Positions 1 through 64,000 of a stretch of 64,000 bases of DNA are shown here, piece by piece (within the stretch, counting starts at the first letter, position 1; each line of letters starts with the position of its first letter). The DNA is from a virus (Duplodnaviria; Caudoviricetes). Position numbers and translations under genes: made by a program. Location: positions 12,467 to 76,466 of the IMG/VR virus record IMGVR_UViG_2974594805_000001; one strand, 5' to 3'. A model generated the notes under the pieces. The model was not told the DNA's origin and did not search any database. It was given only the letters and a program-made list of their open reading frames with translations.

Positions 1-2
1 CC

Positions 3-128
3 TATCCCGAACTCTATGCCATCTTGACAGGTGATCGGTCAGCACTGTCCAAAAGCGAGACAGCGAAAAGTGAGGCATTGCAGCGTGATCTACAGCAGTG
101 GATCCGAGCACAGCTACCAGCCGATTGA
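3..128 (+). CDS. 3' end of a gene truncated by the window start (hypothetical)
   Basis: Open frame from base 3 (YPELYAILTGDRSALSK...QLPAD) to TGA at 126-128; not in the ORF track. Confidence 0.55.
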   Translation, partial: YPELYAILTGDRSALSKSETAKSEALQRDLQQWIRAQLPAD

Positions 129-191
129 GCTTCACATTTCTGCACGCGCAAGTTATGGGAGTCCTGACCAATCTTATGGAAGGGACTCCCT

Positions 192-1352
192 ATGAGCAAA
201 TACCACGAGTATTGGATTCAAAATGACAAGCCATCCTACCAAGCAGTGGCAGATCATTTTGGGGTCAATGAATCCACAGCCCGTCGTTCAATTCAAACCA
301 AAGAAATGAGACTGGAGTCAGCACAACTTGCTGAGCCAGCAGTCCTTGATGGCATGAAAGAATTAGGCTTCGAAGGTCAACCCGGAAGTGGTTGGGTGAA
401 AAGTCAAGTTCCTGATAAACACGGACGAACTTACAGTTTTCATTTCTCAAACAAAGAAGAAGCGAAAACCGAAGAACAAAAGATGGCTGACATTGTAGCC
501 AAGTTCACCGATCCTTCTCCAATACTCTTCACCCCACCACCCCTAAAACTCACCAACCGGATCAAGAAAGCCTTCATCTCGATCAATGACCTTCACTCTG
601 GTTCATTGGCTTGGGGCAAAGAAACCGGATACGGTGACTGGGATCTCGAAATCGCCATGAGCCGAATGACAGACTGGCTCTGCCGCTTATTTGAGCACGT
701 CGAACGTGAAGGTGTGAACGAGATCATCCTGTACTACAACGGCGACACACTCCACGCCAACGGTCAGGTGCCAATGACTGCCACTCACGGATCTGACCAC
801 ATCCTCGACACTGACAGCCGTCATTTCAAAGTTGTCGATGTCACTGGTGAGCAAATCATTCATTGTACTGATATTGCTGCACAAATCTCCGATGTACGCC
901 TCGTGATCAAGCGAGGAAACCATGACGGAGACAGCTATTTGAGCCTGCTGCAAGGTGCCAAATGGCGTTACCACAACCAAGAAAATGTCACTGTCGAGAT
1001 GGACCCCAATGCTTACTGGGCGAACATCTTTGGCAAGGTAGCGATCTTCGGACACCACGGTGACAAGATCAAAGCTGACCGTCTCGTGATGCAATTCCTC
1101 CAACGCTATCGGAAAGAGATTGCAGACGTGGATCACATCACGGTATGGACGGGTGACAAACACCATCGTAAGGTCGAGCAGTTCCCCGGAGTTATGTGGG
1201 AGCAAGCATCGAACTGGTGTGAACCTGATCTGTATGGTTCGGCCTACGGTGAAACAGCGATGGCTCAAGCAGTCATCTACGACGAAATCGAAGGTGAAGT
1301 ATCCCGTTTCACGGTGAAACCATCTTCCTCAACAGGAGAAGACCATGGCTAA
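192..1352 (+). CDS. Calcineurin-like metallophosphoesterase with N-terminal HTH-like segment
   Basis: MPP motifs in order: INDLHSG, NGDTLH, GNHD, GHHGD, GDKHH; N-terminal SYQAVADHFGVNESTARRSI resembles a helix-turn-helix. Confidence 0.8.
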   Translation: MSKYHEYWIQNDKPSYQAVADHFGVNESTARRSIQTKEMRLESAQLAEPAVLDGMKELGFEGQPGSGWVKSQVPDKHGRTYSFHFSNKEEAKTEEQKMADIVAKFTDPSPILFTPPPLKLTNRIKKAFISINDLHSGSLAWGKETGYGDWDLEIAMSRMTDWLCRLFEHVEREGVNEIILYYNGDTLHANGQVPMTATHGSDHILDTDSRHFKVVDVTGEQIIHCTDIAAQISDVRLVIKRGNHDGDSYLSLLQGAKWRYHNQENVTVEMDPNAYWANIFGKVAIFGHHGDKIKADRLVMQFLQRYRKEIADVDHITVWTGDKHHRKVEQFPGVMWEQASNWCEPDLYGSAYGETAMAQAVIYDEIEGEVSRFTVKPSSSTGEDHG

Positions 1353-1611
1353 GTGGGATCTCGAAAAACTCGACAAGGAAGCGAAACCCTCCCCTACCTA
1401 TGCAGACCGCATGGACAAGGTGGAAAGCCTATTTCGCTTTGCTCACCTCCCTGAACATCTTCAAGCAGCCAGCAAGCCGTTTCATGACCTTGCTGTGCAT
1501 TTGACTGATACACTGCCTCCCTCGGCAGAATATACACTGGCTCTCCGGAGCCTGTGGGAAGCGAAGAACCTTGCAGTCTTCGCCGCAGTTGAAGCAGCAG
1601 AAGGAGAATGA
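1345..1611 (+). CDS. Small helical-hairpin phage protein, Acb2/Tad1-hairpin-like
   Basis: AGGAG RBS; FRFAHLPEHLQ..SKPF.DLA...LPPSAEYTLALRSLWEAK matches a widespread phage helical-hairpin family. Confidence 0.6.
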   Translation: MAKWDLEKLDKEAKPSPTYADRMDKVESLFRFAHLPEHLQAASKPFHDLAVHLTDTLPPSAEYTLALRSLWEAKNLAVFAAVEAAEGE

Positions 1612-1613
1612 AC

Positions 1614-1733
1614 ATGTTTGAACTTTTGATCGGGGTTGGTATCGGCCTCGTTGTAGGCTGGAATGTCCTGCCCCAGCCAATGTGGGTACAAAATCTGTAC
1701 TCTCGTTGGTTCGGGGAAGGGGGTGATCAGTAA
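1614..1733 (+). CDS. Small single-pass membrane protein (39 aa)
   Basis: AAGGAG 7 nt before ATG 1614; MFELLIGVGIGLVVGWNVLPQPMWVQNLYSRWFGEGGDQ; too short for the ORF track. Confidence 0.7.
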   Translation: MFELLIGVGIGLVVGWNVLPQPMWVQNLYSRWFGEGGDQ

Positions 1734-1762
1734 TCTCCCTGCTTCGGCAGCGGTAAAGAATA

Positions 1763-1792
1763 GCCCGTCCCTTAATTGGGGCGGGTTTTTTA
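1763..1792 (+). terminator. Intrinsic terminator
   Basis: CCCGTCCC-TTAATT-GGGGCGGG followed by a T-rich tract; a CTGC-TTCG-GCAG hairpin lies just upstream at 1740-1751. Confidence 0.8.
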
Positions 1793-1872
1793 TTGACAAA
1801 CAGTTTATTATGGTCCTCGAAAGCTCAATCTGTTAGAGCAGGGCAGACCAAGCCTAAACCAGAGGACGTGAC

Positions 1873-2196
1873 ATGACCGAAGTTGTTTATCCCTTCAAGC
1901 GTGGTGATGATTTTATCGTCCCAATGACGCTTCGAGATTCCCAGCAGAACCCAGTCGATATTACCGGCTGGACGATCACATCTGCTGTGACCTATGCCCG
2001 GAAACCTGTGTCCACACTTGATGTCACCATCACTGATGGACCGAACGGGCAATTCACCCTTGCACTACCCAATGCCCAGACTTCTCAATGGCCCATTCGG
2101 AAGCTCAAGTGTGACATCCAGTTTGACCGTCCAGTCGAAGGACGTGTCTCGTCTCGGACTCTGACCATTGACGTACTGGAGGACCACACACCATGA
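1873..2196 (+). CDS. Virion protein, BppU-N/Ig-like baseplate-type domain
   Basis: KRGDDF...PVDITGWTITS...TITDGPNGQFTL...CDIQF pattern typical of this domain; first gene of a structural module. Confidence 0.55.
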   Translation: MTEVVYPFKRGDDFIVPMTLRDSQQNPVDITGWTITSAVTYARKPVSTLDVTITDGPNGQFTLALPNAQTSQWPIRKLKCDIQFDRPVEGRVSSRTLTIDVLEDHTP

Positions 2197-2693
2197 GCGA
2201 TCTGAATATCGAAGCAGTCCTTGGACCTCAGTATGAGATTGTCATCAATCAAGACGTTGTAAACGCTGATGATCCTTACAATCTCACCCTGACACCTCAA
2301 GAGCCTCTGGTTCTTGCGGTAGGTACTGGCTTCAACGTCAACCCCACTGCTACCGGTACGCTGGACGTACAGATCACTGCACAAGAAGTGATCAACGCCT
2401 ATCGTGCTGTCACCTATGAAGGATTCTTTGCCCAACCAAACGCAGAGAGTCTCTCCAAATACGCTGGTGTGAATCGTGTTGCCACGATCATCGGTGAACC
2501 TCTCATGGTCGTCCGTGAGGGCCTCATGACTGAAGATGGATGGTCTTGGACTCCCAATGCTCCCATTTTCATTGGAACCGATGGTGTGCTAACACAAGCA
2601 TCACCGGTCTTTGGAACCCCAGTGCGTCGTATTGCATGGGCAATTTCAGCAACAACCATCAATCTCGAACCGTATCCCATCATAGGAGTGTGA
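2193..2693 (+). CDS. Putative virion structural protein
   Basis: ATGA coupling with the previous gene; C-terminal domain resembles the next gene (RRIAWAISATTINLEP). Confidence 0.6.
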   Translation: MSDLNIEAVLGPQYEIVINQDVVNADDPYNLTLTPQEPLVLAVGTGFNVNPTATGTLDVQITAQEVINAYRAVTYEGFFAQPNAESLSKYAGVNRVATIIGEPLMVVREGLMTEDGWSWTPNAPIFIGTDGVLTQASPVFGTPVRRIAWAISATTINLEPYPIIGV

Positions 2694-2694
2694 T

Positions 2695-3201
2695 ATGCCT
2701 GATAAGTTTCTCCAACACGATGCAGCAGGTGGCTTCCGTGAAGTCGAAGGTACTGCTGTGGGTGGAGCGGGACAGGCCAACAAGATCCCTGCCTTGGACT
2801 TGTCAGGTCGTCTCGATTCCACAATGATGCCCACTGGTATTGGTGCTGAAACCGCTGCTCTCGAAGCATTCGGTGCTCTCAGTGCTGGTGATCTCGTCAA
2901 CGTCTTCAATGACGGTGGCGTGATGAAGGTACGACGTGCAGATGCATCCACTGGTGTGGCTCCTGCAAATGGTTTCGTTCTCGAAGCCTATGCAGCACTT
3001 GCCACAGCCACTGTGTATTTTGCAGGTCTGAACAGCCAAGTCACCGGACTGACTCCGGGACTGCACTACCTGTCCACCACACCCGGTGCATCGAACCATG
3101 TGGCTCCAGCAGCCGCTGGCAACGTCGTACAGCGTATTGGTACAGCACTGAACTCTACCACGCTGTTCTTCAACCCGCAGGATCCGATCTTGCTGGCATA
3201 A
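2695..3201 (+). CDS. Putative virion structural protein (tail/cement-like)
   Basis: Ala/Gly-rich beta protein with GLTPG.HYLS...QRIGTALNSTTLFFNP; lies directly before a fibre gene. Confidence 0.6.
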   Translation: MPDKFLQHDAAGGFREVEGTAVGGAGQANKIPALDLSGRLDSTMMPTGIGAETAALEAFGALSAGDLVNVFNDGGVMKVRRADASTGVAPANGFVLEAYAALATATVYFAGLNSQVTGLTPGLHYLSTTPGASNHVAPAAAGNVVQRIGTALNSTTLFFNPQDPILLA

Positions 3202-3216
3202 TATAGGGGTGTCCCC

Positions 3217-6200
3217 ATGGCTGAACGTCGTCCTCTGGTCCTCGTCAACGGGGCCTTTCAAGAACTTCCCGTAGGGGACACCCTCCCCGGTGCTGGTGGT
3301 CTGCAAAACAACCTTGCAGCCACCACTGCACCTGCTGTCGGAAACGACAACACTGAAGGTTATGCTGTTGGTTCAGTCTGGATCGACGTAACCAATGACA
3401 ATTCCTATGTCTGTCTCGATGCTTCGACAGGTGCTGCTGTCTGGGGACAAACCAACGGAGCAGGTGGAGGGGCTTCTAACTTCCTCTCACTGACAGACAC
3501 TCCCGGTGCATTCGGAACTGCTGGACAGTTTCTGGCCATCAACAGTGCAGCAGATGCAATCGAATTCGTAGACGCTCCTTCTGGTGGAGGCGGTGGTGGT
3601 GCATCAACCAAGAAAGGTTTCTTTGCTTGGGGTAACGCTTCTGCTGCTGGTACTCTTGCCAACTGGAACAATGAAGTCTGGGACTCTGAAGACGCATTTG
3701 ATCCAGTTACTGGTATCTACACTGTTCCAGCATCGCTGGATGGTGAGTACCTGCTCATCATCTTCAACGTCCGTGGTAACACAGGCGGTGCAATCTACAT
3801 TCAAAAAGACACTGCTGGTAATAACACCTTCCAGAACTGGGCTGTTGCCGATCTCGGATCCAGCCAAGCCAGTGCATCTGTAATCATTCAAGTAGCCACT
3901 GGTGATCAGATTCGTGCTCAAACCTTTGGTTTTTCTGCACAAAACGAAACCCGTACAAACTTCGGTGCCTTTGTTATGGGCAGTGGTGGTGGATCTTCCA
4001 GTGGTGGAGGTACGTCTTCAGGTATCTACGCTGAAGTGACTTATGCTGCAAACCATTCACCAACTACAAACGTCTTTGAACAACTGGCCTTCGATCAGGT
4101 GACTCTGGATGCTGACAGCATTTATGACAGCCCATCAGGTCACTTCATCATTCCTGAGTCAATGAATGACACCAATGTCATCTTGCAACTGACTACTCAG
4201 GCTACCAACGACAACTCTGGTGCAGTCGAATGTATCATCGAAAAATCCACTGATGGTGGAACCACTTGGAGTCGTCTAGGACAGTCTCCAAACGGTGGTA
4301 TCCACTTCTTTGGTATTACCAATGCCATTGCCGTAGATCGTGCATCTACAGGTGATCGGTATCGAGCTATGTTCTTGTCTACAAATGCCATCACTCTTCG
4401 AGTTGATAACAACCAGACTCGTTTTACTCTGGCTCAAGCTGGTGGTGGTTCTTCTGCTCAAAATGCGACTACTGATGTCGTATTCGATTTCGATGCGACT
4501 GGCGAAGCCGATACCACTACACCAATCGACAAAGGTGTTCAAAACTTGGCTGTCACCAATAATGGTGTTGCAGTCCTGTCTGAACGCTACGAGTTTGAAT
4601 CCACTAACGGTAACGGTGAGTGGTTTTCTGTTCCTGCTGCTGCTACAGAAAAACTCGGAAACTCTGATTTTGTACTGACAGTTGAACGACTTAGCTTCGA
4701 TGCATTCCCTCAACAGCAAGGTGTTGTTGGTGAATGGGAAGCCACAGGAAACCAACGGTCTTGGATCCTGTTCCACAGTGCAGGACAGCTTCTGTTTTAT
4801 GGTTCGTCCAATGGTGCAAGCCAAGATGTCACTCTGTCTTATAACTTCAACGCAGCCAACACAGAGATTGATGTGATTGTCCGTCGTGTCGGTGGAACCA
4901 TCACTCTCGAAATCAATGGTGCAGTTGAAGCTACAGCTAACCCCGGAGCAGGTTATACCTTCTTCGATTCCTCAGCCAATACGATTGAATTCGGTACATA
5001 CGCTCCCGGCAGCCGTGATCTCGATGGTTCATTCCGTCGTGCAACCCTGACTATTACAGGTGCCAATCTGGATGCTGGTGTGCCTATCTCATTCCTAACT
5101 TTGCCTGATACTCCAGAGACTTACGGCACTGTCGGTCAGATGCTTGTTGTCAATGGTGCTACAAATGGTCTGGAATGGACTGATGTACCTGCTGATGAAC
5201 TGCCAGCCCTTGGAGCCGCAGGACAAATCCTTGCAGTCAATGGGGCTGCTAATGGTGTGGAATGGATTGATGCTCCCGCAGGTGGTAGTGGGGCTTCTTA
5301 TGGAACTCCTGACTATGGAAATCCCGGTGGTACAGGAAACCGTACAGGTCTAATCACAGCCTCGACAAACGCTGTTCTGGGTGGTGGTACTACCGTAGAT
5401 CGCTCTATTGATGGTGCAGTTGGTACAAACTCTGCATCAGCATGGTACTGGAACAGTGGTCAAAACTCTGGTCTTTATGTTCGGTGGGACTTTGGATCCA
5501 AACAACGTATTGACCAGATCCGTTGGCAGCAAAACAACACTGCTGGCCATGGTACATGGCGTGTGGAAGGATCTGATGATGCTTCTACGTGGACTCCAGT
5601 TTCATCTAACTTCGCTCTGGGTGGTTCTACCGACCAAACCATTGATCTTGATCTGATTCCTGCTGACACTGGATATCGGTACTATCAGATCGCTTGGCAG
5701 TCTGGTTCTTCCACCAGCAACAGCCCATGGCTTCAAGAAACTGAATTCCGTCTGGCTCCTGAAAGCAATCCATCAGAACTCCCTGCTGGTGGTACTGCTG
5801 GTCAGTTGCTTGCCAAGGTTGATGCTACAGACGGAAACGTCGAATGGATTGATCCTCCTGCTGGTGGTTCTGGTGAACCAAACGTAACAAGCTGGAATGA
5901 TCTGGCAGCCGGAGTCACTCCGACAAACTGGATCGTAAGCTCTGGTACTCCTGTCACCATGGCTTCCAAAGGTAGCCTCACACCCCGCACAGGGGCTGTC
6001 TTCGCAGGTGTGGTGGCTTTTGAAGCCTCTGCTGTGATGTATGAGGATATCACGCTGGAAACTCGTCATCAGGGCATGTACGTCGATCTGACGTACTTCC
6101 ACGGTCGTGATAACAACGTGAACGACAATGTGAGAGTCGATCTGGCTTTCCTTGATTCTGGAAGCACTCAGATCAGCACAGTCGGAACCACAGATGGCAA

Positions 6201-7311
6201 TGCTGTCGCTGAGAACACATGGGAGCGTGTATCACTCAATGATACATTGATCCCTGACAATGCTGCATTCATTCGAGTGACAGTCACGTTTACCCGTGGC
6301 CAAGGCTCTGAACTGAACGCCTATATCGACGACATCAACCTGCGTTTCAAAGCAAATGCTTCGTCTCCTGACGAACTTCCTGCTCTCGGTACACCGGGAC
6401 AGGTACTTGCTGTGAATGGTGCAGGTGATGGTGTTGAATGGAAAGCTGATGAAACTGGTGCAGAATCTCCTGCAACTGGAGACGGTGTATCTGATTCTTG
6501 GACAGTGACATTGGCTACTGCCAACTCGACTTCAGCCTTTGCTCTTAAAGGTAACATCGTCACCATGACTGAAGATCGGTGGCTGACTGCTGTTGATATG
6601 GGTCATTCGACCAATAATCTTGGACAGACTGTTGATCTGTTCGTAGCCAAACTGTCTGAAGTCAATCCGGGAACCATCACAGAAATTGTTCTTGATGTCG
6701 GTCAGGTTTCTATTTCTGATCCAATTGATGACACACGGTTTACCGTACCTAATGGTGGTCTTCATCTTGAAAACGGTGTGACCTATGTCATTGCATTCGT
6801 TCGAACAGATGCAACAGGTGCTGATGCTCTGCAATTGGATTTCCCGTCTGGTGGTACTGAAGCATCCAGCTTCTTTACTCACAATGGTACTGCTCGTGCT
6901 GCTTTGAATGCCCCTGCTCTCACAAATACAGTTTATTTCAATAATACTGCTGCTGTGAAAATGGACATTATTACAGAGGGTTACGTTGCACCTGCTTCTC
7001 CGGGAGACATGGTTCAGACTGAAATCACAGGTGCAACATACAGCACTCAAGTTTCTGATTTTGCAGGTAATGTCGTCCGTCGAATGAACAGTGCATCGGG
7101 TCAGACTGTGACTGTTGAACCAGACATTACAGGACAGCCTGTCACCTTCATCCAAGCTGGTGCAGGTACTGTGACGTTTGCTGCTGGGACTGGAGTCACT
7201 ATCAACTCTCTGAACAGCAATCTCGCAATTGCAGGACAGTATGGATCTGTTACGCTAATCCCTGATGTGGACACAGCAAACACATTCTATCTGGTAGGTG
7301 CCTTGGCATGA
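3217..7311 (+). CDS. Multidomain tail fibre / receptor-binding protein (1364 aa)
   Basis: Gly/Thr/Ala-rich; two C1q-like segments, a LamG-like domain, a discoidin-like domain (VRWDFG...WRVEGSDD...YRYY) and a CBM-like domain, separated by repeated GQxLxxN...VEW linkers. Confidence 0.8.
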   Translation: MAERRPLVLVNGAFQELPVGDTLPGAGGLQNNLAATTAPAVGNDNTEGYAVGSVWIDVTNDNSYVCLDASTGAAVWGQTNGAGGGASNFLSLTDTPGAFGTAGQFLAINSAADAIEFVDAPSGGGGGGASTKKGFFAWGNASAAGTLANWNNEVWDSEDAFDPVTGIYTVPASLDGEYLLIIFNVRGNTGGAIYIQKDTAGNNTFQNWAVADLGSSQASASVIIQVATGDQIRAQTFGFSAQNETRTNFGAFVMGSGGGSSSGGGTSSGIYAEVTYAANHSPTTNVFEQLAFDQVTLDADSIYDSPSGHFIIPESMNDTNVILQLTTQATNDNSGAVECIIEKSTDGGTTWSRLGQSPNGGIHFFGITNAIAVDRASTGDRYRAMFLSTNAITLRVDNNQTRFTLAQAGGGSSAQNATTDVVFDFDATGEADTTTPIDKGVQNLAVTNNGVAVLSERYEFESTNGNGEWFSVPAAATEKLGNSDFVLTVERLSFDAFPQQQGVVGEWEATGNQRSWILFHSAGQLLFYGSSNGASQDVTLSYNFNAANTEIDVIVRRVGGTITLEINGAVEATANPGAGYTFFDSSANTIEFGTYAPGSRDLDGSFRRATLTITGANLDAGVPISFLTLPDTPETYGTVGQMLVVNGATNGLEWTDVPADELPALGAAGQILAVNGAANGVEWIDAPAGGSGASYGTPDYGNPGGTGNRTGLITASTNAVLGGGTTVDRSIDGAVGTNSASAWYWNSGQNSGLYVRWDFGSKQRIDQIRWQQNNTAGHGTWRVEGSDDASTWTPVSSNFALGGSTDQTIDLDLIPADTGYRYYQIAWQSGSSTSNSPWLQETEFRLAPESNPSELPAGGTAGQLLAKVDATDGNVEWIDPPAGGSGEPNVTSWNDLAAGVTPTNWIVSSGTPVTMASKGSLTPRTGAVFAGVVAFEASAVMYEDITLETRHQGMYVDLTYFHGRDNNVNDNVRVDLAFLDSGSTQISTVGTTDGNAVAENTWERVSLNDTLIPDNAAFIRVTVTFTRGQGSELNAYIDDINLRFKANASSPDELPALGTPGQVLAVNGAGDGVEWKADETGAESPATGDGVSDSWTVTLATANSTSAFALKGNIVTMTEDRWLTAVDMGHSTNNLGQTVDLFVAKLSEVNPGTITEIVLDVGQVSISDPIDDTRFTVPNGGLHLENGVTYVIAFVRTDATGADALQLDFPSGGTEASSFFTHNGTARAALNAPALTNTVYFNNTAAVKMDIITEGYVAPASPGDMVQTEITGATYSTQVSDFAGNVVRRMNSASGQTVTVEPDITGQPVTFIQAGAGTVTFAAGTGVTINSLNSNLAIAGQYGSVTLIPDVDTANTFYLVGALA

Positions 7312-8198
7312 TGAGTCTTCTTCTTGGTTCAGTCTCGGCTTCAGCGATCATTGCTGGAGGAGGTGGGGGTTATCCTGCCTCTCCCAGCTTTTCGCTGCTG
7401 CATGAAGACGAAGATTTAGCCAACACTACAAGCAATTACACATGGTCATGGAACATCGTAAATCCCGGAACCTATCTGCTCATCGTTTATGGTGGTACAG
7501 GTGGTTCAGGAAACACTGACTCTGGATATGACAGTTTCACCGTAGACAACGGTGCAGTTTTGACTGAAATTGCCTATGATCAGAACACCGAGTACGAAGC
7601 CACAGGATATTTCCGCATCATCGTAAATAATGCTGGTGTCCACAACTTCGTATTTGATCAACAATCTCAACGCTTTAGGATGCGTGCTGCACTATACGAT
7701 CCTATCGCTCTGGATCTATACGCTCCCACTTTCTACAGCACTGGTACAGCCAATGAAACTGACACTGGCCTCACAGCCAGCACAACAGTTCCTGCTGTTG
7801 CAAACCAAGCATTCTTCAGTGTAGCTTTGGGACGTGGATCTACACCTACCTTTGAGTATCCCGGACGTACTGCTCAGATCATGCCTCTTCTGGAATCGGC
7901 TGATTTCAGATCTGAGATCGCATTCGGAGCCTTTCCAGCAACTCAAAACGAAGATTTCACTGTAGCTTCAAGCACTACAAACAGAGCATTAGTCACTGTG
8001 CTAACGTTCCCTTACCTCACAGAATCACAAGCAGCTTCTATCCGAGTTGGAGATGTGCTTGGATACGCTATTGCTGGTGGTAGACTCCCAACCGGGGTAT
8101 CAGTCGAAAACGGAAGACCATATGCAGTCTTTGGTTTTGGAGGTGGACCTCATATAAGAGTTGAAAACGCTCGCCCTTACGTCATCGTGGAGACCTGA
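7308..8198 (+). CDS. Putative tail-associated structural protein
   Basis: ATGA coupling to the fibre gene; beta-rich; C-terminal 19-aa repeats. Confidence 0.6.
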   Translation: MMSLLLGSVSASAIIAGGGGGYPASPSFSLLHEDEDLANTTSNYTWSWNIVNPGTYLLIVYGGTGGSGNTDSGYDSFTVDNGAVLTEIAYDQNTEYEATGYFRIIVNNAGVHNFVFDQQSQRFRMRAALYDPIALDLYAPTFYSTGTANETDTGLTASTTVPAVANQAFFSVALGRGSTPTFEYPGRTAQIMPLLESADFRSEIAFGAFPATQNEDFTVASSTTNRALVTVLTFPYLTESQAASIRVGDVLGYAIAGGRLPTGVSVENGRPYAVFGFGGGPHIRVENARPYVIVET

Positions 8199-8199
8199 T

Positions 8200-9168
8200 A
8201 TGGCTATTCTTTTTGTTGGAAACACAGCCGGAGAAGTCGGCATGGGTATCGACGATGCGGCTGCCACCACTCGTTATGATACGACTTACGTAAACAACTG
8301 CATCGAGATGCAGAACAACGAAGGGGGTGCTCTACCCATCCCACAAGGTCGTTCTGAACTCTGGATCCACTTCGATCTGGCTTGTGATACTGGAGCCAAC
8401 AACATCAACTCTGATGGTGATGTCTTCACGATCAACACCGACGGAAACCGTGCATGGCAAATGAATTTGTCTAATGGTAACTGGGGCTTGGAAGCCTCAA
8501 CCAATGGATCCAGCTTTGCTGCAAACGGTGTTGTTGCAATTGGTCATCCAGCAGATCAGATTGTCACAAGCATGGACATTCACATCGCTTTGAACAGTGG
8601 TGGAAATGACTTCTGTCGATTCTACACCAATGGAAACCTTGCGATGGAACAGTCTGCTGCTCACGTTGCAGGTTCTGACAACATCATGAGCTTTGTATTC
8701 AGCCATTTCGATGCTGGTGCTCGTCACTACTACAGTCAGGTAATCATCGCAGACGAGTCTACCCTTGGAATGAAACTGACTCCTCTCACACCTGAGAGCA
8801 ACACAGCAGACAATGCTTGGGTCGGTGACTTTTCTGCTTTGGTTGATCGGAATGACGGTCTTGCAGCATTCAGCGACACTGCTGGACAACTACAAGGCTT
8901 CAATCTGACTGACTACATTGGGCCAGCTTCTCCCACAGGTCTTCGTGGTGTCTTTATGGCTTCACGGGCTGGTACGGGTGATTCAGGGCCTACAGGTTTT
9001 AACCACTACCTTGAGATCGGTGGCACCAAGTATCACGGTGCAAATATCGCTAACCCTACTCCTGATGTGACTCAAGTCACTGAATGGGCTACGAATCCAG
9101 CTACGGCTTCGGCTTGGGACTCCACTGCTCTCAATGCACTGATAGCAGGGATACGATCAAACGCATGA
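8200..9168 (+). CDS. Putative virion protein, paralog of 62260..63240
   Basis: Start moved to ATG 8200 (MAILFVGN); shares YYSxxIxAD and WxxNPATxxxW motifs with 62260..63240. Confidence 0.65.
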   Translation: MAILFVGNTAGEVGMGIDDAAATTRYDTTYVNNCIEMQNNEGGALPIPQGRSELWIHFDLACDTGANNINSDGDVFTINTDGNRAWQMNLSNGNWGLEASTNGSSFAANGVVAIGHPADQIVTSMDIHIALNSGGNDFCRFYTNGNLAMEQSAAHVAGSDNIMSFVFSHFDAGARHYYSQVIIADESTLGMKLTPLTPESNTADNAWVGDFSALVDRNDGLAAFSDTAGQLQGFNLTDYIGPASPTGLRGVFMASRAGTGDSGPTGFNHYLEIGGTKYHGANIANPTPDVTQVTEWATNPATASAWDSTALNALIAGIRSNA

Positions 9169-9395
9169 CACCAGTCAGTCCTTTGAAAACCATCACAAAG
9201 ATGGACAGGATTCAGCCTCATGACCTCTATTATGCTGTGGACACGCAAGTTCATCCCTTGCGTTTCCTACATCTGTCTGGCACGAAGCTGACCACAGATA
9301 GAAACTACGCTTGGTATGGCACCAAGCGACAGTTCAGAAATCTCGTGAAGATTCACGAGTGGGATGGATTGGCCCTCATCAATCGACCAAAATAA
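9165..9395 (+). CDS. Hypothetical protein (76 aa)
   Basis: ATGA overlap with the previous stop codon; start moved from the track's 9084. Confidence 0.55.
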   Translation: MTPVSPLKTITKMDRIQPHDLYYAVDTQVHPLRFLHLSGTKLTTDRNYAWYGTKRQFRNLVKIHEWDGLALINRPK

Positions 9396-9407
9396 GAGGA
9401 AACCTCA

Positions 9408-9950
9408 ATGTTCACTCAACAACTGCCGCCTGAGCTTTTCCAGCTTCAGCGGGAATTCATCCGTGTGATGGATGCCAACCGGGACTTCGTTTGGTGGGCT
9501 GACACGCTCATCGTCGAAGAAACCAAAGAACTCCGGGATGAGTTCGAAGCCGATGTCACCGACATGAACAAACTGTTCAAAGAACTGGCAGATCTGCTCT
9601 ACGTCGTGGCTGGCTTCTACAATGTCATGCCCACGTTTGCACCTGAAGTCGTCGATCAAGAGACGAACGAACGGATGCAGCGTATCCTCGACGAAGCTGC
9701 TGTACTGGTCTCTGAGGTCAGTCAGAAGCTCCAGATTCCTCTCCCTGTCATTCTGGCTGCCTTCAAGGTGGTTCACGACTCCAACATGAGCAAGGTGAAC
9801 CCTGAGACCGGAAAGCCTGACCGTCGAGAAGATGGAAAGATCCTGAAAGGTCCGAACTACACTGCTCCGTCCATGGATGCAGTGGTCTCCGAGTGGGACA
9901 AGTACCGGAAGAACAGCAAAGCAAAGGAGACACTCGCAAATGCTGGATAA
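9408..9950 (+). CDS. MazG-like all-alpha NTP pyrophosphohydrolase
   Basis: EETKEL...KELADLLYV...VHDSNMSK...REDGKILKGPNY signature; GAGG RBS. Confidence 0.85.
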   Translation: MFTQQLPPELFQLQREFIRVMDANRDFVWWADTLIVEETKELRDEFEADVTDMNKLFKELADLLYVVAGFYNVMPTFAPEVVDQETNERMQRILDEAAVLVSEVSQKLQIPLPVILAAFKVVHDSNMSKVNPETGKPDRREDGKILKGPNYTAPSMDAVVSEWDKYRKNSKAKETLANAG

Positions 9951-10254
9951 GGTGGATGACACAACCTTCGCTCAGAAGGTTCGCCAAGCTGACGGTTACG
10001 TCATGGTTCTGTTCACTGGCTCGTGGTGCCAGCCCTGTAAGAAGTTCAAACCTGTGTTTGAGCAGTTTCTGGGCAATTTTCCACATATCAAAGGCTATGA
10101 AGCCGATGTGGAATCCACAGACCAGTTTGCCACCGAACTCAACGTGCGATCACTCCCTTCTTTGGTTCTCTTCAGCGACGGCATGGTCGTCGATGTGAAA
10201 TCTGGAACGATGACGAAGGAAGACCTTCGACTCTGGACACAAGAGAACATCTAA
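9940..10254 (+). CDS. Thioredoxin
   Basis: WCQPC active site, later VRSLPSLVLF..G; AAGGAG RBS supports the start at 9940. Confidence 0.92.
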   Translation: MLDKVDDTTFAQKVRQADGYVMVLFTGSWCQPCKKFKPVFEQFLGNFPHIKGYEADVESTDQFATELNVRSLPSLVLFSDGMVVDVKSGTMTKEDLRLWTQENI

Positions 10255-10290
10255 CCTCCCTTGAGTGATGGATCCAATGTCACTCTAACT

Positions 10291-10323
10291 GTCCTCGGTC
10301 CTCGGACCGGGGACTTTTCTTTT
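10291..10323 (+). terminator. Intrinsic terminator / stable hairpin
   Basis: GTCCTCGGTC-CTCG-GACCGGGGAC followed by TTTTCTTTT. Confidence 0.7.
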
Positions 10324-10338
10324 GAAAGGACCAAAACC

Positions 10339-12927
10339 ATGGAAGTCATGAACAGCACCGAATTCGAGCAGAAGGATGTGCTTGTAGGTGGTTCCGGAAA
10401 AACCGGTAAATTCACCGTCACTGATGACCCGCATTTGATGTCGATGCTTTCGACTTCATTGTATGCAAACCCTCTCCGCACAATGATTCAGGAGATCATG
10501 TTCAACGCTTGGGACGCCCACCGTATGGGGAAGTGCCAAGACAAACCAATTGACGTGTATCTCAACGAGACAACCGGTCTGATCGTCCGTGATTACGGTC
10601 CCGGTATCAATCCAGCAGAGATCGACACGATCTACTGCTCCTATGGCAACTCCACAAAGCGTCAGGACGACACACAGACCGGTGGTTTCGGTCTGGGTTC
10701 CAAGAGTCCCTACGCTTACAACGACAGCTTCATGGTGACAAACCACCACGGTGGAAAGAAATCCATGTATATCATGCGTCGTGTTCATGACGAGAATGAT
10801 GGTGGCCCCGGCTACGATCTGGTTGTGGAGAATGTTCCGACTGAAGAGACTGGCCTCATGGTCACTGTCCCCTTCAAGTCGAACTACGACCGTCAGAAAG
10901 CCTACAAGTACATGAAAGAGATCCTGTTCCTGTCAGGAATCAAGGTGAACATTCATTACGAAGGCTCTGACGAAGAAGACGAACTCGTCGAAGCAGAAAG
11001 CCTCGCACCGGGTGAATTCATCAATGCTGATGAAGAGCCTTGTGGGCTGTATGCGGTTTATGGTGGAGTCAAATATGAGATCCCTACTCGTGATGAGTAT
11101 TTCGAAAACTATGAGTTCCTGAAGAAGCTCAGTCACCAGCTTGGTGCTTTGTATATTGGTTTCAAACCAAACAGCCTGACACCTTTGCCGAACCGTGAAG
11201 GTCTCAACATGCGTGAACGCTCTATCGAGAGCATCACTGAGATCTTGGAGACGATTCAGGAGCACTTCTACAGCCACCTGATCCCTGCAACCAAGGCAAC
11301 CATGATGGAGACCCTTCAGGCTGCCAAGACCACTTCTCTCCAGCCCCAGTTTATTGCCTACAAGTGGCAACGGGTCGGAGATGCTCTGTCCATGAGTGAG
11401 ATGGTTCCCCCAGCATGTCCTATCCACGATCTGCTGGAGAATCGTCGTCCTGAAGCCTTCAGTCCTTCCATGTGGATGAGTATCACCAAGCTCTGCTTGA
11501 AGAACTCCCGGTTTGTGGCAGAACTGATCAGTTTCGAGAAGTTCTGGAGCCTGAAAGGGCTTCTCTGGGCCAAAGAGTTCCCTGAGTATCGCCACTGGCG
11601 TTACAACATCATAGACGCTTCCAAGAAGCCGGAAACCATCAACATGGAAGACCGGAGAGACTGGGCCAAGTGGATCATTGGTGTTCAGAAGAAAATCGAA
11701 GCAATCACAGACGGTGATAACAAACCTCGTGTGAAAGGTGACAGTCACAAACTGAACTGGATGATCCTTACCAATCAGCGTCGTGCTGGGAAGTTCGATC
11801 ACTTGTCTGGTCGTAAGAAAGACATCGTGAATGCTCTGGCTCGAACCAAGAAGCTCAAGATCCCGGAGAAATTCTACGATGATCAGCTTTGGTTCCAAAA
11901 AGACGGGAATCCTTTCAACCACACCATGAAGCATGGTGCTGTTATTATTGCCAAAACTGCTCAGGCTCTGAATGACACCAGCTTCAGATTCCAGTCTCTG
12001 ATGGTTCCCAGCAATCCTGACACCTACGGATATAGCTCCATGCACTGGAGTCAGTGGGTACACAATTCCAACATCCAGCCTATCGCTGGCTTCATCGTCC
12101 ACAAGAAAAAAGGACACTATGATGCAGTCAAAGAGATGCTGGAGATGGAAGGCTATCAGGTCATCGAAGCTGATGAACCAGAAGTCAAAGTCCGTGTTGT
12201 GAAACAAGCAGATGGTGAAGAGGTTGAAGTCGAAGAGAAGCCCAAAGGCTTTCCCGTCGTCGATGTGCGTCGATCTCGTTGGAGTACGGACGAATACGTC
12301 CAGAAACCAAGCACATACCTCTACTGCACCGTCAGCAAGCTGGAAGGCTACGACAGGCCCTACAGCGAGTCTTTCGTCTCTCAGGTGATGAAATATGCAC
12401 CGAAGATGGTGATGGTTCACAACAAGGTTCAGGCTGCCAAACTGAGCAAAAATGGCTGCCTGTCATTTGAAGAACGTGTGGAACAGATCGTCGAAGATCT
12501 GCTGGCAGACAAAGAACGTATCCGGATCATGCGTCTGCATCAGTTCATGCACAAGAATTCGAGTCTTCCCAAAGAGTTACTCGACAATTCTGAAGTGCAA
12601 AAGATCTTCGGAGTCCCATATCTCCGGACTGCTCAGAAAGAGAAGTTCAACCGAGATCGGGAGTTCTTGAATGTCTTCATTCGAAATCGTCGTCATCATC
12701 GGTACTACGATACCGATTCACTGGGTATCACACCCAAGCTGAAAGACATGGTGACACGAGCATTCGAAGTTGCAGACGAGGATGACTCTGTTGTTTTGGC
12801 TCGCAAGATCGCCAAGGTGTCCAACTGCTTCGACGAAAACGTGTTGCAGTCCATGGTTCACCAGATGAAACCGGGCGAACGCAAAATGTTCGCTCAAAAG
12901 ATCATCAGATTCTTGCGGACTGTTTGA
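10339..12927 (+). CDS. rIIA: rIIA-like protein with N-terminal GHKL ATPase domain
   Basis: NAWDAH, VRDYGPGI and TGGFGLGSKSP GHKL motifs; followed by rIIB; start moved to ATG 10339 (AAAGGA RBS, downstream of the hairpin). Confidence 0.85.
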   Translation: MEVMNSTEFEQKDVLVGGSGKTGKFTVTDDPHLMSMLSTSLYANPLRTMIQEIMFNAWDAHRMGKCQDKPIDVYLNETTGLIVRDYGPGINPAEIDTIYCSYGNSTKRQDDTQTGGFGLGSKSPYAYNDSFMVTNHHGGKKSMYIMRRVHDENDGGPGYDLVVENVPTEETGLMVTVPFKSNYDRQKAYKYMKEILFLSGIKVNIHYEGSDEEDELVEAESLAPGEFINADEEPCGLYAVYGGVKYEIPTRDEYFENYEFLKKLSHQLGALYIGFKPNSLTPLPNREGLNMRERSIESITEILETIQEHFYSHLIPATKATMMETLQAAKTTSLQPQFIAYKWQRVGDALSMSEMVPPACPIHDLLENRRPEAFSPSMWMSITKLCLKNSRFVAELISFEKFWSLKGLLWAKEFPEYRHWRYNIIDASKKPETINMEDRRDWAKWIIGVQKKIEAITDGDNKPRVKGDSHKLNWMILTNQRRAGKFDHLSGRKKDIVNALARTKKLKIPEKFYDDQLWFQKDGNPFNHTMKHGAVIIAKTAQALNDTSFRFQSLMVPSNPDTYGYSSMHWSQWVHNSNIQPIAGFIVHKKKGHYDAVKEMLEMEGYQVIEADEPEVKVRVVKQADGEEVEVEEKPKGFPVVDVRRSRWSTDEYVQKPSTYLYCTVSKLEGYDRPYSESFVSQVMKYAPKMVMVHNKVQAAKLSKNGCLSFEERVEQIVEDLLADKERIRIMRLHQFMHKNSSLPKELLDNSEVQKIFGVPYLRTAQKEKFNRDREFLNVFIRNRRHHRYYDTDSLGITPKLKDMVTRAFEVADEDDSVVLARKIAKVSNCFDENVLQSMVHQMKPGERKMFAQKIIRFLRTV

Positions 12928-12946
12928 TCAAACCAAGGAGACAGAC

Positions 12947-14371
12947 ATGTCTGATATGAAACAGATTGTGTCGATGCTGGCTGCTGAAGAGAAAATCACT
13001 CTCTTCACTGTCATGGGAGAGGTTCTCGAACTTCCTTCTGATGGGCCTCATGACACATCGAAAATCGCAGAGTATCTTACTCTGAAGCTCACTGGCGGTA
13101 ACGTCGTTGAGCTTGACCTGAACGACTATCTCACGATCCACCGGGCAATCGTCCCAGAGGGTTACGAGAACACCGGTATCGTCGTGACTCACATCATCGA
13201 CGGTGTGGAAGTTCAGGGCATCTTCTACCCTTCGAGCGTGGCTGTAGCCGTGCAGCATGAGGGTGAAGAGGTTGTGATCCCCAAGGTGGAGAAACTGGAG
13301 AAGCACGCCAATCGTGCCAATGCAGAAAAATCACCGGCTGTACGGAACTTCCTCCGTCGGATCGCACCTGTTGCCAAGGATCGCCTTCACTCGGCAGAAG
13401 ACCTTATGGACTTCATCGAGCGTTCTGAATTGCCTCTGACCAACGACGGCATGATCATCGGATACAAGAAGGTGAACATGACTTCTGATGGCTACTTTGT
13501 CGATGTCCACTCGGGCAAGATCAAGCAGCGTGTCGGTAGTCGTGTCTGGATGGACGTTGATGCGGTTGATCCCAGCCGTAATGCATCGTGCTCGCACGGT
13601 CTTCACGTCGCCAACCTTGGCTATCTGAGTGGCTTCAGTGGAAACCATACATTGATCGTCCTTGTGGACCCTGCAAACTTCATCGCTGTTCCGCACAACG
13701 AGACCAACAAGTGTCGAGTGTGTGAATATGACATCATTGGTGTCATGACAGCACGGGGCCATGAGATGGTTGATTCCGGCAGCTTCGTCAAAGAAGATCA
13801 GACGTTCAAGTCTGTCATTGCGGATGCTGTTGCAGGTCGGTCGATCAAGCCTTTCGAGGCTATCAAGGTCGGTAAGAAAGAGATCCTCGAAGTGGTGGAA
13901 TTGGTCGAAAATGACCTTCAGCCCCACATCGCTCTCGAACCCACTGGTGTCGAAACCAAGGAATCTTCTGGGGAGTCGCTCATGAGCGATAAGGCTCCTG
14001 AGAAGAAAGAGAAGAAGGACATCGTAAAGATGGCACGAAAAGCGACTGGTTCCAATCCATGGGACAATGCACCTTCCGAGGTGATCAACGCATTCACTGC
14101 ATTGCGTGTTGGTTCGACAAAGACCGACGCTGCCAAGGCCGGAGATACGTCCACACGGACGCTGGCACGGTGGATGGACAAGTACGACTACGACGGCTGG
14201 GCCAAAGCTGCTGAAGGCAGCATGACCCGTGCTGAGCGTGCTCGCATGTACTTCAACAATGCAGCATGGGAAACGCTTGCGTCGTTCAAACGTCAGGCCA
14301 AAAAAGGCTGGGCGGCTCTGGGCTTCAACAAGCGTGAGATCTCTCAAATCGAGAAGAACCTCACCGCGTAA
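12947..14371 (+). CDS. rIIB: rIIB-like protein
   Basis: LPLTNDG.IIGYKKV, CSHGLHV and KCRVCEY motifs; C-terminal HTH-like region. Confidence 0.85.
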   Translation: MSDMKQIVSMLAAEEKITLFTVMGEVLELPSDGPHDTSKIAEYLTLKLTGGNVVELDLNDYLTIHRAIVPEGYENTGIVVTHIIDGVEVQGIFYPSSVAVAVQHEGEEVVIPKVEKLEKHANRANAEKSPAVRNFLRRIAPVAKDRLHSAEDLMDFIERSELPLTNDGMIIGYKKVNMTSDGYFVDVHSGKIKQRVGSRVWMDVDAVDPSRNASCSHGLHVANLGYLSGFSGNHTLIVLVDPANFIAVPHNETNKCRVCEYDIIGVMTARGHEMVDSGSFVKEDQTFKSVIADAVAGRSIKPFEAIKVGKKEILEVVELVENDLQPHIALEPTGVETKESSGESLMSDKAPEKKEKKDIVKMARKATGSNPWDNAPSEVINAFTALRVGSTKTDAAKAGDTSTRTLARWMDKYDYDGWAKAAEGSMTRAERARMYFNNAAWETLASFKRQAKKGWAALGFNKREISQIEKNLTA

Positions 14372-14379
14372 CCCATTGG

Positions 14380-14410
14380 GTGGACGGGGTAAATACCCCG
14401 TTCACCTTTT
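14380..14410 (+). terminator. Intrinsic terminator after rIIB
   Basis: GTGGACGGGGT-AAAT-ACCCCGTTCAC followed by CTTTT. Confidence 0.7.
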
Positions 14411-14446
14411 GTTCTTAACACACGACTTTCCGCTGGGATTTGAAAA

Positions 14447-14776
14447 ATGAAACTCTCCACAGTAACCGACCGCCGTCAGCAGATTTTCGACCGCATTATG
14501 AAAAAAGTCAAAATCGACAAGGACTCCGGGTGCTGGAATTGGACAGGTGGAACCAGTGGTGAAGGACGTGGTGGTGGCTATGGCCGTATGAGTCTGGATG
14601 GACAGACTGTTGCGACTCATATCGTCATGTTCACTAACTTCTATGGCTACGTGCCATCGAAAAAACAGATTGACCACAAATGCAGAAACCGTTTGTGTTG
14701 TAATCCTGATCATCTGGAGATGGTCACACACAAACAGAACCAAAGGAGACGTGCTCGTGGCGACATACTCGTTTGA
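14447..14776 (+). CDS. HNH endonuclease
   Basis: CWNWTG...YGRM...IDHKCRNRLCCNPDHL. Confidence 0.9.
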   Translation: MKLSTVTDRRQQIFDRIMKKVKIDKDSGCWNWTGGTSGEGRGGGYGRMSLDGQTVATHIVMFTNFYGYVPSKKQIDHKCRNRLCCNPDHLEMVTHKQNQRRRARGDILV

Positions 14777-15257
14777 CCATATCGAACTAGACGAGGGTGA
14801 TCAGGGGCTTGTCTTCATTCCCGGTGTCGGGTTTCGACCCAAGGATGTGACCGAAGAATTGTGCGGTCAGATCGTAGGTGAAAACCATTGCGAATCAGAT
14901 AGTTGCGCAGGAAAATATGATCTACCTCTCATACCAGAGGTTTATGATCCACCTGTCATATACGCTGGACCGTATATTCCGCAAATATACTCTACACCGT
15001 ATCAAACACCCGTCCCGGTTGTGTTCCCAATTTGGGAACTTCCAGTATGGGACTGGCCTGATTGGGATCCAAAAGATCCCACCCCGATCTGCTGGGACTG
15101 CCAACCACCAACGACAACTTGTATCGGATGTGATACACCCCCACCCACAACTGATGACATCCCACCAGTAGACCTTGGTTCTTCTATGGTTTTCTTGCTG
15201 ACTGGGATCATCCTTTATGCAGGAGTATCGAGATGGATGAAGCCACGGGGTTATTGA
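14757..15257 (+). CDS. Pro-rich protein with C-terminal TM anchor, VPLPA/PEP-CTERM-like
   Basis: AGGAG 8 nt before GTG 14757; ends IPPVDLGSSMVFLLTGIILYAGVSRWMK; start uncertain. Confidence 0.55.
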   Translation: MATYSFDHIELDEGDQGLVFIPGVGFRPKDVTEELCGQIVGENHCESDSCAGKYDLPLIPEVYDPPVIYAGPYIPQIYSTPYQTPVPVVFPIWELPVWDWPDWDPKDPTPICWDCQPPTTTCIGCDTPPPTTDDIPPVDLGSSMVFLLTGIILYAGVSRWMKPRGY

Positions 15258-15397
15258 CCATCATCGCCATCACTTCGACCGTTACCTTCGGTCTGGTGAT
15301 TTGCGGCCTCATTATGCAGGCCATCAACTACGTTCGCATCAGCAAATACGAACGTGAAATCAAAGGACTGATCAATGATCTTCGTCTTCGGAAGTAA
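15254..15397 (+). CDS. Small membrane protein (47 aa)
   Basis: TTG start overlapping the upstream stop; hydrophobic N-terminal half (IIAITSTVTFGLVICGLIM) and basic tail; not in the ORF track. Confidence 0.5.
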   Translation: MTIIAITSTVTFGLVICGLIMQAINYVRISKYEREIKGLINDLRLRK

Positions 15398-15791
15398 CAA
15401 AGCAGGCATCCACGGTGCGGGTGCTGCAAAATATGCACTCGAACATGAGGGTGCAGTGATGGGTATTGGTGAGGGTATCGTTGGCAACAGCTATGCTCTC
15501 CCAACCAAAGGACACAAGATCGAATTCATCCCACTCAGTGAGGTGGAACATTCGGTCACACGGTTCATCGAAGTCGCTGAATACTGGGCATTACGCGGGG
15601 GCGAGTTCAAAGTGACGCAGGTAGGGTGTGGTCTTGGTGGTTTCACCAAAGAACAGATCGCACCGCTGTTCAAACCAGCACCTGACAACTGTTACTTTGA
15701 TGAGGAATGGAGACCGATCCTCGGAGACCGCTTCAAATACTGGGGAACTGTACCCAGTGACCCGCGTCTCAATACGAGATCGGTATTGTGA
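15375..15791 (+). CDS. Macrodomain-like protein (FVFGSN-HGxGAA family)
   Basis: IFVFGSN..GIHGAGAA and VTQVGCGLGG resemble macrodomain loops 1 and 2 (compare DarG/TARG1-type GCGLGG). Confidence 0.6.
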   Translation: MIFVFGSNKAGIHGAGAAKYALEHEGAVMGIGEGIVGNSYALPTKGHKIEFIPLSEVEHSVTRFIEVAEYWALRGGEFKVTQVGCGLGGFTKEQIAPLFKPAPDNCYFDEEWRPILGDRFKYWGTVPSDPRLNTRSVL

Positions 15792-15794
15792 TGC

Positions 15795-16088
15795 ATGGCG
15801 AATTTTACTCGGAAGTTCGAGTCACCATCCGGTGACTACAACAACGGGTACATCTCTAAGGTCTTGGAGCCGCAACACAAAGACCAAGAAGTACACGTCA
15901 CCAGAGGTATCATCCAAGTCGATGTGCTATCTGGAGAAGTGAGTTTAGAGGGGCGTCTTCATCGAGATGCCCCTTGGGTTCCTCTCAAAACATGGACTCA
16001 GCCAGCCATGGAAGAGGTGGTTCTAGCGAATCAGCTTCGAATTGTGGTATCAGAATCAGCACACGCATGGCTAGGAGAAGTCCGATGA
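15795..16088 (+). CDS. Hypothetical small beta-sandwich protein
   Basis: 97-aa ORF with weak similarity to 59569..59895. Confidence 0.6.
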   Translation: MANFTRKFESPSGDYNNGYISKVLEPQHKDQEVHVTRGIIQVDVLSGEVSLEGRLHRDAPWVPLKTWTQPAMEEVVLANQLRIVVSESAHAWLGEVR

Positions 16089-16234
16089 TGAGTAGAATGC
16101 TCTCACCGATGACCGGAAGGATGTTTCATCCTATGGTTGGTTCGCGGTATGAGGGCATTGAGTTCACTCCCGAACTCATCAAACTGCTCGTGCTCGGACG
16201 ACTGAGACGGGCTTATGAAAGGAACGTGCTATGA
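16085..16234 (+). CDS. Hypothetical protein (49 aa)
   Basis: ATGA coupling at both ends, GGAG RBS; MMSRMLSPMTGRMFHP... Confidence 0.45.
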   Translation: MMSRMLSPMTGRMFHPMVGSRYEGIEFTPELIKLLVLGRLRRAYERNVL

Positions 16235-16380
16235 CTTGGCGTGACTTTATTCTGGGTCTTGTCCGGACCCGGATCATCAACAATGTGACTGAGGCTGTCC
16301 TCACTGACATTGACACCAACGGTCTGAGTGCTGCTGATGATGCCATCATTGATGCTTATCTGCTGACCACGAAGCCGTAA
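16231..16380 (+). CDS. Hypothetical protein (49 aa)
   Basis: AAAGGA RBS, ATGA overlap; MTWRDFILGLVRTRIINN...; not in the ORF track. Confidence 0.55.
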   Translation: MTWRDFILGLVRTRIINNVTEAVLTDIDTNGLSAADDAIIDAYLLTTKP

Positions 16381-16428
16381 GGCAACAGTCCCTCGGCCTC
16401 GGTCGGGGGACACAACAAGGAGTTTCAC

Positions 16429-16800
16429 ATGCAAGTGGAAACCAAAGAACAAACCCTGTCTGAACAAGAAACAGGGTGGAGATGGTGGCTCTTCAACAAG
16501 TTCGGGCCTCCAGAACTTCGTAACCTCGTGAACTATATCAAGGACTTGACCGATGATGGTGCAGATCCTTTGATGATGTATCGCGGTGGTACATACCAAT
16601 TCCACACTCGTGTGGCAGAGGGACAACAACCCTCAGAACCCTTCATCTTCCGGACCGAAGAAGAAAGATACTGCTTCGGTGTGGGGTTGAACTATGGTGT
16701 TCAGATTTGTGGCGGTCAGGCTCATGCCATGTCCGAAGAGCAGTTCGAAGAATTCAACGAGATGAAGAAAAAAGCCACTCACGGTGGTGGTAACGCTTGA
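16429..16800 (+). CDS. Hypothetical protein
   Basis: AAGGAG RBS, 123-aa ORF. Confidence 0.7.
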   Translation: MQVETKEQTLSEQETGWRWWLFNKFGPPELRNLVNYIKDLTDDGADPLMMYRGGTYQFHTRVAEGQQPSEPFIFRTEEERYCFGVGLNYGVQICGGQAHAMSEEQFEEFNEMKKKATHGGGNA

Positions 16801-16863
16801 TCCAGCTACAAGATCTTGGTACTCACCAAAATTCTGACAATCATCAAAACCAAGAGGCTTGCT

Positions 16864-19230
16864 ATGGGTGAAGCACACTTTGACCAACCCATATCCGAGC
16901 AGATTTGGAACCAGAAGTACCGTTTTCAAACGGATCGTGAAGGTTTCGAATCTGATAAGGATGTGGTCGATACATGGGGTCGTATTGCAGGAGCAACAGC
17001 AAACGTTCCACGTCTCCATAACCAACCTGATGTCATCGCAGAGATGGAACAACAGTTCTTCAATGCTCTGTATGGCTTCAAGTTTCTTCCCGCTGGTCGG
17101 ATCAACTCCGGTGCTGGGACGGAACGCAACGTGACTCTCTTCAACTGTTACGTCATGGGTACAATCCCTGACAGTCTTGCAGGGATCTTTGATCACCTGA
17201 AAGAAGCAGCACTGACGATGCAGCAAGGTGGTGGCATTGGCTACGACTTCTCGACGCTGCGTCCTATGGGAGCACCTGTCAGGGGCGTGGAGAGCTTCTC
17301 CAGTGGCCCTATCTCCTTCATGGATGTCTGGAACTGGATGTGTAAGACCATTGAGTCAGCAGGCAATCGTCGTGGAGCTATGATGGCAACAATGCACTGT
17401 GAGCATCCTGACATCAAAAACTTCATCACAGCCAAGCAGGATCCTACACGTCTCCGGCACTTTAATGTGTCTGTGTTGGTGACTGATGCCTTCATGGAAG
17501 CTGTGAAGAACGACGATGACTGGACACTTCACTTCAAAGGTGAAGTCTACGAGATCGTCAAGGCTCGTGAACTGTGGGACATGATCCTCCAGTCCACCTA
17601 TGACTACGCTGAGCCGGGTGTGATCTTCATCGACCGGATCAACAAGCAGAACAATCTGTGGTTCCTCGAAGAGATTCGAGCCACGAATCCCTGTGGTGAG
17701 CAACCTCTGCCACCGTATGGTGCTTGTCTGCTTGGTTCGATCAACCTGCCACGGTTTGTGTTCAGTCCTTTCACTCAACAGGCTCAGACTGACTGGCAAG
17801 AGATGGAAAAGACTGTACGTACAGCCGTGCGGATGCTCGACTGTGTGATCGACACGTCCAATTTCCCTCTCGAAGAACAGCGTAAAGAGGCTTTCTACAA
17901 GCGTCGTCAAGGTCTGGGTGTCACTGGTGTGGCAGACATGCTGTTCATGCTGGGGATGAAGTATGGTTCCGGTGAAGCTGTGGCCTTCATGGATCGTCTC
18001 ATGAAGAACATCGCTATCTGGGCCTACGAAGAGTCCATTGAGATGGCCAAGGAATGGGGTCCAGCACCTTTCGCTGAAGACCATGAGAACCGTGCCAAGC
18101 TCTTGCAGTCTCACATGTTCCAGATTCTGCCTGAACACATTGGCGAAGCCATGATGAAGTACGGTATCCGGAACTCTCACCTGCTGAGTATCGCTCCGAC
18201 TGGGACGATCTCCATGTACGGTGGGAACGTAAGCTCCGGTATCGAGCCTATCTTCTTCCCAGAGTACAGCCGAAACATCACCAATGCAGATGGAACCAAA
18301 CGCACAGAGAAGGTCATGACTTACTGTGTTCACAAGTTCCACGAGCACTTTGACAACAAAGAACCATTCAATGGTGATGCCAAAGACTGGTGGTGGAGTC
18401 AGTACATGGTGACTGCACAGGATCTCGATCCAGCACACCACATCCACATGCAGGGTGCAGCACAGAAGTGGATTGACTCGTCGATCTCCAAGACTGTGAA
18501 CATCCCTGTGGATTACAGCTTTGATGACTTCAAAGCCGTGTACGAACTGGCCTATGACAAAGGCTGCAAGGGCTGCACAACCTATCGTCCGAACGACGTG
18601 ACAGGATCCATTCTCTTCATTGAAGAAGAGGAAACCAAAGAAGATCCTGAAGTTCTCGTCGATGAGGAATACGATGGGGACATGCGAGTCATGGCACGTC
18701 CTGCTGTCATGGATGGTTCGACCTACAAAATCCGTTGGGGTTCAGACAGTTACTACGTCACCTTCAACAACACGATTGATCCAGAACATGACTGGTTCAT
18801 GCCATTCGAGATCTTCATCAACAGCAAGACTGTCGAACACCACCAGTGGACGGCTGCCTTGACCCGTATGATCAGTGCCGTGTTCCAACGCGGTGGTGAC
18901 GTGCGATTCGTTGCTGAAGAACTCAAGCAGATCCACGACCCTAAAGGGGGTCAGTGGCAGGAAGGTCGTTACTGGCCTTCTTTGGTTGCTCTGATCGGTC
19001 AGAAGCTGTCAGAGCACCTCGACGTAATCGGGTATCAATCGACCCCCGAAGAGAGTGATGATGAGTTCGATCCAAATGCTATGGACGTTCGCATCTATCA
19101 TGGAGAGCCAACAGAGCAGTCGCCCGGTCAGTCAGTCCCTGACCAATGCCCTAGCTGCAAAGGCTTTAACATGGTCACTGTCTCAGGATGCCCGACATGT
19201 CAGGACTGTGGCTACAGCAAATGTGGCTGA
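16864..19230 (+). CDS. nrdJ: Class II (adenosylcobalamin-dependent) ribonucleotide reductase
   Basis: PAGR, TNPCGEQPL, APTGTIS and CTTYRP motifs; C-terminal TSCPD-like domain and CxxC-CxxC Zn ribbon; no nrdB partner; start moved to ATG 16864. Confidence 0.93.
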   Translation: MGEAHFDQPISEQIWNQKYRFQTDREGFESDKDVVDTWGRIAGATANVPRLHNQPDVIAEMEQQFFNALYGFKFLPAGRINSGAGTERNVTLFNCYVMGTIPDSLAGIFDHLKEAALTMQQGGGIGYDFSTLRPMGAPVRGVESFSSGPISFMDVWNWMCKTIESAGNRRGAMMATMHCEHPDIKNFITAKQDPTRLRHFNVSVLVTDAFMEAVKNDDDWTLHFKGEVYEIVKARELWDMILQSTYDYAEPGVIFIDRINKQNNLWFLEEIRATNPCGEQPLPPYGACLLGSINLPRFVFSPFTQQAQTDWQEMEKTVRTAVRMLDCVIDTSNFPLEEQRKEAFYKRRQGLGVTGVADMLFMLGMKYGSGEAVAFMDRLMKNIAIWAYEESIEMAKEWGPAPFAEDHENRAKLLQSHMFQILPEHIGEAMMKYGIRNSHLLSIAPTGTISMYGGNVSSGIEPIFFPEYSRNITNADGTKRTEKVMTYCVHKFHEHFDNKEPFNGDAKDWWWSQYMVTAQDLDPAHHIHMQGAAQKWIDSSISKTVNIPVDYSFDDFKAVYELAYDKGCKGCTTYRPNDVTGSILFIEEEETKEDPEVLVDEEYDGDMRVMARPAVMDGSTYKIRWGSDSYYVTFNNTIDPEHDWFMPFEIFINSKTVEHHQWTAALTRMISAVFQRGGDVRFVAEELKQIHDPKGGQWQEGRYWPSLVALIGQKLSEHLDVIGYQSTPEESDDEFDPNAMDVRIYHGEPTEQSPGQSVPDQCPSCKGFNMVTVSGCPTCQDCGYSKCG

Positions 19231-19245
19231 TCTAAACCTCTGGGT

Positions 19246-19472
19246 GCTCGGCTATGGAAACACCGAGCGGCGTAGAACGATTGGAGCTTAGCGGCCCTCT
19301 CAGTCGAACGGAGATATGTGTATCTTCGCCCGGTCCAGTTTAGGGCATGGTTCGTGTCTAGTATAGCTCCTTATCGGTGCTACCACGAGCCTACTGATCA
19401 GGTGTCCTGTTTCCCCCTCGTGGTCATCCATATGGATTCATGACCCAGTGGCCCTTGGGGGAGACGAACACC
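19246..19472 (+). ncRNA. Candidate structured non-coding RNA (unassigned)
   Basis: 255-nt gap without a credible ORF, containing several complementary stems and a possible pseudoknot; strand assumed from the flanking genes. Confidence 0.45.
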
Positions 19473-19485
19473 TTGGAGAAAAACC

Positions 19486-19860
19486 ATGATAGAAATCAGC
19501 TACGACAATGTGATGAATTGTCTAAACAAAGGCTGGCACTCGACATCCATTTGTCCAACCAACCAATCAACTGACTGGCTTTTCCAGAGAGCAATAGACC
19601 TGTGGTACATCAAAGGTTGGAGCACTGTGAAAAGATCAGAAAGATCAATTGAGTATGGGATTACCGTAAACCCCACACTCACCATCAGATTCAAAGCCAT
19701 CGACAATATGATTCACTCTAATTGGCGTGGTTTTCGTGGGGTGTATCTTGTACATCCCGACTTCTTTAATGGGAGATTTCCCATAGACGGAGAGAAGCAA
19801 CAGTTTCTCGACGAGATTGACATGCACAACGAAAGGTATCTCGAAGAATGGCAAGCCTAA
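19486..19860 (+). CDS. Hypothetical protein
   Basis: GGAG RBS, 124-aa ORF overlapping the helicase start. Confidence 0.7.
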   Translation: MIEISYDNVMNCLNKGWHSTSICPTNQSTDWLFQRAIDLWYIKGWSTVKRSERSIEYGITVNPTLTIRFKAIDNMIHSNWRGFRGVYLVHPDFFNGRFPIDGEKQQFLDEIDMHNERYLEEWQA

Positions 19861-21125
19861 ACCAAGATCAACGAGATGCTTTTGCAGACGTTCTGAACTT
19901 CATCAATGACCCGACACGCAAATATCACCGGGTCTCCGGTGGTGCAGGTGTCGGCAAGAGCTTCTTCATCTCCAAGATCGAGCAAGACATCCTGAAGCAT
20001 CAGGGTCCAAATGCTGGTCTTCGATATGTGGCAGTCACAGCCACCACAAACAAAGCAGCAGCGGTGTTGAAGAACACCATGCAGCACAAACGTTCTGAGA
20101 TCTGCACGATCTACAGCTACATGAATCTCCGGGTTCACAATGACTATCAGACCGGTGATCAGAAGGTTGTCCCCACTGCCAAGTGGGAGATCCATACCAA
20201 GACTCTGATCATCGTGGATGAAGCGTCGATGGTGAACCGTTCCCTGTTCGATTACATCGAGAAGGGTACAGATTCGACCTGTAAGATCCTGTTTGTTGGT
20301 GACAAAAACCAACTGGCTCCAGTACGGGAACACATTTCTCCTGTCTATTCAAACTCTTACACTGAGTCTCAGCTACTCACGCCAGTAAGACAGTCTGGAC
20401 AGCAAGCACTGATGGACCTCGCTGACATGGCGAAAGACACAGTGCTCACCGGGAAGTTCCACAAGATCAAAGAGGTTCCGGGGGTAATTGACTTCATCGA
20501 CGGTCCGACTATGAAAGGCATCTTGGAACGTGAGTATCACACTGAGGATCCTTCCAAGCGTGTGCTCTGCTACACCAACGCCAAGGTGATCGGATACAAT
20601 GAGTACATCCGACAGCTTCGTGGGTACGAAGAACCCTATGCAGTGGGAGAGATGCTGACCAATAACTCGGCAGCAGAACTCGTGGATAAGACACGGCTCT
20701 ACACTGACCAAGTGGTTGAAGTCCTTTCGAAATCTCCTCTCCGTGTGGACACTGACTGGGTTCCCGGAGAGGAACTCGAAATGTACGATCTAGAGGTTCG
20801 TGATCCTGAGACTTTCGCCATCTATGATGTGTCAGTCACAGCAGATCCTGAAGATCGTGCAGAGGTTCTGAAGTATTGGAAGTCCCGGAAGAAGTGGGAT
20901 CGGTTCTTCAAGTTCCGTGACAACATCCCAGACCTTCGCTCCGTGGCTTCGTCAACGACTCACAAGGCACAGGGTTCTACCTATGACTCTGTGATCGTTG
21001 ACCTCGCAGACATCGGTAAGAGCACCAACGCTGAGCAGACAGCACGTCTTCAGTATGTGGCTCTCACCAGACCCAAAGAACGTCTCTACATCCGTGGAGA
21101 ACTGCCAGAGAGGTATTTCGAATGA
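19848..21125 (+). CDS. SF1B Dda/RecD-like DNA helicase
   Basis: GGAGVGKS, VDEASMV, VGDKNQL, TTHKAQGST, YVALTR. Confidence 0.93.
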   Translation: MASLNQDQRDAFADVLNFINDPTRKYHRVSGGAGVGKSFFISKIEQDILKHQGPNAGLRYVAVTATTNKAAAVLKNTMQHKRSEICTIYSYMNLRVHNDYQTGDQKVVPTAKWEIHTKTLIIVDEASMVNRSLFDYIEKGTDSTCKILFVGDKNQLAPVREHISPVYSNSYTESQLLTPVRQSGQQALMDLADMAKDTVLTGKFHKIKEVPGVIDFIDGPTMKGILEREYHTEDPSKRVLCYTNAKVIGYNEYIRQLRGYEEPYAVGEMLTNNSAAELVDKTRLYTDQVVEVLSKSPLRVDTDWVPGEELEMYDLEVRDPETFAIYDVSVTADPEDRAEVLKYWKSRKKWDRFFKFRDNIPDLRSVASSTTHKAQGSTYDSVIVDLADIGKSTNAEQTARLQYVALTRPKERLYIRGELPERYFE

Positions 21126-21430
21126 GCAACATGGAATTCTTTATCGGTCGTTTCGAAGAGATCGACCGTGACGAAATCAACATCGAACCAGAAGACACAG
21201 ATGACTTCTACGAAGAAGAAGAACGCCTCGGCTATCACATTGTGAAAGTCGAAGGAAAGCTCTTCAAATTCTGGGGCATCGCTGAGCTTGATGAGTTTGG
21301 TTTCAACACCACAATTCCTCAGCAAGATGGTCCCTTGGTCGTGTGCTACTGGTACAACGGTGGGGCTGGTCTTCATGAGGTTGTCGAAGCAGCCATTAAG
21401 GAGACGCTCAATGCTGGTAAAGGAAGCTGA
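21122..21430 (+). CDS. Hypothetical acidic protein
   Basis: ATGA coupling; 102 aa. Confidence 0.7.
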   Translation: MSNMEFFIGRFEEIDRDEINIEPEDTDDFYEEEERLGYHIVKVEGKLFKFWGIAELDEFGFNTTIPQQDGPLVVCYWYNGGAGLHEVVEAAIKETLNAGKGS

Positions 21431-21740
21431 CAGCTACACTGTCCGAATCTGGATCGCTGGAAACTACGCCAGAGCCGAAGAGATCTGCCGTGAGTTCTGT
21501 GAACAAGGCATGTGTGTCTCCATCTGTCCGATGAACTACATCTACACAGGTGGAGAAGAGAGTGGCGTCTGCGTCACTCTCATCAACTATGCTCGGTTCC
21601 CAAAACCACAGGAAGACATCGACATTCTTGCGGAAAACCTTGCAGAGAGACTGCGAATCGGTTTACACCAGCAGTCCTTCACCATTGAAGATCCAGATCG
21701 AACGAGATTCTTCTCGGTGAGGCCAGAAGACACGGGGTAA
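21411..21740 (+). CDS. Hypothetical protein
   Basis: AAGGAG RBS before ATG 21411 (start moved from 21288). Confidence 0.65.
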   Translation: MLVKEADSYTVRIWIAGNYARAEEICREFCEQGMCVSICPMNYIYTGGEESGVCVTLINYARFPKPQEDIDILAENLAERLRIGLHQQSFTIEDPDRTRFFSVRPEDTG

Positions 21741-21744
21741 CATC

Positions 21745-24360
21745 ATGAAGTACGAGATCATTGGTAAGGGCGGTCCTGCCCGTATTGCTATCTTGGTTCC
21801 ACGAATCCAAGTCGCTGAAGTCAAGAAGCATTACATGCCAGTTCTCGAAACCCTGAATGAAGAGGTGATGATCTGTGATCTGTTCATGGATCGAACCAAG
21901 AAGAAGACATCGCAGAAAGACATCAAGGAATACCTTGCAGATCTGCTGCCGAATCTCACAAATTCAGGGATCGAGTTCCTGATTGTGACGCAACCGGACT
22001 ACTTCAAAGTCCTGACAAAGCAGGGGAAAACCGATGCAAACATTGGTGACATCTTTGATGCGGAAGCTGGGTTCAAAGCAACCTACTGCCCCAACTACTC
22101 CCGTATTTTCTACGACCCGGAGAAAACCAAAGGAAAGATTGACCAATCTCTCCAAGCCGTTGCCAGCTTCTACGCCGGATCCCACAAGAAAGTCGGTTCT
22201 GACATCATTAAGACCGCGCTTTACCCTGCTGCCACAGCCGACAAACTCTGGTGGCTCGAACAACTGATCACAATGGATGTGGATCTGACCTGTGACATCG
22301 AAGGCTTCGATCTGAAGCACTACGATGCAGGGATCGGAACCATCACATTCTGTTGGAATCAGCATGAAGGTGTGGCTTTTGAGATTGATTGCTGCTCGAC
22401 CAAAAAGGAAAACGTCATCCTTCGAGCAGCACTGAAGAAGTTCTTCAAGGACTTCAAACGTCGAATGATCTACCACAACGTATCATATGATGCGTATGTT
22501 CTGATCTATCAGTTGTTCATGGATCATATCCTTGATCAAGAAGGTCTCTTGGAGGGACTAGAGGTGATGCTGAAGAACTGGGAATGCACCCAGTTGATCA
22601 CTTACCTCGCCACAAATTCCTGTGCTGGCAATGAGTTAGGTCTCAAAGCTCAAGCACAGGAGTTTGCTGGAAACTATGCAGTGGAAGAGATCCACGACAT
22701 CACTCAGATCGAACTGAGAGATCTGCTGGAATATAATCTCGTTGATGGTTTGAGCACTTGGTATGTCTACAACAAGCATTGGCAGACCATGCTCGACGAT
22801 AAGCAATGGGATATCTACCAGCGATTCAAAGAGTGGACCGTGGACATCATCCAGATGCAGCTAACCGGTCTGCCTGTGAACATGGATAAGGTGGTTGCTC
22901 TCAACAAGCAGCTTAACCAAGAGTCCGACAGGTGTGTTCGTCGCATGATGCAGACCCAGATTGCCCAAGGCTTCCTGTACCAACTGGAAGAAGAGGCACT
23001 GGAGAAGAAGAATGCAAAACTCAAAACGAAACAGGTATCGAGATCTGACCTCGGAAAAACAAAAGATCTGGTGGTCGAATTCAACCCCGGATCCGCAGTA
23101 CAGTTGCAACGGTTACTCTATGCTCCTGAGTTTCTTGGGCTTCCTGTTCTTGATACTACCGATTCTGGACTACCTTCTACTGGGGCAGACACTCTTGAGA
23201 AACTTCTCAAGCAGTCCATAAGCGAAGAGACCAAGGGATTCCTTGAGATCCTGCTGGAGTTCAAAGCCTCAGCCATCATCATCAACACGTTCCTGCCAGC
23301 CTTCCTGAAGGCCAAGCAAGGACCAGATGGTTGGCATTACCTGTTCGGTAACTTTCGACTGGGTGGGACTCTCAGTGGTCGTCTGTCTTCCAACAATCCG
23401 AATCTTCAGAACATTCCATCCTCTGCTGGTGGACCGCTGAAGAGCAGACTTGCCAAGCTGGTCAAAGAATGCTTTGAAGCTCCTCCCGGATGGTTGTTTG
23501 TTGGTTTGGACTTTGATTCGCTTGAGGACCGTATCTCAGCCCTGACAACCAAGGATCCTGAGAAGCTGAAGGTCTACACCGACGGCTATGATGGTCACTC
23601 ACTCAGGGCTTACGGGTACTTCGGAGATCAGATGCCAGACATCGACCCCTCTTCTGTGGATTCGATCAACAGCATCGCAAAGAAGTACAAACCACTGAGA
23701 CAGGAATCGAAGGCTCCGACCTTTGCCCTGACGTATCAAGGTACGTTCCACACGTTGATGAACAACTGTGGTTTCAGCAAAGAGAAAGCTCAGATGGTGG
23801 AGAGCAAATACCGTAAGATGTATGCGGTCTCCATCGAGTATGTGGACAACAAACTGGAGGAAGCCACACAGACAGGCTACGTCACTGTAGCGTTTGGGTT
23901 GCGTGTTCGGACTCCCTTGCTTGCACAGACTATCCTTGGCACGGGTAAGACCCCCAAGGAAGCCGCAGCAGAGGGCAGGACGGCAGGTAATGCCATGGGT
24001 CAGTCGTACTGTATGCTCAACAACAGAGCCGCTGCTGCCTTCATGAAGAAGGTGAGAGCCTCGAAGCATAGACTGGACATCAAACCATGTGCTCACATCC
24101 ATGACGCTCAGTATTATCTGGTCAGAGATGATGGTTTCGAACCACTCATCTACATGAACAAGCATCTCCCTGAAGAAGTAGCTTGGCAGGATGACCCAGA
24201 AATCTGGCATGACGAAGTGAAACTGTCTGGTAGTGTGGAGATCTTCTGGCCCAATTGGAACCATGGTTTCGATATCCCTAATGGGGCTGGGCAGTTCACA
24301 ATCGTAGACAAGATCATTGAGCATAAAGAAAAGCTCAGAAAAGAAGGGGTAATCCAATGA
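21745..24360 (+). CDS. Family A DNA polymerase, N4-type
   Basis: Exo I CDIEG; SGRLSSNNPNLQNIP; motif A GLDFDSLE; motif B RQESKAPTFALTYQG; motif C HIHDAQY. Confidence 0.95.
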   Translation: MKYEIIGKGGPARIAILVPRIQVAEVKKHYMPVLETLNEEVMICDLFMDRTKKKTSQKDIKEYLADLLPNLTNSGIEFLIVTQPDYFKVLTKQGKTDANIGDIFDAEAGFKATYCPNYSRIFYDPEKTKGKIDQSLQAVASFYAGSHKKVGSDIIKTALYPAATADKLWWLEQLITMDVDLTCDIEGFDLKHYDAGIGTITFCWNQHEGVAFEIDCCSTKKENVILRAALKKFFKDFKRRMIYHNVSYDAYVLIYQLFMDHILDQEGLLEGLEVMLKNWECTQLITYLATNSCAGNELGLKAQAQEFAGNYAVEEIHDITQIELRDLLEYNLVDGLSTWYVYNKHWQTMLDDKQWDIYQRFKEWTVDIIQMQLTGLPVNMDKVVALNKQLNQESDRCVRRMMQTQIAQGFLYQLEEEALEKKNAKLKTKQVSRSDLGKTKDLVVEFNPGSAVQLQRLLYAPEFLGLPVLDTTDSGLPSTGADTLEKLLKQSISEETKGFLEILLEFKASAIIINTFLPAFLKAKQGPDGWHYLFGNFRLGGTLSGRLSSNNPNLQNIPSSAGGPLKSRLAKLVKECFEAPPGWLFVGLDFDSLEDRISALTTKDPEKLKVYTDGYDGHSLRAYGYFGDQMPDIDPSSVDSINSIAKKYKPLRQESKAPTFALTYQGTFHTLMNNCGFSKEKAQMVESKYRKMYAVSIEYVDNKLEEATQTGYVTVAFGLRVRTPLLAQTILGTGKTPKEAAAEGRTAGNAMGQSYCMLNNRAAAAFMKKVRASKHRLDIKPCAHIHDAQYYLVRDDGFEPLIYMNKHLPEEVAWQDDPEIWHDEVKLSGSVEIFWPNWNHGFDIPNGAGQFTIVDKIIEHKEKLRKEGVIQ

Positions 24361-25352
24361 AAAAGATAACGAACCAGCACCACATTGATTTGCCCATTGC
24401 TGTCTGGCTTCTCCAGAACGGCTACAACAGCGGTGCTGCTGATGCTCCAGAGGGTGAACTGATCTCAGTCACCACTCTGATGAAACCTACCCGTAGGCTC
24501 ATTCTAGAGCGTCAGGTGGACTACGACAAAGAAGTGATGGATGTCAGTGATCTGACAGCCTCACGCATGGGACATGCCCTTCACGACTCCGTAGAGAGGG
24601 CTTGGACCGAGGGCGACTGGGAGGAGGCGATGCGGCGTCTCCATTATCCACAGTCAGTGATTGACCGGGTTAAGATCAATCCAGATCCCTCGCTGATCGG
24701 TGAGGATGATATACCCATTTACCTTGAGCAGCGCCGGTTCAAGGAAGTTGGAGGAATCATTCTCACCGGTCAGATGGATTTCGGCATCAACGGTGCATAC
24801 CGTGATGTGAAGAGCACCTCGACTTTCAGCTACACCAGTGGCTCGAAAGATCAGGATTACATCCTGCAAGGCTCTTTGTATCGTTACATCATGCCAGAAC
24901 TCATCTGGCAGGATAAGATGAGAATCGAATTCATCTTCACTGACTGGGCCAAGTATCGAGCCAAAGTGGATCCCAATTATCCACAGGCTCGTGTGGCTCA
25001 CAAAGAGTATCCTCTGATGTCTATCGAGGACACTGAAGCGTGGGTTCTGGATAAGATCCGGGACATCAAAAAGAACGCTAAGCATGTGAAAAACCAAGAC
25101 AAAATGGTTCGTTGTAATGACAAAGAACTGTGGCGTCAGGAAGACACATACAAGTATTACGCCAACCCTGAGACTGCCAAGAAAGGTGGTCGTGCAACGA
25201 AGAGCTTTGATAAGCTCGCAGATGCTCAGCTTGAAATGAACAAGCGAGGGAAAGGCACCATCGTCACCGTACCGGGTGAGGTCAAAGCATGTGAGTATTG
25301 CCCTGCTTTCCCGGTTTGTGAACAACGCAAGGAGTATTTCCCAGATGACTGA
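24357..25352 (+). CDS. PD-(D/E)xK exonuclease-like protein with C-terminal Cys cluster
   Basis: GHALH...LEQR...GQMD...YRDVKST...Q..LY; C-terminal CEYCPAFPVC; conserved N4-like position. Confidence 0.7.
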   Translation: MKKITNQHHIDLPIAVWLLQNGYNSGAADAPEGELISVTTLMKPTRRLILERQVDYDKEVMDVSDLTASRMGHALHDSVERAWTEGDWEEAMRRLHYPQSVIDRVKINPDPSLIGEDDIPIYLEQRRFKEVGGIILTGQMDFGINGAYRDVKSTSTFSYTSGSKDQDYILQGSLYRYIMPELIWQDKMRIEFIFTDWAKYRAKVDPNYPQARVAHKEYPLMSIEDTEAWVLDKIRDIKKNAKHVKNQDKMVRCNDKELWRQEDTYKYYANPETAKKGGRATKSFDKLADAQLEMNKRGKGTIVTVPGEVKACEYCPAFPVCEQRKEYFPDD

Positions 25353-27540
25353 CTTCTATGATCGTTCTGTCATCGAAAATATACCGCACCACCCAGCAAT
25401 GGAAGAGTTGGTGGATCTCCTGTGTCACCGTACAGGCAACGTGAATCGTGATTTCTTTCAGGCCGAGGTAGCTTACTTCCTTGGCTTGATGCCCGCTGCA
25501 ATGCGGACAACGATCAACAGCCCTGAGCGTGGCAAGATCCCCATCAACATCTATTCGATTGCCTTGGCCACATCTGGCTTCGGTAAGGGTCACTCTGTCT
25601 CTCTGATGGAGCAGGTGCTGCAAGATTTTCGAGAAGACTACATGCACGGCAGCTTCTACCAGCTTGCTGAGCAGAATCTGTTCGACCTCGCTGTAGACAT
25701 TGCAGCAGCAAAGGGGGGTGACGAAGCCAAAGAAAAAGAGGCTCTCGACAACGACTTCAAAAAGCAGGGTCATGCACCGTTCATCTTTGACTCTGGTACT
25801 GGTCCTGCTGTGAAGCAGTTGCGGTACAAGCTCTTGCTCGCTGGAGCAGGCTCAATCAATTTCCAAATGGATGAGATCGGCTCCAATCTTCTGGGCAACA
25901 ACGAAGTGTTGAACGTGTTCCTCGAACTCTATGACCTTGGCAAGATCAAAGCCAAGCTCGTGAAGAACACCCCAGACAACGAACGTGGCATGGACATCGG
26001 TGGTATGACACCAGCCAACATGCTCATGTTCGGAACCAACAGCAAACTGTTCGACGGAGCCAAGGTGGAAGAAGAGTTTTACTCTATGCTTTCAACTGGT
26101 TACGCTCGACGTTGCTTCTTCGGGATCGGTAAATCCGAGACCAAATTCGCCACGGTGGATCCAGAGGACGTGTACAACGGTCTCGTGTCCAAGAATCAGA
26201 GCATCGCTCTGACCAAGTGGCGTACCTATTTCCAGAGGTTCGCTGACCCACGGTATCACAAGCTCGAACTCGACGTGCCGAAAGCTGTGGGTGTGGAACT
26301 GACTGCGTATCGTCTTCAGTGTGAAGCTGAGGCGAACGCCATGCCCGAGCATGAGGAAATCCGGAAAGCAGAACTCTCGCACAGGTACTTCAAATCCCTG
26401 AAACTGGCGGGTGTCTATGCATTCATCGACGAGTCGCCTGAAATTACCGACACTCACCTACGGCAAGCCATCAAGGTAGCCGAAGAGTCAGGTGCGTCGT
26501 TCCAGAAACTGCTGAAGCGGGAACGGAACTTCGTTCGATTGGCGAAGTACATTGCGGCTGCACCGGATAACCTCACTCACGCGGACCTCGTGGAAGACCT
26601 TCCGTATTACCCCACCTCTACGGTGGCACGGAAGGAGATGATGGACTTGGCTATGGCATGGGGCGTGAGCAATCACGTCGTCATCACCAAGAACGTCGTC
26701 CAGAGTGTGGAGTTCTTCAGTGGTTCAACACTGCAAGAGACTGATCTGAACAAGCTGATCTTCAGCATGTCAGACCACTTCGCATACGATTATGAACCTC
26801 AGCAGCGTAGCCTAGAGGACTTGGAGAAGCTGTTCAAAGCAGACGGACTCCACTGGGCAAACCATACGTTCGAAGGTGAGCATCGTTCGGAGGATAAGGT
26901 CGTTCCGGGCTTCAATATGATCGTCATCGACATCGACGGCGATATGTATGACAAGAACGGAAACCAGATCAAACATGCAATCCGTAAGGAGATGGTGCAT
27001 GATCTGCTGAAGGACTTCACCTTTGCCACATACACGACGAAGAGTCACACAGACGAAGAGCATCGGTTCCGACTGATCATCCCGACCAACTATGTCCTGC
27101 ATCTGGACAAGGATGATTACAAGGAATTCATGGACTCTTTTGCTCTGTGGCTTCCATTCGATTCGGATACTGCTGCAAACCAGCGTAGCCGGAAGTGGAG
27201 AACCAATCCTCTCGGAGAGGTTCACATCAACCGTGGCCCACAAGTCCTTGATGTCCTACCGTTTATTCCGAAAACCAAGGCCAACAATGAGTATGTTCAA
27301 CAGGTCGCAGATCTGGGGAATCTTGATGCTCTGGAGCGTTGGTTCTTGAACAACATGGACGTTGGGAATAGAAACAACCACCTGCTCAACTACGCAATGA
27401 TGCTGAAGGATGGGGGACTCCCATTCGATGAGGTAGAGGCGAAAACCCTCGATCTCAACAAGAGGTGTCACGCTCCGCTGAAGCAGGACGAACTCTACTC
27501 GACTGTCTTGAAGTCGGTTGGTTCGAAATACTCGACGTAA
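25345..27540 (+). CDS. N4-type DNA primase
   Basis: C-terminal primase-polymerase motifs (IVIDID, YTTKSH, RFRLI) and GNRNN..L.YA helical domain; start moved to ATG 25345 (AAGGAG RBS). Confidence 0.8.
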   Translation: MTDFYDRSVIENIPHHPAMEELVDLLCHRTGNVNRDFFQAEVAYFLGLMPAAMRTTINSPERGKIPINIYSIALATSGFGKGHSVSLMEQVLQDFREDYMHGSFYQLAEQNLFDLAVDIAAAKGGDEAKEKEALDNDFKKQGHAPFIFDSGTGPAVKQLRYKLLLAGAGSINFQMDEIGSNLLGNNEVLNVFLELYDLGKIKAKLVKNTPDNERGMDIGGMTPANMLMFGTNSKLFDGAKVEEEFYSMLSTGYARRCFFGIGKSETKFATVDPEDVYNGLVSKNQSIALTKWRTYFQRFADPRYHKLELDVPKAVGVELTAYRLQCEAEANAMPEHEEIRKAELSHRYFKSLKLAGVYAFIDESPEITDTHLRQAIKVAEESGASFQKLLKRERNFVRLAKYIAAAPDNLTHADLVEDLPYYPTSTVARKEMMDLAMAWGVSNHVVITKNVVQSVEFFSGSTLQETDLNKLIFSMSDHFAYDYEPQQRSLEDLEKLFKADGLHWANHTFEGEHRSEDKVVPGFNMIVIDIDGDMYDKNGNQIKHAIRKEMVHDLLKDFTFATYTTKSHTDEEHRFRLIIPTNYVLHLDKDDYKEFMDSFALWLPFDSDTAANQRSRKWRTNPLGEVHINRGPQVLDVLPFIPKTKANNEYVQQVADLGNLDALERWFLNNMDVGNRNNHLLNYAMMLKDGGLPFDEVEAKTLDLNKRCHAPLKQDELYSTVLKSVGSKYST

Positions 27541-27549
27541 GGAGAAACC

Positions 27550-28284
27550 ATGACAGACATCAATCCTCACAGCCTCCTGATCTGTGGTGAGTCAGGGGCA
27601 GGTAAATCCATGTCCCTGTACGAACTGCGTGATCGCACGGATGTGCTGTACTTCAACTGCGAGGGTGGTAAACCACTGCCCTTCAAAAACAAGTTCAAGA
27701 ACAAGGTGATCTCTGATCCTGAAGATATCATCGACATGCTCGAAGAGCTTGCAGAGATGGGTTCTGATAACCCGTTCAACTTCATCGTCATCGACACCAT
27801 CAGTTTCATGATGGACATGTATGAGACCGTCCATGTGCTGGGAGCACGGGACACACAAAAGATGTGGGGTCTCTACGGTCAGTTCTTCAAACGGCTGATC
27901 AACGTGTCGTCGAAGGTCGATGGGTTCTTCATCTACCTTGGCCACCTTGACCGTTATCTGGACGAGGAAGCAGGGATGATGCGTACCAGCGTGCCTGTGA
28001 AGGGTGCTCTGGCCAAGAAGGGCTTGGAAGCCTACTTCACCACAGTGATCAACGTCAGCAAGATGACCGTCAAGGATCTCCAGAAGACTCCGAATGACAT
28101 GCTGAACATCACTGAGGATGATGAAGAGCTTGGTTTCAAGCACGTCTTCCAGACCCGAACCACCAAGAAAACAATTGGTGATCGGATCCGCTCTCCCATG
28201 GGGATGTGGAAGAAAGAGGAGTTGTACATCGACAATGACATCGCTCCTGTCATCAAACGCATGATCGAATACTACGAAGAGTAA
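27550..28284 (+). CDS. AAA ATPase (Sak4-like, N4 gp44-like)
   Basis: GESGAGKS Walker A, IVIDTIS Walker B; lies between primase and SSB. Confidence 0.8.
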   Translation: MTDINPHSLLICGESGAGKSMSLYELRDRTDVLYFNCEGGKPLPFKNKFKNKVISDPEDIIDMLEELAEMGSDNPFNFIVIDTISFMMDMYETVHVLGARDTQKMWGLYGQFFKRLINVSSKVDGFFIYLGHLDRYLDEEAGMMRTSVPVKGALAKKGLEAYFTTVINVSKMTVKDLQKTPNDMLNITEDDEELGFKHVFQTRTTKKTIGDRIRSPMGMWKKEELYIDNDIAPVIKRMIEYYEE

Positions 28285-28340
28285 CTTTGCTTTCGTGGTC
28301 TTTGACCAATGATAACCTCATGAAACAGAAGGAAAAACTC

Positions 28341-29153
28341 ATGGGAAACATTTTCGCAAACAAGAAGCCTGTTGCAACCGAGAAAGTCGAAGACGACTAC
28401 ATCGGTGGCGGTGGCACGCTTGAGACGGACATCTACCCTGCTGAGATTAAATACGCCTACATCGGCAAGTCTCAGCGTTCCGATGCACGCTCTCTGAACC
28501 TGTCCCTGAAGATCGGGAACAGTGAACAGAACCACACCATCTGGATGACCAATGGCAAAGGTGAAGTCACGTACAAGGACAAGAAGTCTGGTGAAGAAAA
28601 GAACCTTCCCGGCTTCAACCAAGTGAACTCGCTGGCCATGCTCCTGCTCTCGAAAGAGGTGGGTGATCTGGACGTGGAAGAGAAGGTGATCAACCTCTAC
28701 GACTACGAGTCGAAGAAAGAGATCCCTCAGTCTGTGGAATGCTTCACGGAACTGCATGGTGAGAAACTGCAAGTGGCTCTCCAGAAGCAGATCGTGGACA
28801 AGACACAAAAGAACGAGAACACTGGCGAATACGATCCGACCGGTGAAACTCGTGAAACCAACGAGATCATCAAGTTCTTCCCTGAAGATCTTGCAGTGAC
28901 GATCTCTGAGGTGGCTCACTACGTCGAGAGCCTCGGTGGGGACTTCGACGACGTGCTGGGTGACGGTGATCTGGGCAAAGCCATCGGTCAAATGAGCGAA
29001 GAAAACGCTCAGTATGCGACCAAGTGGCTGGACAAGAACCGTGGCCAGACGTGGGATCGTTCGACCAAAACTGAGGGCAAGTCCTTCGGTGGCGGCAAAG
29101 CCAAATCGGAAGGTGGATCCGAGAAGAAGAAATCGTCCCTGTTTGACGATTGA
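28341..29153 (+). CDS. ssb: N4-type single-stranded DNA-binding protein
   Basis: Synteny with N4-like phages; Gly/Lys-rich flexible tail ending KKKSSLFDD; start moved to ATG 28341. Confidence 0.8.
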   Translation: MGNIFANKKPVATEKVEDDYIGGGGTLETDIYPAEIKYAYIGKSQRSDARSLNLSLKIGNSEQNHTIWMTNGKGEVTYKDKKSGEEKNLPGFNQVNSLAMLLLSKEVGDLDVEEKVINLYDYESKKEIPQSVECFTELHGEKLQVALQKQIVDKTQKNENTGEYDPTGETRETNEIIKFFPEDLAVTISEVAHYVESLGGDFDDVLGDGDLGKAIGQMSEENAQYATKWLDKNRGQTWDRSTKTEGKSFGGGKAKSEGGSEKKKSSLFDD

Positions 29154-30076
29154 TCCTCACGGACCTTCTGAATGATGAGGTAAGGGAGTCGTACCAAGTG
29201 CGACTCCCAACCTATGTTGCGGTTTCAAAGTCAACGACAAAGGCTTGTAATCTCAACACTTATCGGAATCTTCATCATCACCATCTGAACTCGCAAAAGA
29301 AAAACTTTGAAGAAGAGGTAGCCCCGTTACTTCGGGATAAGCCTACAGCAGAGAAGGTCTGGATCCACTACGAGATCTTCGCACCGAGGAACGGGCGACT
29401 CGACACCATGAATGTCGGGTCCATCGTGGATAAGTATTTCAGCGATACGCTGGTCAATCAGGGAAAGCTACCGGATGATAATTATGATCACATCATCCTG
29501 TCCTCTTTCTCTTTCGGTGGTGTCTGTCGAATGGACGGTCACGCCATCGCAACTGTGAACATTCTAACCAAGGAGAAAACCGACATGCGGATTCTGCTCG
29601 ATGAGAGCGACATCCAGAATGCTCTGAACGCCTACGTAAAGACCCTGCAACTGCCTAACGCAGAACAAGCAGAGGTCGAAATCACTGTCACTGACGACGG
29701 TGAGATCGAGGCTGAGGTCATCATGGGTGAAGCCAAACCAAAGAACAAAGGTGGTCGGCCTCGTGGTTCCAAGACCCGGAAACCTACTCCCAAGAAAGAG
29801 GAGGTGACTGCCGATGTGGAAGAAACTGCTTCTGGCAGCGACGAAGGAGATAGCACTGACTCTGATTCAGGAGGAAGTGCAGCACCGGAGACAACTGCTG
29901 ACGAAGGAGAGAAAGAATCTCCGAAAGCAGGTGGCAAGGGAAACCTCTTCGGGGACTCCGACGGAGAGGCATCCTCGGACTCCCCGACCACGACTGAAGA
30001 CGAAGCCAAGGAAGAAGACGGTGGTCAGAAGAAGACCGTCGTGAAGAAGAAGTCGAGCATCTTCGATGTTGACTAA
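29150..30076 (+). CDS. RusA-like resolvase domain fused in frame to an acidic low-complexity protein
   Basis: RLDTMNVGSIVDKYFSDTL...LPDDN resembles the RusA catalytic Asp pattern; internal AAGGAG plus ATG at 29585 begins the acidic half. Confidence 0.6.
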   Translation: MILTDLLNDEVRESYQVRLPTYVAVSKSTTKACNLNTYRNLHHHHLNSQKKNFEEEVAPLLRDKPTAEKVWIHYEIFAPRNGRLDTMNVGSIVDKYFSDTLVNQGKLPDDNYDHIILSSFSFGGVCRMDGHAIATVNILTKEKTDMRILLDESDIQNALNAYVKTLQLPNAEQAEVEITVTDDGEIEAEVIMGEAKPKNKGGRPRGSKTRKPTPKKEEVTADVEETASGSDEGDSTDSDSGGSAAPETTADEGEKESPKAGGKGNLFGDSDGEASSDSPTTTEDEAKEEDGGQKKTVVKKKSSIFDVD

Positions 30077-30293
30077 ATTCTTTGGAACATTGATCGGAAC
30101 GATGGGTGTAATCCTCGCCCTGATCATCGTCGCAATCATTGGAGTAGCCGCTGTCTTTATCGGCTACTTCCTGTTGTGGGGCTTCATCGGTCTCTGCATG
30201 ATCGGATTCATCTGGTTCCTGATCTGGGCTGCAATCGACGAATGGAAACAACGTCCTCGTCGAAAGCATGACCCAGATGATCCCGGACCTTAA
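30066..30293 (+). CDS. Small membrane protein
   Basis: Long hydrophobic segment; its stop overlaps the vRNAP stop (TTAA at 30290-30293). Confidence 0.7.
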   Translation: MLTKFFGTLIGTMGVILALIIVAIIGVAAVFIGYFLLWGFIGLCMIGFIWFLIWAAIDEWKQRPRRKHDPDDPGP

Positions 30294-33200
30294 TCCGACA
30301 TCAGGTTTACCCACGGGTTGAGTTCAGGTGCTCCCCAAAGCATCTCATAACCCGTGGCGTAATCCATCCGACCCTCACCGATCACAGTGAAGATGTTATC
30401 CTGAATAGGAGAACCAGTATCTGTGATCGAGTTCAGGGCCATGGCACGGAACGGGTTGTTACGCATCTGCTTTGCAGCAATCTTGGCAATCCGGATCTTG
30501 AAAGCCATGAACCAAGAAAGACCATTACGCTCAAGCATAGAGCGTGTACGACCGGGCAGAGCACTGAAGTTCACAAACTCTTCGTTCATGACACGAATGG
30601 CTGCCACAGGGTCCAGACCCTGATCTAACAAGTGATCGTAGTAGATTGATTTCGCAAGGAAATCCCCATACTGCGTAGCCCGGTTAGCAGCCCGATAGAG
30701 ATCTGTGGACTTACTCACCATACCAATCTTCGCAATGTTACCCAGAGTGTCTGGGAGTTGATCAGCCTTGCTTTCCAGCCAGTCTGCAAGACCACCATTG
30801 GTCTGAGCACGATCAAGATCAGTGATACCTTCTGACAGTTGCTTGTACGCACCAGCAGCGATCATCGGAGCAATGGACATCTTCGCATTCAGATCATTGA
30901 TCACTTGGATCTTGTCGTCGATCAGACGCTGACGACGAGGATCCTGTGTCATACGACGCTGGTTCTCAAGCTCCTTGAGTTTCACATCGTTCTTGTTGAA
31001 CTCGGTGATCTCAGCCAGCTTCTTCCGATAGCCCTGAACAATCTTCTTGTTCGGGACACCATTGGTGGACAACTGGATGATGTTGGCTTGGGTGTTAGCC
31101 ACCGGAACCACGAGAGACTTCACAACAATGATGTCCTTGGCATCGGATACGATACCTTGGAAACCCTGTTCAGCCTGCACCATGAGAGTACGCAGAGACT
31201 TCTGTCCAAACTGCTGCCGTGTGACAGCCTGAACGGTCTTCACAAGCTCTTTAGGCATCCGGGTCTTACCGGTCCAGAGATCAGCCACAGACGCCTCACG
31301 GTAGCCTACGCTGAGGTTTACCATGGATTCCATGATCATTGGTCCCTGACCATCAAACTTGCTGTCCATGTAGCTCTTGATCTCATGAGGGATCAGCTTG
31401 AACGACTCTTTGTAGATCGGATCAGTGGTGGTTTTCAGGTTCACAAACTGATCATCAGTTCCAGTCTCCCGGTTCTGCCACATCTCATCGAGCTTATCGA
31501 CCAGAGCACGGTTGTATTCGTAGGCCAGAGACTCTTCCACCTGACGACCAGCCCATGCACCAAGGTTCGTAGCGAGGTTCTCGTCACGTCCCAGCAGAGC
31601 CTCAGACAGCACAGGATTCACAGACCGTTCAAAGCCTACGATGGCACCCTCACCATCAAACACAGGCATGAGAGTCTCGTTCGGATCCTCCAGTTCATAG
31701 GAATCCAGCACCAGTTCCTCAGCCACTTGGTTCACCACATCCTCACCAGAGATGAAACCAACAGCATCTCCAGTCACTGTGAGGCCCGTGTTTACGTCTA
31801 CCCCACGATAGGTGGACGACACGTTCTGCATCACACCCTGAGAGTATGCACCCTGCTGGGAGATATTGGTGACGTAGTAGGAGCGAGGGAAGGCGTTGTT
31901 CACATCACCAGTGAACGGAGCAACCTTCTTGTATCCACGATGCAGCATATCCTCTTCCATGGAGTCCTCAGCCACTACGATACGATGGTTCTCTCGTCCC
32001 ACATTGGGCAGATATCCTTTGTAACCGTTCAGACGTGCAGCTTCTCCGACAGCTTTAGCGTCTTCCTGCTGGTTCAGATACTGCATGTAAGCGATCATCG
32101 GACGGATACCGTCAGCATCGTTCTGCCACAGTTGTACGGTAATTTCCCGTACATCAGCATCCATCGTGTCGATGGCATACATTGTGATCAGTTCATCAAT
32201 CCATTCGACAACCTGATCAGAAACATCACCTTCGAGGTTCTTGGCGATGGCATATGCATTGCGAACCAACAGCTTACCGACAGACTTCTTGTTCATGAAG
32301 TCAGCCAGTTGCTGGGCTTTCTCTTTCATGTCGTTAAAGTTCGACGGAGACAGCACACCCTGAAGCTGGTTCTCAAGGATCGAGATCTGACGACGACGTG
32401 CAGCACCTTCTTCCAGCATCTGTAGAGACGGCTGAAGGTTGTTCACATCGACATACCGGGTGAAGTCAGTGTTCCCCAGTGTACGCTGCATAGACGCCCA
32501 CTGCTCAGGGACAGGAGCTTCCCGGAATTGACGATTGAAGATACCCGGAAGCTGTTCCCGGTAGCCCTGACGCATACCAGTGACCTTAGCGTTCACCACG
32601 TCCATCATGGCCACGACTTCTTCATTGTCTTTGTTGGTTCCCACGAATTCGTCCACCAGTTCACGGACAGGAACCATAGACAAGATCGGAATACCTGCAT
32701 GAGCAGCACGTTGTGCAGCCTGACCAGTCAGTGCAGTACCAGTATCGTCGAGGAAGTTCGTGATGAATGTCACAGACGACGTAAGGTATTGTTTCATCGA
32801 GCCTTCTTGCTCGGCTTTCACCTGAGCATCAATGTTCCGCATACCTACGGCAGCCTTCTCGAAGCGATTAGAGATCAGGTTATCTGCTGCATCCAGAGTC
32901 TTGGTGACTCCACGGAGCACTGCATATTCCTTCTCGTTGTTGGCTTCGATCAAGGTCTGCTTGAGACCATCAAGAACCTCTTGAGGAGCACCATCTTGGA
33001 TCGACCCCATGAGTTTGCTCATGAAGATCTGAGTTCCACGATGCAGATAGCTGTTCAAAGTCCCAGTTACCTGCTGAGTTTCAGGCTCAGGAATCTGTGC
33101 CACAACATCCCGAAACTTCTGAGAAGTCTGCTGAAGAGCAAACATCACAGCCACAGCGTCAGAAGTATCACCCCGTTTGAAACTACCAAACGAGTTGATC

Positions 33201-36200
33201 ACAGCAGAGTATTCGTTACCGGCTTCTGAACCAGAACCAAACATCTCAGGAGTCATGTTCTCTTCGACATGCTGGAATACTTTTGTCAGTGCAATCAAAG
33301 AGTTCGGATCGAGAGTCATCTCAGACTTCATGATACCGTAGATGGCACGGAAGGTCTGACGATCTTCAGGATTACGAAGCATCCCAGCCTGACGAAGACT
33401 GTCGATCACAGCATCTGCATTCAGGATATCCTGTGCAGTGTCACGACGACGACGTGTACCGGTAGCATCATCTCCCAGTCCGTCGATGTATCCAACCAGC
33501 TTCTCGATCCAGTAGTTCGTGTAGTTGTTGGACATTGGGGTCAGATCCCCACCGTCTCCAGAACCACCATCACCATTGCCACCACCTCCAGTCACATCAT
33601 CCAACGGAGGATCAATGATGATCTTGGTGTTGAATGCAGTCTGAGTGAACATATCCCGAGAAACCCCACCCATCAGACGACGCATCAGAGCAATCAGTTT
33701 CTCACCGATTGCCTGAAGAGGTGTGGTTTTCTCAGCCTTACGACGGACCTGAGAGTTTGCCAGCACGTAAGCCATGAATTCATTCACAGCCATAGCCTGA
33801 CGTGTCGGATCTGTCTGATTGACATGCCGTAGTATGGCAGCCTGAGCATCACGCACAGTCTGTCCACCATCCTCAATCTTGAGGAAGTCACGCATCAGGG
33901 ACTCCATACGAGTCACAGCAGCCTGACGATCTCCATTGTAGTGGTTCTCTACACGTTTGAACGTAGCAGCATGAACCATCTCATGAAGCACAGTCTCAGG
34001 CTTGTCCGTCGTCAGATACACGATGTCATTCACATGATCGTATGCACCATTGGCATCGGTCATGATTGCACCGTTGTCTGGGTTGTTCTGTGTTTGCCAG
34101 TCACGGATTTGATCCACAGTCCCCAGCACCACACGAGTCTCATCAGACAGACCCGGCATGATGATATCCAGAACCTGTTTCTGTTTGGCGGTAAACCGCA
34201 GAGATTTCAGGAATGCATCTGCTTTGGTTTCGAATACCTCAGCACGAACATCTTCCTGTACCTCTGCGGGTTTACCTTCCATCTCACGCGCAATCAGGAC
34301 ATTGAGTTCTGTGAAGCCAACTTCACGACCTTCACGAGTGTAACCGACATCGGAGCCACCCATCTGATCGACGGATGCAGCTACAGTCTTGAAGACAGCC
34401 TTTCTTGCTTTGTTGGCAGCCAGTCTCTGATCCAATTGTACCATCAGATCGGCTACATTCGAGGCGGTGACTGAAGATTTTTTGTTTTTGTCCATAACCT
34501 TTTGATATGCTTGAGAAAGAATATCAGCATCGACATCCGAGTTGATGAAACCACGGAAGTTTTCCACAGCCATAGACATCACATCACGCTGCCAAGTCTG
34601 TGATACAGCTTGGTTCACACGAGGTGCATAGTCTTGGATCTTGGACAGAGGAATATCCAAACCATCGAAGATCCCCAGTACGTCGTCAGGTGCTCCCTCT
34701 GTGCCGAAGATGTAGTTCATCATCATGGCGTCGCCTGAACCAATCACAGAGAATGGGATAGACCGAACACCCACGTCGTCAGGAAGACGCATGTAAGCGA
34801 AGTCATTGATCTGCTCATCGAAGTTTGACGATGTACGGATCAGACCACGACCTTTCTGGAAACCACCAATCGCAAGAGTCTGGTCATCTGACACGAACAA
34901 GGGGGCCATCTGACCCAGTTCAAGCTCAAGCTCCCGGAAATACTTCCGTGGGATCTGAGACAGATTCTTTTTACTCTTGATGATACCTTCGTTTTCGAGC
35001 CGTTCAGCCAGTTCATTGAGACGAATCTCGTAGATGTCACGCAGATACTGAGACTGAACGTTTGTCGAGAAAACCATCAGATCATTGAATTCATTGATCT
35101 TTTCACCGATCACCTGCTGAGTTGCCTCAGTCAGAGTGTCACCAATAGTGTACTGGATCCGGGTCCGGAATTTCTTGATCGACTCTTTATCGAAGACCTT
35201 CGAACGGGACGGCTTATCGTCAATGATAAGACCCATGGTTTCCATGTCTTTCTTGAAACCCGGATAGAAGTATTCGTCCACAGGTACTTCCGGAGGACGT
35301 TTCTGCATCTCTTCGTAGAACTTCAGCATCATGTCATCTGCCACACCGACAGCAACACCACGAACACCAGAGCCATAGTTCACCTTGGTCATTGGGTTCT
35401 TAGAAGAGTTACGGCTCATGGTAATGACACCAGACTCTTCGTCGATATCGAAGTTCCCGATAGTCGCAGCCAGACGCACAGCAGCACCACGCTGCTCTTG
35501 CTGCCATGGTTCCAGACCTTTCATGTTGCCCAGCATCTTGTCACCCAGACGAGACACGGTTTCATACATGTCAAGTGAACCAGCTTTCGCATAGTATTTG
35601 TTGACGGTTTCACCCATCTTCCCAATGAAGAAACCCACTTTCTGGAAGTTGGAATAGTCTTCCGGAGTCAGTTCACCCTGACCGAAGTTCACCATCATGT
35701 TGGCAACACCATTGGTCAAACCATCAAGCTCAAAGCTCAGGCTTGTATCAAAGGTTGATGCACCATCTTCCACTGCCATCTCAAGCTGAGCGACAGCGAT
35801 GATTGCTTTCAGTTGCTGAGGTTCGATCACTCCAGTCGTTTCGAACAGAGCATCTTGATCTACTTCTCCAGATCGAATCAGGTTTTTGATATGCGGAACT
35901 GCATCACCAAACTTGGCATAGAACTTCTCAGACGCATTGGCGATGATGTCTGCGTGTGAGAGTTTCTCAGCCTTGTTGATGCCACCGATGTCAGATGCCT
36001 GACCCACAGCGATCCAGAAGTTATCCAGATCAGTCACGTCCACAGTGCTCCATGTAGGAGCCACGACAGCACGCATGACTTTGTTGGACTGGGGGTTTGG
36101 TCCCTGAGCCTGATGACGACCCACCTTGGTGATACCATAGGGGAAATACACAGGCATACGGTTGCTGGGATTACCAGCAGCAGACAGGAGAGCCTGAGTC

Positions 36201-39200
36201 TCAGCAATGTTCATCTCGATAGACAAGTTTTTGCCACGAATAGAACGCTGAAGAACTGGGTTCGGGTTGTTGTCCACAGTCTCATCGTAACCAAACAGAC
36301 GACGTAGATTCTCGATACCAGAGAACACAGTGGCAGCCGCAGCATCCACATAGTTCGGAGTATCCTGCATCTTCTGAAGAGCTTTACGTTCAACATCAGA
36401 CAGTTGCACACGAGTACGATCCTGTGTCCGAGCCACAGATGTGAGTTTCTCACCCACAGCGTAGATCGGAGCACTGTCACCAAACAACACTTCCTTGGCT
36501 GTCAGTTTCTTACCCGGTCCATTCTCTGCACGAGTAGCATCCCGGATCTCACGCATCTCACCGTTGTTGACGATGATTGTGAAGATATCACGATCACCTT
36601 CTTCACGAGTCGTGGTGACTTTCTCCACCGATACGAGATCTGTGTTCTCACTCAGAGCAGTGAACAGTTCTTTGGCAAAGCCCTGCATCGTACCTTCGAG
36701 ATCATCCACAGCAGACTCTGGATCTTCTTCAATGTCGAGCAGACGCATCAGATCAAAGGCCAGACCATCACCAGCTTGGTTAGGCGGAACACCATTCAGG
36801 ATGGAGTTGAAGTCCCCATCGTTTATGTCGTTCACAGAAACTCCAAGTTTTTCAAGGGTTTCTTCCAAGCGGTTCGGATCAGAGCCTGTGTTGGTCAGCA
36901 GCCAGTCAGCCATAGCCACAGCAGCCATGTCGATGACACGATCACTGAACTCACCGGTCTCAGGATCGACCAGCAGACCAGCTTTGAAGCGACGGAATTG
37001 AGTACGACCATCAAGGATGTGCTGACGGATAGTCTTCGTCACGCCACCATCTTTGACCTTCTTGTCGAGACGAGCACTGAGAGACTCAGCAATGACAGGA
37101 CGCAGAGACTTCACAAACTCTTTGGTTTGAGAATTGAGTGGAGAACCTTCAGTAACTGTCAGAAACTCACCCAAGTTTTTCGGATGAGCTTCTGTATCTT
37201 TGGCTTTGAAAAAGCTGAAGAAAGTCGGGTTTACTCGGTAGTCACCGGATTCGACCTCGCTCCCAGCGTCTTCTGCTGGGGTGGTGTCTCCGTCAACATC
37301 TCCTCCGGTGTCCCCATCTGTGTCGGGCTGTTGTACTTCCGTTTCGGATACTTCAGTGGCAGTTCCAGTTGCTTCGGTTCCGATGAGATCGCCATATACA
37401 TGCTCCAATACTGCTGCGGTTTCAGAGAGATCTCCCTCGATAACCTCAGTGGTGAAGGCCATCTCAGTGGCCACAGCAAACAGTTCCGAAGAGATCTGCT
37501 CCGGAGTACCACGAGTGAATGCATACTCCAATCGACCATTGAAGTAGTTGCTGAGGTTTCCACGCAACGCATTCATTTCGTTGAAAACTTTTCCACCTTT
37601 GAAGAAAGTACGTGCCGACGACACAGGCATATCCCCATCAGGATTCCTATGGTTGTCAACGATGTGACCCACTTCATGTACGAGGACTGCACGACCCTGT
37701 GCTGTCAACTCTTGGTTTTCATCAAACAGATCTTCCCGCATACGAACTTCACGAGTATCGAACACAGCACGTCCCAGATCATTGGCACGAGCAGGCATCA
37801 CATTCAGTACACGCACAGCAGACGCCAGAGGACCGAATACCAGCTTCATCTGGTTCCGGGCATTGTCACGACGTGCCTTGAGAGTCTCACGCATACGAGC
37901 CTTCTCAGCGTCTGTCATTTGATCGACAAAATCATTCCATGGGAGAGTAGCATCAAGCTCGGACTCCTCCGTCTCCGTAGACCCTTCCTCAGTCGCTGTC
38001 GCTCCTTCGTCAGATTCTACGGCCCCGTCGGACCCCTCGATAGTCTGCGAGCGTTCTTCATCACTGAGAGTCCCATCGACATCTGTGTCGAGTTGAATGA
38101 TCTGATCGTTGGACTCAGCAATGATCATTCCTTCGTTCTCATTGAACAGAAGGATACCATCATACCGACCCTCAGCCTTACGCTGTTCAAGTGTCAGAGC
38201 ATTGGCAAGCCAGAAGTCCTGTGGATCCATGCCATCCGGAACTTGTTCCGACAAAGGATTCGCAAGACGGACATTCATACTGATTAGACGAGGTGTACCA
38301 GTCCCATCCCCACGAGCGAACTCACGAGCCAGACCCTTACGAGTCGTCAGGAAAATACCTCCATCCCGGAACTCAGAGAATACTGCATTGGTTCCATGGT
38401 AGAAGGTAATCGGATCACCATTCTCATCAGAGATGATATCGTCTCCGTTGATCTCCATCGGGGGATCTTCACGAGTTATACCATCATCAGTTACATCTGT
38501 ATTTTGACCCTCCTCAGAGACGGCTGGGGCCGTCTCTTCGTCGATAGTCTCCGAGGGGTTTGTTTCCACGGACGAATCAATGTCATTACGGGGGTTTTCT
38601 GTTTGTATTGTTTCTTCTGCTCGGGCGTTCGCTTCGCCCTCGATAGCCGTTGGGCTGTCGTTTTCCTTACGCAAAGTGACTGGAACCACCTCAGACAGAC
38701 CTTCGAAGATCTCCGGGAATTCCTTTTGAATTGAGGCCAGTACGGTCTCTGCTGTCCGGGTGTCGTTCTCGACCTGTTGCGCAAATGCAACACTTCCCGG
38801 AGCACCACGGGAATAACGAACCGGAGCAAAGTAGTTGTCCGGAGAGTCTTTGTCATAGAAACGTTCACCGTTGGCCAAACCAGAGAACTTCACAGTCGGA
38901 CCAGACAGTTGACCTGTCTTCGGATTGACAAAGTTATTGTCGAAGGACTCATTGAGAGCCTCGATCCGGTTGTTCATATGCTGCACGAAGTTACGAAGAC
39001 GTTTCACTTCACGCTGCACAGTTGTCTTGTTGCCTTCACGATCAGTGAATTCCCCAGTCGGAGACTGGAGACCGGTGATGATATTGGCAGCCATATCATT
39101 CACAGAAGGCAGAGTCTTACCACTGCGAGTCTTGAAACCAGCAGCAAGGATAGACCGGGAAGTCTGCTGCACCGACTCTCCTTTGCCGGTGGCTTCGCCT

Positions 39201-41329
39201 TCGCGTGAAAGAGTGACTCCGTTCGATCTCTCGATCTCGATACGGGAGTCCAAGTTACCGTTGATTGCTCGGCTCACGTTGGAAGCAGCACGAGTGATCT
39301 TCAGATCTTGTTCACTGATATTTTCTCCCGACTCTTCCAAGAGTTGATCGGTACGATCAGGATCGACGTTCGCAGGATTGGTCTTCGCCACGTTCACTGT
39401 GGTGGAGACCTCCTGCGGCGTTACCGGACCCGTAGGGGTATTGGTATTCAGATCGAGTTTCTCAGCATCAGCAAGGATCTTAGTTGCAGTCTTTGACGAC
39501 AGGATCTTCCCAATACGCCGTTTGGCACCAACAGGCAGAGATTCTGCCACTTGGCGTAGACGGTTGATCTGGGTAGCAGCAAAAGCTGTATCCTCATCAC
39601 TGGGACGGAAACCTCGCTCAGACATCTTGGCTGTGATACCAGCCACAGTCTCAACAACGTTGTTACCTTCTAAACCAGCAAAACCTTCTGACGGAGTATC
39701 CACAGTGGAGAGGTTTGCCACGACTTGATCGTCAAGGTTTCCTTCATCCACCAGAGAAATGATGGTTTCATTGGCATCCAGTGCATCCTGAGACGCTTGT
39801 GTAGCATCATTGTTGTTCTCACGAGACACAAAGTCTGTTGCGTATGCCACAGCAGGACTCTGTGCGACAGTAGATGCAAGGTTTCTGGCTTGCGTTGTGA
39901 CATTGCCAGCCAAATCACTTGCAGCCTGTGTAGCTCGCTGAGCAGGTGAAGCTGTTCCTACAATGTCCTGACGCAGAGGATCATTGAACTGAGTCTCAGT
40001 GAAGAGAGCATCAGCAGCATTTCGTGCTTGGTTTGCAATGACACGGCCAGTTGCCGTACCAGTCTGCACAGCCATACGAGGTGAACCAAGTGCAGCAGCA
40101 GTACCCATACCTGCCAGAGCACCGATTGCAGCCTCTTCACCAACACCCTCGAATGTGGCTCGACCAATGTTTGCCATCTCTTCGACAGCAACGTTCCGGT
40201 TCACAGTGGCAGAACCACCTTGCAGAGCTTCTTCAACACCTTCACCTGCAACTTGCAGGAGGTTTTGAGCAATAGAGTTTCCACGGAAAGCAGCAGGCCC
40301 CAGAGCTTCAAAGCGATTGGTTACATAACCAAAGGCAATGGTAGGAGCGATCTGACGAACAGCAGCCGTTTCAGCAGTGATACCAGCCAGTTGTACCCGT
40401 GCTTCTTCGGGTGTCATATCCGGATTCTCATCCATGATGGCTTGAAATACCGGTGAAGTCTCAGACAGTACCTCGATAGGAACACCCATCACATCCTGCA
40501 CAGTCTCACTGTAGAGGTTTGTGACTTCAGGAGCACCTGTGGCAGCAGAGATGGCCGTAGCTTGAGCCACACGCTGTGCCAGTGCATTCTGGGTCATACG
40601 GGCTGTCATGCCCTTGGCTACGGCTCCTGACGCTCCACCGAGTGGTGCAGTGAAAACCATAGAACCAATAGACTCAGCGATGATGTTCCCTGCAAGAGAA
40701 GGATCACGGGTAAACCGTTCCACAGCATTCAGGGCATCACGACCTTGGTGAGCTAAACCAGCAAACAAAGGTGAATCACCTTCAGCCAGATCTCGCTCGT
40801 ACTGAGCTTGAGAGTCTGCCCGGTCAAGTTCACCTTCAATGGCTTCAAAATACCGACGGTCTTGGAGTTCTTGAGACAGATTCTGCTCTTGCATTCCTGC
40901 CACGATATCACCGTGAGCAGCCAAAAGTTCAGCAGATCGACGACGACCACCGTCTAGACCTTCATCGTTCCACCATGCACGAGCATAAGAATCAGCGATG
41001 ATACCGATTGAACCAATGTCTCGATATGCACCAATGGATGCAGACTTGGCGATATCCAGAGCACGTTCACCGAAACCCTGTTCTGCATTATCAGACTGTT
41101 GAAGACGATCACGTCCGTCCATCAGACGGTGACGGTTCATTGCAACCTCGTTGCCATACTTGGCAGCAAGTTCCAGTTGCGACATTTCACGAAGATCTGT
41201 GTGAAGTTCAGTCTGAGCTAGGTCATTTCCTCGATCTTCAGCGACAGCAGCAATGTCTTGCGTAACGGTATCACGCAGAGATTCCGCAATGATGTCATCG
41301 GGAGACGGAGTTCGAGGAGTATCGACCAT
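30290..41329 (-). CDS. Virion-encapsidated RNA polymerase (N4 gp50-like), 3679 aa
   Basis: Start read from the reverse complement at 41329 (MVDTPRTPSPDD); single-subunit RNAP motifs TKVGR, FELDGLTNG, RNSSKNPMTKVNYG, IFDG; no Cys seen. Confidence 0.97.
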   Translation of the reverse strand: MVDTPRTPSPDDIIAESLRDTVTQDIAAVAEDRGNDLAQTELHTDLREMSQLELAAKYGNEVAMNRHRLMDGRDRLQQSDNAEQGFGERALDIAKSASIGAYRDIGSIGIIADSYARAWWNDEGLDGGRRRSAELLAAHGDIVAGMQEQNLSQELQDRRYFEAIEGELDRADSQAQYERDLAEGDSPLFAGLAHQGRDALNAVERFTRDPSLAGNIIAESIGSMVFTAPLGGASGAVAKGMTARMTQNALAQRVAQATAISAATGAPEVTNLYSETVQDVMGVPIEVLSETSPVFQAIMDENPDMTPEEARVQLAGITAETAAVRQIAPTIAFGYVTNRFEALGPAAFRGNSIAQNLLQVAGEGVEEALQGGSATVNRNVAVEEMANIGRATFEGVGEEAAIGALAGMGTAAALGSPRMAVQTGTATGRVIANQARNAADALFTETQFNDPLRQDIVGTASPAQRATQAASDLAGNVTTQARNLASTVAQSPAVAYATDFVSRENNNDATQASQDALDANETIISLVDEGNLDDQVVANLSTVDTPSEGFAGLEGNNVVETVAGITAKMSERGFRPSDEDTAFAATQINRLRQVAESLPVGAKRRIGKILSSKTATKILADAEKLDLNTNTPTGPVTPQEVSTTVNVAKTNPANVDPDRTDQLLEESGENISEQDLKITRAASNVSRAINGNLDSRIEIERSNGVTLSREGEATGKGESVQQTSRSILAAGFKTRSGKTLPSVNDMAANIITGLQSPTGEFTDREGNKTTVQREVKRLRNFVQHMNNRIEALNESFDNNFVNPKTGQLSGPTVKFSGLANGERFYDKDSPDNYFAPVRYSRGAPGSVAFAQQVENDTRTAETVLASIQKEFPEIFEGLSEVVPVTLRKENDSPTAIEGEANARAEETIQTENPRNDIDSSVETNPSETIDEETAPAVSEEGQNTDVTDDGITREDPPMEINGDDIISDENGDPITFYHGTNAVFSEFRDGGIFLTTRKGLAREFARGDGTGTPRLISMNVRLANPLSEQVPDGMDPQDFWLANALTLEQRKAEGRYDGILLFNENEGMIIAESNDQIIQLDTDVDGTLSDEERSQTIEGSDGAVESDEGATATEEGSTETEESELDATLPWNDFVDQMTDAEKARMRETLKARRDNARNQMKLVFGPLASAVRVLNVMPARANDLGRAVFDTREVRMREDLFDENQELTAQGRAVLVHEVGHIVDNHRNPDGDMPVSSARTFFKGGKVFNEMNALRGNLSNYFNGRLEYAFTRGTPEQISSELFAVATEMAFTTEVIEGDLSETAAVLEHVYGDLIGTEATGTATEVSETEVQQPDTDGDTGGDVDGDTTPAEDAGSEVESGDYRVNPTFFSFFKAKDTEAHPKNLGEFLTVTEGSPLNSQTKEFVKSLRPVIAESLSARLDKKVKDGGVTKTIRQHILDGRTQFRRFKAGLLVDPETGEFSDRVIDMAAVAMADWLLTNTGSDPNRLEETLEKLGVSVNDINDGDFNSILNGVPPNQAGDGLAFDLMRLLDIEEDPESAVDDLEGTMQGFAKELFTALSENTDLVSVEKVTTTREEGDRDIFTIIVNNGEMREIRDATRAENGPGKKLTAKEVLFGDSAPIYAVGEKLTSVARTQDRTRVQLSDVERKALQKMQDTPNYVDAAAATVFSGIENLRRLFGYDETVDNNPNPVLQRSIRGKNLSIEMNIAETQALLSAAGNPSNRMPVYFPYGITKVGRHQAQGPNPQSNKVMRAVVAPTWSTVDVTDLDNFWIAVGQASDIGGINKAEKLSHADIIANASEKFYAKFGDAVPHIKNLIRSGEVDQDALFETTGVIEPQQLKAIIAVAQLEMAVEDGASTFDTSLSFELDGLTNGVANMMVNFGQGELTPEDYSNFQKVGFFIGKMGETVNKYYAKAGSLDMYETVSRLGDKMLGNMKGLEPWQQEQRGAAVRLAATIGNFDIDEESGVITMSRNSSKNPMTKVNYGSGVRGVAVGVADDMMLKFYEEMQKRPPEVPVDEYFYPGFKKDMETMGLIIDDKPSRSKVFDKESIKKFRTRIQYTIGDTLTEATQQVIGEKINEFNDLMVFSTNVQSQYLRDIYEIRLNELAERLENEGIIKSKKNLSQIPRKYFRELELELGQMAPLFVSDDQTLAIGGFQKGRGLIRTSSNFDEQINDFAYMRLPDDVGVRSIPFSVIGSGDAMMMNYIFGTEGAPDDVLGIFDGLDIPLSKIQDYAPRVNQAVSQTWQRDVMSMAVENFRGFINSDVDADILSQAYQKVMDKNKKSSVTASNVADLMVQLDQRLAANKARKAVFKTVAASVDQMGGSDVGYTREGREVGFTELNVLIAREMEGKPAEVQEDVRAEVFETKADAFLKSLRFTAKQKQVLDIIMPGLSDETRVVLGTVDQIRDWQTQNNPDNGAIMTDANGAYDHVNDIVYLTTDKPETVLHEMVHAATFKRVENHYNGDRQAAVTRMESLMRDFLKIEDGGQTVRDAQAAILRHVNQTDPTRQAMAVNEFMAYVLANSQVRRKAEKTTPLQAIGEKLIALMRRLMGGVSRDMFTQTAFNTKIIIDPPLDDVTGGGGNGDGGSGDGGDLTPMSNNYTNYWIEKLVGYIDGLGDDATGTRRRRDTAQDILNADAVIDSLRQAGMLRNPEDRQTFRAIYGIMKSEMTLDPNSLIALTKVFQHVEENMTPEMFGSGSEAGNEYSAVINSFGSFKRGDTSDAVAVMFALQQTSQKFRDVVAQIPEPETQQVTGTLNSYLHRGTQIFMSKLMGSIQDGAPQEVLDGLKQTLIEANNEKEYAVLRGVTKTLDAADNLISNRFEKAAVGMRNIDAQVKAEQEGSMKQYLTSSVTFITNFLDDTGTALTGQAAQRAAHAGIPILSMVPVRELVDEFVGTNKDNEEVVAMMDVVNAKVTGMRQGYREQLPGIFNRQFREAPVPEQWASMQRTLGNTDFTRYVDVNNLQPSLQMLEEGAARRRQISILENQLQGVLSPSNFNDMKEKAQQLADFMNKKSVGKLLVRNAYAIAKNLEGDVSDQVVEWIDELITMYAIDTMDADVREITVQLWQNDADGIRPMIAYMQYLNQQEDAKAVGEAARLNGYKGYLPNVGRENHRIVVAEDSMEEDMLHRGYKKVAPFTGDVNNAFPRSYYVTNISQQGAYSQGVMQNVSSTYRGVDVNTGLTVTGDAVGFISGEDVVNQVAEELVLDSYELEDPNETLMPVFDGEGAIVGFERSVNPVLSEALLGRDENLATNLGAWAGRQVEESLAYEYNRALVDKLDEMWQNRETGTDDQFVNLKTTTDPIYKESFKLIPHEIKSYMDSKFDGQGPMIMESMVNLSVGYREASVADLWTGKTRMPKELVKTVQAVTRQQFGQKSLRTLMVQAEQGFQGIVSDAKDIIVVKSLVVPVANTQANIIQLSTNGVPNKKIVQGYRKKLAEITEFNKNDVKLKELENQRRMTQDPRRQRLIDDKIQVINDLNAKMSIAPMIAAGAYKQLSEGITDLDRAQTNGGLADWLESKADQLPDTLGNIAKIGMVSKSTDLYRAANRATQYGDFLAKSIYYDHLLDQGLDPVAAIRVMNEEFVNFSALPGRTRSMLERNGLSWFMAFKIRIAKIAAKQMRNNPFRAMALNSITDTGSPIQDNIFTVIGEGRMDYATGYEMLWGAPELNPWVNLMSD

Positions 41330-41391
41330 TGTATGAACCTACGATTAGGATTGTCCCCTCGTATTTTCACACAATGGTCAGGTTTTCAAGA

Positions 41392-43281
41392 TCATTCAGC
41401 ACGAGAACGACGTTGTTCAACGTCTGCAATCTGCCCAGTGATGTTGTTCAACTGAGTTTGCAGTGCTCGATACTGTGCAGAACCTTCCGGATACTGAGCC
41501 AACTGAGCACGGATAAGCTGTGCTTGGCTCCGGAGAGAACCCAGTTCCTGTTCCATAACCTGCACAGAACGTTGGCTTTCACGGAAGTCACGTTCATCAC
41601 GCTGGTCGATAGTACCAATGATCTCGTCGATACGGTCTCTATCGAAACGATTCGACAGAGTGTTCCGACCCGAGGGATCACGCTCAAAGCCACGAACAAA
41701 GGCAGCAGCAGCAACTTCAGGACGAACGTTGTTCCGACGTGCAGCGTCTTCGATCATACGATCCAGTTGGTTCACGTCAAAACCAGACTCACCAAATCCA
41801 AGGATTGAAGTTGGGTTTTCAGGATCTGAATCAAGACCAAGACGATCAGCAACATTCTGACCAACAGTTGAAGTATCAGTGGCAGCCAGACGATCTGCAT
41901 CAGCGAAGACTGCGAACCGTGGGTTTGCTTCATTGGCTGCATTTGCAGCTTCCACAGCACCTTCGACCAGAGCAACAGTCTCTGGATCCTCAGATACGTT
42001 GGGACGAAGACGACCCGGATCCTGTTCAATCAGACCACGGAGAGTCTCATACCGTGCCTCGTTTTCAGTTGCTGTGAAGCGATCATCAGCAAAGGTAGCA
42101 CGACGAAGATCTTCAATCGTGTTGATCTCTGGATTGTCCAGAAGTTGTTGGTTCGCAGTTGCTGTAAGCTCTTGAAGAGTCTCGTTATTTCGACGAGTTT
42201 CCAGTTCCAGCAATTCAGCAGAACGCTGTTCACCTGCTTGCTGAGCACCAGACAGAGCAGCATCAATCTGATCAGAGCGAAGACCAGCAGCAAGAAGCTG
42301 TTCTCGTGCCTGCATCATTGGTGTGGCGATCTGAACACCGTTACCACCACCTTTTTCAGACGACCACTCACGGAAACGTCCCACATTCATGTTACGAAGG
42401 AATGGATTGGCTTCGATCACATTGGCAGGAAGAACATCAACCAGACGAGTATCATCTGATTGTGTCAGCACAGACCGTGCTCCACCCAAACCAAGGAAGT
42501 GAGCAGCATAGAGATTGCCCTCAGTAATCGGAATGTTCGAATTCTGAAGACCTTGCATATTCACTTCAGTAAAGCGACGCAAAGCACGTTGAGACTGAGC
42601 CGGGTCAGTACGACCATCAGCAGTCAGACCCAGATCAGGGTGATCACGCATCATCTGTTGCCATGTCGAGTCAATGAATTGACCCAGACCAGTAGCAGAA
42701 GACCGTGGGTTTCGTGCATTTGGATTACCACTAGACTCAGATTGAATGGTGGCTGCCAGATAGTTTTCGAAAGCATCACCACCAGTCTGAGTGATTGGGC
42801 CAACCACATCACCATGTTCACGACGGAATTGCTGTGATTCTTGGATCAGACCAGCAGCAGCACGAAGTGCTTGGTCATCAGAATAAGCCTGATCCCTCAG
42901 ACGGTTAGCGTCTGCTTCTTGTCCTTGAGCAATAGCCAGACGACCATCACGGTTCCCGATGATCGAACGGTCATTCATGAAGCCCAGTGTTGCAGCACGC
43001 TGTCCCAAGAGACGTTCACGCATACCATCAGAGATCTGGAGATCACTCAGACCACCACCAGCAAGGAATGCATCCAGTTCAGCTTCATCATTGATGCCTG
43101 CCAAACGGTGTGCAGCCTCTGCATCACCAGCAGCTTCACGACCTGCTTGGTAACGGCCAAGAATGTCACTCGCAGCATTTGCAGCGTTGTTGAAACCCTC
43201 ATTGGCCTGCCGAAGCAGAGGAGCCACATTGGGCTGTGCGGTTGCGAGTTGCCGCCATTGAAGTCGTGCGTCACGAGTCAT
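41392..43281 (-). CDS. Ejection/internal virion protein with lytic transglycosylase domain (N4 gp51 position)
   Basis: IQSESSGNPNARNPRSSATGLGQFIDSTW and LYAAHFLG are lysozyme-like/SLT motifs. Confidence 0.85.
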   Translation of the reverse strand: MTRDARLQWRQLATAQPNVAPLLRQANEGFNNAANAASDILGRYQAGREAAGDAEAAHRLAGINDEAELDAFLAGGGLSDLQISDGMRERLLGQRAATLGFMNDRSIIGNRDGRLAIAQGQEADANRLRDQAYSDDQALRAAAGLIQESQQFRREHGDVVGPITQTGGDAFENYLAATIQSESSGNPNARNPRSSATGLGQFIDSTWQQMMRDHPDLGLTADGRTDPAQSQRALRRFTEVNMQGLQNSNIPITEGNLYAAHFLGLGGARSVLTQSDDTRLVDVLPANVIEANPFLRNMNVGRFREWSSEKGGGNGVQIATPMMQAREQLLAAGLRSDQIDAALSGAQQAGEQRSAELLELETRRNNETLQELTATANQQLLDNPEINTIEDLRRATFADDRFTATENEARYETLRGLIEQDPGRLRPNVSEDPETVALVEGAVEAANAANEANPRFAVFADADRLAATDTSTVGQNVADRLGLDSDPENPTSILGFGESGFDVNQLDRMIEDAARRNNVRPEVAAAAFVRGFERDPSGRNTLSNRFDRDRIDEIIGTIDQRDERDFRESQRSVQVMEQELGSLRSQAQLIRAQLAQYPEGSAQYRALQTQLNNITGQIADVEQRRSRAE

Positions 43282-43291
43282 GGGCTATTCC

Positions 43292-43756
43292 TTACAGGCT
43301 GTGCTCATCCAGATAGGCTTGGGTATCACCCTCACCTTGTCCAGAATACGCATGACGAGCACGGATGCGGTCTTCGAGTGCCGTGTTGTACGTCTGTGTT
43401 TGGTTTGCGAGGTTGGTATTCCACTGTTCACGAGCGAACGACATTTGTTCCTTGGCCATCTTGTGAGCCTGATAGGAGTTCCACAGGTTGCCGAGTACCT
43501 GCACACCACCCAGAATCAGACCAGCACCACCATTTTGAGACCAGAAGTTCCCTGAACCACCTGTCTGTGCTGGGTTTGTGGCTCCACCCGGAACAGTCGG
43601 AGAATCCACAGTGACGTTAGGCATTGCCGATGCACCAGAAGCTCCCATGGTAGGAGCTTGAATCTGTTCACCCATTGCAAAACCAAGAGAACCCATCTGG
43701 TTCCCGTTGGTCGTGGCTGAACTGTAGTTTCCGAAAGAGAGATTTGGCGTTGTCAT
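43292..43756 (-). CDS. Small internal virion protein (N4 gp52-like)
   Basis: Synteny; Gly-rich N-terminus, hydrophobic helix, C-terminal YNTALEDRIRAR. Confidence 0.75.
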   Translation of the reverse strand: MTTPNLSFGNYSSATTNGNQMGSLGFAMGEQIQAPTMGASGASAMPNVTVDSPTVPGGATNPAQTGGSGNFWSQNGGAGLILGGVQVLGNLWNSYQAHKMAKEQMSFAREQWNTNLANQTQTYNTALEDRIRARHAYSGQGEGDTQAYLDEHSL

Positions 43757-43758
43757 GT

Positions 43759-46509
43759 TCAGTTCCTCGGCAAAGTTCGCTGAATTTCTGGAAAGTCATT
43801 TACCATAGATAGGGTGAGTTCTACAACGTCAGTACCCGTCATCGTGGTTCGGCTGATGTAACCATCCAGAGTCTCAGGAAGATAACCGCGTGAGCCGCCA
43901 GTGTTCCTTGAGCTATCTGTAAAGATCATCGGGTTAAAATTCAAACCGTTATTGTCATAAAGCTCTGACAGGAGGTCATTTATCCTGTCCATTTGAGCTT
44001 CATACGAGTTTTCATCGTTGGCCAGATCTTCACGCATCTCATTGATGTCACCCTGTACCCAGCCAGCATAACCGTTTGCCAAAGCATTACCCAAACCAAG
44101 GATACCCTGAGTCGAGAAGAGTGATGTACCAGACACACCCATCGACAGGGCAAACCCTGCGATTGCTGCAAACAGTGCTCCCCACTTCTCTCCGAAGAGG
44201 GCTGTACCCACGATCTTGAGAACCTCGGCAATGATGATCGAAGCAACGTAGTTGGCAACTACACCTGCGACCAGAGCCGCTGTACCCGTAAGGCCCAGAG
44301 CAGTGCCAATGGCAAGGTTCCCTCCAAGGATACCACCCCCTGCTGCAAAGGCACCGGGGAATACGACCACGGCCACCACAATGATGAGAATCACAAGCAG
44401 GATCTTAAAGATTCCTCGCTCGTACCAGCGTTGTTTTGTCACCTCATAGCTGTTGAATAGGATGTGAGAATTGGCTGTAGACATCTGGGTATAGTCCACA
44501 ATCCCCATGGCTTTCATCGTGGGGTAATGCAGTGGAACCAAGAAACCAGATTCTTCAGTATCTGTCAGAGCTTCAGTCGATGTGATTGTCACCGACTTTC
44601 CACCGTAGATGTAGTTGTAATGGGTCAGTCCCCAGATTTGCATTCGACGGTAAGCACCATCAGATACCTGCCACCACACATACATCGACGGAATAGAGCG
44701 ATTTATCACACGCTCTTCTTCACCATCTCTGGTGTTGTATGATTCACGTTCCTGCCATGAAAACGAAGGTCCAACTGTCAGAACACAATCGTCTTTCTTG
44801 GCATTCTGTCCCAGATTAAGTCCGAGATCGGCTCGAACATCTGCACTAAAATCAGCCATGTTTCCATTGAACTGTTCGATTTCACAATGGACCCAGAGCA
44901 TCCGGATATCAAAACCAAGAGCACCATCCCTCAGAATGATAGAGTTCGTAGGTGGTGGTGAGATACTCGGAATCGTAGGACGTTCAGTGATTGCTCCCCA
45001 CAAACCACCAATAGCATCAGGATTATTGACGTTGTTCTCCCAGTCTCGAAGATCATCAAGTGCTTGATTATATGCAATAACCTCAGCTTCAAGATTCGAC
45101 ATAGCGTTGCCAGATCCACCCTGTTGGAATGGAATCATCTGCTCAAAGAAGTTGTAGATGTATCGACGGCAAGCGTGCTCTTTCACATTGAGAGATGCAC
45201 CAAAGCACAGATACGCATAGTCAATATCTGCAATAGACGGATTGTCTTCGACAGACTGAACCAATGAACCAAACTTCTTGTCGAAGCCAAAGCCTCGTTT
45301 ATAAGCCTTGGCCATTTCATCAAAGAGATCTGAATAAACAGGTTCAGCGACAGAAACGTTGTTGATTCGAACTGGCATGAACGGGAAAAACTCTTGGAAA
45401 CCAGATGCATCAACATCAGTAACCAAAGCATCCAGAGTCGCGTTACCTGTACCGACTTCGTAAATGAAGATCTGCTCAGGACCATATTGTTCACCACTGA
45501 AGATGTCAGTGATGTCGAGACGAGTCTCATATGACGGAGTGATCTGTTCTCCTGTGGTGGTTTCTGTCCGGGTTTCAATCACCCCACCACCAAGATCTGT
45601 TTGAGTCACCTGCACATCCACATAGTCATTTGTGACAGTGTAGGTTTCTGTGATGTGCTGATCCTGACGTTCACCAACGGTAGAAATACCAGCTACTTGA
45701 GTTACAATCTCACGCTGGTAATGGAACACACCATTCGGAAGTTCCTGACCATTGAGGTTTGCAGGAACATCAGTTTCGATCTGATTGTCTGGATCACCAT
45801 TGTTGTAGCTTAGAACCGTGTTACGGACTCGAACCAAATCAACAGGAGTAAATGTGTCATTCGCTAAGATCGTATCCCAGCCAGTCACATCAGGTGCTGT
45901 TGGTTGGTTTGTCAGAGTCGGGCCAGTCTGAAGAGGCTGCTCAGATGCATCCAGATACTCGATATACTCAGCCACGATGTAACGAGCACTCGGATTGTAG
46001 ACCGGTGCTACGTTGTTCGTCCAACTGAAGAAATCGTTGTTGGGAAACTCCACAGAGAAAGTGTTGGTGTCTGGTTCATATTCTCCAAGCCAGTCTTCAC
46101 CAATTCTTTCTGGGTGGTTTTGTAGGATCCACCGTTTGATCCAACCTTCGAAATCACCATCTGTGACCTCAGCCTTGTAACAGGAGAGAGTCAATCCGAC
46201 AGGTGCAGGAGGAACAGGAGACGCAGGAATCTGCCCCTGAACCACAGTGGTATCCAGAGGGTTGTTGTTCACAATGGTTGCAGTCGGAAGCCCAGAGATG
46301 TTGTTCCGGTCGCAATAGCGAAAGAACTGACGTTGCTGGAGTCCGGGACCACCAAAGTATCCCGTCTGAATATCATCAGCAAGAGATGGGCTGCCAGAGA
46401 TGACAGAACCAAACACAGTACCTTTGAGGAAATCAGGACGGTCTCGTTCATCCCCTGCCATATTGTACAGAGTTGACGAGACCGTGATGATCTTCTTGGA
46501 GCCAAACAT
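43759..46509 (-). CDS. Virion structural protein (N4 gp53-like)
   Basis: True start MFGSKKIITVSS at 46509 with AGGAG RBS; C-terminal hydrophobic stretch; synteny. Confidence 0.75.
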   Translation of the reverse strand: MFGSKKIITVSSTLYNMAGDERDRPDFLKGTVFGSVISGSPSLADDIQTGYFGGPGLQQRQFFRYCDRNNISGLPTATIVNNNPLDTTVVQGQIPASPVPPAPVGLTLSCYKAEVTDGDFEGWIKRWILQNHPERIGEDWLGEYEPDTNTFSVEFPNNDFFSWTNNVAPVYNPSARYIVAEYIEYLDASEQPLQTGPTLTNQPTAPDVTGWDTILANDTFTPVDLVRVRNTVLSYNNGDPDNQIETDVPANLNGQELPNGVFHYQREIVTQVAGISTVGERQDQHITETYTVTNDYVDVQVTQTDLGGGVIETRTETTTGEQITPSYETRLDITDIFSGEQYGPEQIFIYEVGTGNATLDALVTDVDASGFQEFFPFMPVRINNVSVAEPVYSDLFDEMAKAYKRGFGFDKKFGSLVQSVEDNPSIADIDYAYLCFGASLNVKEHACRRYIYNFFEQMIPFQQGGSGNAMSNLEAEVIAYNQALDDLRDWENNVNNPDAIGGLWGAITERPTIPSISPPPTNSIILRDGALGFDIRMLWVHCEIEQFNGNMADFSADVRADLGLNLGQNAKKDDCVLTVGPSFSWQERESYNTRDGEEERVINRSIPSMYVWWQVSDGAYRRMQIWGLTHYNYIYGGKSVTITSTEALTDTEESGFLVPLHYPTMKAMGIVDYTQMSTANSHILFNSYEVTKQRWYERGIFKILLVILIIVVAVVVFPGAFAAGGGILGGNLAIGTALGLTGTAALVAGVVANYVASIIIAEVLKIVGTALFGEKWGALFAAIAGFALSMGVSGTSLFSTQGILGLGNALANGYAGWVQGDINEMREDLANDENSYEAQMDRINDLLSELYDNNGLNFNPMIFTDSSRNTGGSRGYLPETLDGYISRTTMTGTDVVELTLSMVNDFPEIQRTLPRN

Positions 46510-46519
46510 ATGAGACTCC

Positions 46520-47866
46520 TTACAGGTTGTTGTTCGTGCGCATCGCCTGAAGAACTGCGTTGATGTTGGCCTCGTTGAACTGTGTCGGAGGTGCGATACC
46601 TTCGTCCAGAGTTTTCTGAGTAACCCAAGCATCAGAGTACAGCTTACCAGCTTTGTACTGAGCATCCTTGATGAAGCTGTCGATCTGCTGATCATACAGA
46701 TCTTTCTGCTTCCCAACGGAGCCTTCAACCACAGCACCATCCGAACGGTTGTCCAGAGTCTTGGCACGTTCAGCTTCACCCTGTTCATTGGTCAGAGTGA
46801 TCTGCTCGTTCAACAGGGTCAACTGTGTCGGCAAGGTGTTGTTCAGGTTGTACTCTTTGATGTCTGCATCAGCAGTCAGGTTCCGTTTCTGCAAACCAAT
46901 AACACCAGAGATCGGAGTGAGACCATCACGACGAGTTTCCAGAGTGTTTGCACGTTCCTTCTCAATCTGCTCATGAATGAGTTCAGACTCAGCAGGCTGA
47001 CGGATATTGACGATGTGCTGCTGCTGAGCAAGTTCAATCGGCAGCATGTTGTCACGACGGAATTCCTCGATATCCGCAGCAATGGTGATAACACGATCAC
47101 GCTGCAAGGTCTGGATATCTGCTTCCAGAGGCTGGAGAACACGGTTCTGGTATTCTGCGATAGAAGCCTGTGCAGGAAGGATACGATCCACCTGTACGTT
47201 ATTCATAGCCACAGTCGAAGGCATCACTTGCTGACGCTCGTAATGTTTGATGGCCACATCAGCAGGCATATCGTAGTTCAACTGATACTGCTTCATGGCA
47301 GTTTCGACAGTGATACCGTCATGACGTGCTTCCTCAGAAGCAAGCTGCATCTTCGTGAGAGCGTATTGTGCAGCCGTCAGGTTCAGTTGGAAGTTGTCAT
47401 TTGCAGCTTGGATCTTGGCTCGTTCGAGTTCAACCAAAGCAACAGTGGCTTGGATCTCTGCAATACGGGCCTGCATCTGTGCGGTCACAGCAGCCCAGCG
47501 AGCCTGATCTTTCTGTAGGGTGAAGCTGACAGCCTGTCCCATCACCTGATTGGCGACAGCAGTGTAGACCTCAGCGTATTGAGCACCGGTAATTCGATTG
47601 CCTTTGAATTCACGCTCAAGATGAGCATCCATTGACTTCATGAAGACATCAAAAGCACCTGCACCGTCGATGTTTGCTTCTGTGACTTCTGCAATGGTTG
47701 CTCCGGTAATGTCGGAATACAGGGCAGAGTTTTGATCAGGAGTGAAAGAGAACTTCGGATCATTAAAGTCAGGAGACGCAGGAATAGTTACCCCTGCGGT
47801 GAGGGTCGTAAACAGAGAATTCGCCAGATCGGACGAATTGTCGATGTTGGTGACAGATTCAGACAT
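46520..47866 (-). CDS. Virion structural protein (N4 gp54-like)
   Basis: AAGGAG RBS before ATG 47866; GAFDVFM..MDAHL..EF...RITG..YAEVY N-terminus, coiled coil. Confidence 0.75.
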   Translation of the reverse strand: MSESVTNIDNSSDLANSLFTTLTAGVTIPASPDFNDPKFSFTPDQNSALYSDITGATIAEVTEANIDGAGAFDVFMKSMDAHLEREFKGNRITGAQYAEVYTAVANQVMGQAVSFTLQKDQARWAAVTAQMQARIAEIQATVALVELERAKIQAANDNFQLNLTAAQYALTKMQLASEEARHDGITVETAMKQYQLNYDMPADVAIKHYERQQVMPSTVAMNNVQVDRILPAQASIAEYQNRVLQPLEADIQTLQRDRVITIAADIEEFRRDNMLPIELAQQQHIVNIRQPAESELIHEQIEKERANTLETRRDGLTPISGVIGLQKRNLTADADIKEYNLNNTLPTQLTLLNEQITLTNEQGEAERAKTLDNRSDGAVVEGSVGKQKDLYDQQIDSFIKDAQYKAGKLYSDAWVTQKTLDEGIAPPTQFNEANINAVLQAMRTNNNL

Positions 47867-47901
47867 GCCAAAAACTCCTTTGTTCACGACCCTCTATAGC
47901 G

Positions 47902-48627
47902 TCAAGCAGCAGCGGTGTCGATTGCTCCGCGTGCTTTCTGGTCCTGACCCAGAGCTTCAAGCTCCTGTTCGGTCAGTTCATCCAGATACTCGATGTTGAA
48001 ACGAGGCATCTGAACAGTCTTGTACTGTTTGACACCGAAGCTCGATCCGGGAGTTTTGATCTCCTTCCGCATCGTGTACTTCTCTTGTTTCATCGAGTTG
48101 ATCAGACACTCTGGCAGGTGCCAGCCATGTTCGTTCTCGTCACCATATGGGACGTACTTCGACACTTTGCCGAGGTATTTGTTGAACACGGTCTTGATGG
48201 CACCCGGAACAGCAGCTTCCGAAGGATCGAGATTGTGAACACGCACACGATGCAGACGCAGTGCCTTGGCACGAACGATTGCACGTTTCTCGACTTCAGA
48301 GAGACCCGGTTTCCGTGGATCCATCTTGGCCAGCAGAGTACGGGGCTGATCCAGAAGACTCTTTGGCTCAGGAGCAGGTGCAGGTTCTGCCTGCTTAGCT
48401 GCCAGAGCAGCAGCAACCGGATCATTCGCATCCGGAGGAGTCTCAGTCTCAGCTTCGATCTTCGCTTGCAGAACAGGAATGATCTTTTCTTTCAGCGTAC
48501 CGTTGCCGGTATTGCCGGAAAAAGTGATGTCCAGTTCGTTTGCGATAAACCGCAGCACTTCTTTGTCTTCGGTGTCAGTCACCAGTTCCAGAAGTTCTGC
48601 GTTGGTTTTGTTGGAGATATCATCCAT
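47902..48627 (-). CDS. N4 gp55-like protein
   Basis: Synteny after the major capsid gene; LHRVRVHNLDP...GWHLP; start moved to ATG 48627. Confidence 0.7.
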   Translation of the reverse strand: MDDISNKTNAELLELVTDTEDKEVLRFIANELDITFSGNTGNGTLKEKIIPVLQAKIEAETETPPDANDPVAAALAAKQAEPAPAPEPKSLLDQPRTLLAKMDPRKPGLSEVEKRAIVRAKALRLHRVRVHNLDPSEAAVPGAIKTVFNKYLGKVSKYVPYGDENEHGWHLPECLINSMKQEKYTMRKEIKTPGSSFGVKQYKTVQMPRFNIEYLDELTEQELEALGQDQKARGAIDTAAA

Positions 48628-48691
48628 TGGGTTATTCCTTTTGAAGTTACCATGGTGTGGCTCGCTTAACACAGCCTAAACCCTATGGCAA

Positions 48692-48718
48692 ATGAAAGAG
48701 GCCCCACAAGGGGGCCTC
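48692..48718 (-). terminator. Terminator/attenuator after the major capsid gene
   Basis: GAGGCCCC/GGGGCCTC inverted repeat followed on the - strand by TTTCATT. Confidence 0.75.
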
Positions 48719-48741
48719 AATCAATCACTTAGTGGATCAGA

Positions 48742-50187
48742 TCAATCCGGGATCGGGCTGTAGGCAACCGCCATACGCTCGCCACGGAGCTTGATGAAGC
48801 CATAGAAGAACTTCACCGAGGAGAACCCGATCTTACCGTAGGGATCGGTCCGGTCGGCAGTTTTCTCACCGGGCTTCTTGACGATGATCCGGAACTTCGC
48901 TTTCGCACCAGTACCCATGCCTTGCAGACCAATGGTCGCAAATGCCTGATCACCGATCACGAGCAGCGGAGCCACGTCGTACTTGCCGCCAGTTGCTTGG
49001 TAGCCACCGTTGGTGGACTCAGCAGCACCGACACCCTGCCAACGCATCATCTGCGGAACCACAACGATCCGAAGGTGAGCAGTCGGGATTGCACCGATTT
49101 CACCGTTCATGATGGTTGCAGCATCTGCATACTGCTCAACCGGCACGAAGTCAGCCCAGTCACTGATCATGATCTGGAGTTCCGAACCGATGTAAGCGAT
49201 ACGCGAAGCCGAGATCACGCGGGTATCCGTCATACGGGAACCTTTGATGATCGTGGTCTTCTTGGGCGTTCGGTTGTCATCGAGAGTCACCGACAGACGC
49301 TTCAGGTCGCCAACGTCCAACAGGTCCACAGAACCGGATTCACCGGAGATCTCGTGAATTGCAGTTGCAACGCCGGGGAACACTTTCACGTCGGCTGCGT
49401 TCAGCAGGTCAGCTTGCAGCAGATCCTCGTTGATTTCGTTCGCACCACGCAGCATCTCACGGCTCAGGTGGCCATAGAGATCCGAGTCGGTATCGAACAT
49501 CAGCGAGTCCTCAGTCCACTCCATGAAGAAGCCGTACTCTTGGATCTCACCTTTCCGCTCCAGACGGGTAAAGCCGACGCGGTTCACGCGACCACCTTGT
49601 TCCGTCAGGGTCGGCATCTTGCCGAGAATCGTACCCACGTCACGGGAACCACCGTACAGAGCACCAACGTTCTCCTGCTTCACACCAGCACCAGCAGCCG
49701 CAATTGCAGCATCGGCAGTGGCTTCGTCAGCATATTCAACGACGTTGGTCGTCATGCCGAGCAGGGTCAGGCCAGTACCACCAGTGTCATCAGCAGCGTC
49801 CGAAGCAACCACGACGGCAGAACCATCAGCAGCAGAGACGTTGTTGTTGATCGCGGTTACAGCAGCAGCCGAACCAGCGTTCGCAACACGAACACCAGTC
49901 ACAGGGAAAGTGACCGTGAACGTACCGGGGACACGAGCAGCACCCAGAGCGTCGATACCCTGATCGTTCACGTTCAGTTCGTCGAGCAGCGGGACGTAGT
50001 AGTAGACCCGCAGTTCTTTACCGTAGTGCTTCGGCATAGAACGAACATCAGCCAGCGGCGAGAAGTACATTTCTTCCGCAGCGTCGATCAGAGATTTCCG
50101 GTCCCAATAGTGGGTGTTGAACTGAGGGCCGACACTGGACTGATTACCAGCGACGTTTACCTCGGGGGCGTTATAAATCTGAGTCAT
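48742..50187 (-). CDS. Major capsid protein, N4-gp56 family
   Basis: MPKHYGK...YYYVPLLD..NVNDQGIDA, EQGGRVNRVGFTR and DPYGKIGFSS motifs. Confidence 0.95.
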   Translation of the reverse strand: MTQIYNAPEVNVAGNQSSVGPQFNTHYWDRKSLIDAAEEMYFSPLADVRSMPKHYGKELRVYYYVPLLDELNVNDQGIDALGAARVPGTFTVTFPVTGVRVANAGSAAAVTAINNNVSAADGSAVVVASDAADDTGGTGLTLLGMTTNVVEYADEATADAAIAAAGAGVKQENVGALYGGSRDVGTILGKMPTLTEQGGRVNRVGFTRLERKGEIQEYGFFMEWTEDSLMFDTDSDLYGHLSREMLRGANEINEDLLQADLLNAADVKVFPGVATAIHEISGESGSVDLLDVGDLKRLSVTLDDNRTPKKTTIIKGSRMTDTRVISASRIAYIGSELQIMISDWADFVPVEQYADAATIMNGEIGAIPTAHLRIVVVPQMMRWQGVGAAESTNGGYQATGGKYDVAPLLVIGDQAFATIGLQGMGTGAKAKFRIIVKKPGEKTADRTDPYGKIGFSSVKFFYGFIKLRGERMAVAYSPIPD

Positions 50188-50221
50188 GGCGATATCCTTT
50201 CTATGCTGTGCTCAGAAGCGT

Positions 50222-51598
50222 TTATTCGGGAGGAGCCATCTTCAGGAATTCCTCATCCGACATCTTGGAGAAGTCAGGCTGGGTAGGTGTCGTGTTTCCA
50301 GACTGCTTCGAGGGAGGTGTCGAAGAAAGATGTGGATTGGCAGCAGGTTTCTTCGGAGCCTGATTCTGCTTCCTTGCTCCCGACGCGACTGGCTGACCCT
50401 GTGGTTGGCTTGCTAGAGGAGCCATCGGATTGCCATTTGCAGCGGGGGTTTTTGCTTCGTCGAAAACTCCAGCGTTCTTCATGGCTTCACCAACTTGGTC
50501 AAACGCTTGAAGGAACGGAACACCGACTAGATAGCCCTGTGCCTGCTGGTAGTCCAACTCTGCAACCACTTTGTCGTACACACCGGACATCTTCATCTGG
50601 GTCAAATTGCCGAGAATACTCGGGTTTTCCCGGAGTTTTGCCTTAGACTGCACGTCCCAGTTAGCGTGAATGTCGTTCACCAGAGCCTGACCTTCAGGGA
50701 TGGCAATAGCTTCATCCAGAGCATCACGGAACGCATTGTCTTGTGCGTTACCACCGTAGTTAGTGGCCTGATAACCCGAATCCTTTTCGGTATCAAGGTC
50801 CATGGGATCAATATTGTGACTTTTCAGCAACTTCGCAATGGCTTCTTTGTTGCCTTTCATCAAGTCGATTGCAAAGTTCAACTTGTTCTGATCGGCCAAA
50901 CCATTGTCTTGAAGCATCCGATTCATTGCTTTCATCGGCTTCAGTTCATGCATACGACGTGAATAGTTCACGCCTTGCTGCATCAGTCGGATGGCATCTT
51001 CAGGACTGCGAACAGTGAAGTCTTTGCCATCTGCTTTGAAAGGCACAGACAGTTTCTTGTAGAAATCGACTGCTGCGTCGAGTCCTGCACTGTCCATGCC
51101 TTCCGGAAGTTTGTAGTACCCAGCTTTTGCAGGAGTTTCAGCCTTGGCCTCAGCCTTTGGCTTTACTTCTCCATCTCCGGATACATCTCCCACTCCTCCT
51201 TCTCCGGCTTCGGAGCCAGTCTTCCCTTCTTCTTGGGAGTCTGGAGTGGGCTGCTGATTGTCCGTCGATTCACCTGCTTCGGATGCTGGTTTGCCTTCAC
51301 CTGCCATGGGATCCTGTTGTCCATCGACATTCGCTTCGTCTTTCGAGGCACTGCCGTCGGTATCAGGATCAGGTTGGGAACCATCAGACTCAGCAGCGTT
51401 GCTGCCGTCGTCGCCATCCACGTCTTCATCGGCGTCAGGTGTTTCTTGAGCATGAGCATCTCCTTCAGGTGCTTTGGCTTCGGAGAAATCAGTTTCTCCC
51501 TCTGCCATATTACCAGAAAACTCGGACTCATCCAGTTTCAGAAAGTCCTCGTCGCTCATGTTTTCAAAATCTTGTTCAGTCACTGGTTTTTTAGCCAT
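50222..51598 (-). CDS. N4 gp57-like protein (acidic, scaffold-like; often annotated tape measure)
   Basis: Synteny between gp58 and the capsid gene; matching FENMSDEDFLK / FSKMSDEEFLK terminal motifs. Confidence 0.75.
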   Translation of the reverse strand: MAKKPVTEQDFENMSDEDFLKLDESEFSGNMAEGETDFSEAKAPEGDAHAQETPDADEDVDGDDGSNAAESDGSQPDPDTDGSASKDEANVDGQQDPMAGEGKPASEAGESTDNQQPTPDSQEEGKTGSEAGEGGVGDVSGDGEVKPKAEAKAETPAKAGYYKLPEGMDSAGLDAAVDFYKKLSVPFKADGKDFTVRSPEDAIRLMQQGVNYSRRMHELKPMKAMNRMLQDNGLADQNKLNFAIDLMKGNKEAIAKLLKSHNIDPMDLDTEKDSGYQATNYGGNAQDNAFRDALDEAIAIPEGQALVNDIHANWDVQSKAKLRENPSILGNLTQMKMSGVYDKVVAELDYQQAQGYLVGVPFLQAFDQVGEAMKNAGVFDEAKTPAANGNPMAPLASQPQGQPVASGARKQNQAPKKPAANPHLSSTPPSKQSGNTTPTQPDFSKMSDEEFLKMAPPE

Positions 51599-51633
51599 GA
51601 TATCTCTCCATCATTGGGCTTCAGGGAAATGGC

Positions 51634-51654
51634 AAAAGCCGGGGTTTACCCGGC
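51634..51654 (-). terminator. Terminator-like hairpin overlapping the gp58 stop
   Basis: On the - strand GCCGGG-TAAAC-CCCGGC-TTTT. Confidence 0.6.
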
Positions 51655-52038
51655 CTCTGCTGCTTCTGCTTCTTTGATCGCAAGATCTCGGGCTTCTTCG
51701 AGAGCTTTCAACTCATCGGCAGCCATGTGACCTTGTTCGACGAACATCTTCATGTAGTTCCGGAAGGAACCAACAGCACGAAGATCCATCGTACAGGCTT
51801 CCAGCGACTGAGCAGTGAGTCGGCCAGATGCCATCAGGTCAGCAATTCGTTTGGGTTCGTCATCGAGATACCCTTCAATAACCAAGGACTTGAAGTCCGG
51901 GTTATCAGCCAGACGTTTTGCCGCTTCACCACGAGCAATCAGAGTCTCGTAGTGTTCTTTGGCTTCAACGTATTGTTCGTGGGTAAGCTCGATTTCTTGG
52001 GGTTCTTCCATCCCCATGGATGCGTTGTACAGATCCAT
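51646..52038 (-). CDS. N4 gp58-like protein
   Basis: Synteny; RLADNPDFKSLVIEGYL motif. Confidence 0.75.
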   Translation of the reverse strand: MDLYNASMGMEEPQEIELTHEQYVEAKEHYETLIARGEAAKRLADNPDFKSLVIEGYLDDEPKRIADLMASGRLTAQSLEACTMDLRAVGSFRNYMKMFVEQGHMAADELKALEEARDLAIKEAEAAEAG

Positions 52039-52091
52039 ATGCAGTCTCCAGTATTGGACCGGGAGACCGAGTATTCAGTCTCCCTTCAGTC

Positions 52092-54392
52092 TTACTGGGT
52101 GCTCAATGGCCCAACTGGAAGCTGTTGTCCAGAAAATTGTGGAGGAACCATAGAGGGATCTGAGAATCCTGAGCCAAGTTTTGGAGCAGTATCCTGATCA
52201 TTCTTGGTTTTCGTCAGTTCGTTGAAACCAACGGCAGCCTCGATATTCTGAGGAGGTGCTTCACCTTTAGTGAGAGCCTTGGTGATCTCCAGATCACGGT
52301 TCCCACGAGCTTGAGCACCCATCTTCTGGATTTCACGACGATGCTTCTCACCAGAGTCAACATCTTCGATCTCCTGCCAGATCTGAGCAGCTTTCGCACG
52401 AGCCTCTTCAGTACGAGCAGCATCAAGTTCTGCATCACGCTGGAGTTTGGCCAGTTGTGCTTCTGCCAGAGCAACTTGCATCGGATCAGGCTGAGGCTGA
52501 TACGAACGAATCTGTTCTGCCAGATCAGGCATACGCTTGAGATCGGAGATCTTGGCAAGGATCATACGACGTACATTCGGATCTTCATCCGGACCAATGG
52601 TTTGAAGCATGAAACCAAGATCCTGAGCACGTTGTTCATCGACCGATGCAGTGGAGATATCGACTTTCAGATCGAAGTTCCCCATCAACTCGGCTTTGGA
52701 AATCTCTACGAACGTATCGTGTGTGACCCGAACAACCTCTTTTTCGGACAGAAACTCTGCGTTCATAGAGATAATTTTCTTCCCGATGTCCTGCATACCT
52801 TTTGCAAGACGACGGAGAATGCTCATCTCCCGAGTAGCTGCACTGTCGAGAGCACCACGAATGCCGGTGGCCACTGAGCCATAGGCGTCGCCAGAAATAC
52901 CACCAGAGAAGGACTTGACGCCAGTAAGTGCTTCAGCGTCCTGATTTTGAGACATAATTGTTTCATGAGCAGACCTCGGAATCTCCGGATATTGCATCTG
53001 TTGGATGTTGGTTCGTGGATCACCATTTGGGTTGAACTCGAAATCTTCGCCAGAGGTGAATCGACGTTTGTTGATCGGATCCAAGAACCCTTTTGCATAC
53101 CCAGTCTGAGCATTTGCAGAACGACCCATGAGGTCAATCATGCCACGAGTCACAGCACCGATAATACGCTGGTTGTCCTGCAACAGCGAAGCATCTGCCT
53201 CACCAAAGACAGACTTGAGAATCGGCATATACGGAACGATCACAAACGGAGGACGGTTATCCGGGAAAGGATTCTCCTGCATCTGAATGATCTGGTTTCC
53301 GATCCATGTCACAACGATAGGAACCATGACACCAGTTTCCTGAGTGTCGAACAGTCCCCAGTATTCGTAAACCAACACAGGAGATTTGTCCGAGTTGGTA
53401 CGCATGTCGTTTTGTGGAGTGTTGGATTCATGATCTGGATCACCGTGTTTTCCTTGGATCTTGTTTCCGTTCCAGTCCACCTTATCGAGATTCTTGTACT
53501 GGTCTTTTTTGGCCATCAAATCTGACTTGGTGGCTTCATAGGTGTAGACCATAAATGATGCTCGTTCCCAATCGCCTTCACAGGCTGGGTCAACGAACAG
53601 GTTTGCCACGTTCACGATGCGCAGAGATGGGCAATTCTTGCTCATAACTTCCTGAACACTCGTGGTCGTACCATTCTGCTTGGCCTCAACTGGCTGCCGA
53701 AGCTCAAGAGTCTTTTCGGCTGAAGCCTTCAGAGAGTCAGGCAAGGATTCGTACTCAGGTGTTTCAGCTTGAAGCATCTGGGCAGCCTGCATCACCATGC
53801 CTGCTGCATCTTGATCCTGTACCGGATAGTAGTCGTAGGAAGGGACTTCAACTTCACGGGTCATGTATTCCCGTTCCCAACCAACACGAACAACGACAGA
53901 ACCTTCATCCACCGCAGTTCGAACATAGCGGTCGATAAAGTCTACTTTGTTGATTTTGGTGTCGAATTGCCAGTTGAGTAGCACTTGGTTCTGTTTGGCC
54001 TTGGGGCCATCTTCCTCAGTGCGAGGCAAGACTTCAAACATCCGGTCCGTGTTCAGAAACGGTTCAGTCAAAGCTGGATATCGCCACTCATTGTGTTTGC
54101 GAATGAGCTTTGGCTGAACCGCTGATCGACCGGGTTTAGCTTTTTTCGGAGCTTCAGGACCAGTGGCGTTACGGAGGTTCAACCAACCTTCAACGTTGCC
54201 TTTCTGATCGTTCGTCTCATCACGAGCGAATTCAAGATCCGACAGAAGTTCTGTCAGAGTCGGTTCTTTCTTCCAGTCAGTGAACTTCATCTCCTCTTTT
54301 TCAGAGGTGACTTCGTTCGCATCCACAGGATCATCACCGGCTTGTTCGTTCCGGTTCTCCGACTGCATCTTGTATTCGTCGTTCATTTCCAT
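52092..54392 (-). CDS. Portal protein (N4 gp59-like)
   Basis: 766 aa; GRSAVQPKLIRKHNEWRYPALTEPF; position before scaffold and capsid genes. Confidence 0.92.
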   Translation of the reverse strand: MEMNDEYKMQSENRNEQAGDDPVDANEVTSEKEEMKFTDWKKEPTLTELLSDLEFARDETNDQKGNVEGWLNLRNATGPEAPKKAKPGRSAVQPKLIRKHNEWRYPALTEPFLNTDRMFEVLPRTEEDGPKAKQNQVLLNWQFDTKINKVDFIDRYVRTAVDEGSVVVRVGWEREYMTREVEVPSYDYYPVQDQDAAGMVMQAAQMLQAETPEYESLPDSLKASAEKTLELRQPVEAKQNGTTTSVQEVMSKNCPSLRIVNVANLFVDPACEGDWERASFMVYTYEATKSDLMAKKDQYKNLDKVDWNGNKIQGKHGDPDHESNTPQNDMRTNSDKSPVLVYEYWGLFDTQETGVMVPIVVTWIGNQIIQMQENPFPDNRPPFVIVPYMPILKSVFGEADASLLQDNQRIIGAVTRGMIDLMGRSANAQTGYAKGFLDPINKRRFTSGEDFEFNPNGDPRTNIQQMQYPEIPRSAHETIMSQNQDAEALTGVKSFSGGISGDAYGSVATGIRGALDSAATREMSILRRLAKGMQDIGKKIISMNAEFLSEKEVVRVTHDTFVEISKAELMGNFDLKVDISTASVDEQRAQDLGFMLQTIGPDEDPNVRRMILAKISDLKRMPDLAEQIRSYQPQPDPMQVALAEAQLAKLQRDAELDAARTEEARAKAAQIWQEIEDVDSGEKHRREIQKMGAQARGNRDLEITKALTKGEAPPQNIEAAVGFNELTKTKNDQDTAPKLGSGFSDPSMVPPQFSGQQLPVGPLSTQ

Positions 54393-54396
54393 CGGA

Positions 54397-54687
54397 TTAC
54401 CTCAAGATATCTGAAAGGCTTTCGTAAGCCTCTACAGCAATTTCCTTTTCTTGACCACACTCGATCAAAGCATCGCCAAGACGACCCATACGTATTTCGT
54501 CTGAACCAACAGATGAACCACGAACTCCAGCAATCACATCAGATGGATGCGGACAAGGTTCTTCTACATCAGTCGGTAGCTGTTGGACTCGGACCCCATC
54601 TCCGCTCCAGCCTGCGCAACCCGCCAGTAGTAGCAACACCGGGAGCATCAGCACCTTCTGCGTTGAGAGCTTCGTTTTCAAGTTCAT
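54397..54687 (-). CDS. o-spanin (Rz1-like lipoprotein)
   Basis: Lipobox LLLLAGC, Pro/Cys-containing mature part; overlaps the i-spanin 3' end out of frame; the start could be 54648. Confidence 0.8.
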   Translation of the reverse strand: MNLKTKLSTQKVLMLPVLLLLAGCAGWSGDGVRVQQLPTDVEEPCPHPSDVIAGVRGSSVGSDEIRMGRLGDALIECGQEKEIAVEAYESLSDILR

Positions 54688-54904
54688 TGATTAACTCCTG
54701 TCGCTCAGCCTGTAAGCGTCTGATTTCTGCTGCTCTTTCGCTCAAATCTTCAGCTAAGTCAAAGATCTCTTCCTGAAGTTCAGCTTTTTCCTCAGCATAA
54801 CGCTCAGCTTGCCAGACTGTACCTTTGTGAACACCATAAGCGAAAGCCCCGCCAATAATGGCGAGGGTTCCGACAAGAATGATGATTTCGCGTTGTCCGA
54901 TCAT
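54569..54904 (-). CDS. i-spanin (Rz-like)
   Basis: N-terminal TM helix followed by a coiled coil; lies between endolysin and the lipoprotein. Confidence 0.8.
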   Translation of the reverse strand: MIGQREIIILVGTLAIIGGAFAYGVHKGTVWQAERYAEEKAELQEEIFDLAEDLSERAAEIRRLQAERQELINELENEALNAEGADAPGVATTGGLRRLERRWGPSPTATD

Positions 54905-55557
54905 ACGAACTTCTCCAGCATACGAGCACGAAGTTTGTCACCAATCTCCACAGGATCTTGGAAACCATTGATTTCACCGGGAAGGACTGTGTAATCCCAC
55001 TTCCACTTTTGCTTGACGCCCAGAGTCGGCTGAACTTCTGCATGGCTCAGAGTCGTCCACTTGCTGATCGGAACTTCATATTCCTCACAGATATCAGCAG
55101 TTTGCTCCAGCATGGCATCAATACCATCCCAAGTGATAGGGTGAGATCCCCACTGCATAGGATTGGCTTGTTTGGATCCAGCCATGGCATCAACAGAACA
55201 ACCAACCCACCCAGTGTTCATTTTGCGGGTGTGAGAGGCTCCGATCCCCTTTCGCCAGTCATAGCGAACTTGCTCTGCAATGGTGTGGTTTCCATCATAC
55301 GTGCGTCCGATGGTATCGTGCAGGAAGTTGTAGGCGTTGAGTTCGAGTTCGATGAGTCCATTGGCTCCTGCGGTCCAGTGCCAGACCACACCCCGTACTC
55401 CCCGATCAAACAAGTCCTGTTTACGACGGACTCCACGTTCTCGCATGGCATCTGCGATTCCTTTCCGTGTTTTGGGACCATTGATCCCATCAACGACAAG
55501 AACGGCATCATTGAAGATACCGTTCACACGACCTTGGTAGTCACGAACAGTGAACAT
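54901..55557 (-). CDS. Endolysin, N-acetylmuramoyl-L-alanine amidase with N-terminal PG-binding-like segment
   Basis: VVWHWTAG, ASHT and LSHAEV Zn-amidase pattern; VDGINGPKTRKGI PG-binding-like motif. Confidence 0.85.
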   Translation of the reverse strand: MFTVRDYQGRVNGIFNDAVLVVDGINGPKTRKGIADAMRERGVRRKQDLFDRGVRGVVWHWTAGANGLIELELNAYNFLHDTIGRTYDGNHTIAEQVRYDWRKGIGASHTRKMNTGWVGCSVDAMAGSKQANPMQWGSHPITWDGIDAMLEQTADICEEYEVPISKWTTLSHAEVQPTLGVKQKWKWDYTVLPGEINGFQDPVEIGDKLRARMLEKFV

Positions 55558-56123
55558 TAGCGAGGCTCCTCAGCGAGTAAAAGTTCCTCCAAGACCAGAA
55601 ACGGATCATTGGGGTCGTATGGGCGAGAGCAAAACTTAGGAGTTTGATCTGAAACTCCAGAGTCACTCGCCTCTACGTCGTAACGGACGCAAACCATGAA
55701 AACATCATTCGGTACGTCTGGTGTACTGACATCCTGTTCATTGTCGAAGAAAGCAGCCCACGTCCACAAACGAGGCTCATCCATTCGGTTATGGTAAGAT
55801 CCCGGTCCCCGACGTGATGTGATACGTGTAGCTTCACCATCATGCACTTCGTAGATCGAAGCAATCCATGTACCAGACACAAGCTGAGTTGCATCAGCAT
55901 CGTAATTGATCATTGGAATGTCAGAACCTTCGACATGCACGATTTCGACCGTAGCCGTAATAAACGGACGATCAGCCCAGAAATAGTCATACACCCTGAA
56001 AACAAAGGGTTGCATGAGTATCATGAAAATACAGAACAGCGTCCCTGCAATCATGACTCGTAGATCGTCACGATTTCGGTTTCCACTCTTTTCCGCTCTG
56101 ATGTTAGGGACTACTGAAGTCAT
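55557..56123 (-). CDS. Membrane-anchored protein in the lysis cassette (unknown function)
   Basis: Single N-terminal TM helix (VMIAGTLFCIFMILMQPF) followed by a soluble domain with a Cys pair. Confidence 0.65.
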   Translation of the reverse strand: MTSVVPNIRAEKSGNRNRDDLRVMIAGTLFCIFMILMQPFVFRVYDYFWADRPFITATVEIVHVEGSDIPMINYDADATQLVSGTWIASIYEVHDGEATRITSRRGPGSYHNRMDEPRLWTWAAFFDNEQDVSTPDVPNDVFMVCVRYDVEASDSGVSDQTPKFCSRPYDPNDPFLVLEELLLAEEPR

Positions 56124-56515
56124 TGGTTCTCCTCCGGATCTTTTTCGTCGATTAGACCTTCCGGACCATATTCACGAGGTTGCGGGGCGACAGGCTCATT
56201 GGCCTCTCCTGAAATGAAACGTTCAACCAGTGTGACTGCGACGAGACCAATGAGAAATGACGCTGCGGTAAGTGTACCCATAGCACCAGCCATCTCATCT
56301 GGCAAATCTCCAATCCATGGACGCATGACGACAGGACCGAGAACTCCGACTCCAAATGCAACAGCACCACCAACGAAAATGACTCGAAGTCCTTCTCGCC
56401 AAGTGGTTTTGAGAACGGCAGCACGCACAGATCCACCCAACGCTCCGAAGAACGTCAGCAAGGCTGCTCTTTGGTTGAAGACCTCGGAGAAAAGGTTTGG
56501 ATCTTGGCTGCTCAT
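56120..56515 (-). CDS. Putative holin
   Basis: Three hydrophobic segments, charged C-terminus, upstream of the endolysin. Confidence 0.7.
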   Translation of the reverse strand: MSSQDPNLFSEVFNQRAALLTFFGALGGSVRAAVLKTTWREGLRVIFVGGAVAFGVGVLGPVVMRPWIGDLPDEMAGAMGTLTAASFLIGLVAVTLVERFISGEANEPVAPQPREYGPEGLIDEKDPEENQ

Positions 56516-57189
56516 TAGACGAAACCCCTGTCTTGGAATCGGGTATCGTCGTCAGTGACTTCAGATGTCCCGGATGTGTTGTTCATTTCATCATCCGACA
56601 TCATTTTCAAGTACAACCCATAGTAGCTGTCACCATCGGCTTTGTTTTGATCACCACCCATGTGGCTCAAATACAAACCAGAGACATACAAAACCAAGGC
56701 TTCGTACATGTGTGCCGGAATGTCGATAGACCCACCCAGTTCGACAATCGGATGTTTCTTCTGGAACACCACATCAACGTAAGGTTGATAGGTATCCATA
56801 AACCATTGAGAAAAACGTAGGCTGTACTCCGAAGGTGAAGTCACATGCAGACCACCTTTCGGAGTGAAGACTCGTTTGTTCCTCTCGATCAACTCATATC
56901 CGTTCATAACGGCTTCAACCTGAAGAACACGAACCATGTCTTCATAGTCGGCAGCCGGAGCAGTATCGAGAGTGTAGATGTTGGTTCCGGGAGTCAGAGT
57001 CAGAACAGCACGAGATTCCAACAGCTTCTTCTTGGTGAAGATGTCTGTCAGGCCCTGATTCGTCAGTTCGAGGATTTGGTCCTCGTGTCCGGGATTGATT
57101 TCACCAGTGTCAGAGTCATCAACCAGTGCAGTATTTTTCAACTGACCGTGAGCGAGCTTTGTGGTGAATTCTGTGAATGTCACGATCAT
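56515..57189 (-). CDS. N4 gp67-like virion protein (head-tail adaptor-like)
   Basis: Synteny after the terminase; IP..MYEALVLYV motif typical of adaptors. Confidence 0.7.
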   Translation of the reverse strand: MIVTFTEFTTKLAHGQLKNTALVDDSDTGEINPGHEDQILELTNQGLTDIFTKKKLLESRAVLTLTPGTNIYTLDTAPAADYEDMVRVLQVEAVMNGYELIERNKRVFTPKGGLHVTSPSEYSLRFSQWFMDTYQPYVDVVFQKKHPIVELGGSIDIPAHMYEALVLYVSGLYLSHMGGDQNKADGDSYYGLYLKMMSDDEMNNTSGTSEVTDDDTRFQDRGFV

Positions 57190-57199
57190 GTTGCGTTCC

Positions 57200-58810
57200 T
57201 CATGCGATGTACGAGTCTATCTCGTGCTCATATTCCTGTTCTTGTACGGCGTCACCCCAGATTGCTGTCTCGGGATCTTCCACGACTGGTTGAACCGGTT
57301 CCTCTGGATTCGGCTTCCAAGCATTCAGGAGAGGGAGTTGTGAGATGGTGTCGAGACAGTCATCTTTGCCCTTGATCCCGTCCTTGGTGGCCAGAGAAAT
57401 CTGTTCCATGAACAAGCCCAGTACCTGAGTTTCTTTCATCTCAAGGGGAAAGCTGATCTTTCCGGCCTTAAATAACGGAACAACAAGCTGAAATCTAGAG
57501 AGCTTGTCCGTCACAGGGCGAATACCCGGCTTCCCTTTTTCGTGTGTCAAGTTGAAGTACACACCTCGGTAGTCCATTTCGTTCATGATCCATTGGATAA
57601 AACCACCCTGCTGACCAGAGATCTCGATGGCAGTTCCCATTGGCTCGTATTCCTGAACCAAACGAAAAAGATCATTCATTGTCTTTTCCATGGTCTGTCG
57701 TTCACACACCCCATCGACCCACGTCCAGTTCCCATCTTTGTCGTAGGCCCACACGGAGATGACCGAATAGTCCGCAGTTTGCTTCGAAGACGTAGCAAAG
57801 TCCGTAGTGATGTAGAAATTAAAGTTGCGTTTGTTGGCGAGGATCTCAGTGCGTAGCCTCCACTGAATGTCAGCTTCCTGTACCAGACGCGACTCATCCG
57901 ATGTGATTCGAAGCATGAGTTCCTGTCGAAACGACTTCTCTTTCCCTTCCTTAACCGCACTCTCCCACATCTCGGACACGTAATCGTAGGTGAAACGATC
58001 TTCCCATGCACCGCTGAAGTCTTCGCGTTTACAGGGAAATTCTTTGCAGATCGGCCACACGTTGACTTCCCACGCGCCAGATTCGATGGCCCGGTAAACG
58101 ATGTCTTCTTTGTTGAACGGTGTCCCATTGAGAATCATCTTGTGTCTGGTTGGATCGAGTGCGTATTGCACACCACTGTAGACCGTATCGTTGATTGCTT
58201 CCATCGCTGTAGGCGATTTGGAGTCAGCATCAGAGATCAAGTCATCCATCACAGCAAGCACAGGACGACGGTTGAAGATCTTCGTACCACGAATACCAGA
58301 CTTGGCACCGAACATCTTCACACCGAACTTACCACCGTTTTTGTTGTGGAATTCCAAATAGTTCTCTGTGAATCGAACACCGTCTTCAGGCATCCAATAC
58401 TGGAGAAATTCCGAAGAGTAGTAGCGAGATTTGATCGACTCACGAGCAGACTTCACACCGTTGTCCATCGAGTCCGAAATATACAGCATTCCGGGGACAG
58501 TCCCGAATCCGGGAATCTTGTTGAACATGGCGATGTAGAGAGTCAGGTATTCCATGAACAGCGTAGTTTTTGCTGTACCACGAGCACAGAGGTTTGTGAT
58601 TTTCTTGTGTTTTGTCGGGAGCTTATCCAGCATAGCCAAGTGCATGACCGGGGTTTTGTTGTCTTCGCCCCGGCCATCATTGCACAGCTTGATGAAGTTC
58701 ATGAATTCGAGAGCAAACTTCGAAGGCTTGTATCCTCCGGAGTTAAGCCAATCGAAATCAACTTCATTTAGGTAGTCATCGACTGATTTGCGTCCGAGAA
58801 AATCACTCAT
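57200..58810 (-). CDS. terL: Terminase large subunit (N4 gp68-like)
   Basis: ARGTAKTT Walker A, AVMDDL Walker B, TTDFA nuclease motif, KDDCLDT; start moved to ATG 58810. Confidence 0.95.
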   Translation of the reverse strand: MSDFLGRKSVDDYLNEVDFDWLNSGGYKPSKFALEFMNFIKLCNDGRGEDNKTPVMHLAMLDKLPTKHKKITNLCARGTAKTTLFMEYLTLYIAMFNKIPGFGTVPGMLYISDSMDNGVKSARESIKSRYYSSEFLQYWMPEDGVRFTENYLEFHNKNGGKFGVKMFGAKSGIRGTKIFNRRPVLAVMDDLISDADSKSPTAMEAINDTVYSGVQYALDPTRHKMILNGTPFNKEDIVYRAIESGAWEVNVWPICKEFPCKREDFSGAWEDRFTYDYVSEMWESAVKEGKEKSFRQELMLRITSDESRLVQEADIQWRLRTEILANKRNFNFYITTDFATSSKQTADYSVISVWAYDKDGNWTWVDGVCERQTMEKTMNDLFRLVQEYEPMGTAIEISGQQGGFIQWIMNEMDYRGVYFNLTHEKGKPGIRPVTDKLSRFQLVVPLFKAGKISFPLEMKETQVLGLFMEQISLATKDGIKGKDDCLDTISQLPLLNAWKPNPEEPVQPVVEDPETAIWGDAVQEQEYEHEIDSYIA

Positions 58811-59495
58811 TATCAATGACCTCTGCATCAGGGATATTCAGCGGCAATGCAGCCACTTCCTGTACAGACATGGCATCTCCTTCGATGACTTTCATCTGTG
58901 TCTCAGCCATTTCAGCCAAACGAGCTTCGAGAGCTTTCATCCCGTCGTTCATGCCGATCTCGACTTTCAACTCAGCTTTGTTGGTCTCTGGTTTCTTCAG
59001 ATGAGTCAGAATCGAGTTGGCTGCTTCAACGCGAACTTTGTCGCTCACAGATACGTCATTCATGATTTCATACTGAGTGTTCAGAGCAGATTGGAACATA
59101 TCCTGATTCAGCACCCACGTCGGGATCATGGCTCGTTCGTAAACCAGATTCACCAGTTTGCCTTTGTTGTAGGCAGCAACGTAGGATGCGATGTCCTTGG
59201 GCTGTCGTCCGTCAGCAACCATCTGAGAATACCGATCCGGGAATGTCGCTTTGTACGATTCCAGATTTGATTTCCCCATGACCTTGTGGCTGACGTACAT
59301 GACTGCACGCACGTAATCACCCAGCTTGAAACGACCCTCAGCCAGTACCTGACTGAACGAAATGAAGTTTTCCCGGATGTACCGGGCTTCTTCAGGATCT
59401 TTGCTCAACGCATTGAGTTGGTTGACCATATCTTGGGTGATGACACCTTTCTGTCCCGCAGGCAGGGAGTCTTGAACCTCTTGAAGTGTAAGCAT
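58803..59495 (-). CDS. N4 gp69-like protein (probable terminase small subunit)
   Basis: Synteny; AAGGAG RBS before ATG 59495; KVRVEAANSILTHLK. Confidence 0.75.
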   Translation of the reverse strand: MLTLQEVQDSLPAGQKGVITQDMVNQLNALSKDPEEARYIRENFISFSQVLAEGRFKLGDYVRAVMYVSHKVMGKSNLESYKATFPDRYSQMVADGRQPKDIASYVAAYNKGKLVNLVYERAMIPTWVLNQDMFQSALNTQYEIMNDVSVSDKVRVEAANSILTHLKKPETNKAELKVEIGMNDGMKALEARLAEMAETQMKVIEGDAMSVQEVAALPLNIPDAEVIDNE

Positions 59496-59568
59496 TGCTC
59501 GTTGCTCCTTATCTGTGGTAATGCAGTCACACAATGGCCCTATAACCTAAACCAAGACTGGAAAGCAA

Positions 59569-59895
59569 ATGCCTCAAGCCTGCTCTACAAATTATGTGTG
59601 CAATCCGATCTGGTACACCGAACAGAACAACTCGACGGTTTATCCCGATAACGAGGACGTTATTGCTTATGCTGCTGGTCCTCATGCTGTCGATCTGAAC
59701 GTAACCTGCGATGTTCGCTCGGGAAATGTTCAGTTTCAGGTAAAAGATCGTGATGGCAACTGGTTCACTCCTGCTGAAGCAAGTTACACCGTCACCGACT
59801 CGAACTGTGTCCGGCTGCCGCGTGCAAATATGCCTGACGTTCGAATCATCGCAACTGCTGATGCAGCATTCTATGTCGAGGGGAGTCTTCGTTAA
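59569..59895 (+). CDS. Hypothetical small beta-sandwich protein
   Basis: First gene of a divergent + strand module; TAATG coupling with the next gene. Confidence 0.65.
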   Translation: MPQACSTNYVCNPIWYTEQNNSTVYPDNEDVIAYAAGPHAVDLNVTCDVRSGNVQFQVKDRDGNWFTPAEASYTVTDSNCVRLPRANMPDVRIIATADAAFYVEGSLR

Positions 59896-62234
59896 TGCCT
59901 TGGCCAAATCCCTATAATGGGGGCCAAGATGACGACCAAACTCGTGCTGTTGATCTGGTTCATATCGAACCGTCGATTCGGGAAGGTCTTCACTTTGTTC
60001 CCAGCCTTTACGGACCTGATGCGTCGCGTCCGCTCCGTCGGTATCCTCCGATCAACCTCACTCCTCCGTTTCTGACAGGATCCGGGGTAATCCCCAATCG
60101 TATCATCTGTCAGGTTGGTGTTTGGGATTCATCTCCGACTCCGGACTTCCAGTTTCAGTTTATGCTGGATGGGGTTGATATTCCTTCTCCAGATCTCAGC
60201 GTCAATTTCATCGACACAGATGCTTCCTTTGATGGTGGCCGTCTGACCTGTGAAGTCGTTGCAAACAATGGAATCGGTCAAGACAATGCTCTGACTTCGA
60301 ATTTCATCGACTGCTCTCTCATCGAACCAGTTGAAATCGACGAGATGGAGTTTTTCGCTCTCACAGGTATGCGAGCCAACAAACACCTCACTGCTTTCGA
60401 TGATCGCACGATGATGCTGACTGGCATGGGTACTGACAACCGTCAGGACGTTATGCGTGCTGTTGCAATGTATCTCACCGGTATGGGTGCTGAAAATCGT
60501 CAAGATATCAACGCCATGCCTCTGCATGTGATCACCGGTCTTGGAAACCAAGATGAAACCATCGTCCACAACCATGATGGTATTGCTGTCATTTCGAAAG
60601 AAGAGGGTCGTCCTCTCGTCGATGGTGTTCAGCAACTTTTGCCTATCAAAAACGCCAATGCTGAAATGGGTGTTGAAGGTTGGGATAATCTTGGTGGTGT
60701 TTTCTTCGGAGATGAATTTGTCGATGGTTTGAATCCCATTGAAGGCGACTTTGGCTTCAAAGGTGGTGAAAACGTCGATCCAGCAAATGCCAACACTCCA
60801 TTTACGTTTATCTGGCAGGATGTTCCTCTCTGGGATACTTGGCACGCAGATATCGACGCTGGAACGTGTCATCTCGACATGTACTACCTTGTCGGGCTTC
60901 GTTCTGGCCAAGGTAACGACCGAATGAATGTTCGAGTCGAATTCTATGCTCAAGATGGAACCACACAGACTGGATTGGACGGTGGTAACGGAATGTATCG
61001 TCCTCCGACCAATTTCTGGTTCCCAATGGAGTTCACAACTCCGATTCCACCTCTCACCCGGTTTGTTCGAGTCTATGTCGAGTTCCTTTGGGACGATACG
61101 GCTGACAATGACCTTGATACGATGGTGGATGAGATTCGTCCGTACATCCGTAAAGGTGATTTGCTCACAGATCGTTCTGGTGGTCCGGATTTCCAGATGT
61201 GGCGTGTGAAACTGACCCAAGCAACAACTTGGTCCGGTGGTGCGATGTCTGAAGTCGAATTCCGTGGCACTCCACTGGGTACAGACCTCGCCACAGGTGG
61301 ATCTGTGCTCTTTGGTTCTGCTGGTTTGGGTACTGTCAATGCAGATGCTCTGTTCGATGATGCTTTGAATACCAATTATTGGGCAGGTGCTGAAAATTCC
61401 ATCAGCAACGGTACATCGTGGGTTGGATACGACATGGGTGTCCAAGTTCGTCCTGAAGAACTGGCTCTCACTGCTCGTCTGGGTTCAGATGCTCTGCAAA
61501 TGCCTCGTGCATGGGAAGTTCAAGGATCTGACGACGGAATCAACTGGCGTCGTGTCGAGATCTACGATTCTGAGCGTGTTGGTGCAGAATTCAACTCTGG
61601 TGAGACTCGGGTTTTCCCAATCTCTACTGGTGTGATTCCTCGTGTGCTTGCTTCAGTACCTGCACCTCCAAATGGGCTTGCTGTTCCATCTTTCACAACC
61701 GGAAACTGGAATGCTCGTGTCAAAGCAATGGCTTACATTTCTTTGGCTCACATCGACATCGAGCGAATTTACCTTCTGACTCTCGATCAAGTCTTCAACT
61801 ACGAAGTTCAGCTTGTGAAGCTCTCTCCGGTTTACAGTGCTGCATGGAGTTTCGGAACTGTGACTGAGGTGCTGTATGAGGATCTCAATGTCGTAAATGC
61901 TCCGGCAAGTGGATCTGCTTCAGCTTCCACATGGCAAGAAATCATTCTGCCTTCTCCTGTTCCTATCAATGCAGGTGAGTATTTCGGAATCAACTTCCGG
62001 GATCCTGATGCAGTAAACAACTCTTTCGATGCAAACGAAGGTCGTTTGGCCAGTATCAGTTCTTGGAATGGTGGTGGTGATTTTGCTGCTCGTCATGGTG
62101 GTGCTATCCGCAAAATTCGCGGTATGCACTCAAACCAAAGTGCTCTTCCCGGTGTTGGTGGTTGGATCGCTTCGAACTTCAACTCTGAGACTGGTGGAGA
62201 CTTCCCAATCGACATTCAAGGCAGTTACTTCTAA
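59895..62234 (+). CDS. Multidomain virion appendage / receptor-binding protein
   Basis: Ig-like N-terminal region (PFLTG.G...C..G.WD..P), 19-aa repeats, CBM-like and discoidin-like (WEVQGSDDGINW) domains. Confidence 0.7.
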   Translation: MPWPNPYNGGQDDDQTRAVDLVHIEPSIREGLHFVPSLYGPDASRPLRRYPPINLTPPFLTGSGVIPNRIICQVGVWDSSPTPDFQFQFMLDGVDIPSPDLSVNFIDTDASFDGGRLTCEVVANNGIGQDNALTSNFIDCSLIEPVEIDEMEFFALTGMRANKHLTAFDDRTMMLTGMGTDNRQDVMRAVAMYLTGMGAENRQDINAMPLHVITGLGNQDETIVHNHDGIAVISKEEGRPLVDGVQQLLPIKNANAEMGVEGWDNLGGVFFGDEFVDGLNPIEGDFGFKGGENVDPANANTPFTFIWQDVPLWDTWHADIDAGTCHLDMYYLVGLRSGQGNDRMNVRVEFYAQDGTTQTGLDGGNGMYRPPTNFWFPMEFTTPIPPLTRFVRVYVEFLWDDTADNDLDTMVDEIRPYIRKGDLLTDRSGGPDFQMWRVKLTQATTWSGGAMSEVEFRGTPLGTDLATGGSVLFGSAGLGTVNADALFDDALNTNYWAGAENSISNGTSWVGYDMGVQVRPEELALTARLGSDALQMPRAWEVQGSDDGINWRRVEIYDSERVGAEFNSGETRVFPISTGVIPRVLASVPAPPNGLAVPSFTTGNWNARVKAMAYISLAHIDIERIYLLTLDQVFNYEVQLVKLSPVYSAAWSFGTVTEVLYEDLNVVNAPASGSASASTWQEIILPSPVPINAGEYFGINFRDPDAVNNSFDANEGRLASISSWNGGGDFAARHGGAIRKIRGMHSNQSALPGVGGWIASNFNSETGGDFPIDIQGSYF

Positions 62235-62259
62235 ATAGGGACAACGAAAGGAAAACGTC

Positions 62260-63240
62260 ATGCCCAATATCCTCTTCGCCTCCAATTCGGTGTCCCACTT
62301 TCCGGGTGCCGTGATCGGTGCTCCAGCTTGGAGCTTCGACAGCAATCGTGTGCCATATTCTCTTGAAGTGGTTCCTGCTCTGAAGGTTTCTTCTCCGGTC
62401 ATTCCTCAACCTGCTGGTGATGAATGGTGGTTCCACTTCCGGGCCGGTTCTGAAGACTTTCATGTGAACAACAACGAACAGATCTGTGAAGTCACCAACG
62501 AAGCAGGTGATGAGATCTTTCGGATGACTTTCCATGACCGGATCTCAACTGAAGGTTTCCACTTTTATCTGAATGCTGACGGCAGTTCTTACTTCAACAC
62601 TCGTCAGAACGTTCCTTGGGGTAACAACCAACTTCGAACCATCGACATCCAGTATCTCTTTACTGGGGTGAATCTCGTAGTCCGGTTCTACGTGAACGAA
62701 CTGCTGCTCCATACGTTTGATGTTCCGGTTGCTTCATTCTTGCGTCCTGCTCGTCTTTTGCTGGGCGGTTTCATCGGAACTAACAGTGAAACCACAGGTA
62801 AAGCGTATTATTCTGAAATCATCGTGGCTGACGGTGATACTCGGAATTCTCGTCTTGACCTGCTGCGTCCGACGGCTGTTGGGGTTTACGGAAACTGGGA
62901 TGGTCCTGTTGTGTCTCTCTCGGACGACGATCCGACGACTGGTATGACCACGACTCTGCCAAATCAGAACCAGTCCACGATTCTGACGCCTTATACCGGT
63001 GCAAACAACATCTCGAACATCGTGCAGGTGACGACAACTGTCCGAGGCATCAACGCTCCGACACAACTCGAACACCTGATCCGGATGTCTGGTGTGGATT
63101 ATCTGACAGGTACTCCGTACACCGTACCGTTCGAAAAAGACTATCAGATCACGGACTGGGCAGAAAATCCTGCCACATCCCTTCCTTGGGCTGCCACAGA
63201 TCTGGTCAATATCGAATTCGGGTTCCGATCTCTCGCCTAA
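62260..63240 (+). CDS. Putative virion protein, paralog of 8200..9168
   Basis: NILFASN, YYSEIIVAD and WAENPATSLPW motifs; AAGGA RBS. Confidence 0.7.
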   Translation: MPNILFASNSVSHFPGAVIGAPAWSFDSNRVPYSLEVVPALKVSSPVIPQPAGDEWWFHFRAGSEDFHVNNNEQICEVTNEAGDEIFRMTFHDRISTEGFHFYLNADGSSYFNTRQNVPWGNNQLRTIDIQYLFTGVNLVVRFYVNELLLHTFDVPVASFLRPARLLLGGFIGTNSETTGKAYYSEIIVADGDTRNSRLDLLRPTAVGVYGNWDGPVVSLSDDDPTTGMTTTLPNQNQSTILTPYTGANNISNIVQVTTTVRGINAPTQLEHLIRMSGVDYLTGTPYTVPFEKDYQITDWAENPATSLPWAATDLVNIEFGFRSLA

Positions 63241-63262
63241 TGCCCCCGTCGGGCGAGATCCT

Positions 63263-63301
63263 GAAGGCGTTGTTCCACAGCGGAGCGACGCCTTCTTTTT
63301 T
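63263..63301 (+). terminator. Strong intrinsic terminator
   Basis: GAAGGCGTTGTTCC-ACAGC-GGAGCGACGCCTTC followed by TTTTTT. Confidence 0.85.
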
Positions 63302-63571
63302 GGTTTTTAGGGTTGCTTTAGTCGTAACGACGTGCTGACCTCAAGCAGTGAAAAGGACCAATAAGGATCACTGCAATCCACCACCGTCTTCGTACCATTT
63401 CCGCACAGATGCTTCTTGGTTTCTGAGAGGGAAAGATTCGTCTGTGAAGACGAAGGCTACGACCACCATCAAAAGCGTCAAAGTTGACGCCAAACAACTC
63501 AAGGATGTCAAGCATAGGTCCATATCCCTCTCCTTTTATGGCTCTCGCATCCACAATACGAGGAACTCATC

Positions 63572-64000
63572 ATGAGCACCATCCTAAAAGCATGGAACGC
63601 AGGCTTTGTTGTGCGTTGGCACACAAATGTCCGCATGAACAACTTCGAAGACCGCAATAATGCACATCAGCATCGAGTCGGCCTTCTCCTGCTGCAATTC
63701 TTCCCTTGGTCGTCCCGTGAGGCAATCATCGACGCCTTCACACACGATCAGGGCGAAGTTGACTTCGCTGACGTGCCATATCCGATCAAACGAAAGCACC
63801 CGATCATCCGTGAACTGGGTGAAAACGTCGAAACTGAGTCCATTGAAGAACAAGGTTTATACCAGTCGATCACCAAATCTGACAAAGAGCGTCGTGCATG
63901 GTGTGATCTGCTTGACAGCTATCTCTGGATGTTGCGTTGTGTTCCTACGCTTCGTCATCGTCCCGAATGGATCGTCCAGTACCAAGAAATGGAAAAAAAA
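63572..64000 (+). CDS. HD-domain 5'-deoxynucleotide phosphohydrolase (YfbR/DatZ-like), truncated by the window end
   Basis: VVRWHT...AHQHRV...FTHDQGE...DVPYPIK...WCDLLD; GAGG RBS; open frame to the window end; absent from the ORF track. Confidence 0.8.
   Translation, partial: MSTILKAWNAGFVVRWHTNVRMNNFEDRNNAHQHRVGLLLLQFFPWSSREAIIDAFTHDQGEVDFADVPYPIKRKHPIIRELGENVETESIEEQGLYQSITKSDKERRAWCDLLDSYLWMLRCVPTLRHRPEWIVQYQEMEKK

Follow-up and report, generated by a model that had tools for sequence, protein, structure and literature searches.

A predicted ADP-ribosyltransferase domain and an additional zincin form an exchanged cassette in the virion RNA polymerase of an N4-like roseophage

The virion RNA polymerase (vRNAP) encoded in the 64,000-nucleotide stretch of viral DNA analysed here (the window) harbours, ahead of its polymerase core, a predicted ADP-ribosyltransferase domain of the ART-PolyVal family (hereafter ART) and an additional zincin-type metallopeptidase (MP1), and there is evidence that the two were swapped in as a cassette. 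The phage is an N4-like roseophage (Schitoviridae, Rhodovirinae) and its vRNAP is of the 'polyvalent' type. Publications as well as the annotation in Pfam and UniProt already contain this architecture, which was first derived by computational analysis. It had been presented as new in the preliminary description, together with the idea that it serves as an effector; Iyer et al. 2017 (PMC5512222) had however put forward the same hypotheses for the vRNAP of RPP1 (Roseovarius Plymouth podovirus 1), including the analogy with T4 Alt and the possibility that the metallopeptidase releases domains by autoproteolysis, and high novelty is therefore not supported. What the window adds is a further example and evidence of cassette exchange, namely the independent presence and absence of the two domains, the differences from the relative Sulfitobacter phage vB_SupP_AX (AX), breakpoints in the linkers, and a conflict between trees. 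The relevant features are as follows.

30290..41329, minus strand: vRNAP gene, homologue of N4 gp50; a single ORF of 3679 aa, assigned by PHROG 2206 and Pfam.
37259..38536, minus strand (aa 932-1357): exchanged cassette, delimited by blastn breakpoints against AX and supported by tree conflict.
38087..38428, minus strand (aa 968-1081): predicted ART-PolyVal domain, from Pfam PF18760, the AF2 fold and family columns.
37370..37960, minus strand (aa 1124-1320): MP1, predicted extra zincin, from the AF2 fold and invariant HEVGH, D1225 and E1282.
34340..37128, minus strand (about aa 1401-2330): RNA polymerase core, with three Pfam domains and 80% identity to AX.
33650..34342, minus strand (aa 2330-2560): MP2, canonical N4-type metallopeptidase region, with HEMVH at 2449-2453 and a downstream NEFMAY.

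The gene product is homologous to N4-type vRNAPs over its full length and possesses both the polymerase core and the C-terminal metallopeptidase region. PHROG 2206 ('virion RNA polymerase') matches aa 10-3678 of the 3679-aa ORF with 3160 bits, and Pfam recognises vRNAP_dom_2 (aa 1647-1755), N4_RNAP_helical (1954-2009) and vRNAP_dom (2188-2324). Its neighbours (SSB, a RusA-like gene and a transglycosylase-bearing structural gene) provide an N4-type context. An antisense ORF on the plus strand (36404-38287, 627 aa) is without any family match and was treated as spurious. All motifs reported in the preliminary description lie in the vRNAP ORF at exactly the positions given there, and the acidic linkers it described are present as well: the cassette runs acidic linker, ART, acidic linker, MP1, acidic linker, and the stretches flanking the two domains (about aa 891-970, 1071-1130 and 1311-1360) contain 27-37% D+E in 30-aa windows.

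An ART-like domain had been proposed from motifs alone, and profile, model and family conservation now agree with it. Pfam ART-PolyVal (PF18760) matches aa 968-1077 with an E of 1.4e-08 and 36.0 bits, where the gathering score is 31.2, covering profile positions 1-130 of 140; as a sequence match this is well beyond chance. The motifs comprise TFYHGT (aa 975-980, positions 38390-38407), GGIFLT (990-995), AREFA (1001-1005) and RLANPL (1021-1026), followed towards the C-terminus by RYDGI (1055-1059), NEGMIIA (1065-1071) and NDQI (1074-1077), and the predicted active-site positions are H978, F993, F1004, D1057 and Q1076. A profile search at E<=1e-3 gathered a family of 2274 cluster representatives (50% identity), whose columns over 506 domain stretches also show the GT, NP, DG and QI seen in the vRNAP domain. 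The strand-1 His (YHGT) is present in 498/501 family stretches, with H978 invariant in 7 roseophage copies, and the Asp column holds D in 181 of about 190 aligned stretches, with D1057 likewise invariant among the roseophages. Iyer et al. (PMC5512222) describe Tyr in strand 2 of the family; over the 506 stretches, the F993 column (strand-2 aromatic) contains F 207, Y 190 and W 44 times, and the F1004 column (helix aromatic) Y 294 and F 107 times. Phe being frequent in both, F993 and F1004 represent a common variant. The conserved positions are retained in roseophage copies that are 28-76% identical. The ART is under purifying selection, with a dN/dS of about 0.07 against the nearest copies (dS being near saturation) and, relative to Dinoroseobacter phage vB_DshP-R7L (R7L), a dN of 0.135 in the ART vs 0.515 in the polymerase core. 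When run against PDB chain sequences the ART profile returned a chance Hfq match at E 0.74 and nothing else, and no stand-alone ART protein of 75-240 aa came up in a word-index search.

The AF2 model of the ART (pLDDT 84.1, pTM 0.79) places H978 in strand 23-26 (strand 1), F993 in strand 39-42 (strand 2), F1004 in helix 45-53 and D1057 directly before strand 105-109 (strand 5), the arrangement of H, aromatic and D given for the family by Iyer et al. (PMC5512222). The top PDB matches in Foldseek are tankyrase, MbcT and PARP4 (probability 0.95-1.0), and in VIA-align ART-fold proteins make up nearly all of the top 30 PDB matches (Z 4.3-6.5), led by tankyrase (6.5), MbcT (6.2), ParT (6.2) and PARP2 (6.1), with NatT (5.7), the Arr rifampicin ART (5.6), a RES/Xre-RES toxin (5.1) and an RNA 2'-phosphotransferase-like entry (5.0) further down. 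These Z values are modest, and a best Z of 6.5 is middling and would not be proof by itself; it is the uniformity of the match list that carries the argument. In BFVD, the model matches the RD-1410W1-01 vRNAP (TM 0.87) and many phage proteins annotated 'ART-PolyVal'. Sequence and model together indicate an ART of the H-aromatic-D type, on the diphtheria-toxin/PARP-like side of the superfamily. A separate match, to the cyanophage A4 pre-ejectosome chain 9k3a_B (Z 5.8), is scattered over 1100 residues, and the paper on that structure names no ART.

The second inserted domain is an additional peptidase, as had been proposed. In MP1, HEVGH occupies aa 1218-1222 (37664-37678) and SSELFA aa 1280-1285 (37475-37492), and H, E, H and D (D1225) together with the downstream E-x-F-A (E1282) are invariant in 6 roseophage copies. 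The AF2 model (pLDDT 90.3, pTM 0.87) finds its best PDB fold matches in anthrax lethal factor (Z 10.8, 158 residues aligned), PPEP-2 (Z 9.6) and PPEP-3 (Z 8.7), so that structure prediction, suggested beforehand as a check, returned both an ART fold (tankyrase Z 6.5) and a zincin fold (lethal factor Z 10.8). No Pfam family reaches threshold for MP1, the best being Peptidase_M48 with 16.5 bits vs 20.3 over the HExxH helix alone; MP1 was therefore filed as a zincin with a lethal-factor-like fold rather than as an M34 member. From the model we are confident in predicting a zincin with HExxH and Glu1282.

MP2, in turn, has tblastn matches in 219 phage records across Schitoviridae, including Escherichia phage N4 at E 2e-10, and its HExxH and NEFMA are invariant in 7 roseophages. 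HEMVH at 2449-2453 thus belongs to the canonical N4 peptidase, and HEVGH at 1218 is truly extra. We considered MP1 as a duplicate of MP2 and rejected this, because profile comparison aligns the HExxH helix alone with a probability of 3.7%; MP1 is therefore not a recent duplicate. Iyer et al. 2017 (PMC5512222) located the metallopeptidase of the N4 vRNAP at N4 aa 2130-2448, likened it to lethal factor, and ascribed "one or more" metallopeptidases to N4-like RNAPs.

Among roseophage vRNAPs, ART and MP1 are present or absent independently, giving vRNAPs with both, with ART only, with peptidase only and with neither. MP1 was found in 20 roseophage records only, and the ART is absent from AX and V13, which carry the same polymerase. 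Since several related phages lack ART, MP1 or the two together, an N4-like life cycle does not require either domain. Blastn homology to AX stops at aa 931 and restarts at aa 1358, both breaks falling inside acidic linkers. In the polymerase-core tree, our phage groups with AX and V13 and not with RPP1 (AX being its sister with support 100), and R7L lies in a different clade. The MP1 tree, where the RPP1 copy belongs to the other subtype together with V13, conflicts with the core tree, and in each direction the AU test rejects the alternative grouping. Of the evidence for exchange of ART and MP1 as a cassette, this tree conflict and the breakpoints in homology are the solid part. We also considered whether an R7L-like phage had recently donated the ART, and rejected this: synonymous sites are saturated in every comparison (pS 0.5-0.7) and the ART tree lacks resolution, and hence timing and donor of the transfer cannot be stated. 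Repeats in the linker DNA, considered as recombination substrates, came to just 15-24 nt pairs at chance level. A small macro-like gene at 15375-15791, considered as an eraser partner of the ART, is an N4 gp14-like gene that does not co-vary with it, being found in 454 phage records that include the ART-less AX, V13 and DFL12phi1 as well as Pseudomonas and Escherichia phages; it has no Pfam or PADLOC match, and none of the defence-system models matched.

We consider it probable that the injected polymerase acts as a platform for a host-directed ART and a peptidase effector, a function that sequence and models render plausible. Packaging and injection, as proposed in the preliminary description, would follow from full-length homology to the N4 vRNAP (PHROG 2206) and from the N4-type gene context. 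The N4 vRNAP travels inside the capsid and enters host cells with the leading genome end, and in the same way ART and MP1 would reach the host cytoplasm before phage genes are transcribed. There, the ART may bind host NAD+ through H978, D1057 and the two aromatics F993 and F1004, and may move ADP-ribose onto at least one host macromolecule in favour of early infection, the benefit being either takeover of host machinery or the disabling of a defence. After entry, MP1 could cleave either the linkers of its own polyprotein or a host protein. According to Iyer et al. (PMC5512222), the N4 vRNAP is packaged unprocessed, which lends no support to peptidase-driven release before packaging.

It is conceivable, though unlikely, that the ART is active but, unlike Alt, leaves host proteins unmodified and works on DNA or RNA (at the ends or the bases), on NAD-capped transcripts made by the polymerase fused to it or on a small molecule, or simply consumes NAD+. 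Such chemistry would fit the covalent tether to an RNA polymerase, which in N4 works on single-stranded promoter hairpins, the D rather than E of the active site, and fold scores to MbcT, RES/Xre-RES, NatT, Arr and the RNA 2'-phosphotransferase-like entry that are comparable with those to protein ARTs. However, Iyer et al. (PMC5512222) place the family with protein-modifying ARTs, and although it counts over 2000 representatives, a polymerase is attached in just 8 of the top 150, which argues that the chemistry is independent of the attached RNAP. The same family-wide distribution, mostly in non-polymerase polyvalent proteins, tells against an ART that acts in cis or on components of the phage, such as one that auto-modifies the vRNAP to tune ejection or promoter use, as does the use of the same polymerase without an ART by the close relatives AX and V13. 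We consider action in cis improbable, even though automodification is common among PARP-type ARTs and fusion holds the ART at very low copy beside its own polypeptide. We would give little credence to the bolder notion that the ART cooperates with the fused polymerase, through NAD-capped early transcripts or ADP-ribosylation of DNA or RNA at the promoter hairpin, with ART and peptidase forming a mobile effector cassette traded via acidic-linker recombination; if true, one injected polypeptide would both make and chemically attach or mark nucleic acid. It is also very doubtful that catalysis has been lost from one or both of the inserted domains, leaving them as structural spacers or ejection plugs in the capsid or channel: their activity is a prediction, relatives dispense with both, and Tyr has given way to Phe at two aromatic ART positions, but H, D and Q of the ART and HExxH, D and E of MP1 are invariant in copies down to 27-28% identity, dN in the ART is low, and Phe is a normal family state at both positions.

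Under the host-directed effector reading, an enzyme delivered with the first phage DNA would act before any phage gene is read, which makes host takeover or the defeat of immunity prime candidates for its role. ART-PolyVal is a very large family, and in the literature searched we found neither a biochemical characterisation of it nor an experiment with one of its domains or with a roseophage vRNAP. The four combinations of domains found in roseophage vRNAPs are natural comparisons, by which ART function would be testable in cultivable marine hosts.

T4 Alt is an ART of the R-S-E type with demonstrated activity. The vRNAP ART, whose activity is predicted, is fused to a polymerase and has an H-aromatic-D site, unlike Alt, which is a separate protein; the vRNAP showed no sequence or profile match to Alt and no Alt-type Pfam family, its active site reading H-F-D where R-S-E was looked for. 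The analogy drawn in the preliminary description therefore stands functionally, in that both would be virion-delivered ARTs present before phage gene expression (Iyer et al., PMC5512222), and fails at the level of sequence. MP1 resembles anthrax lethal factor and the Pro-Pro endopeptidases (MEROPS M34) in fold over 139-158 residues, with HExxH followed some 60 residues on by an E-[FL]-F-A helix bearing the predicted third zinc ligand; it differs in its 14-15% identity, in having no Pfam M34 match and in its location within a phage polyprotein. With the canonical N4 metallopeptidase, MP2 here, MP1 shares HExxH and a downstream xEFxA motif, although the former extends across Schitoviridae and the latter was seen in roseophage records only. 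Among whole vRNAPs, that of AX is the nearest overall relative, its identity being 73% across aa 1126-3679 and rising to 80% within the polymerase core, yet it has no ART (aa 935-1125 are without counterpart) and its MP1 is 31-32% identical and of a separate lineage. R7L gp66, in contrast, has both the ART and the MP1 cassettes. No known copy is closer to the ART of our phage than the one in R7L (75-81% aa, 79% nt); across the whole of MP1 the two phages share 53-55% identity, rising to 77% in the C-terminal half, although the remaining vRNAP is about 47% identical. The vRNAP of RPP1 (CBX87992.1), recovered here as a homologue, served Iyer et al. 2017 (PMC5512222) as prototype for this family of ARTs. 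Its identity is merely 28% in the ART (BLAST E 2e-5 to 5e-11) and about 30% in MP1 (E 7e-15), but it is the same gene from the same host group, with the same order of parts: N-terminal region, ART, MP1, polymerase core, MP2 and C-terminal region.

The motif observation of the preliminary description is confirmed: all quoted motifs occur at the reported residue and base of the N4-type virion RNA polymerase (vRNAP). The acidic linkers it described before, between and after the ADP-ribosyltransferase domain (ART) and the extra metallopeptidase domain (MP1) contain 27-37% Asp+Glu per 30-residue window. The match to the PHROG family 'virion RNA polymerase' covers the protein from one end to the other (aa 10-3678; 3160 bits), and Pfam recognises in it three domains that are peculiar to vRNAPs of the N4 type.

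Features of the vRNAP gene and its surroundings (window positions; aa numbers refer to vRNAP)
30290-41329, minus: vRNAP, 3679 aa, one very long ORF holding ART and MP1
aa 975-980: TFYHGT
aa 990-995: GGIFLT
aa 1001-1005: AREFA
aa 1021-1026: RLANPL
aa 1055-1059: RYDGI
aa 1065-1071: NEGMIIA
aa 1074-1077: NDQI
aa 1218-1222 (37664-37678, minus): HEVGH
aa 1280-1285: SSELFA
aa 1647-1755: Pfam vRNAP_dom_2
aa 1954-2009: Pfam N4_RNAP_helical
aa 2188-2324: Pfam vRNAP_dom
aa 2449-2453: HEMVH, second HExxH, past the polymerase core
36404-38287, plus: 627-aa ORF, antisense to the ART/MP1 region
41392-43281, minus: 629-aa protein directly upstream of vRNAP, transglycosylase-like region at aa 173-310 (PHROG 14527/4067)
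downstream of vRNAP, plus: SSB and RusA-like gene
15375-15791, plus: 138-aa N4 gp14-like protein (PHROG 2072)

DNA and protein searches place the phage with the N4-like roseophages (Schitoviridae, Rhodovirinae), with Sulfitobacter phage vB_SupP_AX (AX) as nearest relative, and the context of the vRNAP gene is usual for this group. The 629-aa protein is the counterpart of a 'cell wall hydrolase' or structural protein at the same position in Dinoroseobacter phage vB_DshP-R7L (R7L) and Roseovarius Plymouth podovirus 1 (RPP1). The antisense ORF, which matched no family and no PHROG family, is probably a spurious by-product of acidic-linker codon usage.

The ART-PolyVal reading of the YHGT segment was borne out. 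First, Pfam ART-PolyVal (PF18760) matches aa 968-1077 with 36 bits against a curated threshold of 31.2 (E 1.4e-08). Second, AlphaFold modelled aa 954-1090 with good confidence (pLDDT 84.1, pTM 0.79). Lastly, comparison of this model with known folds returned ART-fold proteins: tankyrases, PARP4 and the MbcT toxin by Foldseek against the PDB (probability 0.95-1.0, E from 4e-3), and nearly all of the top 30 places in an exhaustive structural scan, led by tankyrase 1 (Z 6.5), MbcT (6.2), ParT (6.2) and PARP2 (6.1), followed by NatT, Arr, exotoxin A, cholix and diphtheria toxin. Single Z values are only middling, and it is the uniformity of the match list that makes the fold call persuasive. In a comparison with predicted viral structures, the vRNAP of RD-1410W1-01 came first (TM 0.87), ahead of dozens of phage proteins already labelled ART-PolyVal in UniProt. 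A weak match to a cyanopodophage ejection protein (PDB 9k3a_B, cyanophage A4 pre-ejectosome; Z 5.8) is probably not meaningful, as the aligned range exceeds 1100 residues and its paper makes no mention of ART.

In the ART model, strands 1 and 2 hold H978 and F993 respectively, the helix that follows holds F1004, and D1057 stands where strand 5 begins, in agreement with the H/aromatic/D arrangement given for the family by Iyer et al. (PMC5512222), although the strand-2 residue is Tyr in that description and Phe in this and all other roseophage copies. When a profile of this copy together with six relatives from IMG/VR was run against 1.84 billion cluster representatives, 2274 matched at E<=1e-3, mostly very large proteins, some with up to 12 matching stretches. 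Giant proteins of 2000-5800 aa in public metagenomes (P0002, P0008, P0010, P0016 and others) hold up to 12 separate ART-PolyVal matches, and many matches in giant proteins cover the N-terminal half of the domain only (profile positions about 12-75). Across 506 domain stretches from the best 150 representatives, the strand-2 aromatic is F in 207, Y in 190 and W in 44, and the helix aromatic Y in 294 and F in 107; the conserved positions hold His in 498 of 501 stretches, Asp in 181 of about 190 and, within 'QI', Gln in 103 of about 109. This ART therefore has the normal set of conserved residues, with a common Phe variant. Its YHGT ... G-x-aromatic-x-T ... A-x-x-aromatic layout presumably mirrors SYHGT / GFYST / AAGYS of diphtheria toxin. 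ART is clearly under purifying selection: comparison with the two closest copies gives a dN/dS of about 0.07, a rough figure because synonymous sites are near saturation, and dN against R7L is 0.135 for ART versus 0.515 for the polymerase core.

The zincin fold proposed for MP1 was likewise recovered. Its model (aa 1124-1320; pLDDT 90.3, pTM 0.87) is structurally closest to anthrax lethal factor, matching its catalytic domain with Z 10.8 over 158 aligned residues (rmsd 3.7 Å); PPEP-2 (Z 9.6) and PPEP-3 (Z 8.7), both Pro-Pro endopeptidases, follow, and then a long tail of other zincins. No Pfam family reached threshold, and we call MP1 a zincin with a lethal-factor-like fold, not an M34 member. 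Six roseophage copies, otherwise only 26-54% identical, all keep H1218, E1219, H1222, D1225, E1282, F1284, A1285 and E1289, so HExxH and the downstream SSELFA make up the metal site expected of a gluzincin. MP1 is indeed additional: the canonical peptidase region around HEMVH 2449 (MP2) is common to 219 phage records, including Escherichia phage N4, whereas MP1 occurs only in 20 roseophage records, and the two are alignable over the HExxH helix only.

ART and MP1 behave as independent cassettes among roseophage vRNAPs.

Domain content of roseophage vRNAPs
ART and MP1: this phage, R7L, DSS3phi2 with V12/V14/V17/V21, EE36phi1, RPP1/RLP1
ART only: RD-1410W1-01, two IMG/VR contigs (L007, L008)
MP1 only: AX, V13, DFL12phi1, R2C
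neither detected: phiCB2047-B

In the uncultured roseophage-like L007 (3300025652_000454) and L008 (3300020607_000001), ART is 72-76% and 60-63% identical to ours, respectively, and its linker runs straight into the polymerase region, with no MP1.

Identity between the AX vRNAP and ours is 73% across aa 1126-3679, rising to 80% within the polymerase core, yet AX lacks a counterpart of aa 935-1125, and in MP1 identity falls to 31-32%. DNA homology to AX ends at aa 931 and restarts at aa 1358, both within acidic linkers; the best nucleotide matches in between are to R7L (79% over ART, 76% over aa 1211-1347). MP1 and polymerase-core trees conflict, ART being too short for a resolved tree. The core tree makes this phage sister to AX (support 100), with V13 next (99), and rejects grouping with R7L and DSS3phi2 (p-AU 5e-35); the MP1 tree places it with R7L, DSS3phi2 and EE36phi1 (100/99) and rejects grouping with AX and V13 (p-AU 7e-5), these p-values being somewhat weakened as the groups were picked after the identity table was seen. 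Most simply, these data are explained by one replacement event in which recombination in the linkers exchanged aa 932-1357 (window 37259-38536), bringing in ART and an R7L/DSS3phi2-type MP1; saturated synonymous sites preclude dating it. Residues 1-400 (window 40130-41329, minus) are a second mosaic segment of the gene, at 54-63% to RPP1 per 100 aa versus 26-37% to AX. This segment is most like RPP1 and V13.

It is established that N4 packages its vRNAP, which goes into the cell along with the leading DNA (summarised in PMC5512222). By homology, the vRNAP of this phage would do likewise, delivering ART and MP1 to a cytoplasm where NAD+ and zinc are accessible before phage transcription starts. 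The most likely role of ART would be NAD+-dependent modification of a host macromolecule, aiding early infection; we consider an active, host-directed enzyme probable, and any particular target less so. A non-protein substrate, or consumption of NAD+, seems unlikely but draws some weight from the fold search, where MbcT, RES, NatT, Arr and Tpt1-like enzymes reach scores as high as those of protein ARTs. Modification of the vRNAP in cis, or a dead inserted domain, is less likely given the conserved residues and the spread of the domain in proteins without any polymerase. MP1 might cut its own polypeptide in the linkers after entry, or cleave a host protein; N4 vRNAP is reported to be packaged unprocessed (PMC5512222), which concerns MP2 and a phage without MP1. 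The N4 gp14-like gene was rejected as a macrodomain 'eraser' partner, since it does not track ART: its 454 phage records include many in which vRNAP lacks ART, and some of jumbo Pseudomonas phages. Its product, which bears a macro-domain annotation in the Pectobacterium phages Possum and Horatius, gave no Pfam or PADLOC match.

In the literature searched we found no experimental test of the injected-effector hypothesis; the roseophage genome and proteome papers there are silent on it, and those naming 'ART-PolyVal' are all computational. What is new here is the cassette exchange and a natural with/without series among cultivable roseophages, useful for testing the 2017 hypothesis, if not surprising in themselves and of modest interest. 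The architecture of a vRNAP with ART and metallopeptidase is in the literature: Iyer, Burroughs, Anand, de Souza and Aravind (J Bacteriol 2017; PMC5512222) reported that N4-like vRNAPs, which carry one or more metallopeptidases, can also be fused to NAD+-dependent ART, citing the RPP1 vRNAP (CBX87992.1) as example and as the copy that "prototyped" this family of polyvalent proteins, drew a comparison with T4 Alt, and proposed that vRNAP metallopeptidases might process the protein autoproteolytically, in the head or after injection. ART and MP1 of CBX87992.1 (locus L006:6444-17726) are detectably homologous to those of this phage, and the injected effector of the preliminary description, a reasonable if unproven interpretation, is therefore that published computational hypothesis re-derived.
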